From the NCBI GenBank assembly GCA_965603825.1, contig CBFDEM010000035.1, forward strand, positions 248,001 through 312,000: a stretch of DNA of 64,000 bases, in the 5' to 3' direction. A model generated the notes under the pieces. That model was not told the origin of the DNA. It worked only from the letters and a program-made list of their open reading frames with translations, and ran no database searches. The number at the start of each line of letters is the position of its first letter. Positions within the stretch are counted from its first letter, which is position 1. This document shows positions 1-64,000 of the stretch, one piece after another. The translations under genes and the position numbers were made by a program. The DNA is from Blepharisma stoltei ATCC 30299. Lineage: Eukaryota; Protista; Ciliophora.

Positions 1-21
1 TTAATTTTATAAAACGAATAT

Positions 22-1254
22 ATGAACATTTTATTTTTGAGTGTTTTAGTTATATGTTCAGGAATTTCTATGCAAATGAAGCAAGACGAAAGTTCCTCAG
101 CTACTGATACAACAACAGAGACTAATGTTGAAGAAACTGATAGCTCTGTGTCAAGTGAAAGCTCTGATGAATCATCAAATCTTGAAGAGGAAGAAGAAAC
201 GACTCAGATTAGTTCAGCAGGGAGAATTGGTCAAGGCATAGAAGAAGTTGGCTCCAAAATAACTGACTTTTCGATCAAAGCAAATGAAAATCTTGAAAAT
301 TTAAGTGAACAAATGGATATCCAGCAAGAAATAAATTCAGATTCAGCTGAGTCTTTACTAAACGTTGAAATTGATAAATTAAATATTCAAATTTCAAATA
401 TTGACGAACAAATTGCTGCATTAGAAGAAACCTTAGAATTATTAAAAAAGAATTGCAATAACCTCGAAAACTGCTGGGATTGCACATCCAATGATGAATG
501 TGTCTGGTGTAGCATAGAAAAGACATGCCACATAGGCGATTCATTAGGTCCTGCAAATGGAGAATGTACTGAATTCAATTATGGTTCTTGCTCCTCACAT
601 GGCTGTGAGCAGTATAACAGCTGCGACATATGTTTATCTGATACTCAATGTGGGTGGTGTGCGAAAGGTGAATATTGCTTATCAGGTCATGGCTTTTATA
701 GTGATGTATGTGAAGATAAATATTTTTACCATCAAGAAGGACAAAATGAATGCCCTGAGCCTCAAAATAATGAAAATGATATAGATAATAATGAAGATGA
801 GATTTCGCAGATTGAGAGCAATATTGAATTTCTAGAAGAATCAAAAGATGAGCTATACGAAGAAATCAGCGGCCTTGAACGACAAATTACCACCATTGTT
901 AGAAAAGCTGCAAAAACTGTAGATATTTCTGAGCCGATTGATGGAAACGACTATGATGGGTTCAGTGATACTGCTGATGAGCAAGCTGAAGAAGAAAAAG
1001 AAGACGAAAGAAATTACCAAGAAGAAATTTGGGATTGGTGGGCTAATAACACTTCTAATGAAATCAGCGAAACTGTAGAAACAGAATACGATGGCTTAGT
1101 TGAGTCTCTTGAAAGCTATCAAGTAGAAGACGAAGAAGACACACAGGAAGTAACTGAAGAATCAACAGACTCCACAACTGAAGAAAGCTCTGAATCTGAA
1201 ACCGAAGAAGACACAGCTGTTTCTTTTCTATCACTTATGATTAAAAACAAATAA
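22..1254 (+). CDS. Secreted acidic protein with Cys-rich PSI-like repeats and coiled coils
   Basis: Hydrophobic N-terminal signal peptide; two CxxCxxxxxCxWC units (NCWDCTSNDECVWC, SCDICLSDTQCGWC); E/D/S-rich flanks; TAA stop. Confidence 0.75.
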   Translation: MNILFLSVLVICSGISMQMKQDESSSATDTTTETNVEETDSSVSSESSDESSNLEEEEETTQISSAGRIGQGIEEVGSKITDFSIKANENLENLSEQMDIQQEINSDSAESLLNVEIDKLNIQISNIDEQIAALEETLELLKKNCNNLENCWDCTSNDECVWCSIEKTCHIGDSLGPANGECTEFNYGSCSSHGCEQYNSCDICLSDTQCGWCAKGEYCLSGHGFYSDVCEDKYFYHQEGQNECPEPQNNENDIDNNEDEISQIESNIEFLEESKDELYEEISGLERQITTIVRKAAKTVDISEPIDGNDYDGFSDTADEQAEEEKEDERNYQEEIWDWWANNTSNEISETVETEYDGLVESLESYQVEDEEDTQEVTEESTDSTTEESSESETEEDTAVSFLSLMIKNK

Positions 1255-1289
1255 TTTTTATATAAATAATCGACGAAAATTCTAGCAAG

Positions 1290-2417
1290 ATGGAAGGGAA
1301 AACAGAATTTGACAAACTCATGCGCGAAGCTGTGGCTTTAAAAACAGCCCAGCTCAGTAAAGCTCGTACAAATTTTGATAGCTGGCCACAATTCCATCAA
1401 GCAGGGCTTTATTATTCAGACTCTTTCAAAAGCATCAGAGATTCAAGCACAAACGCAAAAATTGCAGCATTTGAGCAGAAGAAAAATGAAGGGACAGAGC
1501 TATTTAAACAAGAAGAGTTCCAAAAAGCTTTATTTAAGTATGAAGAAGCCTTGACTGTGTTTAGATGGGTAGATAACAAAAATAAAAATTGGAAAAATAG
1601 CGGAATCGAAGACTCAGATCTAACAGTACACAATGAAGAGCCTAACGAAGAAGCTAAACAGTGTGTGATTGCAATTTATCTTAATATTGCACTATGCAAT
1701 ATAAAACTCGAGATATGAAAAGAAGCAGTCAGAGCTTGTGACGAAGTATTAAAAATTGACCCAAAAAATACAAAAGCTCTTTATAGGAAGGCACAAGCCA
1801 TGACAATGCCGGCAAGCTCTGGAATAAATGACTATCAAGACGCCTTGAAATTGCTAAAAGAAGCAGCTTTAATTGATCCTAAAAATGCAGCAATACGACA
1901 AAAGATCACAGAATTTAAAGATTTTATTAAAGACCAAACTGAGAAATCCAAAAAGACCTTTAATTCGTTTTTTAAAAAACCAACATATGATGATGCAGCA
2001 CCACAACCAAAACAAAACTCTGCAGCTGAAGTTGAAGATATGATTCAGAAAGGAGAAATTATGGTAAAAGATCTCTTATCAAATGGACAACAAACTGAAG
2101 CAAAAAATTTGAAAAAAAAAATAAACAAGATGAAAAAATATAGAAGAGATGCAAAAAAAGCAATAATGGATTTTGAAAATCCAAGCAAAGAAATGCTTGA
2201 ACAAGCAGAAAAATTTGGATTGGACTTAACAGACCCTCTTGTAAAATCAGAGCTAAAAAGACTTAAAGAGCAAGGGATTCAACCATTACCAAATACTCCA
2301 AGAAAACCAAAAGAAGCATGGAGTGGATGGTTTTGGATTTTGGTGATATTTGTATCGGCTCTGATATTAATGTCTTATTTATATGAGAGTAGCTATGATA
2401 ATTTATACAATTCTTAA
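1290..2417 (+). CDS. TPR protein (FKBP/cyclophilin-40-type TPR) with C-terminal membrane anchor
   Basis: ORFs 1290-1718 and 1800-2417 join in frame through TGA 1716-1718 (LEI-W-KEAVRACDEVLKIDPKNTKALYRKAQA); KNEGTELFK and YLNIALC are TPR signatures; C-terminal TM WFWILVIFVSALILMSYLY. Confidence 0.85.
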
Positions 2418-2837
2418 CAATTATATTATCTCTAATTTGTAATGAAGTGAATCTTCCAGATAGCAAAATATTTATATTGGAAAAATGGTAGCATAAATAA
2501 CTTTTTCGGATTAAGCAAAGGTCCTTTATCCAAGCTTTGGACAATACTTTATTTTGCATTATCTCAGTTGGGGACTTCCATGATTAATTTTAAAAAGTGA
2601 ATAATAATCATCCACGCCAACATTCTCGATGAATTTTGAAATTTTCTTATTTGAATTTATCCTAGCAATCGGACTTATTTTTGCAATAATATGACTATTT
2701 TAAATTAAAGAATTATCAATTTAATTTCTATTGGGTTCTGAACGGTATGTTAAAAATTAAACCAAACTAGCTTTATGAATTTAATGGCTTTTCAAGTCTT
2801 ATAAATTTTTTAGTAAATACCTTAAAGAACCCTAGAG

Positions 2838-3023
2838 ATGAACAAGAAATCAATCCGAAGGAGCGGCAGTGGCTATTGGTCAACATCAACAACCGAAAGT
2901 GAAGATAGTAAGAAGCCCTGCTTTTTTCTCGCGAAGTGGACTGTAGCTCCCGATCCCCGAAGTCTGCCTTTTCCAAGCTTTACTGACTTGAAATCCAATA
3001 ATTCCAAGACTTATAGTACCTAA
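2838..3023 (+). CDS. 61-aa microprotein with PNRC/Edc1-like motif
   Basis: FFLAKWTVAPDPRSLPFPSF aligns without gaps to the PNRC-type YAGAKFSEPPSPSVLPKP motif; GC-richer than its flanks; ATG to TAA. Confidence 0.55.
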   Translation: MNKKSIRRSGSGYWSTSTTESEDSKKPCFFLAKWTVAPDPRSLPFPSFTDLKSNNSKTYST

Positions 3024-3419
3024 ATCATTCTTTCTTAATTTGATTCTTGATGACTTTAAGACATCAGAGGCAAATTAAGAATGAAGCGAACTAAAGTAAA
3101 TGAGTTGAATAAAATTAGGACTAACAGTAAGAATTAAATTCCTAAAGTAATTTGAATTCAATTTCGCGCTTAGAAAAAGTTTAACAGAACTTTGAAAATT
3201 AATAGCAAATGTCAGAATGAAACCCTTTTTTCTTTATTATAAGCTGGCTTTGAAATAATAAATTTTTTTCTAGATGCGAAATAAATATAAATAGAAGCAA
3301 TAATTCAAGTAAAGTATTTATGGATTAAGAATTTTGTAAATGAAATATATATGACCTATGATGAGAAGATGACTGCTTTTTGTAGATTTGTTTGGAACAT
3401 ATTCTGAGATATATAATAA

Positions 3420-3930
3420 ATGGAAGACGCTTAAAGTAATTATGACGAGAACTGTGAAGTATATAATCGTGTTAAGAAATCGCCTCTATATTACTATTGC
3501 AGTGAATATTCAGCAATAAAGTAGCGATAGGAGATGAGCAGTACACCGAAGATTCCTTATCAGAGTGAAAAATTCTTGACTTTGCCTGGAAAATCCATGC
3601 CAATTTTCATAAAAGGGAGCTAATCAAATCATGTCTTGATATACAACAAGGAATGGTTGAAAGTGCAAAAGCTCACCTAGAAAGCCTCAAAATTCATCAA
3701 AAATTATCGATAATAAAAGCTGATTGATGTCTTTAGATAGTGTCTCTCAAGTGCTACTAATAGATCAATATAATAATTATTTCGACGCAATAATAGCCTT
3801 CTATTGAGAGCTCATTGATGCAAAACCTCTTGGCACTAATCCTGACTTTGATAAAGCAAATGTTTTGCTGAGACTTTGGACTACTAGCTAGAAATTTTTT
3901 TCTTGGCTATTTTTTCTAGGAAGAAAAAGA
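3420..3930 (+). pseudogene. Decayed tandem paralog of the 4469-5320 methyltransferase
   Basis: Colinear nucleotide similarity (ctatattactattg, gaaagtgcaaaa, tagaaagcctcaaaat, agtgtctctcaa, gagctcattga, cctga.tttgataaa) with in-frame TAA/TAG, frameshifts and an internal deletion of about 300 bp. Confidence 0.9.
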
Positions 3931-4468
3931 GCTCCTAAAGATAAGATATCAGAATTCGTTATAAGATGTTTCAAATTAAAAATAATTCTTATACTGCCCT
4001 CTTAACATTTTTATGGTATTGAATTATATTGATTCTGCGTTGCTTATAGGTCTAATAAATGTAATCATTTGTGTTGAATAGTAAATTACAAAGGGACCCA
4101 TTATATGTCTACATTGGAAAAGTGAAATGAGACAATAAATAAATCTTTTTACAGTTAATATGATAAAGCCAAATTTTGGCAATAAAAATGCTTCATTCTA
4201 AAATTAAATAATTTTTAACTCAACAAAAGTTTGACTAATTTTGCAAGTTATCGGAGATTCAGTACGTCTTTCTGAGATGAAGATGAAATTCATTGAAATG
4301 GAAAAATAGACTAAAATAAAACATAGAGGTTACAAAAGTCAATTAAATATTGATATAGGATAATTATAAATTGAAGCTTATTGAAAATAATTTCGAAAGA
4401 AAGGAAAGAGAGGAATACTTTTTTTTATTGTCAAGGATATCATATTAATTTAAATCTTATATATATAA

Positions 4469-5320
4469 ATGGCTGATTCTGAAAGAAATTTTGATGAAAA
4501 TTTTGAAAGATATAAACATGTTAAAAGATCACCACTATATTATTACTGTGGCGAATATACAACAATAAAACAGTTATCAAGAGATGGAAATTATTGTGAA
4601 AATTCATTATCAGGATTAAAAATACTTGACTTGGGATGCGGATCTGGGCAGTCTATAGCTCATTTTTTTGAAAAAGGTGCCGATCAAGTAATAGGTCTAG
4701 ATATATCACAAGAAATGGTCGAAAGTGCAAAAAAATACTTAGAAAGCCTCAAAATACCTAATCAAAAATTCATGATAGAAAAAGCTGATTGTTCATCTTT
4801 AGAGAGTGTCTCTCAAATTTTATCTCTAGATATATATAGTAATTATTTTGATATCATAACTGCCTTTTATTTCCATTGCTTTGCGAAAGATGAAAATCAA
4901 CTTGCTGAAATATTTAATTTATGCAACAGATATCTGAAGCCAGGAGGGAAAATTGGATTTGTGACTCTTAATCCAGAAACCTATACAAATTTTCTGACTT
5001 TTAAAGAGGTCGCAGAAGATCATTTTTTTGCAAAATATCAAAATATAACAGTAATTAATGAAATTCCGCAAGTTGAGCTTTTATTTATCAACCCAGAAAG
5101 CAAGGAAGAATTATTTTCAGTTTTTAATAACATTTTCTCAGTAGAGCAGTTTCAAAGAGCAATGCAGCGAAGTAGGTTTGAGCTCATTGAAGCAAGAACA
5201 CTTGATATAAACCCTGATTTTGATAAATCTACTATTTCAGCTGAAGAATTATCATTGCTAACAGGCAACTTATGTGTTAATTATTTTTTCCAAGGGCGAA
5301 AAGTCTCAGATTTGCAATAA
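4469..5320 (+). CDS. Class I SAM-dependent methyltransferase (ToxA-like small-molecule type)
   Basis: ILDLGCGSG motif I, VIGLDIS, FDII, RYLKPGG; intronless. Confidence 0.85.
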   Translation: MADSERNFDENFERYKHVKRSPLYYYCGEYTTIKQLSRDGNYCENSLSGLKILDLGCGSGQSIAHFFEKGADQVIGLDISQEMVESAKKYLESLKIPNQKFMIEKADCSSLESVSQILSLDIYSNYFDIITAFYFHCFAKDENQLAEIFNLCNRYLKPGGKIGFVTLNPETYTNFLTFKEVAEDHFFAKYQNITVINEIPQVELLFINPESKEELFSVFNNIFSVEQFQRAMQRSRFELIEARTLDINPDFDKSTISAEELSLLTGNLCVNYFFQGRKVSDLQ

Positions 5321-5359
5321 CTTTAAACGAAAAATTATTTGATTAATTACGCTATAATT

Positions 5360-6241
5360 TTACATTAGTAAGCATTGCTTGCAAGTTTCTCTTGTAATTG
5401 ATTCAATTCTTGCTCTTTTTGTACCTTCAGTAGGCTTTACACTTGCTTTCAATATAAAACTTGCTAGCAAGCTTTCCCTACCTTCATTTCTGAGTGCGTC
5501 CATGTATTTTTCTTTAAAAGTTTCTTTCAAAGCTTCATAACACTTTGAGCAAGCAATTGATTTTATCTTAGTTGCTGGGATTGTATTTCTCAAATTTTTA
5601 TTAATTTCGTCAATATTGTTTAAAAACTTTTCTTCAGATTCTTTCATTTCTTTGATTTCCTCTATATGTGTTTTGATTTCTTCTGCTTTTATTTCATTTT
5701 TCCTCTTCATTTGTTCTTCTGAATTCTGAGATTCAGTTAAGGCATTTTTTAAGCTCTCAATTACATTCTGCACTGTCTTTTCCCTTTCATTTTCTTCTTC
5801 AATTTTCTTTTCAAAATTCTCCAATCTCTGCGCATAAGTTTTTTCGTTATTTTTCATCTGAATTTCTAGCCTCGAAATAATTTCATATTTCCCTGTAATC
5901 TCTGTCTTTATCTTTTCTTTTTCTTTAAGCATTCAATTCATATCACCTTTTAATGACTTATACTGAGGTGCAAGCTCTCTTGCGATTTCTTTTTTAATTC
6001 TGCTTCTTTCACAATCATCGCAAATAGGAAGCAACGTCATTGCAGTTCGGACCAGAATGTGCTCTTTGCAGACTCCTTTTTTGCATACTGAACATTCAAA
6101 TCCTTTATGGATTGACGAAAATTGAAGATTACAAATATGACAATGAGCATTTAGATTTGATGACCTAGGAGGCTTTTTGGAAAATAGTTTTTTAAAACTA
6201 GGGCTTGAAGGTGTCAAAACCTGTGTTTTGGTATCTTCCAT
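5360..6241 (-). CDS. FYVE-like zinc finger plus coiled coil with CAAX end (CLLM)
   Basis: ORFs 5933-6241 and 5360-5932 abut through TGA 5933-5935; CHIC...CSVC...C...CDDC; ends CKQCLLM. Confidence 0.8.
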
Positions 6242-6313
6242 TTATCGATGACAATGTGAAATATAAATATATTTTTTAGTATAGAATTTTATCAGATTAA
6301 AATGAAGGTTTAT

Positions 6314-7399
6314 TTATGAATTTTTCAGCTCTTGAATGAAAGTTTGAATTTGTGAAATAATTGCTGGCTTACCTTGGGCGTCCATATAGTACTTTATGAG
6401 TTCGTTTTCTGGGCCAGGCTCGTCTATTTTGATTTGTATTTCAAAATTTGGCTCGACGTCCATACTTACATCTGGTAGGTGGACTGTCCCTTTGCAAGAC
6501 CTTAACTCGTTACCTTCTCCATCAAAAATTTTACCAACCCACTTGACGTCTATGATATAGCTATAAGTCACGATTTTCTTGGCTTTTCTAATACTAATTG
6601 ATGCATCTCCTTGTAAATTCACTTCCGTAATGCTGATATTTCCAGCTGGAATCTCAAAATGAATCATTTTTATCAGCTCTTTCAGTCTATCAGCAGCCCA
6701 ATTCACTGATTTTTCTTCCCAGAAATAAGACCCAGCGTTCCACACTGATCCCTGAGCTTTATTATCTTCTAGCTGAATTGGCTTATTTTCTTGGTTTGCC
6801 TTTTTCAATACTTCTTCTCTTTCCTGAGCTAGCTTACTTAGCCTTTCTTGCTCAGCTGAATTTTGTTCAATTGCTGCTTTCCTTTTATCTTCTTCTTCCT
6901 TTCTCTTGTTCCTATCCTCTGCAAACTTTGCCTGGTTGCTTTCCAGCTCTTTGAATTCGTTTGCAAACTGATTCACTATCTCCACAATCTGAGCCTTCGC
7001 TTCTCTTTGTAAAAATATTTTAATGGCCCACGAGTCATCATTCTCCTTAGTAGGCTCAGCCATGACTATGATTTCGTCTGCTTCATCTTGATTGAATTCT
7101 TGGATTTTTAGAGTCCCAGATTCTTCTTTGTCATCTTTATTTGCCTTCCAGCTGGCATCAACTTCGAATTCAAACAGAAGAATTGTTTTGCCTTTCCTTA
7201 TCATAACACTTGCAGAGTTTTTGATTTCTGTGATTGAATCTAGATAGATCCTCCAAGAGTTGTGTGTGAAAGAAAGACCGAGGAGAAGCTCTTTAAATCT
7301 GTTTTGAGCCCAGATTTTGTAGTTTTTCTCTTCCCTAAATAGAGGTTACCAATGCCAAGAGTTTGCATTCCAGACTGATCCAGCGCCTGAGCCTAGCAT
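6314..7399 (-). CDS. Aha1-family Hsp90 ATPase activator with two Aha1_N domains; one intron
   Basis: ATG 7399: MLGSGAGSVWNANSWHW|EEKNY; second copy GSVWNAGSYFWEEK; IRKGK and IRKAK motifs; 15-nt intron 7335-7349. Confidence 0.85.
7335..7349 (-). other. 15-nt spliceosomal intron
   Basis: gtaacctctatttag; removal restores the conserved WHW-EEK; retention gives TGG TAA. Confidence 0.9.
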
Positions 7400-7427
7400 A
7401 TTTAATATCAAAAATTGAATATAAAAT

Positions 7428-8873
7428 ATGGCAGAAGAGATAATAACGCTACAAGGGATAGTGCAGCCTAGCAAAATGGAAGCCAACGTGAATAGCGATT
7501 TAATTGAGTATATTATAGGTGAAGGAATTAGTGTAATTTACATATAGCTTGCTTGTTATTTGCCACACCTTCGTTTATTCCTAAAACCAGTAATAAAAGA
7601 AAAAAAATGAATTGATATACAAGAAATCTTTAATGTTCTAGATGACGTAGAGTTCTGACGAAATGTCAGAGAAGTAAAAGATATTTAGCTTGCAAATGGT
7701 TTTGAAACTGAGATAAATGTCAAGTTAATTAAGGCTGCGATATTTTTGTTCAGCAAAAATAAAATAACGTAGGAAATAAATAGGGTACCGTGGATAAAAA
7801 CATATTACAGCTCTTATGTGTCATTAGATTTTGAATCGAGGAGGAATGGAGTTAAACAAGACCCAAGTTTATTGCAGAAGTCATTTATATTGGTTAATAG
7901 GTTTCTGCCACTGAAGCTTATATCTTTATGGCTGGAGCATAACACCCCAAATTTTAAGCATATAGGAAGATTGACTCCTCATGAGTACTTATTCTTAGCT
8001 GCAAACACTTATGATAGAAGCAAACTTATTGAAGAAAGGCTTTTTTCACAGCCAGGTTTAATTATTGCAAAAGATTCAAATACAAATACATTTATCTTAT
8101 CAGAAACAGTTTCATCTAACCCTGATTTAGATAAAAGGCTTGAAAAAATCATGAGCAGCCAAATAAATGCTTCAAATGTACTATTTGAGCCTCAAGAAAC
8201 AATCAGTGATAGCCGATCTCCTTATAAATTAAAAAAATTTTTGAGAAAAAACAAAAATCAAGTCCAAAGTAAGCAAATGAACGAATTAAGAGTTTTATTG
8301 CAAGACCCAAATCTTTATGAACAGGTAAAGCAAACTTTATCTAAAAGTTCTTCTATTGTCAATAAATCGAGAACTAATGAAAATTTTTCCTATCAAAGAA
8401 TGAGAGCTACTTGTGGAATTTTGAATAGTGCAAGACCTTATACAGCTACAAATCCGTTAAAATCAAGATCTGAGAAAGATCTTAAGAGCAAAAGAATGCT
8501 ATCTGATTGTCAGTTGCCTCTTGATGAGCTTAATAGAACCGGAGGGCAACATCATAGATATATTGTAAGTTTCAGAGAGACAGACAAATCAAACTCATCT
8601 TCAAATTTAATTAAAGATTGCTCTGACAGCCAAATTAGGCCTTTTTCTGCATCTTCAACGGCAACATTAAAAGGAGCAAATCGTGTTGCTTCATCTAGGC
8701 CAATGACAGGTAGCACAAGACCCTTTACCGCGAATTCGCTTGCTAATACTTCTGTGTCGCTAACTCCTCTAATAATTTTTAAAATTATAGAGCGGTTTTT
8801 TGATAATAAAGTTTTTTACAAAGTAATATATATAAAATTAAAATCTTCACTAAAATTAATTTGCCAATCCTAA
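7428..8873 (+). CDS. Hypothetical protein with three tiny introns; 3' end uncertain, may extend to 9226
   Basis: ATG 7428 joins ORF 7818-8873 after removing three 15-nt introns and reading two TGAs as Trp; RPxTA/RPxSA low-complexity repeats. Confidence 0.7.
7533..7547 (+). other. 15-nt intron
   Basis: gtaatttacatatag; removes an in-frame TAG; A at -6. Confidence 0.8.
7674..7688 (+). other. 15-nt intron
   Basis: gtaaaagatatttag; removes an in-frame TAG; A at -6. Confidence 0.8.
7769..7783 (+). other. 15-nt intron
   Basis: gtaggaaataaatag; removes an in-frame TAG; A at -6. Confidence 0.8.
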
Positions 8874-9602
8874 TTGCACAATTGCAGGGAAAAAATTCAG
8901 GATAGCTTCTGGATAAAATTTTAATTGCTGCTCTAGATATCCATATGGATTTGTCTGAGCATCTTACGCTTTCAAGAGCCATAGCTTCATTCCAATTCTT
9001 TATTGGATGACCTTATCGCAAGAGCACTTCCCAAGCTGGGGTTCTTTCCATTTTGAAAAAGAATTATAACAGCATTTCGTCCCAATTTAAAGGAAAAGTA
9101 AGATTAAAAGATGAATCTTATCACCTGTGTTCATTGAAAGAAGCCGTAATTAGAGCATCTCAGCCATCTAAATCGACTGAATCAAAGAAAAGCTTGAGAG
9201 TAAAGATCAAAAAGTGGAAATTATAAATAAGAATAATTGTTTTGAGTAAGGCATATTAACAATATTTATCAAATTTTTCGTAATGAAGACCTAAGCAAAG
9301 CAATGCGTATAAAATTGCATTGGAATCAATTAAATAATTTTAGATTTCTCTTGCTATTTCGCAGCCTTACAAAATATGCAAGCTCATGAGCATTCTAAAT
9401 CTGAGCATTCGACATCTTTCGAGCTTTTAAATCGTTAAGAACTTCATCTTCAACTGCTATAGAGCTAGTTGCAGATATTTTCATAGATAGCCCATAATGC
9501 TGTTTATTGGAATACCCTTGAGCTATCTATAGAAAATATATTGCAAAATTCCATATTTTCGTGGCAATTTATAAAAACGTCATATTTTATAAAAAAGCAT
9601 AA

Positions 9603-10469
9603 ATGAAAATTACAGCAATTGGGCTTTGCTGTGTGGGGCTCATTTATTCGCTATTATCTTTGGCAGAATATACAATCATATTTCAACTCATCCCAATCTG
9701 GTATCAAGTGGGTAACCATTATACAAAAGGCGGAGTAATTTGGATCCTTATTTATCATTGCTTTATCACTCTTACAATAACTTCACATCTAAGATCAATG
9801 TTTAGCAATCCAGGATATACTCCTACTATGCAAGTCCCTGATTCAGTCCCACTAGAGCATTTGAGCTATTGTGATAATTGCCAACAATGAAAACCTCAAA
9901 GAACTCACCATTGCCACATATGCAAGAAATGTGTGCATAAGATGAATCACCATTGCCCTTGGATTTGTAATTGCATAGGAGCTAAGACTCAAAAAAGTTT
10001 TATATTGCTATTAGCGTACTCTTTTATTCTTAACGGCATAACGTTATTTATTATTCTCTCCTCTATTTGTTTTGCGATGCAAGCTCAAAATTATAATTTG
10101 GATGAAAATTTATTTATAATTTTGCTATCTGCTTTTATCTCACTGTTTGCAAGCTTATATCTTGTTTTTTCTGGATTTTTATTGTATGATCAATTACTGA
10201 TAATTATAAATAATCAAACAGAAATTGAAAAAAGGAACAATAAGATCGCAATTACAACTTCAATATATGAAAATTTCAAGACTGTTTTAGGAAGTCACAT
10301 CACTTCATGGTGAAATCCTTTAACAGAAATCCCAGACCCAGATTATACTGAGGAAATAGTTACTCAAATCAAAGTGGAAAAGTTTCAGATTAAGAGAATT
10401 TGGATCGTTTTGGGAATTTCCTTTGTCTTGATATTTTCTTTATTCGCAACAATAATCAACATGATCTAG
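9603..10469 (+). CDS. DHHC-family palmitoyl acyltransferase (NHHC variant)
   Basis: CDNCQQ-W(TGA 9888)-KPQRTHHCHICKKCVHKMNHHCPWICNCIG; multiple TMs; second TGA 10311; TAG 10467-10469. Confidence 0.9.
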
Positions 10470-10713
10470 AAATGCATGTTTATTTAAATACATATCTCAT
10501 CATAGAAATAAAATTAGTTTTACAATCATATAAGTTTTTTACTTTTAATAGATTATAATAAGCTCGATGCACTAAAGTTCATATCTTTTAAAGTCTCATT
10601 ATTCATTTAATTGTGCAAATAATGGACTGCTCTTGCTCAAATATTTTTAAGAAAATACTATAATAATTTATTCTATCTTTACTATAAAATGGGTGTGAGT
10701 GTTGCACTTCCAA

Positions 10714-10786
10714 GCAAGCGTAGTGTAGTGGTTATCACATCTGCCTAACACGCAGAAGGTCGTGGGTTCAATTCCCACCGCTTGTA
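10714..10786 (+). tRNA. tRNA-Val(AAC)
   Basis: Acceptor GCAAGCG/CGCTTGT, anticodon arm TCTGC-CTAACAC-GCAGA, T arm GTGGG-TTCAATT-CCCAC; 73 nt; followed by a T-run Pol III terminator. Confidence 0.95.
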
Positions 10787-11100
10787 TTTTTTATTGTTTT
10801 AGCTTGTTTGCATTTCTTATGCCAAATTTTAAATTCCAGCATTTATAACTTAATTTAAATATAGCTAATAGTTTTTTAGTAGTCCTGCTAAGAAAAGTGC
10901 ATTTAATGATTGATTAAACAATTAAATTCAAGCTGATTTAGATATAAAAAAATGCTGTATAAAATATCTTATGCTATTGAAGAGTTCTTTAATGCCAAAA
11001 TAAGTTTAAATTCGGATTACCGTGTGTGTTGATATTAATTAATTAAAATGATAATATTTGAGGTCTTATTAAGTTTCCGCATATAGTGCTGAAACCATTC

Positions 11101-11706
11101 TTACCAGATTATGCATTTTTCTTTTTTCTTCCCTGTTGCATGTATTTTATCATAAATTGCGAGCTTAATAGCCTCATCAAATACCCTCCGTATCCCCTCG
11201 CCAGTAATTGAGGAGCAGGGTAAATATCCTTGATATCCCAATTCATCTGCAAGTTTTTTTGCTTCCTCATCAGTCACAACGGATTCATTTGTTCGGCTAA
11301 GTTTTTCTCTTACTTCTTGATTATCAACTAGATCTTTGTTTGTACCAACCAGAATTATTGGAGTGTTGGGCGAATGAGATTTGATCTCTCGATGCCAATT
11401 ATTTCTTACTGATAAAAATGAACCTGGATTGACTAGTGAAAAGCAAAGCAAGAAAACTTTTGCCTTGGCATAGGAGAGGATTCTTAGTTTCTGGTGTCTT
11501 TGAGCTCCTCCAATATCGCATAATTCTATCGTTATTGGTAGGCTTTTTATTTCAATTTCAGCTAAATAATTATCTAAAACCGTAGGTGTATATGTTTCTG
11601 GCAGACTACGGTGTGTGTATTTTAGAATCATTGCTGTTTTGCCGGTATTCATGTCTCCGACGGCGACAAATGTCATATCAGGAGTTTTTGGTTCTTGAGA
11701 TTCCAT
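11101..11706 (-). CDS. Atypical Rho/Rac-family small GTPase
   Basis: GDMNTGKT P-loop, YTPTVLDNY effector loop, LRILSY, VFLLCFSLVNPGSF, CAAX-like CIIW. Confidence 0.9.
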   Translation of the reverse strand: MESQEPKTPDMTFVAVGDMNTGKTAMILKYTHRSLPETYTPTVLDNYLAEIEIKSLPITIELCDIGGAQRHQKLRILSYAKAKVFLLCFSLVNPGSFLSVRNNWHREIKSHSPNTPIILVGTNKDLVDNQEVREKLSRTNESVVTDEEAKKLADELGYQGYLPCSSITGEGIRRVFDEAIKLAIYDKIHATGKKKEKCIIW

Positions 11707-12419
11707 TTATAATTTCTTACTACACTGAATCTTGGTTTTTTTACTTATAAAAATTCATATTATTTTGAAGCGCTATTTGGCATTTTTCTTAGATAATTTC
11801 TTATTTAAATTTAATCTTAAATATTTACATTTAAATAGTTAATCTTATATTTTATTACGCTAATTTATCAACACAAAATTAATTATAATCATCTGATAAG
11901 GTTTTAAATAGGATTTATTTGACAATCTAATATTTCATTTATAGAAGAGACACTTAAAATGACAAATGCTTTCTCAATTATAAATTAAAAACTATTTTTT
12001 ATATTTTTAAAAGTTTTTGCTTTCAGTCTATAATAAAATATCTTAAAAGTTCTTAAGCTCTTAAAATTTTAATGCTAAATCCGATGGTTCTTAATTTTCT
12101 CAACTTTTCATGTTAAGCAGGTTCAGGGAAAAGTTACAAACATTGTACAAATTTTGGCAAAGGAAATATGATTGAAAAGGCTCCTCAACTGCAACATAAG
12201 TTTCACCTATAATTTTGAAATTTATCTGTTTCGCAACTTCAAGACAATACAAATGGCCAATTAAAATGTTAATTTCTCGAAATCCATCAGCTTAATAACT
12301 TTAAGAATTTTAATTTAGAAGCATTTGGGGATAAAATTATTAGCAATTCTATTTCAAATAATTCCAGAAATGTACATTAAGATTTCTGGTGGAAATTCGT
12401 GCATTCATATATAGTTAAA

Positions 12420-13067
12420 ATGGTCCACACCTTACATCCACTTCCTTACACCTATACAGCCCTTGAGCCTCATATGGATGCTAGAACTGTTGAAATCCAC
12501 CATACAGCTCACCACAATACTTATGTCACCAAGCTAAATGCAGCTCTTGCTGATTTCCCAGACAGAGCCAATCTCGATCTCACTGCTTTACAACATGTTC
12601 TTGCTGGCACTAGCCCTGCTGTCATCAACAACGCTGGTGGACACTATAACCACACTCTGTTTTGGCAAAATATGGGCCCTGTTGGGTCTTCAAACCCTGC
12701 TCCATTTGGAGAACTTGCTGCCAAAATTGATGAAAAATTCGGATCATTTGAAACTTTTAAACAACAATTCACAGCTGCCGCTGTTAATAGATTTGCATCT
12801 GGTTGGGCATTTTTGACTGTCAAGCAGGATGGGACACTTGAGGTCCACAATACCCCTGGACATGAAAATCCTCTTATGGACGGAATTGGAACAGTCCATG
12901 GAGTCCCTATTTTGACTTGTGATGTTTGGGAGCATGCTTATTATTTGAAATACCAACAAAGAAGACCTGAATTTGTTGAAAACTGGTGGAGAATTGTCAA
13001 TTGGGATGCTGTGGTGAGCAATTATGACAATTACGCCAAGAATGGACAGGCAGTACCATTTGCTTAA
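12420..13067 (+). CDS. Fe/Mn superoxide dismutase without a targeting peptide
   Basis: LPYTYTALEPH, HHTAHHNTYV, NNAGGHYNH, DVWEHAYY; ATG at 12420. Confidence 0.95.
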   Translation: MVHTLHPLPYTYTALEPHMDARTVEIHHTAHHNTYVTKLNAALADFPDRANLDLTALQHVLAGTSPAVINNAGGHYNHTLFWQNMGPVGSSNPAPFGELAAKIDEKFGSFETFKQQFTAAAVNRFASGWAFLTVKQDGTLEVHNTPGHENPLMDGIGTVHGVPILTCDVWEHAYYLKYQQRRPEFVENWWRIVNWDAVVSNYDNYAKNGQAVPFA

Positions 13068-13538
13068 TAACTAAAATCTTAGAAATTAAAATAAGCTTCA
13101 ATTAATGAACTTAATATTCTGCCAATTTCATTAGCATACATTTTTTTGAATTTTTAAAAATTAATTTTGGGATATTTGCTGTTTGGATAATCCATAATCT
13201 CATTAATCCTTTAGTCACTAAACCTAAAATCAGAGAGAGGCCTTAAGCTGATATTCCTTTGTTACCATATCCTGCCTTTTTCAATTAGAATAGCAAGCTT
13301 ATTTTTAGAATTTCATAATTTTATAGCAACCATGCTTTGCCAATAATTTATAAAAATTAAACATCTATGACGCCTATTTAGCCTCCTTTTTTGCAAAACT
13401 TAATAAATGGTTTTCAAACAATGAGGTAATTAGCCTTTTAATCATTGATTCAATTTTCATCAAAGATGAAAGTTACTAACTTTCTGGAACTCGTTATAGT
13501 CCAAAGCAAAAAATTTATGCTTAATCATTACTAATTTA

Positions 13539-13898
13539 ATGAATTTGATAGCCTTAATTTGTCTGCGTACTTGCCGCTGCTTTGGCTACCATAGCAAAGA
13601 TGCGGTCCAACAAGATATTGATACTAAAGAGCCAGCTCATGCAGAAAACAATTTATCTGATTCTCTAAGCAGCATAAGAGCTGAAATCGGATCCAATGGG
13701 ATTCCTGTAGAGAAGGAAAAGTATTATGATAAAGTAGGAGGAGTGCTTGTCTTGAAAGAAGAGCCAAGAAGAAACAGCTTGGTTAATAGAAAAGACTCAA
13801 AAGAGTCAAAATATGTATTGGAAAGACGAAATACGTTTCCTTCATCCGAAAAGATTTTAATTACCCGTTTGACATTGTTGAATTTATGTAAAGAATAA
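13539..13898 (+). CDS. Hypothetical protein
   Basis: 119-aa ORF with coding-like composition between AT-rich spacers; no motif recognised. Confidence 0.5.
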   Translation: MNLIALICLRTCRCFGYHSKDAVQQDIDTKEPAHAENNLSDSLSSIRAEIGSNGIPVEKEKYYDKVGGVLVLKEEPRRNSLVNRKDSKESKYVLERRNTFPSSEKILITRLTLLNLCKE

Positions 13899-14152
13899 AT
13901 TAATTAAACTAAAATTTTGAGATTTTTTAAGCCTCTTTTGCATAATTACCAAGCAGTAGATTCGCAATGCTAACCTTCATTTTCCCTTAAAGTTTCATTA
14001 AAGTTTAAGTCATTTAGCTAAGATTTTTAATAAAATATTATTATTCAACAAATCATTTCTTCCATTTATCATCTTATAACTGGATAATATATATATAAGA
14101 ATTTTTAACAGTTTTATTTCGCAATTAGAAATGTGATATATTCGAATTTTCT

Positions 14153-16285
14153 TTACAAATATTTCTTTACAGTTGCTATTATAATATCAGGAGGGCAAGG
14201 CTTTGTTAGATAATCTACCATCCCACATTTTAAGCAGCAGTTTTTATCTTCTTCTGAGCTATACGCTGAATACCCAATTATAAAAGGCATATATTGCAGC
14301 TTTTCTTCCTCATAAAGCGCTTTTAGAGTTCTGGATGCTTCATAGCCATCAACAATAGGCATATTACAATCCATAATAACAGCTTTGTATCTTTTATTTC
14401 TTTTATCGCCTTCCAAAATCTTGTTAATTGAGTCTTTTCCATTATAGGCTTCATCATAAGTGATGTTATATTGAGCTAAAATCGAGCTCAACGCCATTCT
14501 ATTAAACTCATCGTCATCAACTATTAGTATGTCAGGATTATTCATTGATTTTATAGAATTATACTTTGCCATGTCTATAGGTTTTAATTCTTCAATGCCT
14601 ATTTGCAAATTTGTGGTACTGAAAATTGATTCTTGCTTTTCCTGGAAAATCTCCATAGAAAAATAAAATATGGAGCCTTTTCCTACTGTTGATTTAACCT
14701 TAATTCTTTTACCTCCTAAGGATTTTACTATGTAATTTGAAATTCAAAGGCCAAGTCCTGATCCTTGAGGGTTAATGCCAGGGATATAAGTTGAAGCAAA
14801 TTCGGTAAATAATTTTTTTTGAATTTCACCGCTGATTCCAATTCCTGTATCCTCAACTGAGCATTTTAGTCTCTGCTTTGAATCCAATGTAAAGCACAGT
14901 TCAATTGAGCCGCTAAATGTAAATTTAAGTGCATTGCTTAGAAGATTTAGAATCACTTGGCTAAGTCTAATTGGATCTGTAAAAATTTGTAAAGGCAATG
15001 AAGGATCAACCCTGTAGCTCATGCTTAAATTCTTTGATTTAGCTTGGAGGTCAATTAATTGGCAAACATGGCTCACAATTTTTCGAATATTGCAATAGGA
15101 TTTTTTAATTGTAAAAACACCTGCAATTATTTTTGAATAATCTAATAAATCATCAATTAAAGAGAGCATCAATTTTGAAGATACCAAAATTATTCTTAGC
15201 TTTTGTAATTCAGATTCTTTAAGAGTTTTTTCAGCTTTATCAAATAAATCATTTGCAAAAAAGCTTATAGAATTGAGTGGCGTCCTGAGCTCATGAGAAA
15301 CTGACCTGAGGAGTATAGTTTTCATTTGGCCATCAGCAATTGATTTTTCTAGCTCCACTATTTTGTTAATATTCCTAGCAGTCACAAACAATGCAGAATT
15401 ATTTTCTCATAAAATTTTTTGGACTTTTCACTCAATATTGATATTATGCACAAGAGTAACCCCAAGAGTCATTTCTGGATCTTCCAAGTACCAAAAAGCA
15501 TGTTTTATATCATCAATTAAAAAATTAGAAGTTTGAAAGGAGGAAACCTTTTTATCTGGGCAATATTCATATTTACATAAATCATGCATAATTTCATCAG
15601 GAGTGCACAGCATTATATTGAGGATGTTTGAATTGAAAAAATTAACTTGATTTTCGTTTGAAATAATTAATATCCCATCTGAATGGGCTTGAGTGATAAA
15701 TTTCAGCCTGTCTTTTGAAATTTCAACTTCTTTACTGAAAAGAAATCGCTCATAAGAAATTTTGTGGTTATAGTCACTGCTATAATTACACATGACAACA
15801 ATTGATATAAAGAGATTAAACTGGCTTGCGTTTAAGGCAAAGTCATTATTTAAGAATAGCATCTTATGAAAAATCCAACAATAAGAATGCTTAGCGAGCA
15901 ATATATTGAACAATATTTTGTTTTTCACCATTGGCATTTCTAATACTGTTGTAAAAATAATCGAAAAAGCCAAGTAAACGTTTTGCTGATCCATAAAGTG
16001 TTCCTTTGTTATAAAGGTAGCAGTGCTATATAATTCTGAAACAATTATTACGACCACAGCTTTTGTATCAGAGTACCTCTTTTCATTAAATTCAATCAGA
16101 GATATGCCAAAAGCATGGACAAGTAAATATATCAAATGATCATGGATAAAATTTGTCTTTAAGAAAAAGCAACTTAAAAGCCGTATAGTTGTTGAAACAA
16201 TAGCAAATGAATAGGAAAAATACTTCAAAAGTTGATAAGCATTATTCACTTCTTCCTTTCACCATAGCTCTCGATAATTCGACAT
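14153..16285 (-). CDS. Membrane hybrid histidine kinase (TM region, HisKA, HATPase_c, receiver)
   Basis: Three ORFs join in frame via TGAs at 16259, 15428, 15407 and 14744; SHELRTPLN, NLLSNALKFT, DTGIG, GSGLGL-W-IS, ILIVDD, MDCNMP, KP. Confidence 0.92.
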
Positions 16286-17657
16286 TTATAAGCGCATTTT
16301 CAAAAAAAATAATTGTCATTGAAATTATTTCTAAGCTATTTTAACTTTCTTTATTACGATAGGTGTAAGAGGAAATATAATAGTAATAATCTTGATTGAA
16401 GAATTATATCTGATTAGTAGTGTAAAATCTTTAGTCATACTTATCAAATTTAAAATAAATAGATCACATAAATCAGCATAATGACATTAATAAAGTTAGG
16501 GATTGTATAGCAGAAGCATTTTAACTTTCAAATATTAAATAAATTATGCATTTCAGAATTTTAAGGAAGCATTTATGATGCACTTAACAAAATAATTAAT
16601 CATTCTTTACATTGACAAATTATATTTTGAATTATTATTATTATTAGTGTTTTGGCACAATGAACCTGCATTTCGCACTTGGCATATTTTGAATATAATT
16701 ATTTCGTAAAAAATCTAAGATATTTTTATGATTTTTTCTGTATAGACATTTAAAAAATAAATATTTTAAGCTGTTTTTATAAATAAATTTTATATCAATT
16801 CTTTTGTTGAAAGCTCTTATTATGTACCTTATGTATTAGCTCCTCTTTACATTTTCTTATATTTTATATATAAAAAATTCTCTGCTTTCATTGAAATTTC
16901 TTGATTTTATTTTAATATTCTATATTAATTTGCTAATACTCGCCTCTATAATTCCTTTTGCTTCTTTAAGCAATTTTATTAGAATAAAAATTATTTTATG
17001 AGTAATAAATTTATAAAGAACAATAAAGTATTTACTACTTTCTGTTTCTCTTATTTATTACTTTCCAAATTTTAAATACTCTCATTTCATCTTATCACTG
17101 AAATTATTCAAGTGCTTATTTTTTTTTATATATTTATTTTGGTTGTTGTAAAATGGACAAAGATTTAAGATTTATGCTGGATGCACATTCGTAAGAAAAT
17201 ACCTCATAACTTAAAATAAGATTCAAAACAGCAATAACTGTCCCAGAAGCTTAAAGTTGGAAATAATTTAGTTGAGTAATAGGAATTTTCTGTTATGGAA
17301 TACATATGCATATGGCATATCAATTCATAAAAATGCTTAGAATATTGTGCAATAAAACTAAAAAGTAATCTCAGCTTCATGTTAAGTATAAATTTAGAGG
17401 CGTTGCTACTTTAGTTAATGATTATTTCGATTGGGATATTTCAAGCTAAGAGAAATTATAGAGAGCATCATTTTTTTTACTTATTTCAATCTGCTTTTAT
17501 AATAATATGTTATTTTCCCTAAATTCTTCCTATTATATACATTTCCGTCTATCAAACTAATGCCTGTCTAATAAACTTCTAGCGGTTTCATTTTCTAATT
17601 TATTTTCTGATAAAAATAACTTTGAAACCGATAGGCAATTTAATAAATAATTCAAAA

Positions 17658-19069
17658 ATGGGAATAAACGTTAGTAAAAGAAGCTTAAAAAAAGCAAGCG
17701 TGAGCAAACTACAGAAAATTACTTGACAATTAAAGTATCTTCAATAAGATCTGTATATAATATCGGCAAGATCATTGGGCACGGCCATTTTGGAGTAGTT
17801 AGAGAAGCTGTGCATATCGGAGAAAACACAAAAGTCGCAATAAAATTGATTCAAAAGTCTTTAATAAAAGATAAAATGGGTGCACTGATTAGAGAAGTTG
17901 AAATCCTTAAAGCGCTTGATCACCCAAATATTATCAGATTTTATGGGGCATATGAAGATGACATAAACTTGTACATAGTCATGGAACTTTGCTCTGGAAA
18001 AGAGCTTTTCCACAAAATAGTTAACACTGATCAAATAGATGAGCATAATGCCCAAGCAATTATGAGGAAAATTCTAATGGCAGTCAACCATCTCCATGCA
18101 AATGGGATAGTCCATCGAGATTTGAAACCGGAGAATATTTTATTCGAATCAAATGAAGAAAATGCAGAATTAAAAATTGTTGACTTTGGCCTTTCCCGTA
18201 AGTTTCAAAGAAAGTCCAAGCATTTCCATGGAGCGGTAGGTACTCCATATTACATGGCTCCTGAAATTATAAAAGGATCATACAATTTCAAATGTGACCT
18301 ATGAAGTATCGGCGTAATTTTGTACAGTATGATATGCCGAAGATTGCCTTTTTGCGAAAGATTTGACTGTGATACATTTAAAAAAATTAAATCAGGGGAT
18401 TTTAGCACAGATAACGATTTATGGAGGCAAGCCTCAAGTGATGCAAAAAATTTAATCAGAAAGCTATTAGAAGTGAATCCGTCAAAAAGACTGTCAGCAG
18501 CTCAAGCATTAGAACATCCTTGGTTCAAAGCGATGCCACAACCAAAAGTTTCTATTGACAAATCATTATTGAGTTCTCTGCAGGACTATTGTAAATCATC
18601 TTTATTTCAAAAACAGGCTCTAAATATTTTGGTCAAGCATTTAAGCTTTTCTGATTTGAAAGAGCTTAAACAAATATTTATAGGCTTAGACCAAGATTTA
18701 AACGGGAAAATTTTTAGAAAATCTTTAACTCATGCATTGGAGAATTCAGGATTCAAATTAGCCCATGATGAAATTAAAAATCTCATGAAGTCAATTGATA
18801 TAGACAAGAATGGAGTCATAAATTACTCAGAATTTTTGGCTGCTGCATTGCTTTCAAGACACAATCTAGAACAAGAAGAATTGGGATATATTTATAACCA
18901 ATTCGATACCAATAAAAAAGGATTTATTACGGGCAAAGACATTGAGGAAACGTTTAATAGATGTGGGCGTGATATGAATAGACATTCTGTTAAACTAATA
19001 ATGACAGAAATCGGAAAATCTGAAGAAGAAACAATAACTTATGCAGAGTTTACAAATATATTTGTATAA
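17658..19069 (+). CDS. Calcium-dependent protein kinase (CDPK); frame discrepancy near the 5' end
   Basis: GHGHFG, VAIK, HRDLKPEN, DFG, KCDL-W(TGA 18302)-SIG; four EF-hand-like loops (DIDKNGVINYSEF best conserved); MGINVSK start is out of frame with the kinase body. Confidence 0.88.
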
Positions 19070-19294
19070 GTTCGATTGAGTGGTATTATAATTAAATTAA
19101 TTTTCAAACACATTTAATAGAATTCTATTTAAATCAGAAAAAATAAACAAAGAAATCGACCAATAAATATAAGCAGCTTCAAAAATTATGCATAGCCAGC
19201 TAATTTCTATCTAAGATAATAGCTTCAATAAAGCAAATCCCTCAGCTTCTTAAGTTATATCAACTCTTGGAAATCTTATTATCAACTCGAGATT

Positions 19295-19324
19295 TTATAA
19301 CATTTCATTATAACATTTCATTAT
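19295..19324. repeat. Short tandem duplication (ttataacatttca x2 plus partial)
   Basis: Directly visible 13-bp unit in intergenic DNA. Confidence 0.6.
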
Positions 19325-19473
19325 TACAGCATTATTTCAATTTTTTTAGTATACCATTATAACCGTTTAAAATTGCAAAAATCATCTACTAGATCTTCTT
19401 AATTTGAAATAATCCAATTTAGCTATCATATTATTATTTAGTTTATTTTTGAATAATCAATAAAAATTACGTA

Positions 19474-20130
19474 ATGGGAGGCAATTGCACAAAAAGTGAA
19501 TCTGATGAGAATGTTATCAGGCCGAGGTTTACAATTGGCAAAGACTATCAAGAACTTCCCAATCAGTTCACAGGAGAAGGCGTTCTGAAAACTATTTCAT
19601 GGAAAGCCACAATTACAAGACAACAGTTAGAAGCTAAAAGAATCGAATTTTGGAGAACAAGGACAACAGGAAGAAGGCACATTTGGCTTGCAATAAAAAG
19701 TGCCATTGAAGCTGATGCAGCCACAGCAAAGGTTTTGCTTGAAATGAACGAAATTAAGTTAAGAAACGAAAGCATCACCATGTGTGAAGATCCCCATGGC
19801 ACAATTTATGAAATTCCTCCTTATATAGTGAATGACCCCATCTATTTTCCAAATGAAAAAAAGGTTATGGTCCCTAAGCCTGCTTTGATAGAGAATGAGC
19901 TTGTGACACTGAAGATCAGAAGGGCTGGAAAAGAGCATGATACAGTCATCCAGATAGAAACGAAAAATGTTTCAAGAGTCCTTAAAGAAATGTATGCGGA
20001 AAAAGACGGGCTAGATCCAGATACTTTACGCCTATTCTTCAGCGGGAAAGAGTTGAAAGACGATCAAACCTTGTCAAGCTGCTATGTTAGAAATGATATG
20101 GTCGTCCAAGCTTTTGTGAAGCCAGCCTAG
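19474..20130 (+). CDS. UBTD1/DC-UbP family ubiquitin-domain protein
   Basis: MGGNC N-terminus, LEAKRIEFWRT, GRRHIWLAI, GTIYEIPPY, C-terminal UBL (LRLFFSGKELKD). Confidence 0.9.
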   Translation: MGGNCTKSESDENVIRPRFTIGKDYQELPNQFTGEGVLKTISWKATITRQQLEAKRIEFWRTRTTGRRHIWLAIKSAIEADAATAKVLLEMNEIKLRNESITMCEDPHGTIYEIPPYIVNDPIYFPNEKKVMVPKPALIENELVTLKIRRAGKEHDTVIQIETKNVSRVLKEMYAEKDGLDPDTLRLFFSGKELKDDQTLSSCYVRNDMVVQAFVKPA

Positions 20131-20247
20131 TCTGGAAATAATATTAATATTATTCAGCAGATCTTGATAATTTATGATTATCTGATTCTTAATTTTGATT
20201 CAAAGTACTTTTTACTAGTTTATTTATATAATAAGTCATATAATAAA

Positions 20248-21750
20248 TTATCGCTTATTCAATATCTCTAGCACAAGCTCCACATTTGCTCTGGCCATAT
20301 CTTTAAAAGATGCCGTTTTGCAAACCTGGTCAAAATTATTAACAATATATCTCAGCGACGCTTCCCTCAAATTTGAAGCTCCATGCAAATCACTAGCCTG
20401 AAAAATATTGGCTGCATTTTCTATATTAATTGATGACATTATTCTTTGCTCGCAGATTTTCTTCAATCTCTCAATACAAAACAAATCCGCTGCTTCAAAC
20501 AAGTCCATTGCAATTTCTAAATTAACATCAGCTTGATCAGTATATAGATACCTCAAAATAGTCAAGAAAATAGGGTAAGAAATGTTATTAATTGTGATTT
20601 CTTTGGAATTCCCTTCAATCATATTTCCGCTGAACATTGCTGAAAAGTAATTCGACCGGCACAGTAGCAATTTATGTGCATAGATTGGTTTTCCTTCTAT
20701 AATAAAGGTGATATCACTGAATTGCTGATTATTTACAAGGCAGGAAAGCTCTTGAGTCAGTGTACTCTCTGGGACATCTGAGCTTTCAGTTTCAAATCGG
20801 AATTGTTTGAAATCGTTTAACCTTGTAGAACCATCATATCCTCCAAAAATAAAGAAGCATTTCCCATAAACCACTCCAATGTGGCAAAATCTACTGCATG
20901 GAGGAGTGCCTCCTGTCGAACAAATAGGAAGCCACCTCTGCTCATCAAATTTGTATTCAAAGAAATCACTTCTCGCATTCCCAGTTGATCCTCCAAATAT
21001 AAAAAGCGAGTTTTTAAAGCTAACTGCTACATGAGAGTCCCGAGGACTGGGAGGAAACCCTAGAGTTTCAATTTCACTTCATGTTTCATTCGTAAAGCTT
21101 CATGCATAAAAATCGTTCAACTGTCTCGCTCCATCATGCCCTCCAAATACAAGCATTTTATCACCTACCACTGTTGCTGTCGTTCTATACCTGGGCTTCG
21201 GCCAATGCTCATTTGCTCCTAAACTGTCAGTCACGATCCTTCACGAATTTGTTTCAAAATTGTACCTATGAAAATCATTTCTATAAAGTCCATCATATCC
21301 TGCAAAAATATACATAGAGCCTTCATATACAACGCCTGAATGGCTGTGTCGGGCTGAAGGCGGACTTCCATTGCCCGAGCTAATTATTTCTCTTCATGTA
21401 TTCGTTTCAGCATTATACTCATAAAAATCATTGACTCTGTTATATCCGTCGTAACCTCCATATACGTAAACGCAGGTGCCAAATACTACTGATACATGCC
21501 GGTCTCTAGGAGTCGGAAAAACACCGTTGGATACTATTTGGGTTCATCGGGAATTCGCAAAACTGAATCGATAAAAATCATTTGTTCTTTGCACACCGTC
21601 GTAGCCTCCAAAAATATATAATGAGTTTTCTAATACAACACCTGTGTGCAATGATCTTTGACAAGGAGGCTTTGATTGCGCAAGGACTGTTGTCCAGCAC
21701 CATGGTTTATTTTCGAGGCTTTCTTCTTCAGGATGCTTTAGCTCAGCCAT
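20248..21750 (-). CDS. Kelch-repeat plus BTB protein (LZTR1-like)
   Basis: Six kelch repeats (IFGGYDG, YGGYDG, IFAGYDG, FGGHDG); repeat-terminal Trp encoded by TGA at 21544, 21394, 21241 and 21079; BTB FSDITF...AHKLLL...YFSAMF. Confidence 0.92.
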
Positions 21751-21953
21751 GTTAGTTCAAATTTGCAAGAGTAGTTTAATATTTAAGAGATAAATTAAGG
21801 TTAGATTAAATTGCAAATTTTAAAGAATTCAAACTTTTATCAGCTTAAATAGCAAAAACTTTTTAATATGATAAATACTTGAGGAAATTTTTGGTAATAT
21901 TTTCTAGAAAAATCTTAAGCCTAATTATTACAAGGATTTTTTTTATATTTACA

Positions 21954-22541
21954 TTATATCAGCCTTTGATAAAGCTCTTCTTTATTTTTTTCTACTTTTC
22001 CCTTTGAAGTCAAAAAATAAATTCCGCATCCAACTACGCTAATTGACGCGAGAACAATAAATCTGGCATATTCAAAAACGAATGATCCACTCAGCTTCCC
22101 AATTTCACTACTTGGCAGTCCTGAGCAGCTGCTTTTCAAACAAGCATCCAAGCATTTGTCTAGCTGATCCCTTAGTTTTCCTTTGCAGCTGAGCGTGCAT
22201 ATATCAATGCATTCTGTATCATCCATATTCAGTTCATTTTCTTGATTTATCATTTTTTGGCACCCTGCTGAGATTAAGCAGTCATACATAGAATCTTCAA
22301 GGAAATTCTGTTTGCAAAGCCCAGCTTTATTTAGATTGCAGCCAATATTTTCAATAAACTGAAAATCTTGATTATTAAATGCTTTAAAGGAAAACTTTAT
22401 GGAGTTGTGTGTAAATTTGAAACCACTGAAAATACTTGAGTCGCACCCGCAGTTCTGTATGCAAGACGTGGTTGCGCATTGAGAGTAGCATGAGAATTCG
22501 CAAGCTGAAATTATAGCAATAAACAGAAAAAATAATTTCAT
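21954..22541 (-). CDS. Cys-rich type I membrane protein
   Basis: Signal peptide MKLFFLFIAIISA, many CxxxC pairs, TM IVLASISVVGCGIYFL, tail ending YQRLI. Confidence 0.75.
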   Translation of the reverse strand: MKLFFLFIAIISACEFSCYSQCATTSCIQNCGCDSSIFSGFKFTHNSIKFSFKAFNNQDFQFIENIGCNLNKAGLCKQNFLEDSMYDCLISAGCQKMINQENELNMDDTECIDICTLSCKGKLRDQLDKCLDACLKSSCSGLPSSEIGKLSGSFVFEYARFIVLASISVVGCGIYFLTSKGKVEKNKEELYQRLI

Positions 22542-22732
22542 TTTATTAATTACCCATATTGGATAAGCCATATGCCTTATTAATTAGAATTTTATGACCT
22601 ATTTTATGATAACCTAAAAAGATGATTAATTCTTAAAAAAATTAATTAAAATTATTTTTATTTATCAAATAAAATTAACAAAGAAAAGTTAAATAAATTC
22701 TTTGCGGTGATATCTTATAGCTATATATATTT

Positions 22733-23860
22733 CTAATCAATTTTTATTAACTCTTGAATCAAACTATTTTTTCTTACTTCTATTGCTTTATCAATAAAAG
22801 TATCCAACAGAGCTCCATTTAGCATGCTATCAATCCCATGCATCGTCAAGCCAAACCTGTGGTCAGTAATTCGGTCCTGAGGCCAATTATAAGTCCTTAT
22901 TTTCTCACTTCGATCACCTGTTCCTTTTTGCGACTTCCTAGATGCTTGCACTTCTTGCTCTCTTTCCTGCTTCTCCAAAGCATAAACTCTTGATCTCAGT
23001 ACCTTCCAAGCTTTTTCTTTATTAATGTGTTGATATCGCTCATCTTGACACTGTGCCGTGATTCCTGTTGGGATGTGTGTTAGTCTAATAGCTGACTCAG
23101 TTTTATTTACATGTTGGCCTCCTGCACCTCGTGATCGCATTGTTTCAATCTTGACGTCTTTTTCATCAATTTTGAAATCTACAGGAGCTTCTTCTGGTAA
23201 GACCACAACAGATGCGGTTGAGGAGTGGAGGCGTCCCGAAGCTTCTGTCTCGGGGATGCGGATTACTTTGTGTACACCTGATTCGTATTTTAGTCTACCA
23301 TATGAGTTATGTCCTTCAATTTTTATTGTTGCTTCTTTAACGCCTCTTACTGTTGACGCGTCTCTTGAGATTGATATCGTGTGGGCGTCCCATCCATGAT
23401 GTTCTGCATAGCAGATATACATATTTAGTAAATCATCGCAAAATAAGCAGCTTTCTGATCCACCGACACCAGGCCTTAATTCGATAAGTGTGTTAGAAGT
23501 GTCATCTGGGTCTTTTGGAATCAAGATCTCAATTGCCACAGCTTCTAAATCTTCTAGCTCAGATACTTTTTCATTTATTTCATTTTGAGCGTCTTCTTTC
23601 ATAGTCTCGTCTTTTGCGAGGATTTCCAGATCTTCTATACTTGTTGTCAAATCTTTTAGCTTAGTATAAAAATTAACTTGATCATTAAGTGATGCAGCTT
23701 CAATTTGCAGCCTAGGAATTTGGCTTGCTTCTTTTCCTTCAGTCAATATATGCATAATTTGGTCATTTAATAATTGCTGCTGCTTATAATACGGCTCAAG
23801 CTTTTTGAGTAATGACAATGTGAGTGGCTTGAAAGAATATGATCTTACAATTTGCCACAT
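22733..23860 (-). CDS. Mitochondrial peptide chain release factor 1 (bacterial RF1-type)
   Basis: Presequence-like N-terminus; LKYESGVHKVIRIPETE (PxT), GAGGQHVNKTESA, RSEKIRTYN. Confidence 0.93.
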   Translation of the reverse strand: MWQIVRSYSFKPLTLSLLKKLEPYYKQQQLLNDQIMHILTEGKEASQIPRLQIEAASLNDQVNFYTKLKDLTTSIEDLEILAKDETMKEDAQNEINEKVSELEDLEAVAIEILIPKDPDDTSNTLIELRPGVGGSESCLFCDDLLNMYICYAEHHGWDAHTISISRDASTVRGVKEATIKIEGHNSYGRLKYESGVHKVIRIPETEASGRLHSSTASVVVLPEEAPVDFKIDEKDVKIETMRSRGAGGQHVNKTESAIRLTHIPTGITAQCQDERYQHINKEKAWKVLRSRVYALEKQEREQEVQASRKSQKGTGDRSEKIRTYNWPQDRITDHRFGLTMHGIDSMLNGALLDTFIDKAIEVRKNSLIQELIKID

Positions 23861-23909
23861 ATTTTAATATGAAAATAAAAGCTTCGCTAACACAAAATTT
23901 TATTAGTTT

Positions 23910-25859
23910 TTACAATGCTATGTCTACATCGTTATCTGATCTTCTGGGCCTTTTATCAATAAATTCTCTCAGCTTCCTTATCATATCAGCCCCTCTTATT
24001 ACCTGTCGTAAAGACTTTCGACCAGTAGCGTTCGTAAACTGCGAGTTAGGCAGCGGCCGAGGCACATATTGTTCTGAGATTTCTGAAAAATCCTCGTCTG
24101 AGTCCAATAAAATTTGAGCATCATCAAAGCTGTTGAGTGACAAAAAAAGCTGCTGAGCCTCATCTAAGCTTTCATCTGCGCTGCACGACATTTCACATTG
24201 ATAATAAAAATCAGATGACCTGTCGCCCATCTTTGCAGTGGACTCTTCTGATATTGCTGGATTTGAGTACTCACTTTCCAGTCTAAGCTCTTCATAGTGG
24301 ATTTTATTGGTCGTTAAATCAACTTCAAATAAAGAGTCTTCAGGAGGAGCAATTAAAACACTTTCAAACGTAACAATTACCTTTACAGAGGCATATATAG
24401 GGATGATAGCCTTTACTGGGAAACCTATTTCGCTTAACATGCTGTGGCTTAAAAAGGGTTTTAGTTTATTAGCCTTTTTGCTCACAGTAGTCAAGAGATC
24501 TAGTAATGGAACGAAGCTTTTTAATGAAAGCGGGTATGATTCGCATGCCATTAAAGTAGCTGTTATGTCTTTAGATATGTGCTTGCTTGATTTTGGACTT
24601 AGCAGGACTGTATTAAAGTTTTCACTTCTTGAAGAGCTCTGTGAATAAAGTAAATACTCCTCAAAAGTCTTAAGGCTCTGCAAATTTTTATCGAGGACAA
24701 TCTGCCTTTTTTCCATATCAGCTGCAGCTTTGCACGTCAGCTTATATTTTACGCAGTTTCAATTTTTAACGTTTTCTGTGACTGGGTCGCCTTTCCAGTT
24801 TTTTTCTGGCTTGACGTTGACTCCGAAAATTTCAAACTCGCCACTTATTTTTTTCTTTTTAAATAGTTTTTCTACAACCCTCTCCACTTGCTCATTAGAG
24901 GGGTCAATTTCAAGCTCTTTGCAGGTTTTATTATTGTGGTCGACGATTATGACCTTTCCTTCGTCACTATCATAAATTATTGATAGGCAGCCCCTTTTGG
25001 ATTTCAGACCTTCTCAGCCGATCAACGTTAAATCGATCCGAACTTGGCTCCCTTTTTTGTAAATCCGATAAATATCTGAAGGTGTTATTTTTTTTACAAA
25101 AGGAATCAAATTACTATTGCATTCCCATCGCATTATAAGTGAGAAGTCAGGCATTTCACTCAAAGCCTTTTTGAACTCTTCTTGATGATTGACTCATGTT
25201 TCTCTTGTATTTCGTAGGTATCCTGCAACTAATACTGATAGAATGTGGCGATCTTTCATACCCAAGGCTTGCTCCAAAGGACTTGGATCTTCAGGCGATA
25301 ATCGAAATTTAGGATCTGCCCCATGGTCAACGAGGACTAAGACTTCTTCATAGCGCTTCAATTTGACAGCAAGCATCAAAGGTGTGTTACCCAAAAAATC
25401 CACCTGATCAATATCAACATAAATTCGGTCATTATCCTCTCCCGCACAAAGTTGGCGGATCCGGAATAAATTCCTCTCAAAAACGGCCTTATGTAATGGA
25501 AAACTGTCATTGGAATCAAGAGGAGGTAAAAGTGTAATGTATCTAAGTAAAGACTCAACGGCATTTGAGATATTTGAAATGGTCACTCCTTTTCAGAATT
25601 CGTAAAGCACCTTACGAACAAGTGGCTGCTCCCATGTAAGTGGATGAATTAGACTTCTTAATCTGTGTAAAGTTTTTGATTCGTCGTTTGGAAAAAAGCG
25701 AACGTGTTTTTCTTTTATTTGTAATATAAGGCTCAAGGATTTTAGCACTTGGAGCCTTCTTTCATTGTGGGAGATGCTAGGGAAGGTGTGACTATTTATT
25801 ATCGCGATACAATCTTGACAAATTGAGTGTAATTGGTTTAAACCCCATCTCATTTTCAT
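23910..25859 (-). CDS. ANKRD13-family ankyrin repeat protein
   Basis: FPLHKAV, GNTPLMLAV; PDFSLIMRWE...ITPSDIYRIYKKGSQVRIDLTLIG-W; in-frame TGAs at 25593, 25194, 25014 and 24759. Confidence 0.85.
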
Positions 25860-26225
25860 TTTTATATCTAATTTTAAGCTAGCAGCTCAAACTTGCCAGC
25901 TCTCTTTGTAATCTAACAAAGAATAAAGATTCAAAAGCATTAGGAACAAAGTTTGTTAAGGATTGATCGTTTATAATAAAAATTAATATTATTTATAAAA
26001 ATTAAAAGAGAAAATTTGATTGCAGTTGCCTTCTAACTTTAAAAATAGTGCTTTTTTATTTAAAAAATAATCATTATTGCAAATAATTGTTTTATAATTC
26101 ACAAATTTACAGATAATCTTCCCGCACATAGTAGGATTTTGAGAAATATTTGATCTTCATAAAATAGAAAAATAGAAAAGAAAATAAAATTTGATACAAA
26201 CGCAACATTCCAAATAAATTTAAAA

Positions 26226-26669
26226 ATGGGAAGAGACCTCAACTTGATCAAGATGGGGACAGAGCTGATTCAATGCTCCATTTGCCTTGAATTTCCAATA
26301 GAGCCATTGGAATGCAAAGGTTGTGATAACTTATTTTGCAAAGAATGTCTGCTGCTTTGGTTTCGGGTCACAGAAAAGCTAGAATGCCCACACAGATGTG
26401 AAAAATTGTATTTTAGCACTGTTGACCATACCTTAGCAAGATTAACCAGATGTGTCACTACAAAATGCCGAAATGAAAACTGTTCTTACCAAGGAAGCAT
26501 TGATGAAGTAACAAAGCACGAAGAGTTATGCATCCCTCTAAATGAAAACAGAGCAGATATTGCATATGAGAAAATAGTGGAATTAATCAATAGTCGAAGG
26601 GATGCTGAATGAATGATGTATTTGCTGTCTGCCTATAGACCCCCGCCACCTTATTACTTGTGTTATTAG
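26226..26669 (+). CDS. RING plus TRAF-type zinc finger protein
   Basis: CSICLE...CKGC...FCKEC...CPHRC, then CRNENC...HEELC; TGA 26610 read as Trp extends to TAG 26667-26669. Confidence 0.8.
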
Positions 26670-26762
26670 GTACAACGTGTATAATTAAATTAAAATATCT
26701 TTGTACTTTAATTTTTATTTAATTAGTCTATGCGACAATAACAGTAATTTAATAGCAAGTAA

Positions 26763-27140
26763 ATGGATGAGTTAGAAGAGCCAAGTGGAGAAGTTAATTC
26801 TGAGGATGCTCTGTGCAAAATCGTTAGAGGAGAAATTGATCCTGAATTAAATTATGTATTTGAGCTCAGAAACTTCCAGAGAAATGGAGAAGATGATTTT
26901 ACTTTATGATTGGCTACCACGACATTGGCAAATCATTTTGAAGATTTAGGAAATTTTGATCTGGCTGCTAAATATTTAGCGTTAACGTTTTATCATTACC
27001 CTGAAGATCAAGATATTACGTCAAAACTTCAAGAGGCTGGATTTTTAGAAAACGTAAAAAGCATTTATAATATGCAGCAAGGGATGGATTATTTTATAGA
27101 TCATGTCGTTCATTTTATGAAGCAAGCAATTACTCTTTAA
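26763..27140 (+). CDS. Hypothetical protein (TPR-like helices)
   Basis: ATG 26763 joins ORF 26910-27140 via TGA 26907-26909. Confidence 0.7.
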
Positions 27141-27293
27141 CGTAATTATTTCCTTTATTTGTACTTTTTCCTTATCAATTAATTTAAAATATAAAAAGTT
27201 ATATTAAATTTAATGTTTGAGTGTAGTAGCTTTGCTTAATAAAATGCATAAATTGTGATTTATTTATTTTTCTCAAAAATTTTTTTTATAAAA

Positions 27294-28995
27294 TTACACA
27301 GCCTTATGGGTTTTCTTTTTTAAAATATAATGCCTCCAATAGTATTGAATATACAAAACTGCATTTCGAATATTCTGAAATAGGTTCCTGCATTGGTGCC
27401 TTCTTACTATTTTTTGAATAGCAATTGCAGAATTTTTCATTTTAAGAAATTTTCTTCTTGCTAAAAATTTTCTAATTTGAGCTTGAATTAATACAATTGA
27501 GAGTTCTTTATTTTCAGATTTTGTTTCTTCTATTGGATTCAGCAAGTTTCTTTTTATTCTATTTCCACCTTTATATCCTTTTAAGAGAGGATTAGCCAAG
27601 TATTTGCTTTTATTAAAATTTGGCTTATCTTGAGATTCAGTTTTATCGGGTTTATGTGGAATTAGTTTCTGATTTTGGAGTTTTTGCTCTTTTTCTGATT
27701 TTTTTGTTGTATTTTTATAATTAATATCAGGCTTTTCCGTTCGAGAAACTTCATTGAATATACCAAAACCTTCTTTTTTAATTCTTTCTAATTCTGCAAC
27801 AGCAGATAAAGCCTTCAGCTTTGCTTGGTTTTTGCTATAATATTTTCTAGCTATATACCCTCTTCAATACTTTTGTATTGTAGTTGCACTCTTCTCTCTC
27901 AAGGACTTGTTATTATTCTGGGTTGTTTCTGATTTTTTTACTTCAGGTTTGAATTTTTTCTCAAAGCCATTTATTTTCGCTTGAATTTCTCCAAATTTTT
28001 CTTTAATTTTAAGAATGGAATTTTGGTCAATAGCTTCTTTTGGCACTGATCTCCCTCTTTTAAATACTAGCCTCGCTTTAGAGGGAGGGTTTACAGAACT
28101 TAACCTTGCAGAGTTATGCTGAATATAAGACTGCTGGCTAGGTGCATTTTCAATTATTTCACTCCTATTCATCGAATTTTCCAAAGACTTAGGAGTCTTC
28201 ACCTTTGAATTTTTAGATAAAGGGCGTGCACTTGTTCTGTTTGTTTGATTATATCTTCTATTTGATGATTTTATTTGAGGCAAAGTATTATCCAATTGCG
28301 CTATTTTTGAATGCAATAATGACTTAACTGCAGCATAACCAAAACTGGAATTCAGTTTTCCTAGCTTTTTGTCATTATTTTTATTATTTTTGATCATGTC
28401 ATAACTAGATGCCAATTTTTGAGTCAAAGGGTGAGAATTTCCTAGCTTTTGTGTCGCCATATCCAAGCCACATTTATATGTTTCTTCTGCTTTTCTTATA
28501 TCATTTAAAAACTCATATTCGACACCTGCGCTATACAGCACCAAAATCAATGTATTAATTACACCATCAGGGCCATCACGGTCATACACCTCTTTTAAAA
28601 TCTGGAGGGCAGTTATTGCATGGTGAAGTGCTTTGTCATGTCTTTCAGCCTGGGAATAAATAGCACATATATTTAGATGAGTTGCTGCGAGATTTGTACG
28701 ATCTGCTGAGGAAAAAGCATCAAAGTTAAGTGCTTTAAGCAGCCATTGCAGTGCAAGTTTTTGCTTTCCAAGTTTTTTGTAGTAGCAGCCAATGTTATTA
28801 TTAGTGATCGCCAAAAGTTTTAAACTAATTGGGGATTTTTCACTAAACCTAAGAAGCTCTTGTGCTCGGGAAAGCTGCTGAAGAGATTCTGAATAGTTTT
28901 CTTGGCGAAGATAATCCATTGCAAGTTTATTGCAATTAAGGACAAGTGAGTCTATCTGAGTTAGTTTTTACCCCTTTTTCTTCATTGAGTTCCAT
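27294..28995 (-). CDS. TPR plus IQ calmodulin-binding motif protein; one intron
   Basis: TNNNIGCYY and THLNICAIYS TPRs; IQKY-W(TGA 27864)-RGYIARK, IQAQIRKFLARR, IQKIVRRH, IQYYWR. Confidence 0.88.
28956..28971 (-). other. 16-nt intron
   Basis: gtaaaaactaactcag; connects ATG 28995 (MELNEEKG) to IDSLVLNCNKLAM; A at -6. Confidence 0.75.
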
Positions 28996-29152
28996 TTCCG
29001 TTTAGAGTCACTCTCTAAATATTTAAAAATGATTCATAAATTGAAGTTCCCTTTAAATTTTCAAGAATAATATCTTATTAAGGTAACCAACGAGATTATT
29101 ATTTTAATCTTATGCTAAATACTGCCTCTAAAGTTGCGTATTAGAAAAAATA

Positions 29153-30094
29153 ATGACCTATAATTTAATGGAAAGAAGAAAACCAAGATCAAAAATACCA
29201 AGTCAACAAACAGCAGCCCTCACAAGCAGTTCGACACCAGTGTCTTCCCTTAGGCTTCCAGAATCGGGCGAAATCCTTAATCTTGAGCCCCTTGGGAATA
29301 TCGAGCAATTAAAAGAAATCATACATCAGCTTCAGTTAAAAGATGCCATAACCAGGCAAGAACTCTCCAAAGCTGAAAGAGTTAAAAAAGAGCTGAGTGA
29401 CATTAAATTATCAATTCAGTCTGACATCCAAAGACTTGAAAAAGAGCTAACCCAAGAAGACAGAATGCTGCAAAGGCAAGAAGACGATCTTGTAAATATA
29501 AAATCCAAAGATTCAATTCCTTATAAACCACATAGACATTACGCCTCAGAAATTACTTTTACAACAGAAAAATGTAGGGCATGAATAAAAGAGATGGAAA
29601 CCATTCATAATGACGAAACGCAAGCACATATCAGGACTCAACACAATTTTGGGAATCTAGAGAGAGATTTAAAAAGAAATGGAGACTCAAGAGAAATTAT
29701 AGAAACTATGAAAGAACTGATAAATGATTATGAAAGCCTTCTAGCTTTGAAAGATAGCAAAGCTCGAGTTGAAAGCGCTTTTTTGTATCAAGATGTGGAA
29801 GTGCTCAAAAGGAACTATAGTGATGAAGCGAATATTCTTGAAGGGCTGAGAGCAACTGCTTTTAAGTTTCAGAAAGAAAGATATGAGGTAGAAAAAAGAG
29901 TAAAAGAGTGCTGCAATGATGAAAAAATTGAGAAAGGGCTGAATGATAAGCCTGCAGAAGCAGACGCCCTGCAAGCTGCAAATCAAATTTTGGTGAGATT
30001 AAAAGAGAAACTAGGGAAATCAAACGAAACAAGTCCTTTTCTCACAAAAATAAATCAGCAGGTAAATATACATAAAAATAGAGTTCAACTCTAG
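29153..30094 (+). CDS. Coiled-coil protein
   Basis: Two ORFs joined in frame by TGA 29582-29584; TAG stop. Confidence 0.75.
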
Positions 30095-30172
30095 TTTGTA
30101 TTTCTCACATCGTCATATAAATTTGCTCAGTCAATTATTAAACCATAAAGGAATTAATCTTTAGCCATTAAA

Positions 30173-33100
30173 TTACTTTTTTACTACTGAAGGCTTTTTC
30201 AGAACCATCTTTTTGGTGGATGCTGTTGACACCGTTCCTACTGGGGATTTTCCCTCTTCTTCCTTGGCTCCTTTCGCTTTACGTTCTGTTGGTATTCCTT
30301 TCAAGTCTACATCAGTTACAATCTTCCTCTCAGACAACGAAGCCATTAATTCAGGAATAAGGAAAGCTCCCAATCCATATCCTGCAATGCCATATTTCAT
30401 AACAATCTTTGAAAACTCATGAGCTTCAATGGCCTCTTTTCCGTCCCCAGCCCCTGCAAACAGCTCAGAAATTTGTTCAGGACTAAGATTAGGGTCATAT
30501 TGTGTCACTAATTGAGTGAACTGTTCAAGATTGATTGTCTCAGAGTTGAATCTTGAGAAATCTGAGTATAAGTGAGCCGCATCTTTTCTTTGTCTAGCTT
30601 TGAAGACTTCTACAAGAGCTATCAGATATGAAGCTTTTGAGACGACCCACTCAGGGTTTCTATTGCATTCCATAAGGTATTTCATATTGATTCTGCCTGT
30701 GAACTCAGTCTTTTCGAGCTCCCCGCTTCCGTCTTTGTCTAAAGACTCTAGGAGTGTTTGGATTTTTGCATCACTAATCCAGAGATCTAAGTCTTGCTTG
30801 ACTCCTGCAATAAATTCTGTTGTGCTGATTGATCCGCCTCCATCTTTGTCTAGGACGTTGAATATCATTTCAGGGGTTTTGCCCATTTTGGCCATTTTAT
30901 GAGTAATCATATAGGCGACGTAGTTGTCTAGGCTAACTGGTTCTGGCTTTATGAGCTCAAGGGCAAGAGTCCCTGATTCTTTGTCGTTAGCAAAGTTTAC
31001 TAAAATATGGTCAATAACATCACTTAATAATGCTAAGCCTCCTGTTGATGCAAGGTCATAAGCTGCTTTGCCGTGGGTAGTTCCTGTTGGAGCGCCTGTT
31101 TGTTTCTTTCCTTGTACAGCACGAGCTTTTTCTAATTTTTCAATTAAAGGATTGAAGTTAACTCTTGCTCTAACCAAATAGATAGCAAGATTATATGGAA
31201 CTGGCTCAGGGTGGAAAACTTGCAAGAGACGACTGTAGAAAATGGCATATTTATTGCCTTCTCTATAAACTTGCTGAAGACCAGGGATGAACTGTCCCAA
31301 GAACTTATAAGCCAGTGACTGTATTCCAAAGTTTCTTGTAATAAACTCCATCATAAACTCAGTCATTGACCTAGGCTGTCTTCTGTCAATTAAGTCTTTG
31401 CGGTCAGTTTCATATTTCTTATCCATAAGATCTTCCAAAAACTTGAAAACGTTCAAGTAGCTCAATGGTTTTTCTCCTTTGACAGCAGACTGCTCAAGTG
31501 ACTTTGTAATGATGTTACATTCAACCAGCTGCCTGTTTTCCTCCATCATACCTTTAGCGGCAGCTGTGTAGTTTTTCCTATCACTTTCATCCATATTTTC
31601 TGGGACTTCAATAAGCTCTGGTTCCTTGGTTTCTTCTGGAATTACTTTCTTAATTGGCCTCAAGCTCCTCCAATAGAAGAAACATTGATTTTGCTTATTT
31701 TTGTATGCATTGATAAACCTAATTAAGAAGTTCCTGTTCATTGCAAGATTATGCTTTCTTTCTAAAGCATCTAACTTAGCTTTTAAGGCTTCAATTTGGT
31801 CATTAAGATCTTTTATTATGGCTTCTCTTTTGCTGATTTCAGATGTCAATTCTTCGATTGCTTTTTGGACTTCTTTTGACTTGTCACCGCTGAACTCTTC
31901 AAGATAGGATAGCTGGGTGTGAAGCTTTTGGTTTTCGTTTTCAAGAGCAGCAGCAGTCTTTATAAGCTGGTCAAGTTGTCTGGTCTTGTATTTGAGTTCT
32001 TCGTTTTCTTGGGTAAGCTCTCTGATTTTTCTTTCAAGCTCGCTGATGTCGACGTCTTGCTCTTGGATTTTTTGCTCGCATTCATCTTTTTCTTCTTTAA
32101 TCAGAAGATAAAGCTGATGGTATTTTTTGGCATCATTTAGTTGGTCTTCGATTTCTGATAGTGCTGAGTCTTTGTCTTCAATGATTTTCAATAGAATTGC
32201 TTTTTCTTCTGGGTTGTATAGTGCAGCCTTTTCTTGAAGTTCTTTATTTTCATCCTGAAGAGCTAAAAGCTGTGTTTTTAAGTCTTCTACCTCTTTATTG
32301 AGATTATCAACTTGGTTTTCTAGACTTGCTTTATCGTTCTTCAGCCCTTGAATTTCATCTTCTTTTGACTTCACTTGCTCTTCTAAGTCAAATATTGTTT
32401 TGGCTTTATTCGCTAGCTCTTCTTTTGCTGCGGCTAGTTCTGCTTTTAAGCTATCTAGCAGTCCTTGGTCTCCTTTAAATGCTTCCTGGCTTAGTTTTTC
32501 GTAATTATCAATGGTAGCCTTCATGCTTTGGATTTCATTATCTTTTTCATTTAAAAGTCTCTTTAAGTTTTTAATTTCTTGGTTTGCTTTGTCTAGGTCG
32601 TCTTCAAGCTTAGATACTTGCTCTTTAAGGGCGTCAACTTCATTCTGAAGGCCAGCATTTTTATCTTTAAGCTGATTGATGATTCCATTTTTCTCGGTTG
32701 ACTCTTGAGCTAGTTTTTCAACTAATTTTTCATTCTGTTCTAAATTATCTTGAAGTGCTTGAATTTGTGACTCATACTGAGCTTTAAGTTCTTCGCTTTT
32801 TTGCTTTTCTTGCTCTAGCTCGCTTTCTTTGGCATCAATTTCGTCTCTTAGATTGCGAACTTCTTTCGCAGTTTTTTCTCTGGCATCTTTTCGAACTTTT
32901 TCTATTTTTTCTAATAGGCCTAATCTTTTTTTAATTTTTTCTAAGGCATCTGAATTATTTTCTGGAATTTCCCTTGCAAGCTCTTCCAATAAATTTTTAA
33001 TTGCTTCAAGTGCAACTTTAGAATCATCACCATCCTGAACAGCAAGCGAAGCTTCTCTTGTAGCATTATTTAAAATATCCTTAGTTTGGCTTTCAAGCTT

Positions 33101-34216
33101 ATCAATTTTGTCTGTCAGATTTTCTCTTTGTGGAAGAGCTTCCAAGGCTTTCTGCTTGAGGACTTCTTGCTTATTTTCTATGTCTATTAATTCTTTTATT
33201 TTTTCTTCAAGCGAGTCTGGATTTTCGAAGTCAGGCTTTTGGACATTTTTCAAAATTCCAGCCAAATTTTCAGCCTCATTCTTGGTACTTGGCTGCAATT
33301 CTGAAAGCTTTGCCAATGTAATTTCTGATTCTTTAGCTAATTTTAGCTGTTTTTCATAAATGTCACTTAATCTGTCAGCAGATAGCCCATTACCTCCAAA
33401 AGTTGGCTTTTCTCCTTGCCACTCAACTCTATAACTTTTATTTGGCTTTTTCTCTGAGAACTCTCCCCACTTCTTGTCTTTTTCTGTCCACAACTTATCT
33501 TCATGCTCATGATTAGGCACTTTCACTCTATTTTCAACCCATTTTACTTTTCCGTTTGTCCCTTCAACATGTTCTTGTTCTTTTTCAGGCTCTTTTTTCC
33601 AGGTCTTTTTTTCGCATTTTTCTTGATCTTGCAGAGTGTTTTCTCCCCAGCTAATCCCGTCTTTCTCATAGCTTTTTTCTGACCCAATTGTTCTTCCAAT
33701 TGTCCAGTATTTTTCATCTCCTTTATCATCTGGCTTTTTTCAATAGTTTTCATTTCTGTGTTCCACTATAGGGCAATTGCAAATGATTCTGGACCTAATA
33801 CCAGAAATCTCGATGCCTGATATGGTCTCTTCTTCATAGATTTTTTTCCCCTTCCCAAGTGTCCATGAAGCTTGAGTTTCATGGTCAGGATAGGTTTTAA
33901 TGATTACACCCCACTCAGTCCGGTCCTTAAGCCAGGTCTTTATGACTGTAGGAACCCCATCTTCGACAAGCCAACGCTCATAAAACCACGTGTCTGAGTT
34001 TCGGTCATGGCCTAGCTTTTCTCCAGTGTTTAGTGTTTTGTCGAGCCATTCGTAAATATCGCAATTGTCAATGATGACAAAAGACTCTTCCTTTTCTTCG
34101 TCACTTTCTTTGAATTGCTCTGAAATATCTTTGAACTTGTTATAAATGGGCATCTCTTTAAGCTGCTTAAGAGAGCATTGAGGATAAGTCCCAACCCACC
34201 AATTCTCGCTCGCCAT
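30173..34216 (-). CDS. About 1347-aa protein: Trp-rich N-terminal repeats, long coiled coil, helical domain, EF-hands
   Basis: ORFs 33740-34216 and 30173-33526 are in one frame via TGA 33740; EF loops DKDGGGSISTTEF and DKDGSGELEKTEF. Confidence 0.85.
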
Positions 34217-34376
34217 TATCCGTTAATTATGGCACTAAAACATTGGTATCGAAAAAAATCCATATATGGTAACATTTTATTTACTATTATAATTTTAGGT
34301 ACCGCCTCATAATAGGTCTTTTTGCTCCAATATAGTATTATAATCGCTAAAGTAAATAGATTTCTTCATTATTCAA

Positions 34377-37300
34377 ATGAACAATTACCACTTTTATGAA
34401 GAAATTGGCCGAGGGAAGTACTCAGTAGTTTACAAAGGTAGAATCAAAAAAACAATCACGTATATTGCAGTAAAATCGGTTGAAAAGTCTCGCCGTTCTA
34501 AAGTTCTTAACGAAGTCCGCATCATGCATGAATTGGATCATGAAAACATTCTAAAATTTTTTCAATGATACGAAACTCGAAACCATCTCTGGTTAATGTT
34601 TGAGTATTGTCCAGGTGGTGATTTATTAAGTCTGATTGACAAAGACAAGCAACTCCCAGAGGCCACTGTAAGGCAGCTTGGCAGTGATTTAAGAGATGCA
34701 CTTTATTATCTTCACACTCATGGAATTATTTTTGCCGACTTAAAGCCATCAAATATTTTATTCAATGAATACGGAGTTGTCAAGCTCTCAGATTTTGGCT
34801 TGGCCAGAAAAATCAACGATGTAGACCCTGACAAAGAGGGAAGAAGAGGAACGCCTTATTACATGGCGCCTGAATTATTTGAAGAAGGAGGGGTTTACTC
34901 CTACTACTCAGATTTGTGAAGTCTTGGGTGCGTTTTATATGAGCTAGCTGTAGGAAACCCTCCGTTTATGTCTAACTCTTTTCAAGACTTAGTAAGCCAA
35001 ATCTTGACAAAAGAGACACCAGAGGTAAACAAGTGTTCTCATGAATTTAATGACCTATTAGGAGATTTGTTACAAAAAGACCCAGCGAAGAGAATTACAT
35101 GAGAAGAACTACTGGTACACCCATTTTGGCAGCAGAGAGGTAATCAGCTAGAAGTGGTTTTGCCTGAGCATTCAATGTATGAGGAATATTTAAAGCGCAG
35201 AGGAGTACAACAAAGGATGCCAACTGTAGCGCCTTCTCCTACAGCTCTTGACCATTCAGTCGATATTATGAGGATTTCTCAGACTATTCAAAGAAATATT
35301 TTGAGGGAAAGCCAAAAAGGGAGCTATAAAAATAAAGAAAAGCTGGAAAACGGCGACTTTATGCTCCAAAGCAAAGACCAGGTGCTAGAATTCGGAGAAA
35401 AAGCCCAATCACAAGGAACAGAAAATGCAGAGAATATGGAAAGCAAAGAAGAAGACCTAAGGGTTTTCCATCAAAGATCAAACAGTGCAGCCCAGCCAAA
35501 TACCCCAGCAATTAAAAACCAATTTAAGCCTCTTCCGATAGATCAGCTTTTAATCCACAACACAGACTATTCAGTAAAGCCAATTATTGAATCTCGAGAC
35601 TCATCAACAGTTGTTGATGTCAGCACAAGCATAGAGTCCATTGAGCCCTGGACTCCTGAAGAAGCCACCCAAAAAGTGGACAGTTCAGAACTTGAAAACC
35701 ATTTAAGTGAAGTTTATTCTCAGCTGAGCAACAATATCAATTCAAAATCAAAACTCTCACTTTTGGGGTATCTTGAATCACTTATCACCAGCTCTCCAAT
35801 GGCGAATAAATTAATAAATAGTGCTTTTGTGTCCCTTTTGCTGAAACTTTTGAGACTAAAGTCGTCAGAAATTAAAGCCAAAATCTGTTCAGTGTTTGGG
35901 CAGCTTTTGCGCCACGCAACTCTAATAGAGTCTGAGCTTGCTCAATCGGGGCTTGCTCAGTCATTGGCAGAACAGCTAAGAGACCCTAAAGAAAATACTC
36001 GTAGAAAAGCAATTGCAGCATTAGGGGAATATTTATTTTATGCAGCCACTCAAATGGATGAGGAAGATAGTGACCCTGTATGAGATATCAACAGCTCTTT
36101 AATTTCAGTCTTAATAAAGCTTTTAAAGCCAAATGAAGATGAAACAATGAAGTACTACGCAACAAGAACAATCGAAAATATCACTGCTCAAAGTAAGCGT
36201 GCAGGACTAATGCTTGCAATACCAGTAACATTCAATTAGGAAGTAGCAATCGCGATGGCAACTGGATATTCACAGTCAAGGTCAGAACTCCTTAAAAATT
36301 CAGCAGCTGCAAACTTATGCCACCTGGTAAGGCTGAACCAGAAATTATTTAGGGAAATCTATGAAAGGGTTTTGCCTTCAAAACAATTTTTGGCTGGCTT
36401 GTCTGATGGAGAAGGGATGGTTCAGCAGGCTTTTTTGACGATTGTTTGTATGAGCTTGCAGAATAAAGAAGTGATTTTTAGTGATGAACAGCTGATTCCA
36501 ATACTTGTGGGATTATTAGAAAATACTGGGATTGTAATAAGAGGAAAAGCTCTTCTGGCTATTATGTTTATTGTGAAGCATTCAGCTGAGAACCTGCTAA
36601 CTTTAGGCAAGACGCGGTTTTATCAGTTTTTAGATAGGCTTGCTCGTGATAGCTACAAATATGTCCAATGCTGCTTGCACCATTTATTAGATTCAATTGC
36701 AGAATCGTCCATGAATATAATCAAAATGGCTCTGGAAAGCAATTTTAGTTGGTTTCCAGCGCTTTTACCCATTTTTAACTCAACTTCTGCAAGATTCAAG
36801 CTCCCTTATCCATCTCTTATCAAGTCTTTATCAAACCTGTTGTCTTTAGATCTTGGAAATATGAATGCTGCAGTTATTGAATTAACGGAAAGCTTAAGTA
36901 CACACTCAAAAGCACTGCAAACATATTCCGAGTCAGTTTTAACCACTCTTCTCCCAACCCTATTATCAATTCTTGATCGAAGTACTGACACACGATTCCG
37001 AAGCCTGAAAATATTTTCTGATATCATTATGCCTTATTTATTTGAAGACGACATTTATGATCCTACAAACCTGAATAAATACTCAACAAAGCTGATGAAT
37101 GAGCTCTTGGTCAACCAGCTGATGCCATTATATGGACATTTACTTGAAGATGATGACCCAATTCCTTTGTACTCTTTAAAGCTTTTGAGCGCAATTGTTG
37201 AAAGATGTGGGGCTTATATTGGAATGATTAAATCTCAAGGCTTGATATCTAATTTAATTACTCATTTTGAGCCTGGAGATGCAAAATTGAATATTCACCT

Positions 37301-37850
37301 GATGCAGATAATCAAAAAAGTGATTGACAGCAAAGAAATAACCCTTGATGAGCTGCTGGGATATGAAATTATAGGAAGACTGAACTCTGTAATGCCTTAT
37401 ATTTTAGCTCAGGACTGGTGCATTGAGACTGCGATTGATATTTTATATGAACTCCTATTTTTGATTGCCAGTAATTCAAGAGATAAATCAAACCCACCTC
37501 CTCAGACTTATCCACTATTGGATAACCTAGGAATCTGCACCAATTTTCTAAGATCACAAGACCCTGCAATTTCCGAAAAGAGTGCTCATTGTTTGCTGCT
37601 TATTTTGCAATTATTTTCTAAACAAATCGCAAAGCATTGCACAGCTGATCAGGCTCAATCGGTTATGGATATTTTGGTATTTGAAAAGCCAAGCCTGCAA
37701 AAGAGAGCTCTTAAAGTAGTAAAGCAGCTGACAGAAAATGGGTGTATAATCCATGGGCTTCAAACTGTTATTGAAAAGCTCAAGGAGCATGATGATGCGG
37801 AGGTTGCAGAGTATGCTCAAGATGTGTATAACTCTCTTTGTGGTAATTAA
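34377..37850 (+). CDS. ULK4: ULK4/RUNKEL-family kinase with HEAT/ARM repeats; one intron
   Basis: MNNYHFYEEIGRGKYSVVYKGRIKKTI, FQ-W-YETRNHLWL, FADLKPSN, SDL-W-SLG, LGEYLFYAATQ; TGAs at 34566, 34917, 35100 and 36081. Confidence 0.9.
36225..36239 (+). other. 15-nt intron
   Basis: gtaacattcaattag; removes an in-frame TAG in ULK4; A at -6. Confidence 0.88.
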
Positions 37851-38129
37851 AGAGATAAATATTAATGCAGAGTTAAGAATGGTATTTATTTAGTAAAAAA
37901 TTTAATTACAAGAACATACAGAGATATCAGCTTATTTTAACTGGCTAATAAGAAATAAAATGGATCCTTTTTTATTTTTTGATATTCTTTAAGGTCTGAA
38001 TACTATGAGTTTTAAATAGTTTTATTATTGCATTTATATCTGGAAACCCCACCTATTGAGTTCTATTTCTAATTTCCATGTTTAATTTCTTTTTCTTCTA
38101 AATATCTACGCCCTCTAAAAAAGATTATT

Positions 38130-39122
38130 ATGGAAACACCAATCATTGAGGGTTCATGCCGAGAGCGCGATATCTCTTACAAGTTTATCACCGAGCACAC
38201 AGAATTAAGCGAACTTGAGGCAGGCATTCCTTATAGAGAATTTTTTTTCCACAGCAAGGCAAGGGACAAGGAATTAGAATTCCGAGTATTGAAACGAATC
38301 ACAGAAACTCGAAAACACGCTGAATGCCTTGTTGAAAATTCTGCCATGACTTGCTCTATGAACCGCTACGCCGACATCCTTCCATACAAAGACACATTAG
38401 TCCACATCCCGGGGTACTCTTATATCAATGCAAATTTCGTGGACGGTGCGTGTGCTGGCTCAGAGCAATTGATTATTGCGACCCAAGGCCCTCTTCGTCG
38501 GACAATGGAAGCTTTCTGGGCCATGGTCTGAGAATATGAGGTTTCCCTCGTAATCATGATGTGCAATTTATTAGAAGAAGGAGTCGTAAAATGTGAGGAA
38601 TATTTTCCAAGCGAAAATAATATTTCCTGCGATGTCTTTGAGATATCATTAGTGAAAAGCACAATAAAATACCCAAATTTAACTGAAAGAGTATTTATTA
38701 TAACACATACGCCGACACAAGAAAATAGGATTATCACGCATTTGCAAAGCACAGCTTGACCTGACCAAGGAGTCCCTCCGCTTTCTGAGGAATTTAGCTC
38801 GATAAATTATATGATTTCTATGATTAAGAAAAAGTGACTGGCAAATAGATCGAAAGTTCTTGTGCATTGCTCAGCTGGAATAGGAAGAACTGGAGTATTG
38901 ATAGGAATTTTTAATGTTGTCACTGCGTTAGAAGAGCTATTGGAAAAAGAAGCTGAAGATGAAACCACAGAACCAAGAGTTTCTATTTTTGGGGTTGTGA
39001 GAAGATTGAGAGAGCAGAGGTGGGGAATGGTGGCGACTGTTAAGCAGTATAAATTTATTTATAAATTCATGGAGTATTGAATTACTTCATTTCTGTCGCA
39101 CCAGCAGCAAATTGGACAATAA
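38130..39122 (+). CDS. Classical protein tyrosine phosphatase
   Basis: NRYADILP, YINANFV, IATQGP, FWAMV-W, W(TGA 38757)PD loop, VHCSAGIGRTG; TAA 39120-39122. Confidence 0.93.
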
Positions 39123-39275
39123 GCGTAGCCTGTATTTAGTAATTTATATTTTCCTTATTAATTAAAATTCTTATAATATATTTATTTCTGCATTACAAAT
39201 TTTGGGCTCCGCTATAAGCTATATATAAGTAAATCTAGCTTACTTATTATTTTATAAAGATTATTATGAAAAAAG

Positions 39276-40475
39276 CTATTTTAATAAATTAGACTGACTT
39301 CGAATGTGCATAATTTGTTTCCGTAAATTCTCTCTCTTAATTTCTGCGTTTCTACATCGCATTTTTGCAGATTCAACGTAGGCTTGTATATTTTCCAATT
39401 CTTTTTGATATAGGATTGGAGTTGCACTTCCCACACTGCCTGTCCCTTCTAATTGTCTCCTCAAATTATTAATTTCAGCTTGCATTTCTATTTTTTCTTG
39501 CATAAGTTTTTTAGTTTCAGCATCTCTGTCAACTGAATTAAAATGAAAACCAGTTTTTTGAGCAGGCGCATTTTCTTCTAATTCTTTTAATTCATCCTCC
39601 AGACAAGGTAAATGGCTAAATCTCTCCTCATCGAACTCCAATGAAAGGCTGTGTGATTTTTCTCTTGGAGACATCAGCTGCATAATTCGATTTGAGTATT
39701 CATTGGCAAGCTTCAATTTCTCTTCTGACGCTTGCCGAATCATTGAGTTTCCTTGTTCTTGAATTTCTTCAAGCTCTGCACTGAGGATAACTATTTCTTT
39801 TGCCATTTGATTTTTCTCGCTCTCCAGCTTTTCAATGCATTTTTGTAGTGATTTTGATTTTTCTTTGGCATTTTCTTCAGCCGTGCTCAGTGCACCCTTT
39901 AGTAAAGCGATTGAGTTCCTGAGAGATGTCACTTTGCAAGACAAATGCTCATTTTTGTTCTTTAAATCCTTTATTTCCATAGCGCTAGCATGCAAAGACT
40001 CTTCTCTTATATGTTCTTGCTCTTTATAGAGCCGATCAATTTCTTTATCTTTTATGATTAACGATTTTTGGTAAGCTTTTACCTCCTCTTCAAGATTTTT
40101 GTTTTTGTCGAGGAAAATATTTAGTGTGTCTTGGATTTTTAAATTTTCTTGCTCTAAGGAGCTGAATTTTGCTTGCCATGTTTGAGACTCCAATCTTAAG
40201 GAGTGCTGATTTGATTTAAGCCTAGATATTTCGTTGTTTAGATTTGAAATTTCGAGATCGAATTTATCAATCGTCGATTTCTTATTGCTTTTTTCAAACT
40301 TCAAAAGATCCTCTAGTTCCATAATTTTCGCATCTTTGATTTTTATAGTTTGCTCAAGTTTCCTTATTTCTGAAGCATAAAGCTCATGATTTCCTCTGGT
40401 ATTTTCATCAGAATTAAGCTCGCGATCCGGGCTATTCTTTTCATCTACTGAAGTTTCACAAGTTTTATTTTCCAT
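39276..40475 (-). CDS. Coiled-coil protein
   Basis: 399-aa heptad-rich ORF. Confidence 0.75.
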   Translation of the reverse strand: MENKTCETSVDEKNSPDRELNSDENTRGNHELYASEIRKLEQTIKIKDAKIMELEDLLKFEKSNKKSTIDKFDLEISNLNNEISRLKSNQHSLRLESQTWQAKFSSLEQENLKIQDTLNIFLDKNKNLEEEVKAYQKSLIIKDKEIDRLYKEQEHIREESLHASAMEIKDLKNKNEHLSCKVTSLRNSIALLKGALSTAEENAKEKSKSLQKCIEKLESEKNQMAKEIVILSAELEEIQEQGNSMIRQASEEKLKLANEYSNRIMQLMSPREKSHSLSLEFDEERFSHLPCLEDELKELEENAPAQKTGFHFNSVDRDAETKKLMQEKIEMQAEINNLRRQLEGTGSVGSATPILYQKELENIQAYVESAKMRCRNAEIKRENLRKQIMHIRSQSNLLK

Positions 40476-40612
40476 AATTTTAGAAACAATGGCGAGTTAA
40501 TATAAATTTTTAAAAAATTTATATTTAAATGCATAACTAAAAATTGAATTTTGGCTTACTAATTAAAAGCTAAATTTTGAAAACATTTTATTTGTCGCTT
40601 AATTTTGGGAGA

Positions 40613-42199
40613 ATGGAAGAAATCAAAAGAAGTAAGCACAAACTAATATCAGCATCCCATACAGCTGTCAATTCATTAGCACTTCCACTGGTACAGGTAT
40701 CTCACAAAGCATTTTTCAAAGGGACAAGTGTTTTCGCACAATGGGTTGACAGTGCAATGAATACTTTGGATAATGCTACCAATGAAAGTTTGTCATGGGT
40801 AAAAAATATATAGCTTAGTGGAGGCATTAGGAGTTTTGCAAGTAAAGCAGAAATGACAGCACATTCAGGAATTGCCAGCAGCTACGAAACTTGGGTTAAC
40901 AGCTTAACATCTCTTAACTCATTATTAGCAAATGAAAGAGTTCAAGTTGAAAATTACTTCAGAACGAACGGTATTGATCTTGAAAAGTCATTGCTTTCCT
41001 CAGAAAGCTGGAATTTAATGGTTGATATTTATAAGTTTATCAACTTATATAGGCAAGACCTTCCAAATATTTCTATTATAGAATTTATAAGATATTTGCA
41101 AGCGTATACATCAATGCAAAATGCGGAAGAAAAAACTGTAAATAGATTCATTGAGTGGCTAGATGTAAAAAATGAAGCAGATTTGCTTGATATGCTTTAT
41201 TATAGGAAATATGCTATGGCAATTTATGGAAAAAATGTTATAAATATTCTTGTAGGCGGAAATTACCTTGATATTCTTAGATCTATTCCTGATCGCGAAA
41301 TATTTGCGCGGCACTGTGGGATTGAAGAAAGTGATATTTTTGTGTGTAGATTTTCTTCAGATAAATTTACCCCTGGGCATATTTTATCTGTTGACCATTT
41401 TACTAGGTCCTTAGTTTTAACAATAAGAGGAACTTATTCAATTCATGATGTGTTTACAGATATAAATGCTGAAAGCTGCGATTATACTTATATTGATCTT
41501 GAAACTCAAGCAGAAGTTGCAGGTGCAGTTCACAGTGGGATGATGACTTCTGCAAGCATTTTATCACAGATGCTTAAACAGATAGTTATTACTGAATCTA
41601 AAAAATTCGATGGGTATAATTTAATTCTCACTGGGCATAGCTTAGGTGGTGCTGTAGCAAGCTTGCTAACCCTTATGTGAAGCTCTGATCCTGAGTTCAG
41701 CCATTTGAAAATTAAAACTTTCACTTTTGGATGTCCATGTGTTGTTTCTAGTACATTGAATGAAATTCTAAAAGAGAAAGTTTTGACAACTATGCATGGA
41801 AATGATATGTTTACAGAATTCTCTATTGGCCATATACGAAATTTATGCAAAATTATAGAAAAATTAAAACAAGAAGAAGATTCTGGAAATATAGATATTA
41901 GCTGACTAATAAATGCTGGAGAAGATGATATACCAAGAGTATATGAGCTTTGGAAATTCATTTTTGAGAATTTACAAGATGAGGTCTTACAGCCTGCGGG
42001 AAAAATTTATCACTATTTTGAGGAAAAACGACATTTAGAAAATATTGTAATTAATAAGCCTGAAAACTTAAGGTTTTGTGGAGGATGGGCAATGTATGAT
42101 CTCTATTCTAAAATTCACATACTCAAATCCTCATTCAGAGATCATCGGCCAGATATCTATGAAGATTCATTACGCTGTATTTCAGAGAATCTTAATTAA
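40613..42199 (+). CDS. Class 3 lipase (DAG-lipase-like); one intron
   Basis: LVLTIRGT, VHSGM, LTGHSLGGAVA, TFGCP, GND, FRDH; TGAs at 41678 and 41903. Confidence 0.88.
40799..40813 (+). other. 15-nt intron
   Basis: gtaaaaaatatatag; removes an in-frame TAG; A at -6. Confidence 0.85.
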
Positions 42200-42237
42200 G
42201 CAAGCTTATGGAAAATTAAAATAATTTATTTCAAAAA

Positions 42238-43914
42238 TTAGCTGAGAACTATATCCAAAAATTTATTCCATTCAACAGGCTTGTGCCTTTGAACTGCTAT
42301 TGATAAGGTTTTTATTTTATTTACGACATGATCGATGTTATCGAATTTGGGATTGATAATTTCTGACCTCAATTGAGGATTAATTGGAATTCCCAATATC
42401 ATCATTTCTAATAGTTCTGTGTACTCAAGTAAAGATGATGATGCTAGTTTCCCTAATTTAAAATTTCTTTTCAGCCGTTTTCAAGTGATTCCTATTTCAT
42501 CATTTTCATCATACATCCTTGGGCAGAAATATCTGCAAATCCCTTTATCCTCTTCTTCTAGAGTTTTTAGTACAAGCAGGGATGGGATAATAACAAATAA
42601 TTCAGCGTCAGAACATTCTAGCTGCCGCTGAAAATTTTGGTATTTTTCTGAGATTTTTTCTATAAGCTTGTGGAGATATATAACTTTATTATACCTTTTT
42701 GAATTTAGTATATAGGCTTTTCCGCGTTCCCAGCTTTCTTCAAATTTAACGAGACCTTCAACGAGGTCTGGGTTATTTTTCAGCTGTGGATCAACTACTT
42801 CGATATTGATTTCATATTTCCGAAACAAAGCTCTTAATACAGTAAATGAATGTCTGATCTTATCAGCCAAGTTTTTAAGTGGGTTGTTCTGGGTCATTCT
42901 TCTAGATATTCCTTCTGCAGCAATTAATATATCAAGGGTAAGATCATCTCTGCCTTTTCCTTCTATATTGGCGACAGAGTTTATTTTCCCTAATATTTTT
43001 ACAAATCTTTCTCGGCAGTGATTATATTCTTCATTTTCAAATATTAATTTTCCTCTTGATCTCCCTTTTGCTTCAAGTAAGAGCATTTCTCTTTCAATGT
43101 CAATACCCTCAGTAATATATCTTCTTGCATCAGTCTCAATAACCATCAACTCATGAACATACAAATTCTCAAAATCTACCCAATTATTATCAAATTCTTG
43201 TAAGGCATTAGTTAAACACAAAATGACTTCTCCTACAATCCCTGAAGTTGTCTCTTCACAAATTCTATTATATATTTCTCTTAAATCTATTTGGAGTTTT
43301 GAAAAAGAGCTGTACAAATTTCTCCCAGCCTCCAAGACTTCTTGAGAAAATAAATACTTTTCCCCATTCACATAAAGGTAAGGAAATCCTTCCTGGGCAG
43401 AATCAAGAATTTCAGTAAGATAACATAAAAATCCTTCTCTATATAGTACTCTATATGCGTTAGAAAAGACTTTTCGATAGCTTCTCGATCTACAAAAAGC
43501 TTTAAAAACATCACAAAGCCTTTCTATTTGATTTAAAAACTTTTTACATGCCGCTTGGCCTTCTTCAGAATCGAGATCATACTTCTGATCGTCAGTCCTT
43601 ATGAGTTGAGAGCTGCAAATGACTGTATGCTCTAATAACAAAAAATCAGAACTTCTTCGAAACTCTTCAATGTCGCTTAGCGGCCTAGCAGGGGCTGTTG
43701 AAGCTCTGAGGGCTAGGTGTTTATTTGAGTATTCTTCAGTGGAGTTGAGCTCATCTTTTTCAGAAAAACTAGCATTACTGGAGTTTTCTTGAGAAGATTC
43801 ATATGAATTATTATTTATATCTGCTTCATGAAACTGGATATCATTTGATCTAGGGTTCACTTCTGAAGGGTTTTGATATATCTGATTTGGAGATTGCTGG
43901 AAGTGATTTTGCAT
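42238..43914 (-). CDS. Helical protein of unknown function
   Basis: Long ORF extended through TGA 42481 to TAA 42238; conserved-looking blocks CYLTEILDS..PYLYVNGEKY, INSVANIEGKGRDDL, VDPQLKNNPDLV. Confidence 0.8.
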
Positions 43915-44364
43915 TTTTATTAATTTCACAGATTTTAAGTGATTTTAAGATCAACACTCATGAATAACAGCCAAGAAATAATTAATACAATTACGATAAT
44001 AAATCATTCTACATTAGATAATCTGGTTTCTCTTGATCTGCTTATATAAAAATTATACAAAATGATTGGCTCTGGCTTTTAAGGAGCCTTGTTTTAATGC
44101 TAATTTGAAAATTAAAAATGGTCCTTTAGCATTTGTGAGCAATAAATAAATTTTAAGGTTTTATTAGACAAATTGTTAGATAGAAAATGATTTAATAGAA
44201 ATTCAGTCAAATAAAATTTGCAAAGCCAATTAAAGTACTAATTGCAATTAATCATGCTCTAAAAAACAATATCTTAAGGGTTCGAAATAATTTAATGTGG
44301 GTAAATAATTATCGGCAATTATAAAGGAAATAGCTTTTATCAATCTTTGTAAATTTCTAAAAGT

Positions 44365-44612
44365 ATCCTTTATGTAAAAGGTGCCCCAAAAAGCATCATA
44401 GAGAGATTCTCAAGAATTCATTTGTCAAATGGAGTTGATCAGATGACTCAAAGTATGAAACAAGATGCTTTGGAAAGAGTAGTTCCGATGAGCAAGCATG
44501 GATTTTAGTCATGATTTTTTAAACGCCAATAATCCTAATTGATGAGTGTCTCAAATTTTGGTAGACTCGAGATTAGAAGCAATTAAGCTATTCAAAAAAA
44601 AAGATACATAAT
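44365..44612 (+). pseudogene. Decayed fragment of a P2-type (SERCA-like) ATPase N domain
   Basis: ILYVKGAPKSIIERFSRIHLSNG...MSKHGF then TAG 44506; a shifted frame gives ILVDSRLEAIKLFKK, resembling DPPR.E..AI..C; no intact ORF. Confidence 0.55.
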
Positions 44613-44784
44613 AATTACCATTAGCTAACATAAACTTATTAAAACAAGAAAATAATTCATTGTGCTACTTCAGATATCAGCTTTAGATATATATAAAAAA
44701 GCAATACTCGTACCAAATAATGCAAGCATCAAAGGAAAAAAGTTTCAATTCAATAATTCCTAACTAAATATATTATTTGTGATT

Positions 44785-45231
44785 TTAAGCAGGCTCATGT
44801 CTATTCCCCTTTCCTTGTCTGCCTTTCTTGATGTCGCTCCTTTTCTTTTTTTCGAAAATTCTCTTATCCTTAACTTCATCCTCCTCTTTAAATATTTCAG
44901 TCTTTACTCTTATAATGACAGGTTTCTCAGCTTCATCAACCATCTCTTGAATCTTTTGTATAGCATCTTTTAAATTATGCTTTTGGTCCCTAAATCTTTG
45001 AGAAGTCACAAAAAGCTCTCCTTCTTTATTGATTTGGTTGTGATATAATTCTTTCAATCTCTCTTTTACATGCTCCGGAAGCCATGTTGCGTCATCGACT
45101 GAAAATCTAAGATCTACTTTTGTACTGACTTTATTTACAGCTTGGCCTCCAGGCCCAGAAGACCTGCAAAAAGAAGCTTCAAGCAGTTCTTGAGGCACTC
45201 TAATCATAAAGCGCCTGATAATCCTAAACAT
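44785..45231 (-). CDS. ICT1: ICT1/ArfB-type peptidyl-tRNA hydrolase (mitochondrial)
   Basis: MFRIIRRF presequence; RSSGPGGQAVNKVSTKVDLRF, WLP, INKEGEL, SQRFRDQ..N; basic tail. Confidence 0.9.
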   Translation of the reverse strand: MFRIIRRFMIRVPQELLEASFCRSSGPGGQAVNKVSTKVDLRFSVDDATWLPEHVKERLKELYHNQINKEGELFVTSQRFRDQKHNLKDAIQKIQEMVDEAEKPVIIRVKTEIFKEEDEVKDKRIFEKKKRSDIKKGRQGKGNRHEPA

Positions 45232-45234
45232 AAT

Positions 45235-46017
45235 ATGGAAGGGAGTGAAGTCAAGGTAAGAGTGATTCAATATTTTCTTCGAAACACTCCTGTAGGAGAA
45301 CTCAAAGAAGTCCTAAACGACTTAAAAGTGATCATTGGAGAAGAAATATTAGAGCAGGAAACAATTCAAGACACTCTTATTGAATGCTTAGCTTCTCATG
45401 GCGCAACTGTTTCTATTAATGACAGCCAAGCCATGCTCACTCTTCAAGGAAGAGCGGCAAATCGTTTCACCGATCCTAAGCTGTCAAAAAGCTTTATTTT
45501 CAACACCCATACTTTTGAAGCAGAATCTGTTGAAGAAATTGAGCCTCAAAACAGCAGAGCTCAAGCTATCCAATCCAAGCTTGACCAATATATCAGTCAG
45601 CATTTCTCAGAAACGGCCCAAGCCAGAGTTTTCAGCACAGAAGAAGGCTTTTCTATCTTTTTGGCTTCTCCAGTCTTGAACTTAAGAAATATGTGAACTG
45701 GAGAGTGGATCAGCAATTGAAAAATATCTGGCACAAAGTTAGAAGGAGACATCCATATAAGAGCTCACTATTTTGAAGAAGGAAACTTGCAATTGGACCA
45801 AAAGAAAGAATTCAGCAAAAATATTGTAGGAGATGACGACGAAGCTTTTTCCCAGGCTGTGTGTAGGGCTATTTTTGAGTTTGAAGACCAAGTGCATAGA
45901 GGGATGCATACTCTGTATGAGCAGATACCGCAAACCTGCTTTAAATCTATGAGAAGAGCACTCCCAGTCACCCATACCAAGTTTTCAGAAATCCATCGCA
46001 CCAAAATGCTGTCTTAA
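45235..46017 (+). CDS. F-actin capping protein alpha subunit
   Basis: FLRNTPVGELKEVLNDL, NM-W-TGEWISN-W (TGAs 45694 and 45718), AHYFEEGNLQL, FKSMRRALPVTHTKF. Confidence 0.92.
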
Positions 46018-46065
46018 GCTAATTAATTTACTATCAATATAAAATCAACGAGGTTTATGAAATTA

Positions 46066-48345
46066 TTACCCTTTTCTTGCTTTATTCTGAGAAGAAGGTG
46101 GCCTGGGCTCTGCACCTTCTTTTTTCCTGGTTGCAGTTCCAGGTCTTTTAGCAGCACTTCCAGGCCGCTTCGTACCTGAAGATCTTCTTTCGTCTTCAGC
46201 AGCAAAGGAGTAGCTTTCTATTGGGACAAATGAAGCATCATTTTCTATATCGTTAAGAATACTGGTGATAATGTTTCTAAGCTTATCTGAAACAATTCCA
46301 TTATAGTCTTCTGTTGTCCTTTCTGGCAGGTCTAGATCCAATGTAATGATATTTTCATGTCTGAAGCGAGTGTTTGCATCGCCTAAACCTCTCGCAATTC
46401 TAGCATATTCTGAAGTTGGCTGCTTAAGGCCAACGGCACTCTGAGGTCTTTTTGAGTTCACTTGTTTAGAAGAAGCCTTGAGAGGCTGCAGAACCCAATC
46501 ATCCTCAGCTTCGTCTCAGAGTGCTCGCTTCTCTATTTTTTCTGATTCTTCTCTGGGCACAAAATTTTCTATCAGAGTGCTTTTCAATTTCAGCTGCTGA
46601 GTTAAAACTCTAATGGTGTCCATCATATCTTCTTTTTCTCTTTGTATTTCTTGCTTCATATCTCTTAAATCAGTTGCAGTACTCTGGTACTTGGTCCACA
46701 ATTTTTTCAGTTTTTTATTTTTCGTATCTAATTCTTCTTGCAAAGAGTTAAACTTGTCGACTAATTGGAAATTGAGCTCTTCTTTTTCTTTCAGTTGTCT
46801 CTCAAGCAGCATTTCTTGTTTTCGCCTTTTTTCGACTTCTTGCTTGGCTTTTTGTAGTTCTTGCTCTTGAAATACAGCTTGCTCCATGATCTGAGTGCCC
46901 ACGCAGACTTTTTCTTCCATTTCTTTAAGCTTCTTTAACAGTCTTTGTTGCTTTTCTTTTGCTTTTCTTTTGTGCTCTCCTTTTTGTTTCAGAGCTTCAA
47001 TAAGTCTTGTTTTTTCGTCTTCTGCGAGATTCTTTTGTGCTTCGATTCTTTGGATTTCTGCTTGGGCGTTTTGTTCAATTTCTAATTTTTCACGCTCAAG
47101 TCTGGCTTCGACTTCTCTGATTTTTTCTTGGTCTTCAACGTATACGTGCTTTTCTACTTCAATAACTTCTTGGCGGCCTCTCATCTGCATGCCTGGGATG
47201 CCTATTTGTCCTCCGCCTCCTGCTCCATGGAGTTCTAAAGCAGCTTTCAATTTTGCGATTTCATCTTGGTACTCCCTGAGAAGGGCATCTTTAGGATCTT
47301 CATTGATTTTTGGCTTATTTTGAATGTTTTTGGCTCTGTTGGCATATCTCAAGGTGCTTATGGTTTCGTCATAGTTCCAATCAGCTGGACCAATGTTTGC
47401 AATCATAAGGGTTTTTGTGTTCCCTCCCAGTGAATCTTGCAGCAGTTTGGTAAGTTTTGAATCTCTGTATGGGATGTGGGAAGAAGCTCCATCAACAAGA
47501 GAAGAAATGACATTTCCCAAGGTGAGCAGGGATTTATTGATATTCGTCGCTTCTTTCAGTCTTTCTCCACTTGACTGAGTTTTGCTTTGTCTTTCGCTCC
47601 CAGCCAAATCAACTAAATTTAATTTTCCGACCCTATAATGTGTCACCCCATCTTTTCCAGTCTCACTTCTCTCTACCACAACGCTAAAAATAGAATGGGA
47701 CCTTGAAGAATCCTTATTCATTGCAGTTTGGCCTGTATGTCTATTCAGTCTTCCTGCGTTCATGACTTCTTTTATTTCATCAACACTTTTAACAGCGAAC
47801 AAGTTCAAATCTTTTACATAAAATCCAGTGTCAGGGTTTTCTTTGACATCAAGCTTAGCATTGTAATCTTTGGAAAGCAAGTCATGGATTTCTTCATTGT
47901 AGATTTCTAGAAAAGAAGCACGGATCAAAAACTCGTTAGAAGGGTTCTGGCCAACTGTATAGAAGATCTGGTCAAAAGAGCGTGGGATGATGCCTCGGAG
48001 CTCACTAGGCTCATCTTTTCCTTCCATAGTGAATGTCTTACCTGTGCCAGTCTGACCATAGGCAAAAATAGTGCCGTTGTAGCCTTCAATGACATTTTCC
48101 ACAATTGGGTAGCCAGTGTCAAGGTACACTTGTTCTTGAGCTGAATCAGAGCCATAGGTGCAATCATATGTAAAGACCTTGATGGGTTCTGATGCATCAG
48201 CTTTGGGGTTTCTAATTGTCATTTCCCCACGATTACTGTCAACTGTAACGATACATTGCCGCGCGTCTCTGATTTCGTCGCTTGACATAGGGCGGCATCT
48301 CACAGCGACCTTGACGCATTCGGTTTTCTTAGCAACTGGGATCAT
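46066..48345 (-). CDS. Kinesin-2 motor subunit (KIF3B/FLA8-like)
   Basis: YGQTGTGKT, SSRSH, LVDLAGSER, HIPYRDSKLT; tail RPQSA..RFRHENIITLDLDLPERTTEDY joined via TGA 46516. Confidence 0.93.
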
Positions 48346-48445
48346 TTTCTAAATATGAAATTAAATCTAGAGAGCATAATAATCTAATTTTAAATCACAA
48401 ATAAATTGGTTTATAGAAAATATCTTACATTTCTTATTACAGCTT

Positions 48446-50611
48446 ATGGATAAATCAGAATTTTCTTATGTTTCCGTTGCCCCAAAAACTCAAACAATTA
48501 GAGGGCCTAGAGAGTTATCCAAAAACCAATGGGAAGGATTAGCAATTGAAGGGACTGGAAAACCTCGAAAAGGCTTGTTTACAATTTCAAACACTTCTCC
48601 GTATATCGAATATATGGAATCGAGGTGAGAAAAACTGCTAGAAGAGCTTACTGACTCTACACAGTATAGAGTTCCAACTATAGATTTCCGAGACGTAAAG
48701 CCTCTCAGCCAAGAAGTTTATTATAAATTCTATAAAGCTGATATAAAAATAGTGAAAAAAGTGTTGGAAACTGCTGGATTAATCCAAACAATTTCACATG
48801 ACTGAAGTGTCCTTTGGTCATGTGGAGCTGCCAAGACTTTTCTCTACCAAAACTTAAACGAGTTCCAAAGAATCAACCATTTTCCGAATTCAACTGAAAT
48901 TACAAGAAAAGACAACTTATGTGCATCTATAGTGTCCATGCAAGAAAAATATGGGTACAAAGCATTTAATTTCGTCCCAGATACTTATGTACTTCCTGAT
49001 GAGTTCGCTGATTTCTATGCACATTTTCATAATGAAAAAAATGCGAAGTGAATAATAAAACCTCCAGCTTCATCGCAAGGCAGAGGAATATATTTAATTG
49101 ATTCAATAAATGAAGTACCAATTGATGAGCCTTGTATTATTTCGCAATATATTGAAAATCCGCTGCTAATAAATGATTTGAAATTTGATATGAGAATTTA
49201 TGTGCTGGTTACATGCTATGAGCCTTTGAGAATTTATGTATATGAAGAAGGATTGGCAAGGTTTGCAAGTGAGCCTTATTCGCTATCACAAAAGAAAAAC
49301 AGGTTTAGTCATCTGACTAATTATTCGTTAAATAAGAAAAATGATAAGTTTATACAAAATCAAGATGCTCAGTGTGACGATATAGGGCATAAATGGAGTC
49401 TATCAGCTCTTATGAGGCATTTAGAAACAGCTGGAATTGATGTGGGGTCAGTTTGGATCAAAATTTATGATTTAATCATAAAAACAGTAATTTCATCAGA
49501 ACAAGCTGTAACAGAAGAAGTGAAAAAGCTCAATTTGAACTCAAAAAACTGTTTTGATTTATTTGGATTTGATGTAATTCTAGATTCTAATCTAAAGCCG
49601 TGACTATTAGAAGTAAATTTATCTCCTTCGTTAGCTACTGACTCTCCTCTTGATACCCATATAAAATCAAATTTACTAATAGATGCTTTCAATTTAATGG
49701 GAATCCGACCATTTGATAAAAAAAAGGAATCTATTAATAAACTGCAGAACAGGCTAAAAATGCAAACAAAGTCAGATATTTCTAGCAGAACGGTGAGTCC
49801 TGGTAGAAAAGTTCCATTTATGCAGAGCACAAAATTTAAAGAAGTTGTAAGAGACACTCTTGAAGAATATAAACGCCGAGGGCATTTTATAAGAATTTAT
49901 CCATCTAAAGGGTCTGAATTCTATGATGGATATATGGAGCCTATTAAACTAGTCAACAGATATCTATATTCAATACTATACACTGAGTCCATGCCAAGAA
50001 AAACCCCCATTTATAATAGTGTCCAAACTCCTGAATTGGCGGTTACACCGAAACTCCCCAAAAGACATGAGCGCCAAGTCAGCTCAGAAAAGCCAAAATC
50101 AAACGAAAAAGTTCTACTAACTGGCGATGACGTGCTAATTGAGTACGTTTCTAGACTCTGCCACGCAGTAAAAGCTTTAAAAGAAGACAAACTAAAACCT
50201 CAATGAAAGCGCAGTATTGAGAAATTTATCACCCACCAAGTCTGGCATACGTCAGATATACGTCGTGGAAGTAACAACAGACTTTGACAAAGACTTGAAA
50301 GCAGACTAATCGAAATGAAAGAACGAAGACGAAGACTTGTAGGCACCCCAACGGACGAATTTGAAGAACAACGAAGACAAGTCCTAAGACAGTTCAGCGC
50401 TGCAGAACTGGAGTCAATGCTTAAGAGCTCATGTCGGAGCTCTGCAATTGAAATCATTTCAAGCTTATTTGACCTTGAAGGCCGCGGAATTTTAAGCGAT
50501 GTCATAAAGTGGCTGGCAACAGTTACAGAAAAAGATAGAGTTCTAATTCCACTGGAAGAACAGATGAACCAAGAGACGACTATTTATGATTCTATAGATG
50601 ATACTTTGTAA
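48446..50611 (+). CDS. TTLL tubulin polyglutamylase (TTLL4/5-like)
   Basis: QRINHFP, ITRKD, K-W-IIKPPASSQGRG, KFDMRIYVLVT, EGLARFA, HLTNYSLNK, FGFD, KP-W-LLEVNLSPS; six in-frame TGAs. Confidence 0.92.
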
Positions 50612-50629
50612 TATATTTCTTATAATTAA

Positions 50630-51091
50630 ATGTCGCAAAGTTTAACTCAACTTAAATCAATTTACCTTAAAAACAACTTAGTGAGCCACAGAGTCAAAAA
50701 AAATAAACATTTGAAAAGTCTGTCTCAGGTTCCAGGAAAGAGTTTGGGGAAACTGAATAAACCAGAAAAGAAACAAGAAAATTGCGATGTGCCGACTGTT
50801 AAACATATTCAAAATGACCATGAAAAGCTTTCAATTAAGATTAAGTGTGATGAAGACTTTATCAGGCTTGAAAATTTGGGAGCCAGAAGCACATTGGCAC
50901 GCACTGGACTCTTAGCTTTGCAACAAAGAATAATCGAGCTGGAGTATGCAAAAGCAATTAAAACCCCGAGGAGTATTGGGATTGATGAAAAAAACTGGAG
51001 AATTGTAGAAGAAGACAGAATTGACAGGCTGTATGATAAGTACCATCATTCTCCTGGCAATGCAAGCCCCATAAAAAGCATGATTTTTTAA
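50630..51091 (+). CDS. Hypothetical basic protein
   Basis: 153-aa ORF starting 18 bp after the TTLL stop. Confidence 0.65.
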   Translation: MSQSLTQLKSIYLKNNLVSHRVKKNKHLKSLSQVPGKSLGKLNKPEKKQENCDVPTVKHIQNDHEKLSIKIKCDEDFIRLENLGARSTLARTGLLALQQRIIELEYAKAIKTPRSIGIDEKNWRIVEEDRIDRLYDKYHHSPGNASPIKSMIF

Positions 51092-51287
51092 ATTTGAAAC
51101 AAACATTCTCATTATGCAATTAATCGGCCATCAAAAATGGCAGAACATGGAAAGTTTAATAATTGATTTATATAAACAAATAAAAAATTAAAATATTATA
51201 TCTTGTGATTCATTTTTAGAAAATTCAATCTAATTAATAAATATCGTGCAGAATTAAAGGTTTATAAGCATATACAATTTAGCGGTT

Positions 51288-52796
51288 TTAAATTTTTATA
51301 GCTTCAGATATTCAAGGGTGCTTTAGAGCTTTACTCGGGGTGAGTCGACTGTCTGGATCATACCGAAGACATTCTAATTATTTCTTACCTTCTAAAAAAT
51401 CTAAAAATCGTAAGTCAGTTGTTTTTATTTTATCAATCAATAAAACACTCCCAGGAGTTCTAGGCTTATTATATGATTTTTGGTAGAGAATAGGCTCGCC
51501 AAATAGATTGAAATATGAATCTTTCATTGATGATTGAGAAACTAAAGAATCAGGAGGCACGCCTAATAGCTCCATTATGCAGGAGAGCTGATCATGATCA
51601 TTTTCACCTGGAAATAGTGGGACCCCAGCAAAGCATTCAGCCAAAATGCATCCAAGAGATCACATATCTATAGGATAGGAATGCAAACATCCTAATATGA
51701 CTTCTGGCGCACGATAATATTTCACTTGCTTTATATTATATTTTTTATCAGAAGTAAAACATGATGATCCGAAATCTATGAGCTTTATTTCTGATTTTGA
51801 GTACATTTTCAGCAAAATATTTTTTGGATTTAAGTCACAGTGGATAATTCCGCATTTTCTCAGCAATTTCAATGCTCTTATTATCTGTTTTGCTATTCTT
51901 TTAATAATTCCCAATGGTAATCCCATAGTTTTGCTGGACTTTATCATAGTATATAAGCTTATATCCAGTATTTCCATGACCATACATATGTGTTTTCTAA
52001 ATAAGAAAAATTCATGCATCCTAACAATGTTCCACTCATCATTTTCGTCTTCGTCTTTTATAGCGTGAAGAATCTTAGCTTCTGCTACACCTTGCTTATA
52101 AATTTTCGGCTTACTTTTAACTACTTTTATTGCCACAATTTCTTTAGTCTTGTGGTCAAAACATTTACAAACTTGGCTGCAATTTCCTGCACCTATGATT
52201 TCTAATATCTCATATCTGTAGTTTAGATGATCTCCAGTTATTAAAATATAATTGGAATTTTCGTCATCAAATCCGTAGTTTTTTTCTGTTTTATTTGAAA
52301 ATATTTTTGACGCATTTATACCCAAGAAATAGACTTTGGGGTATTCTAAAATTTCTCCATGCTCATAAGGAGTCAAAGAGTTCATGTAGCGCTTCAAAGC
52401 TTGAGAAGATGCAATCGGAAACTTTAAATCTTCGCTAACTGGTTGGAAATCTTCAGGCCTTAAAATTGATGTTTTTCTTGATGCTTTAGAGATGTTAAGT
52501 TTATCTGGTGTATGATTAGGAGAGCTAGCTAAAGATTTATTGGTAGCATTGTTATATCTGGGTGATATATTTGATCTGTGGCTATTGTGTATATACGGAA
52601 GTGAAATGTCGTCTTTTCGTTTTCGTGACGAGTCTAAGATTGTAAACTTCTTGTCTGCTGCAATGGATAAAGCGTATTTGTGGAGTCTTGCTTTATTTGG
52701 GTCTTTCTCTATTAATAAGCTTAAGTTTCTTGAATTTCTCGGAGTAATAAAGGTATAAATTTTTACATTATCATTTCTTTGAGATGTGGACTTCAT
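51288..52796 (-). CDS. DYRK2/4-like kinase with degenerate motifs; one intron
   Basis: YEHGEILEY, GFDDENSNY..DHLNYRYE, HCDL, DFGSSC, YRAPEV, PIDM-W-SLG, ALKHP-W. Confidence 0.88.
51374..51388 (-). other. 15-nt intron
   Basis: gtaagaaataattag; removal restores FLEECLRYDPDSRLTPSKALKHPW. Confidence 0.9.
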
Positions 52797-53105
52797 ATGT
52801 AATTTACATATTATCGATGCTTCAATAATGAATTAAAGTAATGACAACTTTGAAAATTTTCTTAAAAAATGTTTATCATATTTCATTATCTTGAGAATTT
52901 ATGATGAATAATAACTGTGATAGCAAAATAGTAGTTATCACATTAAATGATTTATTAATCTATTTTAATAATTGACTGAGATAAAATTGGCATTAAAAGT
53001 TTTCTATTTAATTGAAATTACATTAAAGTTGCTAACAGCTAACATGCTAGTTTCTTTTATGATAAATAACTTGGCTAATTCACCTTAATTAAAAACTCAA
53101 GAGAA

Positions 53106-53627
53106 TTATCCTAATATAATATAATCCATAAGAAGAGCTATCATCATTCCTATAAAAGCTCCAACTAAACCATCTGTTGGATAATGACACATATAATAGA
53201 CTCTAGAAAACATCGTTCCAATTGTCATCAAAATTCCAATTCACCAAGGCATTCAAGTGTGTTTACAAAAAAAAGTTCAAAACGCTGCGGCCTGAGCAGA
53301 ATCACAAGATGGCATTGAATAATTTGAGTCCTTTTTTCTGAACTCGAACATCAAAGCTTCAATTCGTGGCTGATAAAGCGTCGGTCTCTCTCTGCATATT
53401 TTCTCTTTAAGGTAGCAAGTTGCTTTCGAGATGAGTATTGGAAGCAAGCAGCATATTACACTTGTTCCATACGAAATTGGCACACTCACAAAGGCTATAA
53501 TCCAAACATAAGTAAGTATCTCATTGTTAAACGAGGCTGCAAAAACTGCCATCAAATACTCGAAAGGTCCTCACGTCCTAATAGATTTAAGTAAAAATTT
53601 GAACATACGTTCATCAATTATATTCAT
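53106..53627 (-). CDS. PAP2-family membrane phosphatase
   Basis: C1 KEKICRERP, C2 variant SMPSCDS, C3 SRVYYMCHYPTD; four in-frame TGAs. Confidence 0.85.
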
Positions 53628-53655
53628 AATACTTATTATATTAATTTACATCGTT

Positions 53656-54555
53656 TCATTTATTCTCATCTCCAAGATATTTTTCTGGGTCGATTTCGAG
53701 TTTTTCTAATATTTTATAAAAATATTCTTCAAATTCACTAGCGTCACAATTTAAGTTAAACCGAAGCTTTCGATAAGCCTCAAATTCATACTCAAATATA
53801 TCGCTTGGCTTTAAGTTATTTTTTTTATCTAAATCGCACATAGCACGAACTAATACTTGAAGTCTGAGCTTGGAAAGATTGAGGTGAATTTCTTCGTTAA
53901 ATTTGTAGGCTAAAACAACACAAGTGTATGCGACGAGTTTCCTATTTTGTCGGGTCACTACTCCAACGCAAAGCAGACGGTGAAAATAACGGAAAGCCAT
54001 TGCAAGTGTTCATACATCAATGTCCAGATCTTTGCAAAGCACTTGAATCAGGTTGTACTGCAAGTTCACGATTTTGCTTAAAGTTAGACCTGCGCCGAGT
54101 TGGGGATTTTTTATCTGAAATTCATAATTCAGCGCATCGGTCATTTGTGATGGCGGCATACACATGGGTGCATCAGACAAATCGACAGATGGATACTTAT
54201 CGGGAGAATAGTCATTTAAAAATTTTCTGTATGATTTTCTTTGGATTCTTAATTTTGCCCTATTCCTATTGAGCTCATTTTGCTGAACCAGTTCTTGACC
54301 TGTTCTTATATTGGAAAGAAAATCAAGTGCCTTTTTCAAAAATAATTTTTCCTCAGCTGTTTGAGCAACTCTTATTTTATCTTTATAAGAAAGTCTTCTA
54401 CTTTTGTGAGCAGAATCATCATTTGACTGGTAAGACTCCAAATCAGGTGAATGCTCTGTTTCGCTGGTTTTAATATCAGCATGTCAAAGCTTTTTGAACA
54501 AGTCTTGATTTAGGTCAAGTATGCCGTGTCTTCGAGTTCTTTGGACTTGCTGCAT
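53656..54555 (-). CDS. CABLES-like cyclin-fold protein
   Basis: LTLSKI...TLAMAFRYFHRL...QNRKLVAYTCVVLAYKF...EFEAYRKLRFNL matches the CABLES C-terminal cyclin box; two TGAs. Confidence 0.85.
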
Positions 54556-54773
54556 TTTGTTTATATTATTACAATAGCTGAAAGACCAATTTTACTTATC
54601 CAAAATAGATTCATATTAAATCCATCAGAAGTACCGAAAATTTGAACTAAACAATTGAAATTTTGTAATTAATTATAAATATAAGAAGGCTTATATAAAA
54701 GATTTGAATATTGCGCATAAAGAAATAATAGTAAAAAACTTATATTAATCAATTATGGTTTTATATCAATATT

Positions 54774-57488
54774 ATGGGTGATTATTCAAAACTTGCTGAA
54801 AATCATGAACCTGAAATACAAGCACTCGCCTTATCACCCGAAACACAAGCTGAACTTAATACAGGCTCTGATGGTCTTTCTTCTGAAGAAGTTATTCTTC
54901 GCTTTCAACGAGATGGCCCAAATCTCCTTCCAGAGAAGCGTGAAAAATCTTGTCTATGATACCTCGGCTACCTGTGGGGTCCCATTCCATTAATGATATG
55001 AGCTGCAATTACATTTGAAATTCTAAGAGACGCATGGGTGAGCTTTTTTGTCCTTTTAATACTTCAGTTTATTAATGGAATTATGAAATGATATCAAGAT
55101 CGAGGATCAAGAACTTCTATAAAGAAGCTCAAAACCAGCCTCCTCCCCCAAACCTATGTGAAACGAGAAGGGAGATGTGAACAAGTCGCATCAAAAGATC
55201 TCGTGATTGGAGACCGCATTAAAATTAAAATTGGAGACATTGCCCCAGCTGACTTAGTTTTGTGCGAAGGCAGCTGCGAGTTTGATTTGTCCTCGATTTC
55301 TGGAGAGAGTTTTCCAGTGAAAAAAGGAGAAGGACAAGTGGTGTATCAAGGCTCTATTTGTAAGAAAGGAGAAATGGAAGCGATCGTGCTGGCTACTGGA
55401 ATTAGGACGTTTTTGTATAAGTCAAAACAGAAATTTACAGTCAAAAGTGAGAAAACATCGTTTGAAAAAGCAAATTTTTGAATTTCAGTGTCTTTGCTAA
55501 TCGTCTCAACAATGCTGGTAGGAGTTATTTTGGCTGTCGTACTTGTGAGAGGAAATGATATTTTGGAATCCTTGTCTATTTGCACAGTTCTTTTGGTTGC
55601 TTCAATTCCCATCGCTATGCAGTTGGTATGCACAACTGTTTTGGCTGTTGGAGCCAATACTATGGCATCTAAAAAAACAATAGTAGCAAGATTGAATTCA
55701 ATAGAAAAGCTAGCAGGGATGAATTTGCTTTGCGTAAAAAAAACTGGGATGCTTACCAGAAATGATTTGACTGCTCAACAGCCTGTATTATTAAGAAGAT
55801 ATACAATAGAAGATATATTCTTATCAGCCGGCCTTGCCTCAAAAAGAACTCCAGGTTCCCAAGACCCTATTGATAAATGCATAACTGAGTATGCGACTCA
55901 AAAATGCAGAATTAATTTTCAAGCTTATGATGAGTTAGAATTCATACCCTTTGACTCGAAAAAGAAAAGATGTGAAGTTTTAGTCCAAAACACCCGCACT
56001 GGAGACAGATTCAAGTGCACTAAAGGCTCTCCACAAATTATCCTAGCAATGGCCCAAGATCCGGAGATAGAAAATGAAGTCACTAAACAAGTAGAAGAAC
56101 TCTCTGTAAGAGGATATAGGGCTATTGGCGTTGCAAGGACAAATAAAGATGGGAAATGGTCCATGATCGGACTAATTCCTTTATATGACCCACCAAGAGA
56201 AGATGCAAAAGATTCTATTGAAAAAGCATTTCAAATGCAAATTGGTATTAAATTGGTAACTGGCGACCAAATGGCTATATCAAAAGAAACTGCCAAGTTA
56301 TTAAATTTAGGAGACAAAATATATCATGGAGAAATTGTCTGCTTTGACACAACTGAAGAGCAAAAGGAAAATCTTGATAGTGTGCTGGATCATGCAGATG
56401 GATTTGCTGAGGTATTTCCAGAGCATAAATACATTATTGTGAAGCTTTTACAAGAAAAAGGATACAAAGTAGGAGTCATGGGCTCAAATGTAAATGATGT
56501 AGCTGCTCTTAAAAAAGCTGATGTAGGGATTGCTGTTTATGGAGCTCTTGATGCTGCGAAATCTGCGTCTGATATTATTTTAACCTATCCAGGACTTTCT
56601 GTAATAATGGCAGCCGTTCATGAAGCTAGAAAAACGTTCCAAAGACTGAATAATTATTATACCTACAGGATAGCTTGCACTTTGCAGCTTTTGCTTTTTT
56701 TTGCTACAACAATGATATTAATTAATCCTAGCAAAAAGCACTGCAACCAGGGAGATTGTGACAAAGTGCCGAATACCTTTGCATTGCCAGTGATATCTCT
56801 TGTAATAATCACAGTTTTAAATGATGGAACTATAATCTCTATTGCTTATGATAATGTAGCAGCCAACACAAAGCCTTATAAACTGAGTTTGTCAATGATA
56901 CTGTGGAATTCGCTTATTTTAGGAATCATTCCGTATGTATCTTCTGTTGCTTTATTATTAATGGCAATTGGGCATATGGATACTAATCATCCAAATAGAA
57001 TCCTCAAATTCTTTGGGATTGGGGCTTTGAATTATGGGGAGATTTTAACTATGATGTATCTTAAAGTATCGCTTTCAGATTATCTCACAGTGTTTGCTGC
57101 AAGGACTTCTGATTGGTTCTGGTCAAGCAAGCCTACAAAACTATTAATGTTTTCAGCTGCAGTAGCCATTTTGATAGCTACATTATTATCTGTTTATTGG
57201 TTCTTGCACTACTTTGAATGGACAGATGAGAAGAGTGATTTTCCAAGCATGAAGCCTATTGGATGGGGCACTGCAGGATTTGTATGGGGTTACAATATTG
57301 TTTTCTTCATATTCCAAGATTTGATCAAAGTATTTATTCATAAACAGCAGCAAGTGAGATCTCAGAATGAAAATTATTACCTTTCCAGTGGAGTCGTTGA
57401 TGAAAACTTTTTAGTATTCACTGGAAGTGTTCAAAGCAAAAATTCAATTGTAACAAAAAGATCAATGATCGCAGCAAATGAAGACTAA
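54774..57488 (+). CDS. P3A plasma-membrane H+-ATPase homologue lacking the catalytic Asp
   Basis: GLSSEEV..R..DGPN.LPEK, ASIPIAM, RLNSIEKLAGM, DPID, DPPR, VTGD, ADGFAEVFPEHKY, YRIA, LNDGTIISIAYD; phosphorylation motif reads CVKKTGM; four TGAs. Confidence 0.92.
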
Positions 57489-57773
57489 TATATGATAATG
57501 CAACAAAAACTAATAATTCATGTTTAATCAGCAAAAAGATATGATTTTATAAATATTAAGTAAATGGATTATTGCCTAGAGCATGCATAAATTTTTCTAA
57601 AATAAAATAATTTTAAATATCATATATGAATTTACATTCTAAATATTCATTTCTATCTGAAAAATCCTAATAAATATAGGAATTTTAGCATAGAAGCTCA
57701 GAGTTTTTCCTCTATGCATAAATAAATAATTAGCTATTATTCAAAATAATACAAAAAGCAATCTAAAAATTAG

Positions 57774-58220
<447 letters not shown>

Positions 58221-58293
58221 GTATTTTAATAATAACAGTCCACCCAATAAATTGAAAATCCCATAAAGACATGATTCTCATTTCTTATAAAAA

Positions 58294-58662
58294 ATGTCAG
58301 AATCTATAATGTTTAATTATAAAGCTCAGAACCCCCTTGAAAAGCGAAAAGCTGAATGTGAGAGTATTATGAAGAGCTGGCCTGATAGGATCCCCATAAT
58401 TCTTGAAAAAGACCCCAGATCTCAGCTTGAAAGTATTCAAAAATTCAAATTTCTTTGTCCGTATGACTATACTGTCCAAAAGTTTTTGACTTCAATAAGA
58501 CTTAAAGTGAACCTTCCCAAAGATGTAGCTTTATTTTTATTTGTCAACGGGATTGATCTAATGACAGGTGACTCCACAATGAAAGAAATTTATGAACGAA
58601 AAAAAGACGAAGATGGGTTTATCTATCTAAACTATTCCGATCACCCTGTTCTGGGAGGATAA
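58294..58662 (+). CDS. ATG8: ATG8-family ubiquitin-like protein
   Basis: WPDRIPIILEK, KFKFLCP, ALFLFVN, IYERKKDEDGFIYLNYS, terminal LGG. Confidence 0.92.
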   Translation: MSESIMFNYKAQNPLEKRKAECESIMKSWPDRIPIILEKDPRSQLESIQKFKFLCPYDYTVQKFLTSIRLKVNLPKDVALFLFVNGIDLMTGDSTMKEIYERKKDEDGFIYLNYSDHPVLGG

Positions 58663-58733
58663 TGAAATAAAAGCTTAGTTTTAATTTCATATATTTTTAA
58701 ATAGAAATGGGCGCAAATCAGAATTAATGCATA

Positions 58734-59204
58734 TTAAGATATAAAGTCAAACATATAGGACATTTGAATCAAAACTCTGCACTGCTCTGACTTGTCTGGG
58801 TTGGCGCAGATTGATAAAACTTGTTTTACTATGGGCTCGCTGTCCTTGAAGCCATTCATCATTGTATAGAACTCATTATAATCTTTTGGGCTTGTGTTAT
58901 GCTCGACGCAGACAGCTCTGAGCTTCTCTTTGACTTCTTCGTCTAAAAAATCATTCTTTGTAGAGCCATGATAATGTCTCAGTGCCTTTCTAATCATTTT
59001 CTCTAAAGGATTTTCTTTCTCTTTGTCTTCATTATAGTTGGCAAGCCAATTAGCAATTCTTTTCTTTTCTTCTAGATACTCATATATTGCAATTAAGGAA
59101 AAAAGACCAAAGGGTATGGCTCCAAGTCATTTGGCATAAGCCCAAGCTGATGGCTCGGGTGGGACTTCGCCAGAAAAAAACCTTTTTGCGAACCTATGTA
59201 TCAT
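58734..59204 (-). CDS. Putative mitochondrial single-pass protein
   Basis: MIHRFAKRFFS presequence; AK-W(TGA)-LGAIPFGLFSLIAIYEY TM; joins ORF 58734-58997. Confidence 0.7.
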
Positions 59205-59244
59205 AATTGTATTAAGAAGAATAATTATAGCAGAAAGCATTAAA

Positions 59245-59487
59245 TTATAATCCCTGCATCGCTAAACGATTTTGTTCTTCCAAAAGTGCTGGGTTGTAGA
59301 CATAGTCAGCAATTTTTGTTCCCCATTTCACCAATACAACAGTGGTAACCACAAAAAGGCCTACGGTGGTGTAAATTGATTTCTTTTCAGCTCTTTTTCT
59401 AGGGTCAGATGGCCAAATAAAATTCTTTAATCCCTCGTAACCAGCTTTGAGTTGCTTCTTTGCTTTATTCTCTTTTATCTCTGACAT
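59245..59487 (-). CDS. Small single-pass membrane protein
   Basis: 80-aa ORF with TM IYTTVGLFVVTTVVLVKW. Confidence 0.7.
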   Translation of the reverse strand: MSEIKENKAKKQLKAGYEGLKNFIWPSDPRKRAEKKSIYTTVGLFVVTTVVLVKWGTKIADYVYNPALLEEQNRLAMQGL

Positions 59488-59542
59488 TTATAAGTAAACA
59501 TCATTTACCAGAGAATTTAATAATAATTATTTAAATCAAAAA

Positions 59543-62440
59543 TTAGCTTACTCCTTCTATTGAATTGAAAATAGGCAAAACTACACTGATTTTAGGCATC
59601 AAAACTTTCAGATTTTCTTCTACGCAAATCAATTTAGACTCTTCATCAAGAAGTCTTAGCCCAATCCACACTGAATCAGGGTTCTTTGGGTTTAATACTT
59701 TTCCTTTGACTTTTTCCATTATTTCATCCAAGTCTCGCTTATGAAGCTTCCAACTGATTCTCTTTAAAAATCTCCATTTGAAGTTATTAAGGATTTTATC
59801 AATATTTGGGCTAATTTCTGATAAATTTCCTATTGGGCCATTTGGATGAGTAATTTGAGCGAAAGGCTGAAGGTAGTCAGTTGAGAAAACTTGATACGTT
59901 TGTGTGAGCTGGGTAAAACTCTCTACTGTAAGTGCTTGAATTATTTCATTGTCTTCTCCTGTGAAGTTCTGAGCAAACTCATTAAAAAGTTCACGGTAAT
60001 AAGACTCAGAAAGTTTGGCAGTTGAAATGTGCCTTACAAGCAGCTCGAATTCTTGGAAATTCAAAAATCCATCGTCATTAAGATCTGCAGCCTCATAAAT
60101 GCATTTCACAAAGTTCATCCTGATAGCTCGTTTTTTGCAAATTCGTTCAATAACTTCATCATATAGTTTATCAAGCTCAATATATATAATTTTATTCTGA
60201 TCTGTAATTTTTAGAGCCTCAATAGAAACTAAGAGCGAGCTTACTTCCTCCTGGGCCATCTCAGCTAGATATACTTTGCAGAATTCAGTAGCTTTATCAT
60301 AATATACATATTGAATTTCTGCGAAATCTCCTTGGTTTTCTTTAAACCCAAAGTTTTCTTTCATGAATTTAAGCAAATCCAAATAGACCTCAAGGTCTTG
60401 GTTTGTGAGCTCTGAGTATAATTTCAAAAATCTCCCAAATATATAAATTCTTTTAATGTTTTTGAATTTAACACAAGATGATAATAACTGATACATTTTG
60501 TTAACGACCACTTTATGCATTCCGTACTTCCTATTAAAAACTTCTAACAGCAACTGAGACATCGTTTGGTTTTTATATTCAGGCTCATTTGTTCTTGATA
60601 GCTTAATATCATAAAATTGGGTAATGAATTTCAGCAGCATTTTTTTGATCATTATTTTTTTCAACTTATGATTTGGAGTATTCAGAACTTTTTGAGTTAT
60701 CACTGTCGCTAGATCTTGAGGCTTTTTCATGTGAACTTTTTGGATAATAGACCAGAGTCTTCCGATTTTCGGCACCTCTTCAATTTTTTCAACAGATTCA
60801 GCTTCTTCAACCTCAATTTCTTGGACCATCATTGGGGTTTCTTCTTTTACTTTTTTAATTGCCATTGCAATGGAAGAATACAAAGTATTAGCAAATGCAT
60901 AATTTTCAGCGACATTTTTGTTTTCTTTGATGTTAGTTTTCATCTTCACAATCAAATCGTTCACTTGGTCAATCTTTTTCTGAAATTGTACCAAAAATTG
61001 TTGCTGGTTTTCAGAATGCTTTTGGGTTTCCTCTCTAAAGGTTTCTTCAATTCATGCTCTGTCTGCATCTTCTTGACTGTATTTTATTATGTCCATAATT
61101 TGCAGCTCAAGCTTTGGGGTTTCTGGCTCTTTTAGAACTTTTCTTTCACCTTTTGATTCTCCGCAGAGTTCAGTTACATCTGTTTGAATTTGAATTTCTT
61201 TAACTTCTACAATAGGTGCATCAATTCCAATGTCTTTGAAATCTGGCACCAAAAATATTTCTTTTTCATTTTCTTCATTTTTACTGATGCTTTCAATAAA
61301 TGCATTTGAGTCTAGAGCATGAAGCTCACTGACTTTTGATAGTACAGGATCTTGGGCTAAAATTTTATTAATTTCTTCTTGTTTTTTTCTTTTTACTTTT
61401 GCTATTTCTGGAGGGATATATTGAATAATCCCATCTTTATTTTCTTCAAAACTGATTTTTGCTCTTTCAACTTTGGTACTAAGAATTCTATTATCCTCTT
61501 TTAGCAACAAGACTTCTTTTTTAACAGCTTCATAATGTTGTTGTATTATTTCAATTTTATCGCAAAGTCTTTCTTCTCTGTTTAGAAACGAGCTTATTTC
61601 TTCTTCTTTACTATTCACTAACTTTTTAAGCTGCTCTATTTCATAATTGCATTTATTTTTTTCAACAGTCATTCTTGATATTTCTGCTGAAAATTTTTTA
61701 ATTATGCTATTTTTTTCTTTTTCAAAATCATCAGACTGGCATGTCAGCTTTACTTGAGAAACTCTTAGTGCCCTCTCTAATAAGCTTAAGTAAGCTTTTC
61801 ATACCATGTTAATTAACTCTCCGCGTTCTTTACATTGTACACTCACCTGTCTAACAATTTCGTAAAAGCAGATGTTATAGATCATCATTGCGCTTTCAAA
61901 CAGTTTGTCAATATCTTCATTTTGGTCTGAAAGAGCTTTGTTAAGCATTAGCTGGACTCAATCTGCTAGCTCTTGAGCATCTTTTCTGCCAACTGGGCTT
62001 CCCAAGTCATATTTTTCTAATTCACTATCTGAATTTATAGTCAATGACTCTTTTAATTTTTCGAAACTTTTAGGAAATTCTCTTGCAGTTTTTCCTTTCA
62101 TTATCCCCAAGGTGGCCAGAAGTTCGCTGGTATTTTCTTCTTTTATCATTGATTTAGCATGATCAGCGTTATAAGAAATCCCTCGAGCTGTATTGAGTGT
62201 TTGAATATTTTTCGATCTATCTGTTGAAATTTTTCTATTTGCGATATTAGCAAGCAATCTTGTCTTAAATGCTTTATTCTCTAAATGAATTTTGAATTTT
62301 TGAGACGATAAGCCTGGAAGTGATAATGATGGAGATAAATTCTTTTTGTCAATAGCACTACTTGTGCAGTTATCAGCTGAAGGAATCATAATCATAAATT
62401 TTTTCTTATTTGTTGGGGTTACTTGCTGACCACTTTTCAT
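59543..62440 (-). CDS. Axonemal dynein light chain (p28-type) domain protein with coiled coil and EF-hand
   Basis: PVGRKDAQELAD-W...IYNICFYEIVRQVSVQCKERGELINMV-W; TGAs at 61958, 61799 and 61052; DLNDDGFLNFQEF. Confidence 0.85.
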
Positions 62441-62690
62441 ACCTTCCTAAAATAAAAATATTTTCATTTTAATTTAAGGCGTAAAACCGAAAAATGGATA
62501 TTTTTTGTTATGATGCAAATAAAATCGAAATTGTCGTTTATTCATTTTAAGTGTCATTGAATAATTTTAGACAAGAGAATATTTTCTTGCATTTATTTTT
62601 TGATTCTTATTAAATCTAGCTCAATTTTATGATATATTTTTAAGGTTGATAATTATATGGAAATAATGAATTATTTGGAAGTAATATTCA

Positions 62691-64000
62691 TTAAATTAAT
62701 CTTTTTTCATAAAACAGAAAATAAGCTTGCGATTGTAAAACTTCTTGTAAATCAACTCTTGTATATATAGAATCATTAAATCGATATCAATGGCTTCCAC
62801 GCTTGCAAAATGAATAATAATGCCCACCTTCTGTATTCCCCATATGAACTCCAACAGCAATCAAATCATATCTAGCCCTTTCATTGCTGTAATCAGTAAC
62901 ATCAAGCACACTTTCAAAAGTGCATTCAACATTTGACTTCCTTGGGTACGGGCTGTAGGCGTTAGATACAAACCTCTTTAGCTGTATTAATAAATATGCA
63001 GGATTCCTCACAATCTTATATTGCTTATCAATATCAGTGACTTTTTTACATGATTCACATTTATATTGATTTTTTATTTTTTCCTTCGCAGTGAAATGCT
63101 CTAGACTTTGATTTAGACTTGGAGCCAGCTCTAAAGCTAGGAGTGTAAATGGCTCAAAAGCATCACTATTTTTATTGCATTTCATGCAAGTTACCCGACT
63201 AACAAACAATCCTGAAAATATTTCAACTAAAAATTTCGAGTGGTTGTCTTCATAATACCTTCATGGGTCACTGCCTCCATTAATTCTTTTCTTAGGTCCT
63301 TGCTCTCGATCAAGATCATCTAATAATTTTCTTAAAAATTCAGGAGCATCATGCTGGCGACCAGCTGGGAAGGTTAAAGCAAAAATCCTTCAAATTTCGT
63401 TTGGTCTTAAAATCCCTCCATTTTCTGATGCCTTTACAAATGCAGACATTGCATTTGATAAGGGTGTATCTGATCTTTGTGTAATGCTCTTCAGAAAATT
63501 GCAAAAAGGTAATACTGATAATAGGCACTGTAAAGTTGCGTTCATATAGCAATAAAACATTGGGTTTTCCAACCCAATGACACCTCTATCTCTTGAGACA
63601 GAAATAGGCCTTGACTGCTGAATATCATCTATTTGATTAAATTTAGATTTAAATTCACCGCTTGGCTTAGGTCCCAAAATTTGATTTTTTTGGAGGTGTA
63701 TAGTATCAGTTATTAGTGACGATCTTGACTTCGGCCTAGGAGGAATTTCATTTTTTTCTTGTTTTAATATTGTTCTTTGAGCTGGGATTAAATCTGGACT
63801 TCTTGACTCAGATGATATAGAAGACGTTGTTTCCTGATACAGCTGCTGAGGAATTTTTGGGGTGACAGCTGGCTGAAAAGATTTGACAGGCGGCATTGAT
63901 ATGTATCTGGAGTTTTTTAAATTCATTTCAACTGGAAAATTTTGTTTAGGCCTCTGACTTAGAGTAGTAACTTGATTTCTTTTGTCCTGAACTGAAATAC
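62691..64000 (-). CDS. Ubiquitin-specific protease (C19); frame open to the window edge, start uncertain
   Basis: GLENPMFYCYMNATLQCL Cys box, QHDAPEFL, LLIQLKRF, HMGNTEGGHY, H-W-YRFNDS, AYFLFYEK; three TGAs. Confidence 0.9.

What the first reader, a model, noticed from the sequence alone, without database searches (positions are those of the whole stretch)
54774..57488. Full-length P3A proton-pump homologue with a dead catalytic centre (candidate pseudo-pump)
Seen: an intact 904-aa frame with all the membrane segments, but the invariant phosphorylation motif CSDKTGT reads CVKKTGM (Asp codon replaced by AAA, 55737-55739). The Mg-binding TGDGxND reads MGSNVND (56478-56498), and the A-domain TGES reads SGES (55299-55310). 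The membrane proton-acceptor Asp in LNDG (56823-56825), plus DPPR, TGD and YRIA, are retained. Established: every active P-type ATPase needs the DKTGT Asp to form the phosphoenzyme. Inference: coordinated loss of several catalytic motifs with no frame damage and a conserved transport site suggests repurposing, for example as a passive H+ leak, a pH or ATP sensor, or a regulatory subunit of H+-ATPase oligomers.
Basis: partly seen in the sequence, partly recalled or inferred. Interest (0 to 1): 0.82.

Follow-up and report, generated by a model that had tools for sequence, protein, structure and literature searches.

The report
Conserved dead proton-pump paralog in Blepharisma
A ciliate keeps, transcribes and protects by selection a full-length copy of its plasma-membrane proton pump that lacks the aspartate every such pump needs to use ATP, so it is a working "pseudo-pump" with some non-pumping job, not a dying gene.

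Summary
Window 54774-57488 (+) is one 904-codon frame. It has four in-frame TGA codons, read as Trp in the Blepharisma code, and ends in TAA. It is the only one of nine P3A H+-ATPase paralogs in this 41.5-Mb genome with all three motif changes:
- CSDKTGT reads CVKKTGM (Lys322, AAA).
- TGES reads SGES.
- MTGDGVND reads VMGSNVND (Ser571).

It is not a pseudogene.
- RNA-like contigs of two runs cover only the gene, with 0 differences in X3, one in X11's main contigs, and no gaps. It therefore appears transcribed, unedited and intronless.
- A relative about 6% diverged has nine indel events in the flanks, eight upstream and one after the stop, and none in the CDS.
- A syntenic ortholog in a more distant Blepharisma-like genome (L036) is also intact and also reads KKTGM and MGNNVND.
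- Against L036, dN is 0.22 while synonymous sites are saturated, so dN/dS is below about 0.1. That is 2-2.7 times faster than the canonical paralogs of the same species pair.

Constraint is kept in the membrane, N and P domains and is weakest in the A domain. Function is inferred only: probably a nucleotide-binding, non-phosphorylatable partner or regulator of the active pumps. Degenerate P3A paralogs also occur in Stentor-like ciliates, but common origin is unresolved. The scan holds an unchecked note of another pseudo-pump, of Na+/K+ type, elsewhere in this genome.

The parts
54774..57488 (+). Complete coding sequence of the P3A-derived pseudo-ATPase (904 codons plus TAA); no introns
   Evidence: Translation. 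The Pfam families Cation_ATPase_N, E1-E2_ATPase, Cation_ATPase and Hydrolase hit its pieces. The same 904-aa protein is in the public protein collection as P0001. An RNA-like contig covers 54779-57510 with 0 differences and 0 gaps. AF2 model: pLDDT 85.9, pTM 0.83. Best fold match is AHA2 5ksd, TM 0.81/0.88.
54957..54959 (+). In-frame TGA read as Trp62; the other three are at 54999-55001 (Trp76), 55089-55091 (Trp106) and 55479-55481 (Trp236)
   Evidence: Trp76 and Trp106 align with Trp that is invariant in the paralogs. TGA and TGG interchange between the orthologs.
55299..55310 (+). A-domain motif SGES in place of TGES; the dephosphorylation Glu178 is kept
   Evidence: The ortholog reads TGET.
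55731..55751 (+). Phosphorylation loop CVKKTGM in place of CSDKTGT. Lys322 (AAA, 55737-55739) replaces the phosphorylated Asp; Met326 replaces Thr
   Evidence: The ortholog reads CIKKTGM.
56022..56036 (+). N-domain nucleotide-binding motif KGSPQ (canonical KGAPQ); Lys417 is kept
56187..56270 (+). P-domain motifs DPPR (56187-56198) and TGDQ (56259-56270), both kept
56478..56498 (+). Mg2+-site motif MGSNVND in place of TGDGVND. Ser571 (56484-56486) replaces the first Asp; Asn574 and Asp575 are kept
   Evidence: The ortholog reads MGNNVND.
56664..56675 (+). M5 motif YRIA with Arg632, which aligns with Pma1 Arg695
56817..56828 (+).
57444..57467 (+). C-terminal motif SIVTKRSM. The canonical paralogs L002-L005 have SIVTRRSM and the ortholog has SIITKRSL. 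It may be a regulatory phospho-site; that is inference.

Best explanation
SHOWN. The gene is a transcribed, intronless, full-length paralog of the Blepharisma plasma-membrane-type (P3A) H+-ATPases.
- It has lost both carboxylates of the phosphorylation/Mg2+ site. The phosphorylated Asp is Lys322, and the first Asp of TGDGxND is Ser571.
- The loss is old. A syntenic ortholog in a distant Blepharisma-like genome has Lys and Asn at the same two places.
- Both copies have stayed intact under strong purifying selection (dN/dS below about 0.1).

FROM ESTABLISHED KNOWLEDGE. Without that Asp no aspartyl-phosphate can form, so the protein cannot run the E1P/E2P pumping cycle.

INFERRED (about 0.35 for this specific mechanism).
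- The N-domain and P-domain nucleotide-pocket residues are kept: Phe393, Lys398/Arg399, Lys417, DPPR, TGD, Lys580, Asn574/Asp575.
- The M4 Pro, M5 Arg, M6 Asp and the C-terminal motif are also kept.
- The A domain, which is needed only to dephosphorylate, is the least constrained part.
- From this I infer that the protein still binds ATP and sits in the membrane like a pump, but acts as a non-catalytic partner or regulator of the active P3A pumps. It could do so, for example, as a subunit of mixed oligomers, with Lys322 standing in for the lost Mg2+/Asp charge pair.
For: Motifs and uniqueness among the nine paralogs:
-.
- P3A is the closest kind: Pma1 and AHA2 at E 1e-97 to 1e-92, against 7e-41 for MgtA. 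The predicted fold matches AHA2 at TM 0.81/0.88.

Transcription:
- In X3 one 2732-nt contig spans 54779-57510 with 0 differences and 0 gaps.
- In X11 two contigs (54784-55798, one difference; 55857-57529, none) are bridged by 118-nt contigs and have no gaps.
- Both runs have zero depth in both intergenic flanks.

Close relatives, organisms B and C, about 6% diverged:
- All 9 indel events lie outside the CDS.
- 7 of the 9 listed CDS substitutions are synonymous.

Distant ortholog, L036:8609-11323:
- It has 905 intact codons and reads CIKKTGM and MGNNVND.
- Most neighbouring genes match in the same order.
- aa identity is 72%, dN 0.218, pS 0.787 (saturated).
- Canonical orthologs of the same two organisms have dN 0.08 and 0.11.

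Neutral simulation:
- 0.2% of replicates stay stop-free at 6% divergence, and none at 10% or more.

Domain pattern, as columns invariant in 29 canonical sequences that are changed in the dead clade:
- A domain 23 of 45.
- C-terminal P domain 30 of 90.
- N domain 12 of 46.
- M5-M10 4 of 43.
Against: - No biochemical data exist. Loss of activity is deduced from residues only.
- The runs are only guessed to be RNA, and contig depth cannot give expression level.
- Codon 322 could not be read in organisms B and C, because 192 of the difference rows were not shown.
- dS is saturated against L036, so dN/dS is a bound and not an estimate.
- Nothing here shows contact with the canonical pumps.
- In yeast, substitutions at the equivalent Asp378 and Asp634 misfold and drag wild-type Pma1 into aggregates (PMC3692421). 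Co-assembly could therefore be harmful rather than useful unless it has been compensated.
Confidence: 0.8

Rival explanations
1. Stand-alone sensor, in the manner of a transceptor. The protein binds H+ at the M6 Asp and ATP at the N/P cleft, and reports cytosolic pH or energy state to other proteins without touching the active pumps.
For: The proton-site residues and the nucleotide-pocket residues are both conserved. The N, P and M domains are constrained while the A domain is relaxed.
Against: There is no extra output domain; length and architecture equal those of a plain pump. No partner is known. The data cannot separate this from the regulator model.
Confidence: 0.2
2. Passive proton conduit. 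The membrane domain has been repurposed as an uncoupled H+ leak or channel.
For: M5-M10 is the best-kept part relative to the canonical invariants, with 39 of 43 kept, including Asp684 and Arg632.
Against: The N and P domains, which a mere channel would not need, are also strongly constrained (76-85% identity between the orthologs with saturated dS). In P-type pumps the gates are driven by phosphorylation; this point is established knowledge, not tested here.
Confidence: 0.1
3. Still an active pump, using an unconventional nucleophile or mechanism.
For: Most other P-type signature residues are kept: Lys323, Thr324, Gly325, TGD, DPPR, Asn574, Asp575 and Glu178.
Against: There is no acidic residue in or next to the loop in either ortholog (CVKKTGM and CIKKTGM), and the Mg2+-ligand Asp is lost as well. 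X3's RNA-like contig spans the codon with no difference from the DNA, so no editing restores Asp.
Confidence: 0.04
4. A decaying pseudogene that merely has not yet been hit by a stop codon or a frameshift.
For: Several catalytic motifs are lost. dN is 2-2.7 times that of the canonical paralogs.
Against: - The ORF is intact in two lineages whose synonymous sites are saturated.
- Neutral simulation leaves no stop-free copies at 10% divergence or more.
- Against the close relative, indels occur only outside the CDS.
- The gene appears transcribed.
- The same Lys is conserved in both orthologs.
Confidence: 0.02

Closest known systems
P3A plasma-membrane H+-ATPases (yeast/Neurospora Pma1, plant AHA2)
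   Same: - Same length and the same four-domain, ten-helix architecture.
- Best sequence hits: E 1e-97 to 1e-92.
- Best structural hits: AHA2 5ksd, TM 0.81/0.88.
- Same M4 Pro, M5 Arg and M6 Asp, and the same KGxP, DPPR and TGD motifs.
   Different: It lacks the phosphorylated Asp (Lys322) and the first Asp of TGDGxND (Ser571). TGES reads SGES. The A domain is strongly diverged. It cannot form the phosphoenzyme that defines the family.
Laboratory Pma1 mutants at Asp378 and Asp634 (dominant-lethal alleles; PMC3692421)
   Same: Both positions named there as dominant-lethal sites, D378 and D634, are substituted in the natural protein. The mapping comes from the alignment. Lys474, Asp560 and Arg695, the other three sites listed, are kept.
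   Different: The yeast mutants misfold, stay in the ER and aggregate with the wild type. The ciliate protein has been kept by selection alongside eight canonical paralogs, so it must fold or be handled differently.
P4-ATPase (flippase) modules of alveolate guanylate cyclases (P4GC; PMC13466520)
   Same: These are also alveolate P-type ATPase modules in which some lineages have lost the DKTGT Asp and/or the A-domain Glu, while the predicted fold is retained.
   Different: - They belong to a different subfamily (P4, not P3A).
- They are fused to a cyclase that gives an obvious output, whereas this protein stands alone.
- The Blepharisma P4GC itself is described there as highly conserved.
- Here the A-domain Glu is kept and the Mg2+-site Asp is lost.
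Degenerate P3A paralogs on gene-dense, probably Stentor-like ciliate contigs (P0042, P0045, P0047, P0054-P0057, P0061, P0138, P0139)
   Same: - Same family.
- The same motifs are eroded: SGEV/TGEx, CCDKTGI/M, TGSKVSD.
- Intact ORFs on gene-dense eukaryotic contigs.
- They group with the target in trees.
   Different: - Most of them keep the Asp. Those that lack it have Gly, Asn or Ser, never Lys.
- The grouping joins long branches and is unstable when either group is removed.
- Shared derived residues do not exceed a control.

Membership tests
P3A H+-ATPase (functional P-type ATPase) | A, P, N and ten-helix M-domain architecture, with closest similarity to Pma1/AHA2 | tested here: met
   Pfam domains. 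PDB sequence search. AF2 model and Foldseek.
P3A H+-ATPase (functional P-type ATPase) | Phosphorylatable Asp in DKTGT | tested here: not met
   Lys322 (AAA) in CVKKTGM. It aligns with Pma1 Asp378 and with the DKTGT Asp of all eight paralogs.
P3A H+-ATPase (functional P-type ATPase) | Mg2+-site motif TGDGxND | tested here: not met
   The motif reads MGSNVND. The first Asp is Ser571; Asn574 and Asp575 are kept.
P3A H+-ATPase (functional P-type ATPase) | A-domain TGES with the catalytic Glu | tested here: inconclusive
   SGES in the target and TGET in the ortholog. The Glu is kept, but half of the canonical-invariant A-domain columns are changed.
P3A H+-ATPase (functional P-type ATPase) | Membrane proton site (M6 Asp, M5 Arg, M4 Pro) | tested here: met
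   Asp684, Arg632 and Pro279 are present. 39 of 43 canonical-invariant M5-M10 columns are kept.
P3A H+-ATPase (functional P-type ATPase) | ATP-driven H+ transport through an aspartyl-phosphate intermediate | not testable with these tools
   Needs biochemistry.
Pseudoenzyme (conserved catalytically dead homolog) | Loss of the catalytic residue, shared by orthologs | tested here: met
   KKTGM in both the window and the syntenic L036 ortholog.
Pseudoenzyme (conserved catalytically dead homolog) | Purifying selection after the loss | tested here: met
   dN 0.218 against saturated pS 0.787. Indels lie only outside the CDS, and 7 of 9 listed substitutions are synonymous. Simulation.
Pseudoenzyme (conserved catalytically dead homolog) | Expression | tested here: met
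   Gene-bounded, gap-free contigs in two RNA-like runs of the same organism and one of a related organism, with no intergenic cover. The RNA nature of the runs is the tool's guess.
Pseudoenzyme (conserved catalytically dead homolog) | Demonstrated lack of catalysis together with a demonstrated other function | not testable with these tools
   Needs assays.
Processed or decaying pseudogene | Frame disruption, silence, or dN/dS near 1 | tested here: not met

The most novel reading that the evidence does not exclude
Heterotrich ciliates (Blepharisma and Stentor-like lineages) share an old family of P3A-derived pseudo-pumps in which the catalytic centre was lost stepwise: first the Mg2+-site Asp and the TGES Thr, later the phosphorylated Asp. 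These proteins serve as nucleotide-binding, non-catalytic subunits of mixed proton-pump oligomers. They would be a P-type counterpart of the non-catalytic nucleotide-binding subunits of F- and V-type ATPases.
Probability: 0.2. Interest if true: 0.8.

Novelty: new variant of a known kind. Interest (0 to 1): 0.62.

Why it matters
P-type ATPases are defined by their aspartyl-phosphate. I found no description of a naturally conserved, stand-alone member that has given it up. The nearest case is the eroded flippase module fused to alveolate guanylate cyclases.

- A P3A copy that selection has kept for a long time without the Asp shows that the pump scaffold has a second, non-pumping use.
- Nature has also found a way round the misfolding and dominant lethality that the same substitutions cause in yeast Pma1.
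- It gives a ready-made natural probe for three questions: what ATP binding alone does to a P-type ATPase, how proton pumps oligomerise and are regulated, and how pseudoenzymes arise among transporters.
- Asp-less P3A paralogs turned up in at least four separate lineages of the public data, so the phenomenon may be wider than one ciliate.

Tried and rejected
- Fetching the ~6%-diverged ortholog. I tried to reach the contig of organisms B/C through an exact look-up of the neighbouring 122-aa protein. Nothing is on record. Codon 322 and a full dN/dS at unsaturated distance could therefore not be read, and only 9 of the CDS differences were printed.
- Careful IQ-TREE search. The careful search (C20 PMSF, 45 rows) did not finish in two 300-s calls. 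I used the quick PMSF tree and two leave-one-group-out trees instead.
- Common origin of the Blepharisma dead clade and the Stentor-like degenerate clade. Support is SH-aLRT 99 under LG+G4 and 84 under PMSF with the motif columns dropped. Each group moves when the other is removed. Identical derived residues (5 of 61) do not exceed a long-branch canonical control (4 of 61). I leave this unresolved.
- Cryptic 15-nt introns that keep the frame. Rejected: the RNA-like contigs are collinear with the DNA, and no 5-residue inserts appear against the paralogs.
- RNA editing that restores Asp. Rejected: X3's contig spans the codon with 0 differences, and no difference is listed there for X11.
- Bacterial promoter/terminator scan. 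Irrelevant for a ciliate.
- Motif check of the other P-type ATPase loci of the genome. About half of the loci (11 of 21) gave no long frame because only one strand was translated. Not pursued.
- Literature searches for a described P3A pseudo-pump or for ciliate P3A work found none.
- How the protein was searched. It was searched in pieces between the TGA codons, or as the public collection's own full-length entry P0001. In scripts TGA was translated as Trp, which is the organism's code and not a repair.
Full report
**1. What is at the coordinates**

Window 54774-57488 (+) translates as one frame of 904 codons.
- The bacterial table shows four internal stops. All four are TGA (54957, 54999, 55089, 55479), and the frame ends in TAA.
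- The window lies on contig 35 of a 41.46-Mb, 64-contig assembly. Public annotation names the paralogs in that assembly Blepharisma stoltei. In this assembly TGA behaves as a Trp codon, as follows.
- Two of the four TGA codons align with Trp that is invariant in all paralogs.
- TGA and TGG swap freely between the two orthologs described below.
- The same 904-residue protein is already in the public protein collection (P0001).

The pieces between the TGA codons hit Cation_ATPase_N, E1-E2_ATPase, Cation_ATPase and Hydrolase.
- The best solved relatives are the P3A pumps Pma1 and AHA2 (E 1e-97 to 1e-92). The next kind, MgtA, scores 7e-41.
- An AlphaFold2 model built on 68 aligned relatives is confident: pLDDT 85.9, pTM 0.83, low only at residues 1-11 and 868-888.
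- The model matches AHA2 (5ksd) at TM 0.81/0.88 and rmsd 3.2 Å.

**2. The observation**

- AAA at 55737-55739 is Lys322, in CVKKTGM.
- MGSNVND lies at 56478-56498, with Ser571.
- SGES lies at 55299-55310.
- GAT at 56823-56825 is Asp684 of LNDG.
- DPPR, TGD and YRIA are present.

The genome holds eight other P3A genes (L002-L009, 43-57% identical over the C-terminal 668 residues). All eight read TGES, SDKTGT and MTGDGVND. The target alone deviates.

The alignment to Pma1 has no gaps around the motifs. It puts Lys322 on Asp378 and Ser571 on Asp634.

These residues are kept:
- Glu178 of the TGES position.
- Lys323, Thr324 and Gly325.
- Phe393, Lys398 and Arg399 (canonical PFDPxxKR; here PFDSKKKR, with the motif's fourth residue Pro changed to Ser in both orthologs).
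- Lys417 (KGxP), DPPR and TGD.
- Asn574, Asp575 and Lys580.
- The M4 Pro279, the M5 Arg632 and the M6 Asp684.

**3. Is it alive?**

(a) Transcription.
- Four runs of one study are flagged by the tool as probable RNA. Their assemblies are 24-32 Mb, and each holds 98-100% of the gene's 31-mers.
- I laid two of them on 54400-57900.
- In X3 a 2732-nt contig covers 54779-57510 with 0 differences and 0 gaps.
- In X11 two contigs (54784-55798, one difference; 55857-57529, none) are bridged by 118-nt contigs and have no gaps.
- Depth is zero in both intergenic flanks in both runs, while the neighbouring genes have their own contigs.
- This is the pattern of transcripts. It also shows there are no introns, including the 15-nt in-frame kind that I recall from Stentor and Blepharisma; that recollection was not checked here.
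- The X3 contig spans codon 322 unchanged, so there is no editing there.
- The RNA label is the tool's guess, and contig depth says nothing reliable about level.

(b) A close relative.
- Organism B (DNA) carries the locus on a 22-kb contig with 202 differences over 54400-57552.
- Its nine indel events all lie outside the CDS. Eight fall within about 180 nt of upstream spacer (54573-54754) and one lies 17 nt after the stop.
- Organism C has gene-bounded contigs with 25 and 140 differences and no gaps.
- Only nine CDS differences were printed. Seven of them are synonymous.

(c) A distant ortholog.
- The exhaustive profile search returned a 248-residue fragment that is 78% identical (P0194).
- Its contig (L036, Logan SRR24908292) carries a complete 905-codon gene at 8609-11323, with ten TGA = Trp codons and a TAA stop.
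- Most neighbouring genes match the window in the same order. These include both immediate upstream genes and the zinc-finger gene downstream, so L036 is the positional ortholog.
- It reads CIKKTGM, TGET, KGAPQ, MGNNVND, YRIA and LNDG. The Asp-to-Lys change and the loss of the Mg2+-site Asp therefore predate the split of the two organisms.

| Pair (B. stoltei vs the L036 organism) | aa identity | pN | dN | pS |
|---|---|---|---|---|
| Dead copy: target vs L036 | 72% | 0.189 | 0.218 | 0.787 (saturated) |
| Canonical I: L002/L003 vs P0018 | 90.5% | 0.075-0.077 | 0.08 | 0.72-0.77 |
| Canonical II: L004/L005 vs P0015 | 85% | 0.103-0.108 | 0.11 | 0.81 |

- P0018 and P0015 come from the same sample as L036.
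- The dead copy thus evolves 2-2.7 times faster at non-synonymous sites. It is still far from neutral: dN/dS is about 0.1 or less if dS is at least 2.4.

(d) Simulation.
- Random substitutions with the window's base composition leave 0.2% of copies stop-free at 6% divergence.
- None remain stop-free at 10% or more.

Together these results reject a decaying pseudogene.

**4. Where the constraint lies**

| Domain | Identity, dead pair | Identity, canonical pairs | Canonical-invariant columns changed in the dead clade |
|---|---|---|---|
| M1-M2 | 0.81 | 0.91 | 11 of 29 |
| A | 0.59 | 0.88-0.91 | 23 of 45 |
| M3-M4 | 0.71 | about 0.9 | 6 of 24 |
| P (N-terminal part) | 0.85 | 0.96-1.00 | 6 of 18 |
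| N | 0.76 | 0.88 | 12 of 46 |
| P (C-terminal part) | 0.78 | 0.94-0.97 | 30 of 90 |
| M5-M10 | 0.75 | 0.80-0.91 | 4 of 43 |

- The last column counts columns changed in at least one of the two dead orthologs, out of 301 columns invariant in 29 canonical heterotrich-type sequences. In total 61 are changed in both and 32 in one.
- The part that exists to dephosphorylate is the most relaxed.
- The membrane core, the nucleotide pocket and the rest of the P domain are still held.
- The C-terminal SIVTKRSM motif is shared with the canonical paralogs L002-L005 (SIVTRRSM) and with the ortholog (SIITKRSL).

**5. How it most likely works**

- Shown: the protein lacks both carboxylates that hold the phosphate and the Mg2+. 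It has lacked them for a long time and is kept by selection.
- From established knowledge of P-type ATPases: no aspartyl-phosphate can form, so no E1P/E2P cycle and no pumping are possible.
- Inferred: the N/P cleft residues are constrained, so nucleotide binding is probably still used. Lys322 may replace the lost Mg2+/Asp charge arrangement.
- I favour, at about 0.35, a non-catalytic, ATP-binding partner or regulator of the active P3A pumps. Solved fungal Pma1 structures are hexamers (titles).

Rivals:
- A stand-alone pH/ATP sensor (0.2).
- A passive H+ path (0.1). This is weakened because a channel would not need constrained N and P domains.
- Residual unconventional catalysis (0.04).
- A pseudogene (0.02).

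One difficulty for co-assembly comes from yeast. Substitutions of Asp378 and Asp634, the two positions replaced here, are dominant lethal. The mutant protein misfolds, stays in the ER and aggregates the wild type (PMC3692421). The ciliate protein must have escaped this.

**6. Relatives with eroded motifs**

- Among the 120 closest public proteins, eight intact metagenomic sequences read SGEV/TGEx, CCDKTGI/M (one has Gly for Asp) and TGSKVSD. They are P0042, P0045, P0047, P0054-P0057 and P0061.
- For the three I looked up, the genes sit on gene-dense eukaryotic contigs with ciliate-type neighbours.
- Canonical sequences of the neighbouring clades are annotated Stentor coeruleus.

Trees place the target and its ortholog as their sister, but the evidence is mixed.
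- Support is SH-aLRT 99 under LG+G4, and 84 under C20-PMSF with the motif columns removed.
- With more sampling a 13-member clade also takes in P0137, P0138 (Asp to Asn; same sample as P0042) and P0139 (Asp to Ser).
- All of these are long branches. Each group moves when the other is left out.
- Identical derived residues shared by the two groups (5 of 61) are no more than for a long-branched canonical control (4 of 61).
- I therefore leave open whether there was one origin or parallel erosion.

Asp-less P3A representatives also occur in three unrelated parts of the tree (P0195, P0203, P0255/P0275). The tree needs at least four changes of this label.

**7. Comparison with what is known, and novelty**

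- By descent and fold this is a P3A ATPase.
- By the family's defining chemistry it is not one: the DKTGT Asp and the TGDGxND Asp were tested and not met. I file it as a P3A-derived pseudo-ATPase.
- The closest described case is the flippase module of alveolate guanylate cyclases. Some lineages of it have lost the DKTGT Asp or the DGET Glu (PMC13466520). That is a different subfamily, fused to an output domain.
- Four literature searches found no description of a stand-alone P3A pseudo-pump or of ciliate P3A pumps. The library is incomplete, so this is absence of evidence only.
- I rate it a new variant of a known kind.

**8. Limits**

- There is no biochemistry.
- The RNA status of the runs is guessed.
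- Codon 322 was not read in organisms B and C.
- dS is saturated against L036.
- The careful tree search was unfinished.

Noticed in passing
L031:6001-8301, L033:4099-6720, L034:6001-8535, L039:4001-6490, L040:4001-6412: Intact P3A paralogs with eroded catalytic motifs (SGEV, CCDKTGI/M or Asp replaced by Gly, Asn or Ser, TGSKVSD) on gene-dense ciliate-like metagenome contigs. One sample (SRR32481641) carries two different ones, P0042 and P0138.
   Followed up: partly
P0195, P0203, P0255, P0275: Further P3A-like cluster representatives without the DKTGT Asp (Asn or Ala instead). They are scattered over unrelated parts of the tree, so the loss has happened at least four times in public data.
   Followed up: partly
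window 54957, 54999, 55089, 55479 and L036:8609-11323: TGA and TGG interchange at Trp positions between the two orthologs (target TGA at codons 62, 76, 106 and 236; L036 TGA at ten codons). This is direct evidence that both organisms read TGA as Trp.
   Followed up: yes
L036:7434-8243 and L036:11342-11791 versus window 54556-54773 and 57489-57824: The ortholog's locus has an RRM-domain gene directly upstream and a ribosomal L27e gene directly downstream. Both are missing at these places in the window. The CapZ-alpha gene (window 45070-46017) lies inverted and closer in L036 (5189-5974), and window 51378-52796 is inverted relative to L036:3711-5072. These are local rearrangements within otherwise conserved synteny.
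   Followed up: no
L004:922-3525 and L005:922-3528 (G000 contigs 10 and 33): In two canonical paralogs the long frame starts only at ...PNMLPEK, so the N-terminal ~60 residues are missing from the frame. This may be an upstream intron or a different start.
   Followed up: no
L009 (G000:C12:647053-652026): The most divergent canonical paralog keeps DKTGT, TGES and TGDGVND but has LLSDKTGT, ILNDFT and YRISL and a long acidic/lysine-rich C-terminal tail. It has a long branch (0.5-0.8 changes per column).
   Followed up: no
If that is right, pseudo-pumps are not confined to the P3A family here.
   Followed up: no
window 57825-58220: The 131-aa C2H2 zinc-finger gene just downstream is 98% identical over its first 45 residues to the L036 organism's copy. 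That is far more conserved than the ATPase next to it.
   Followed up: no
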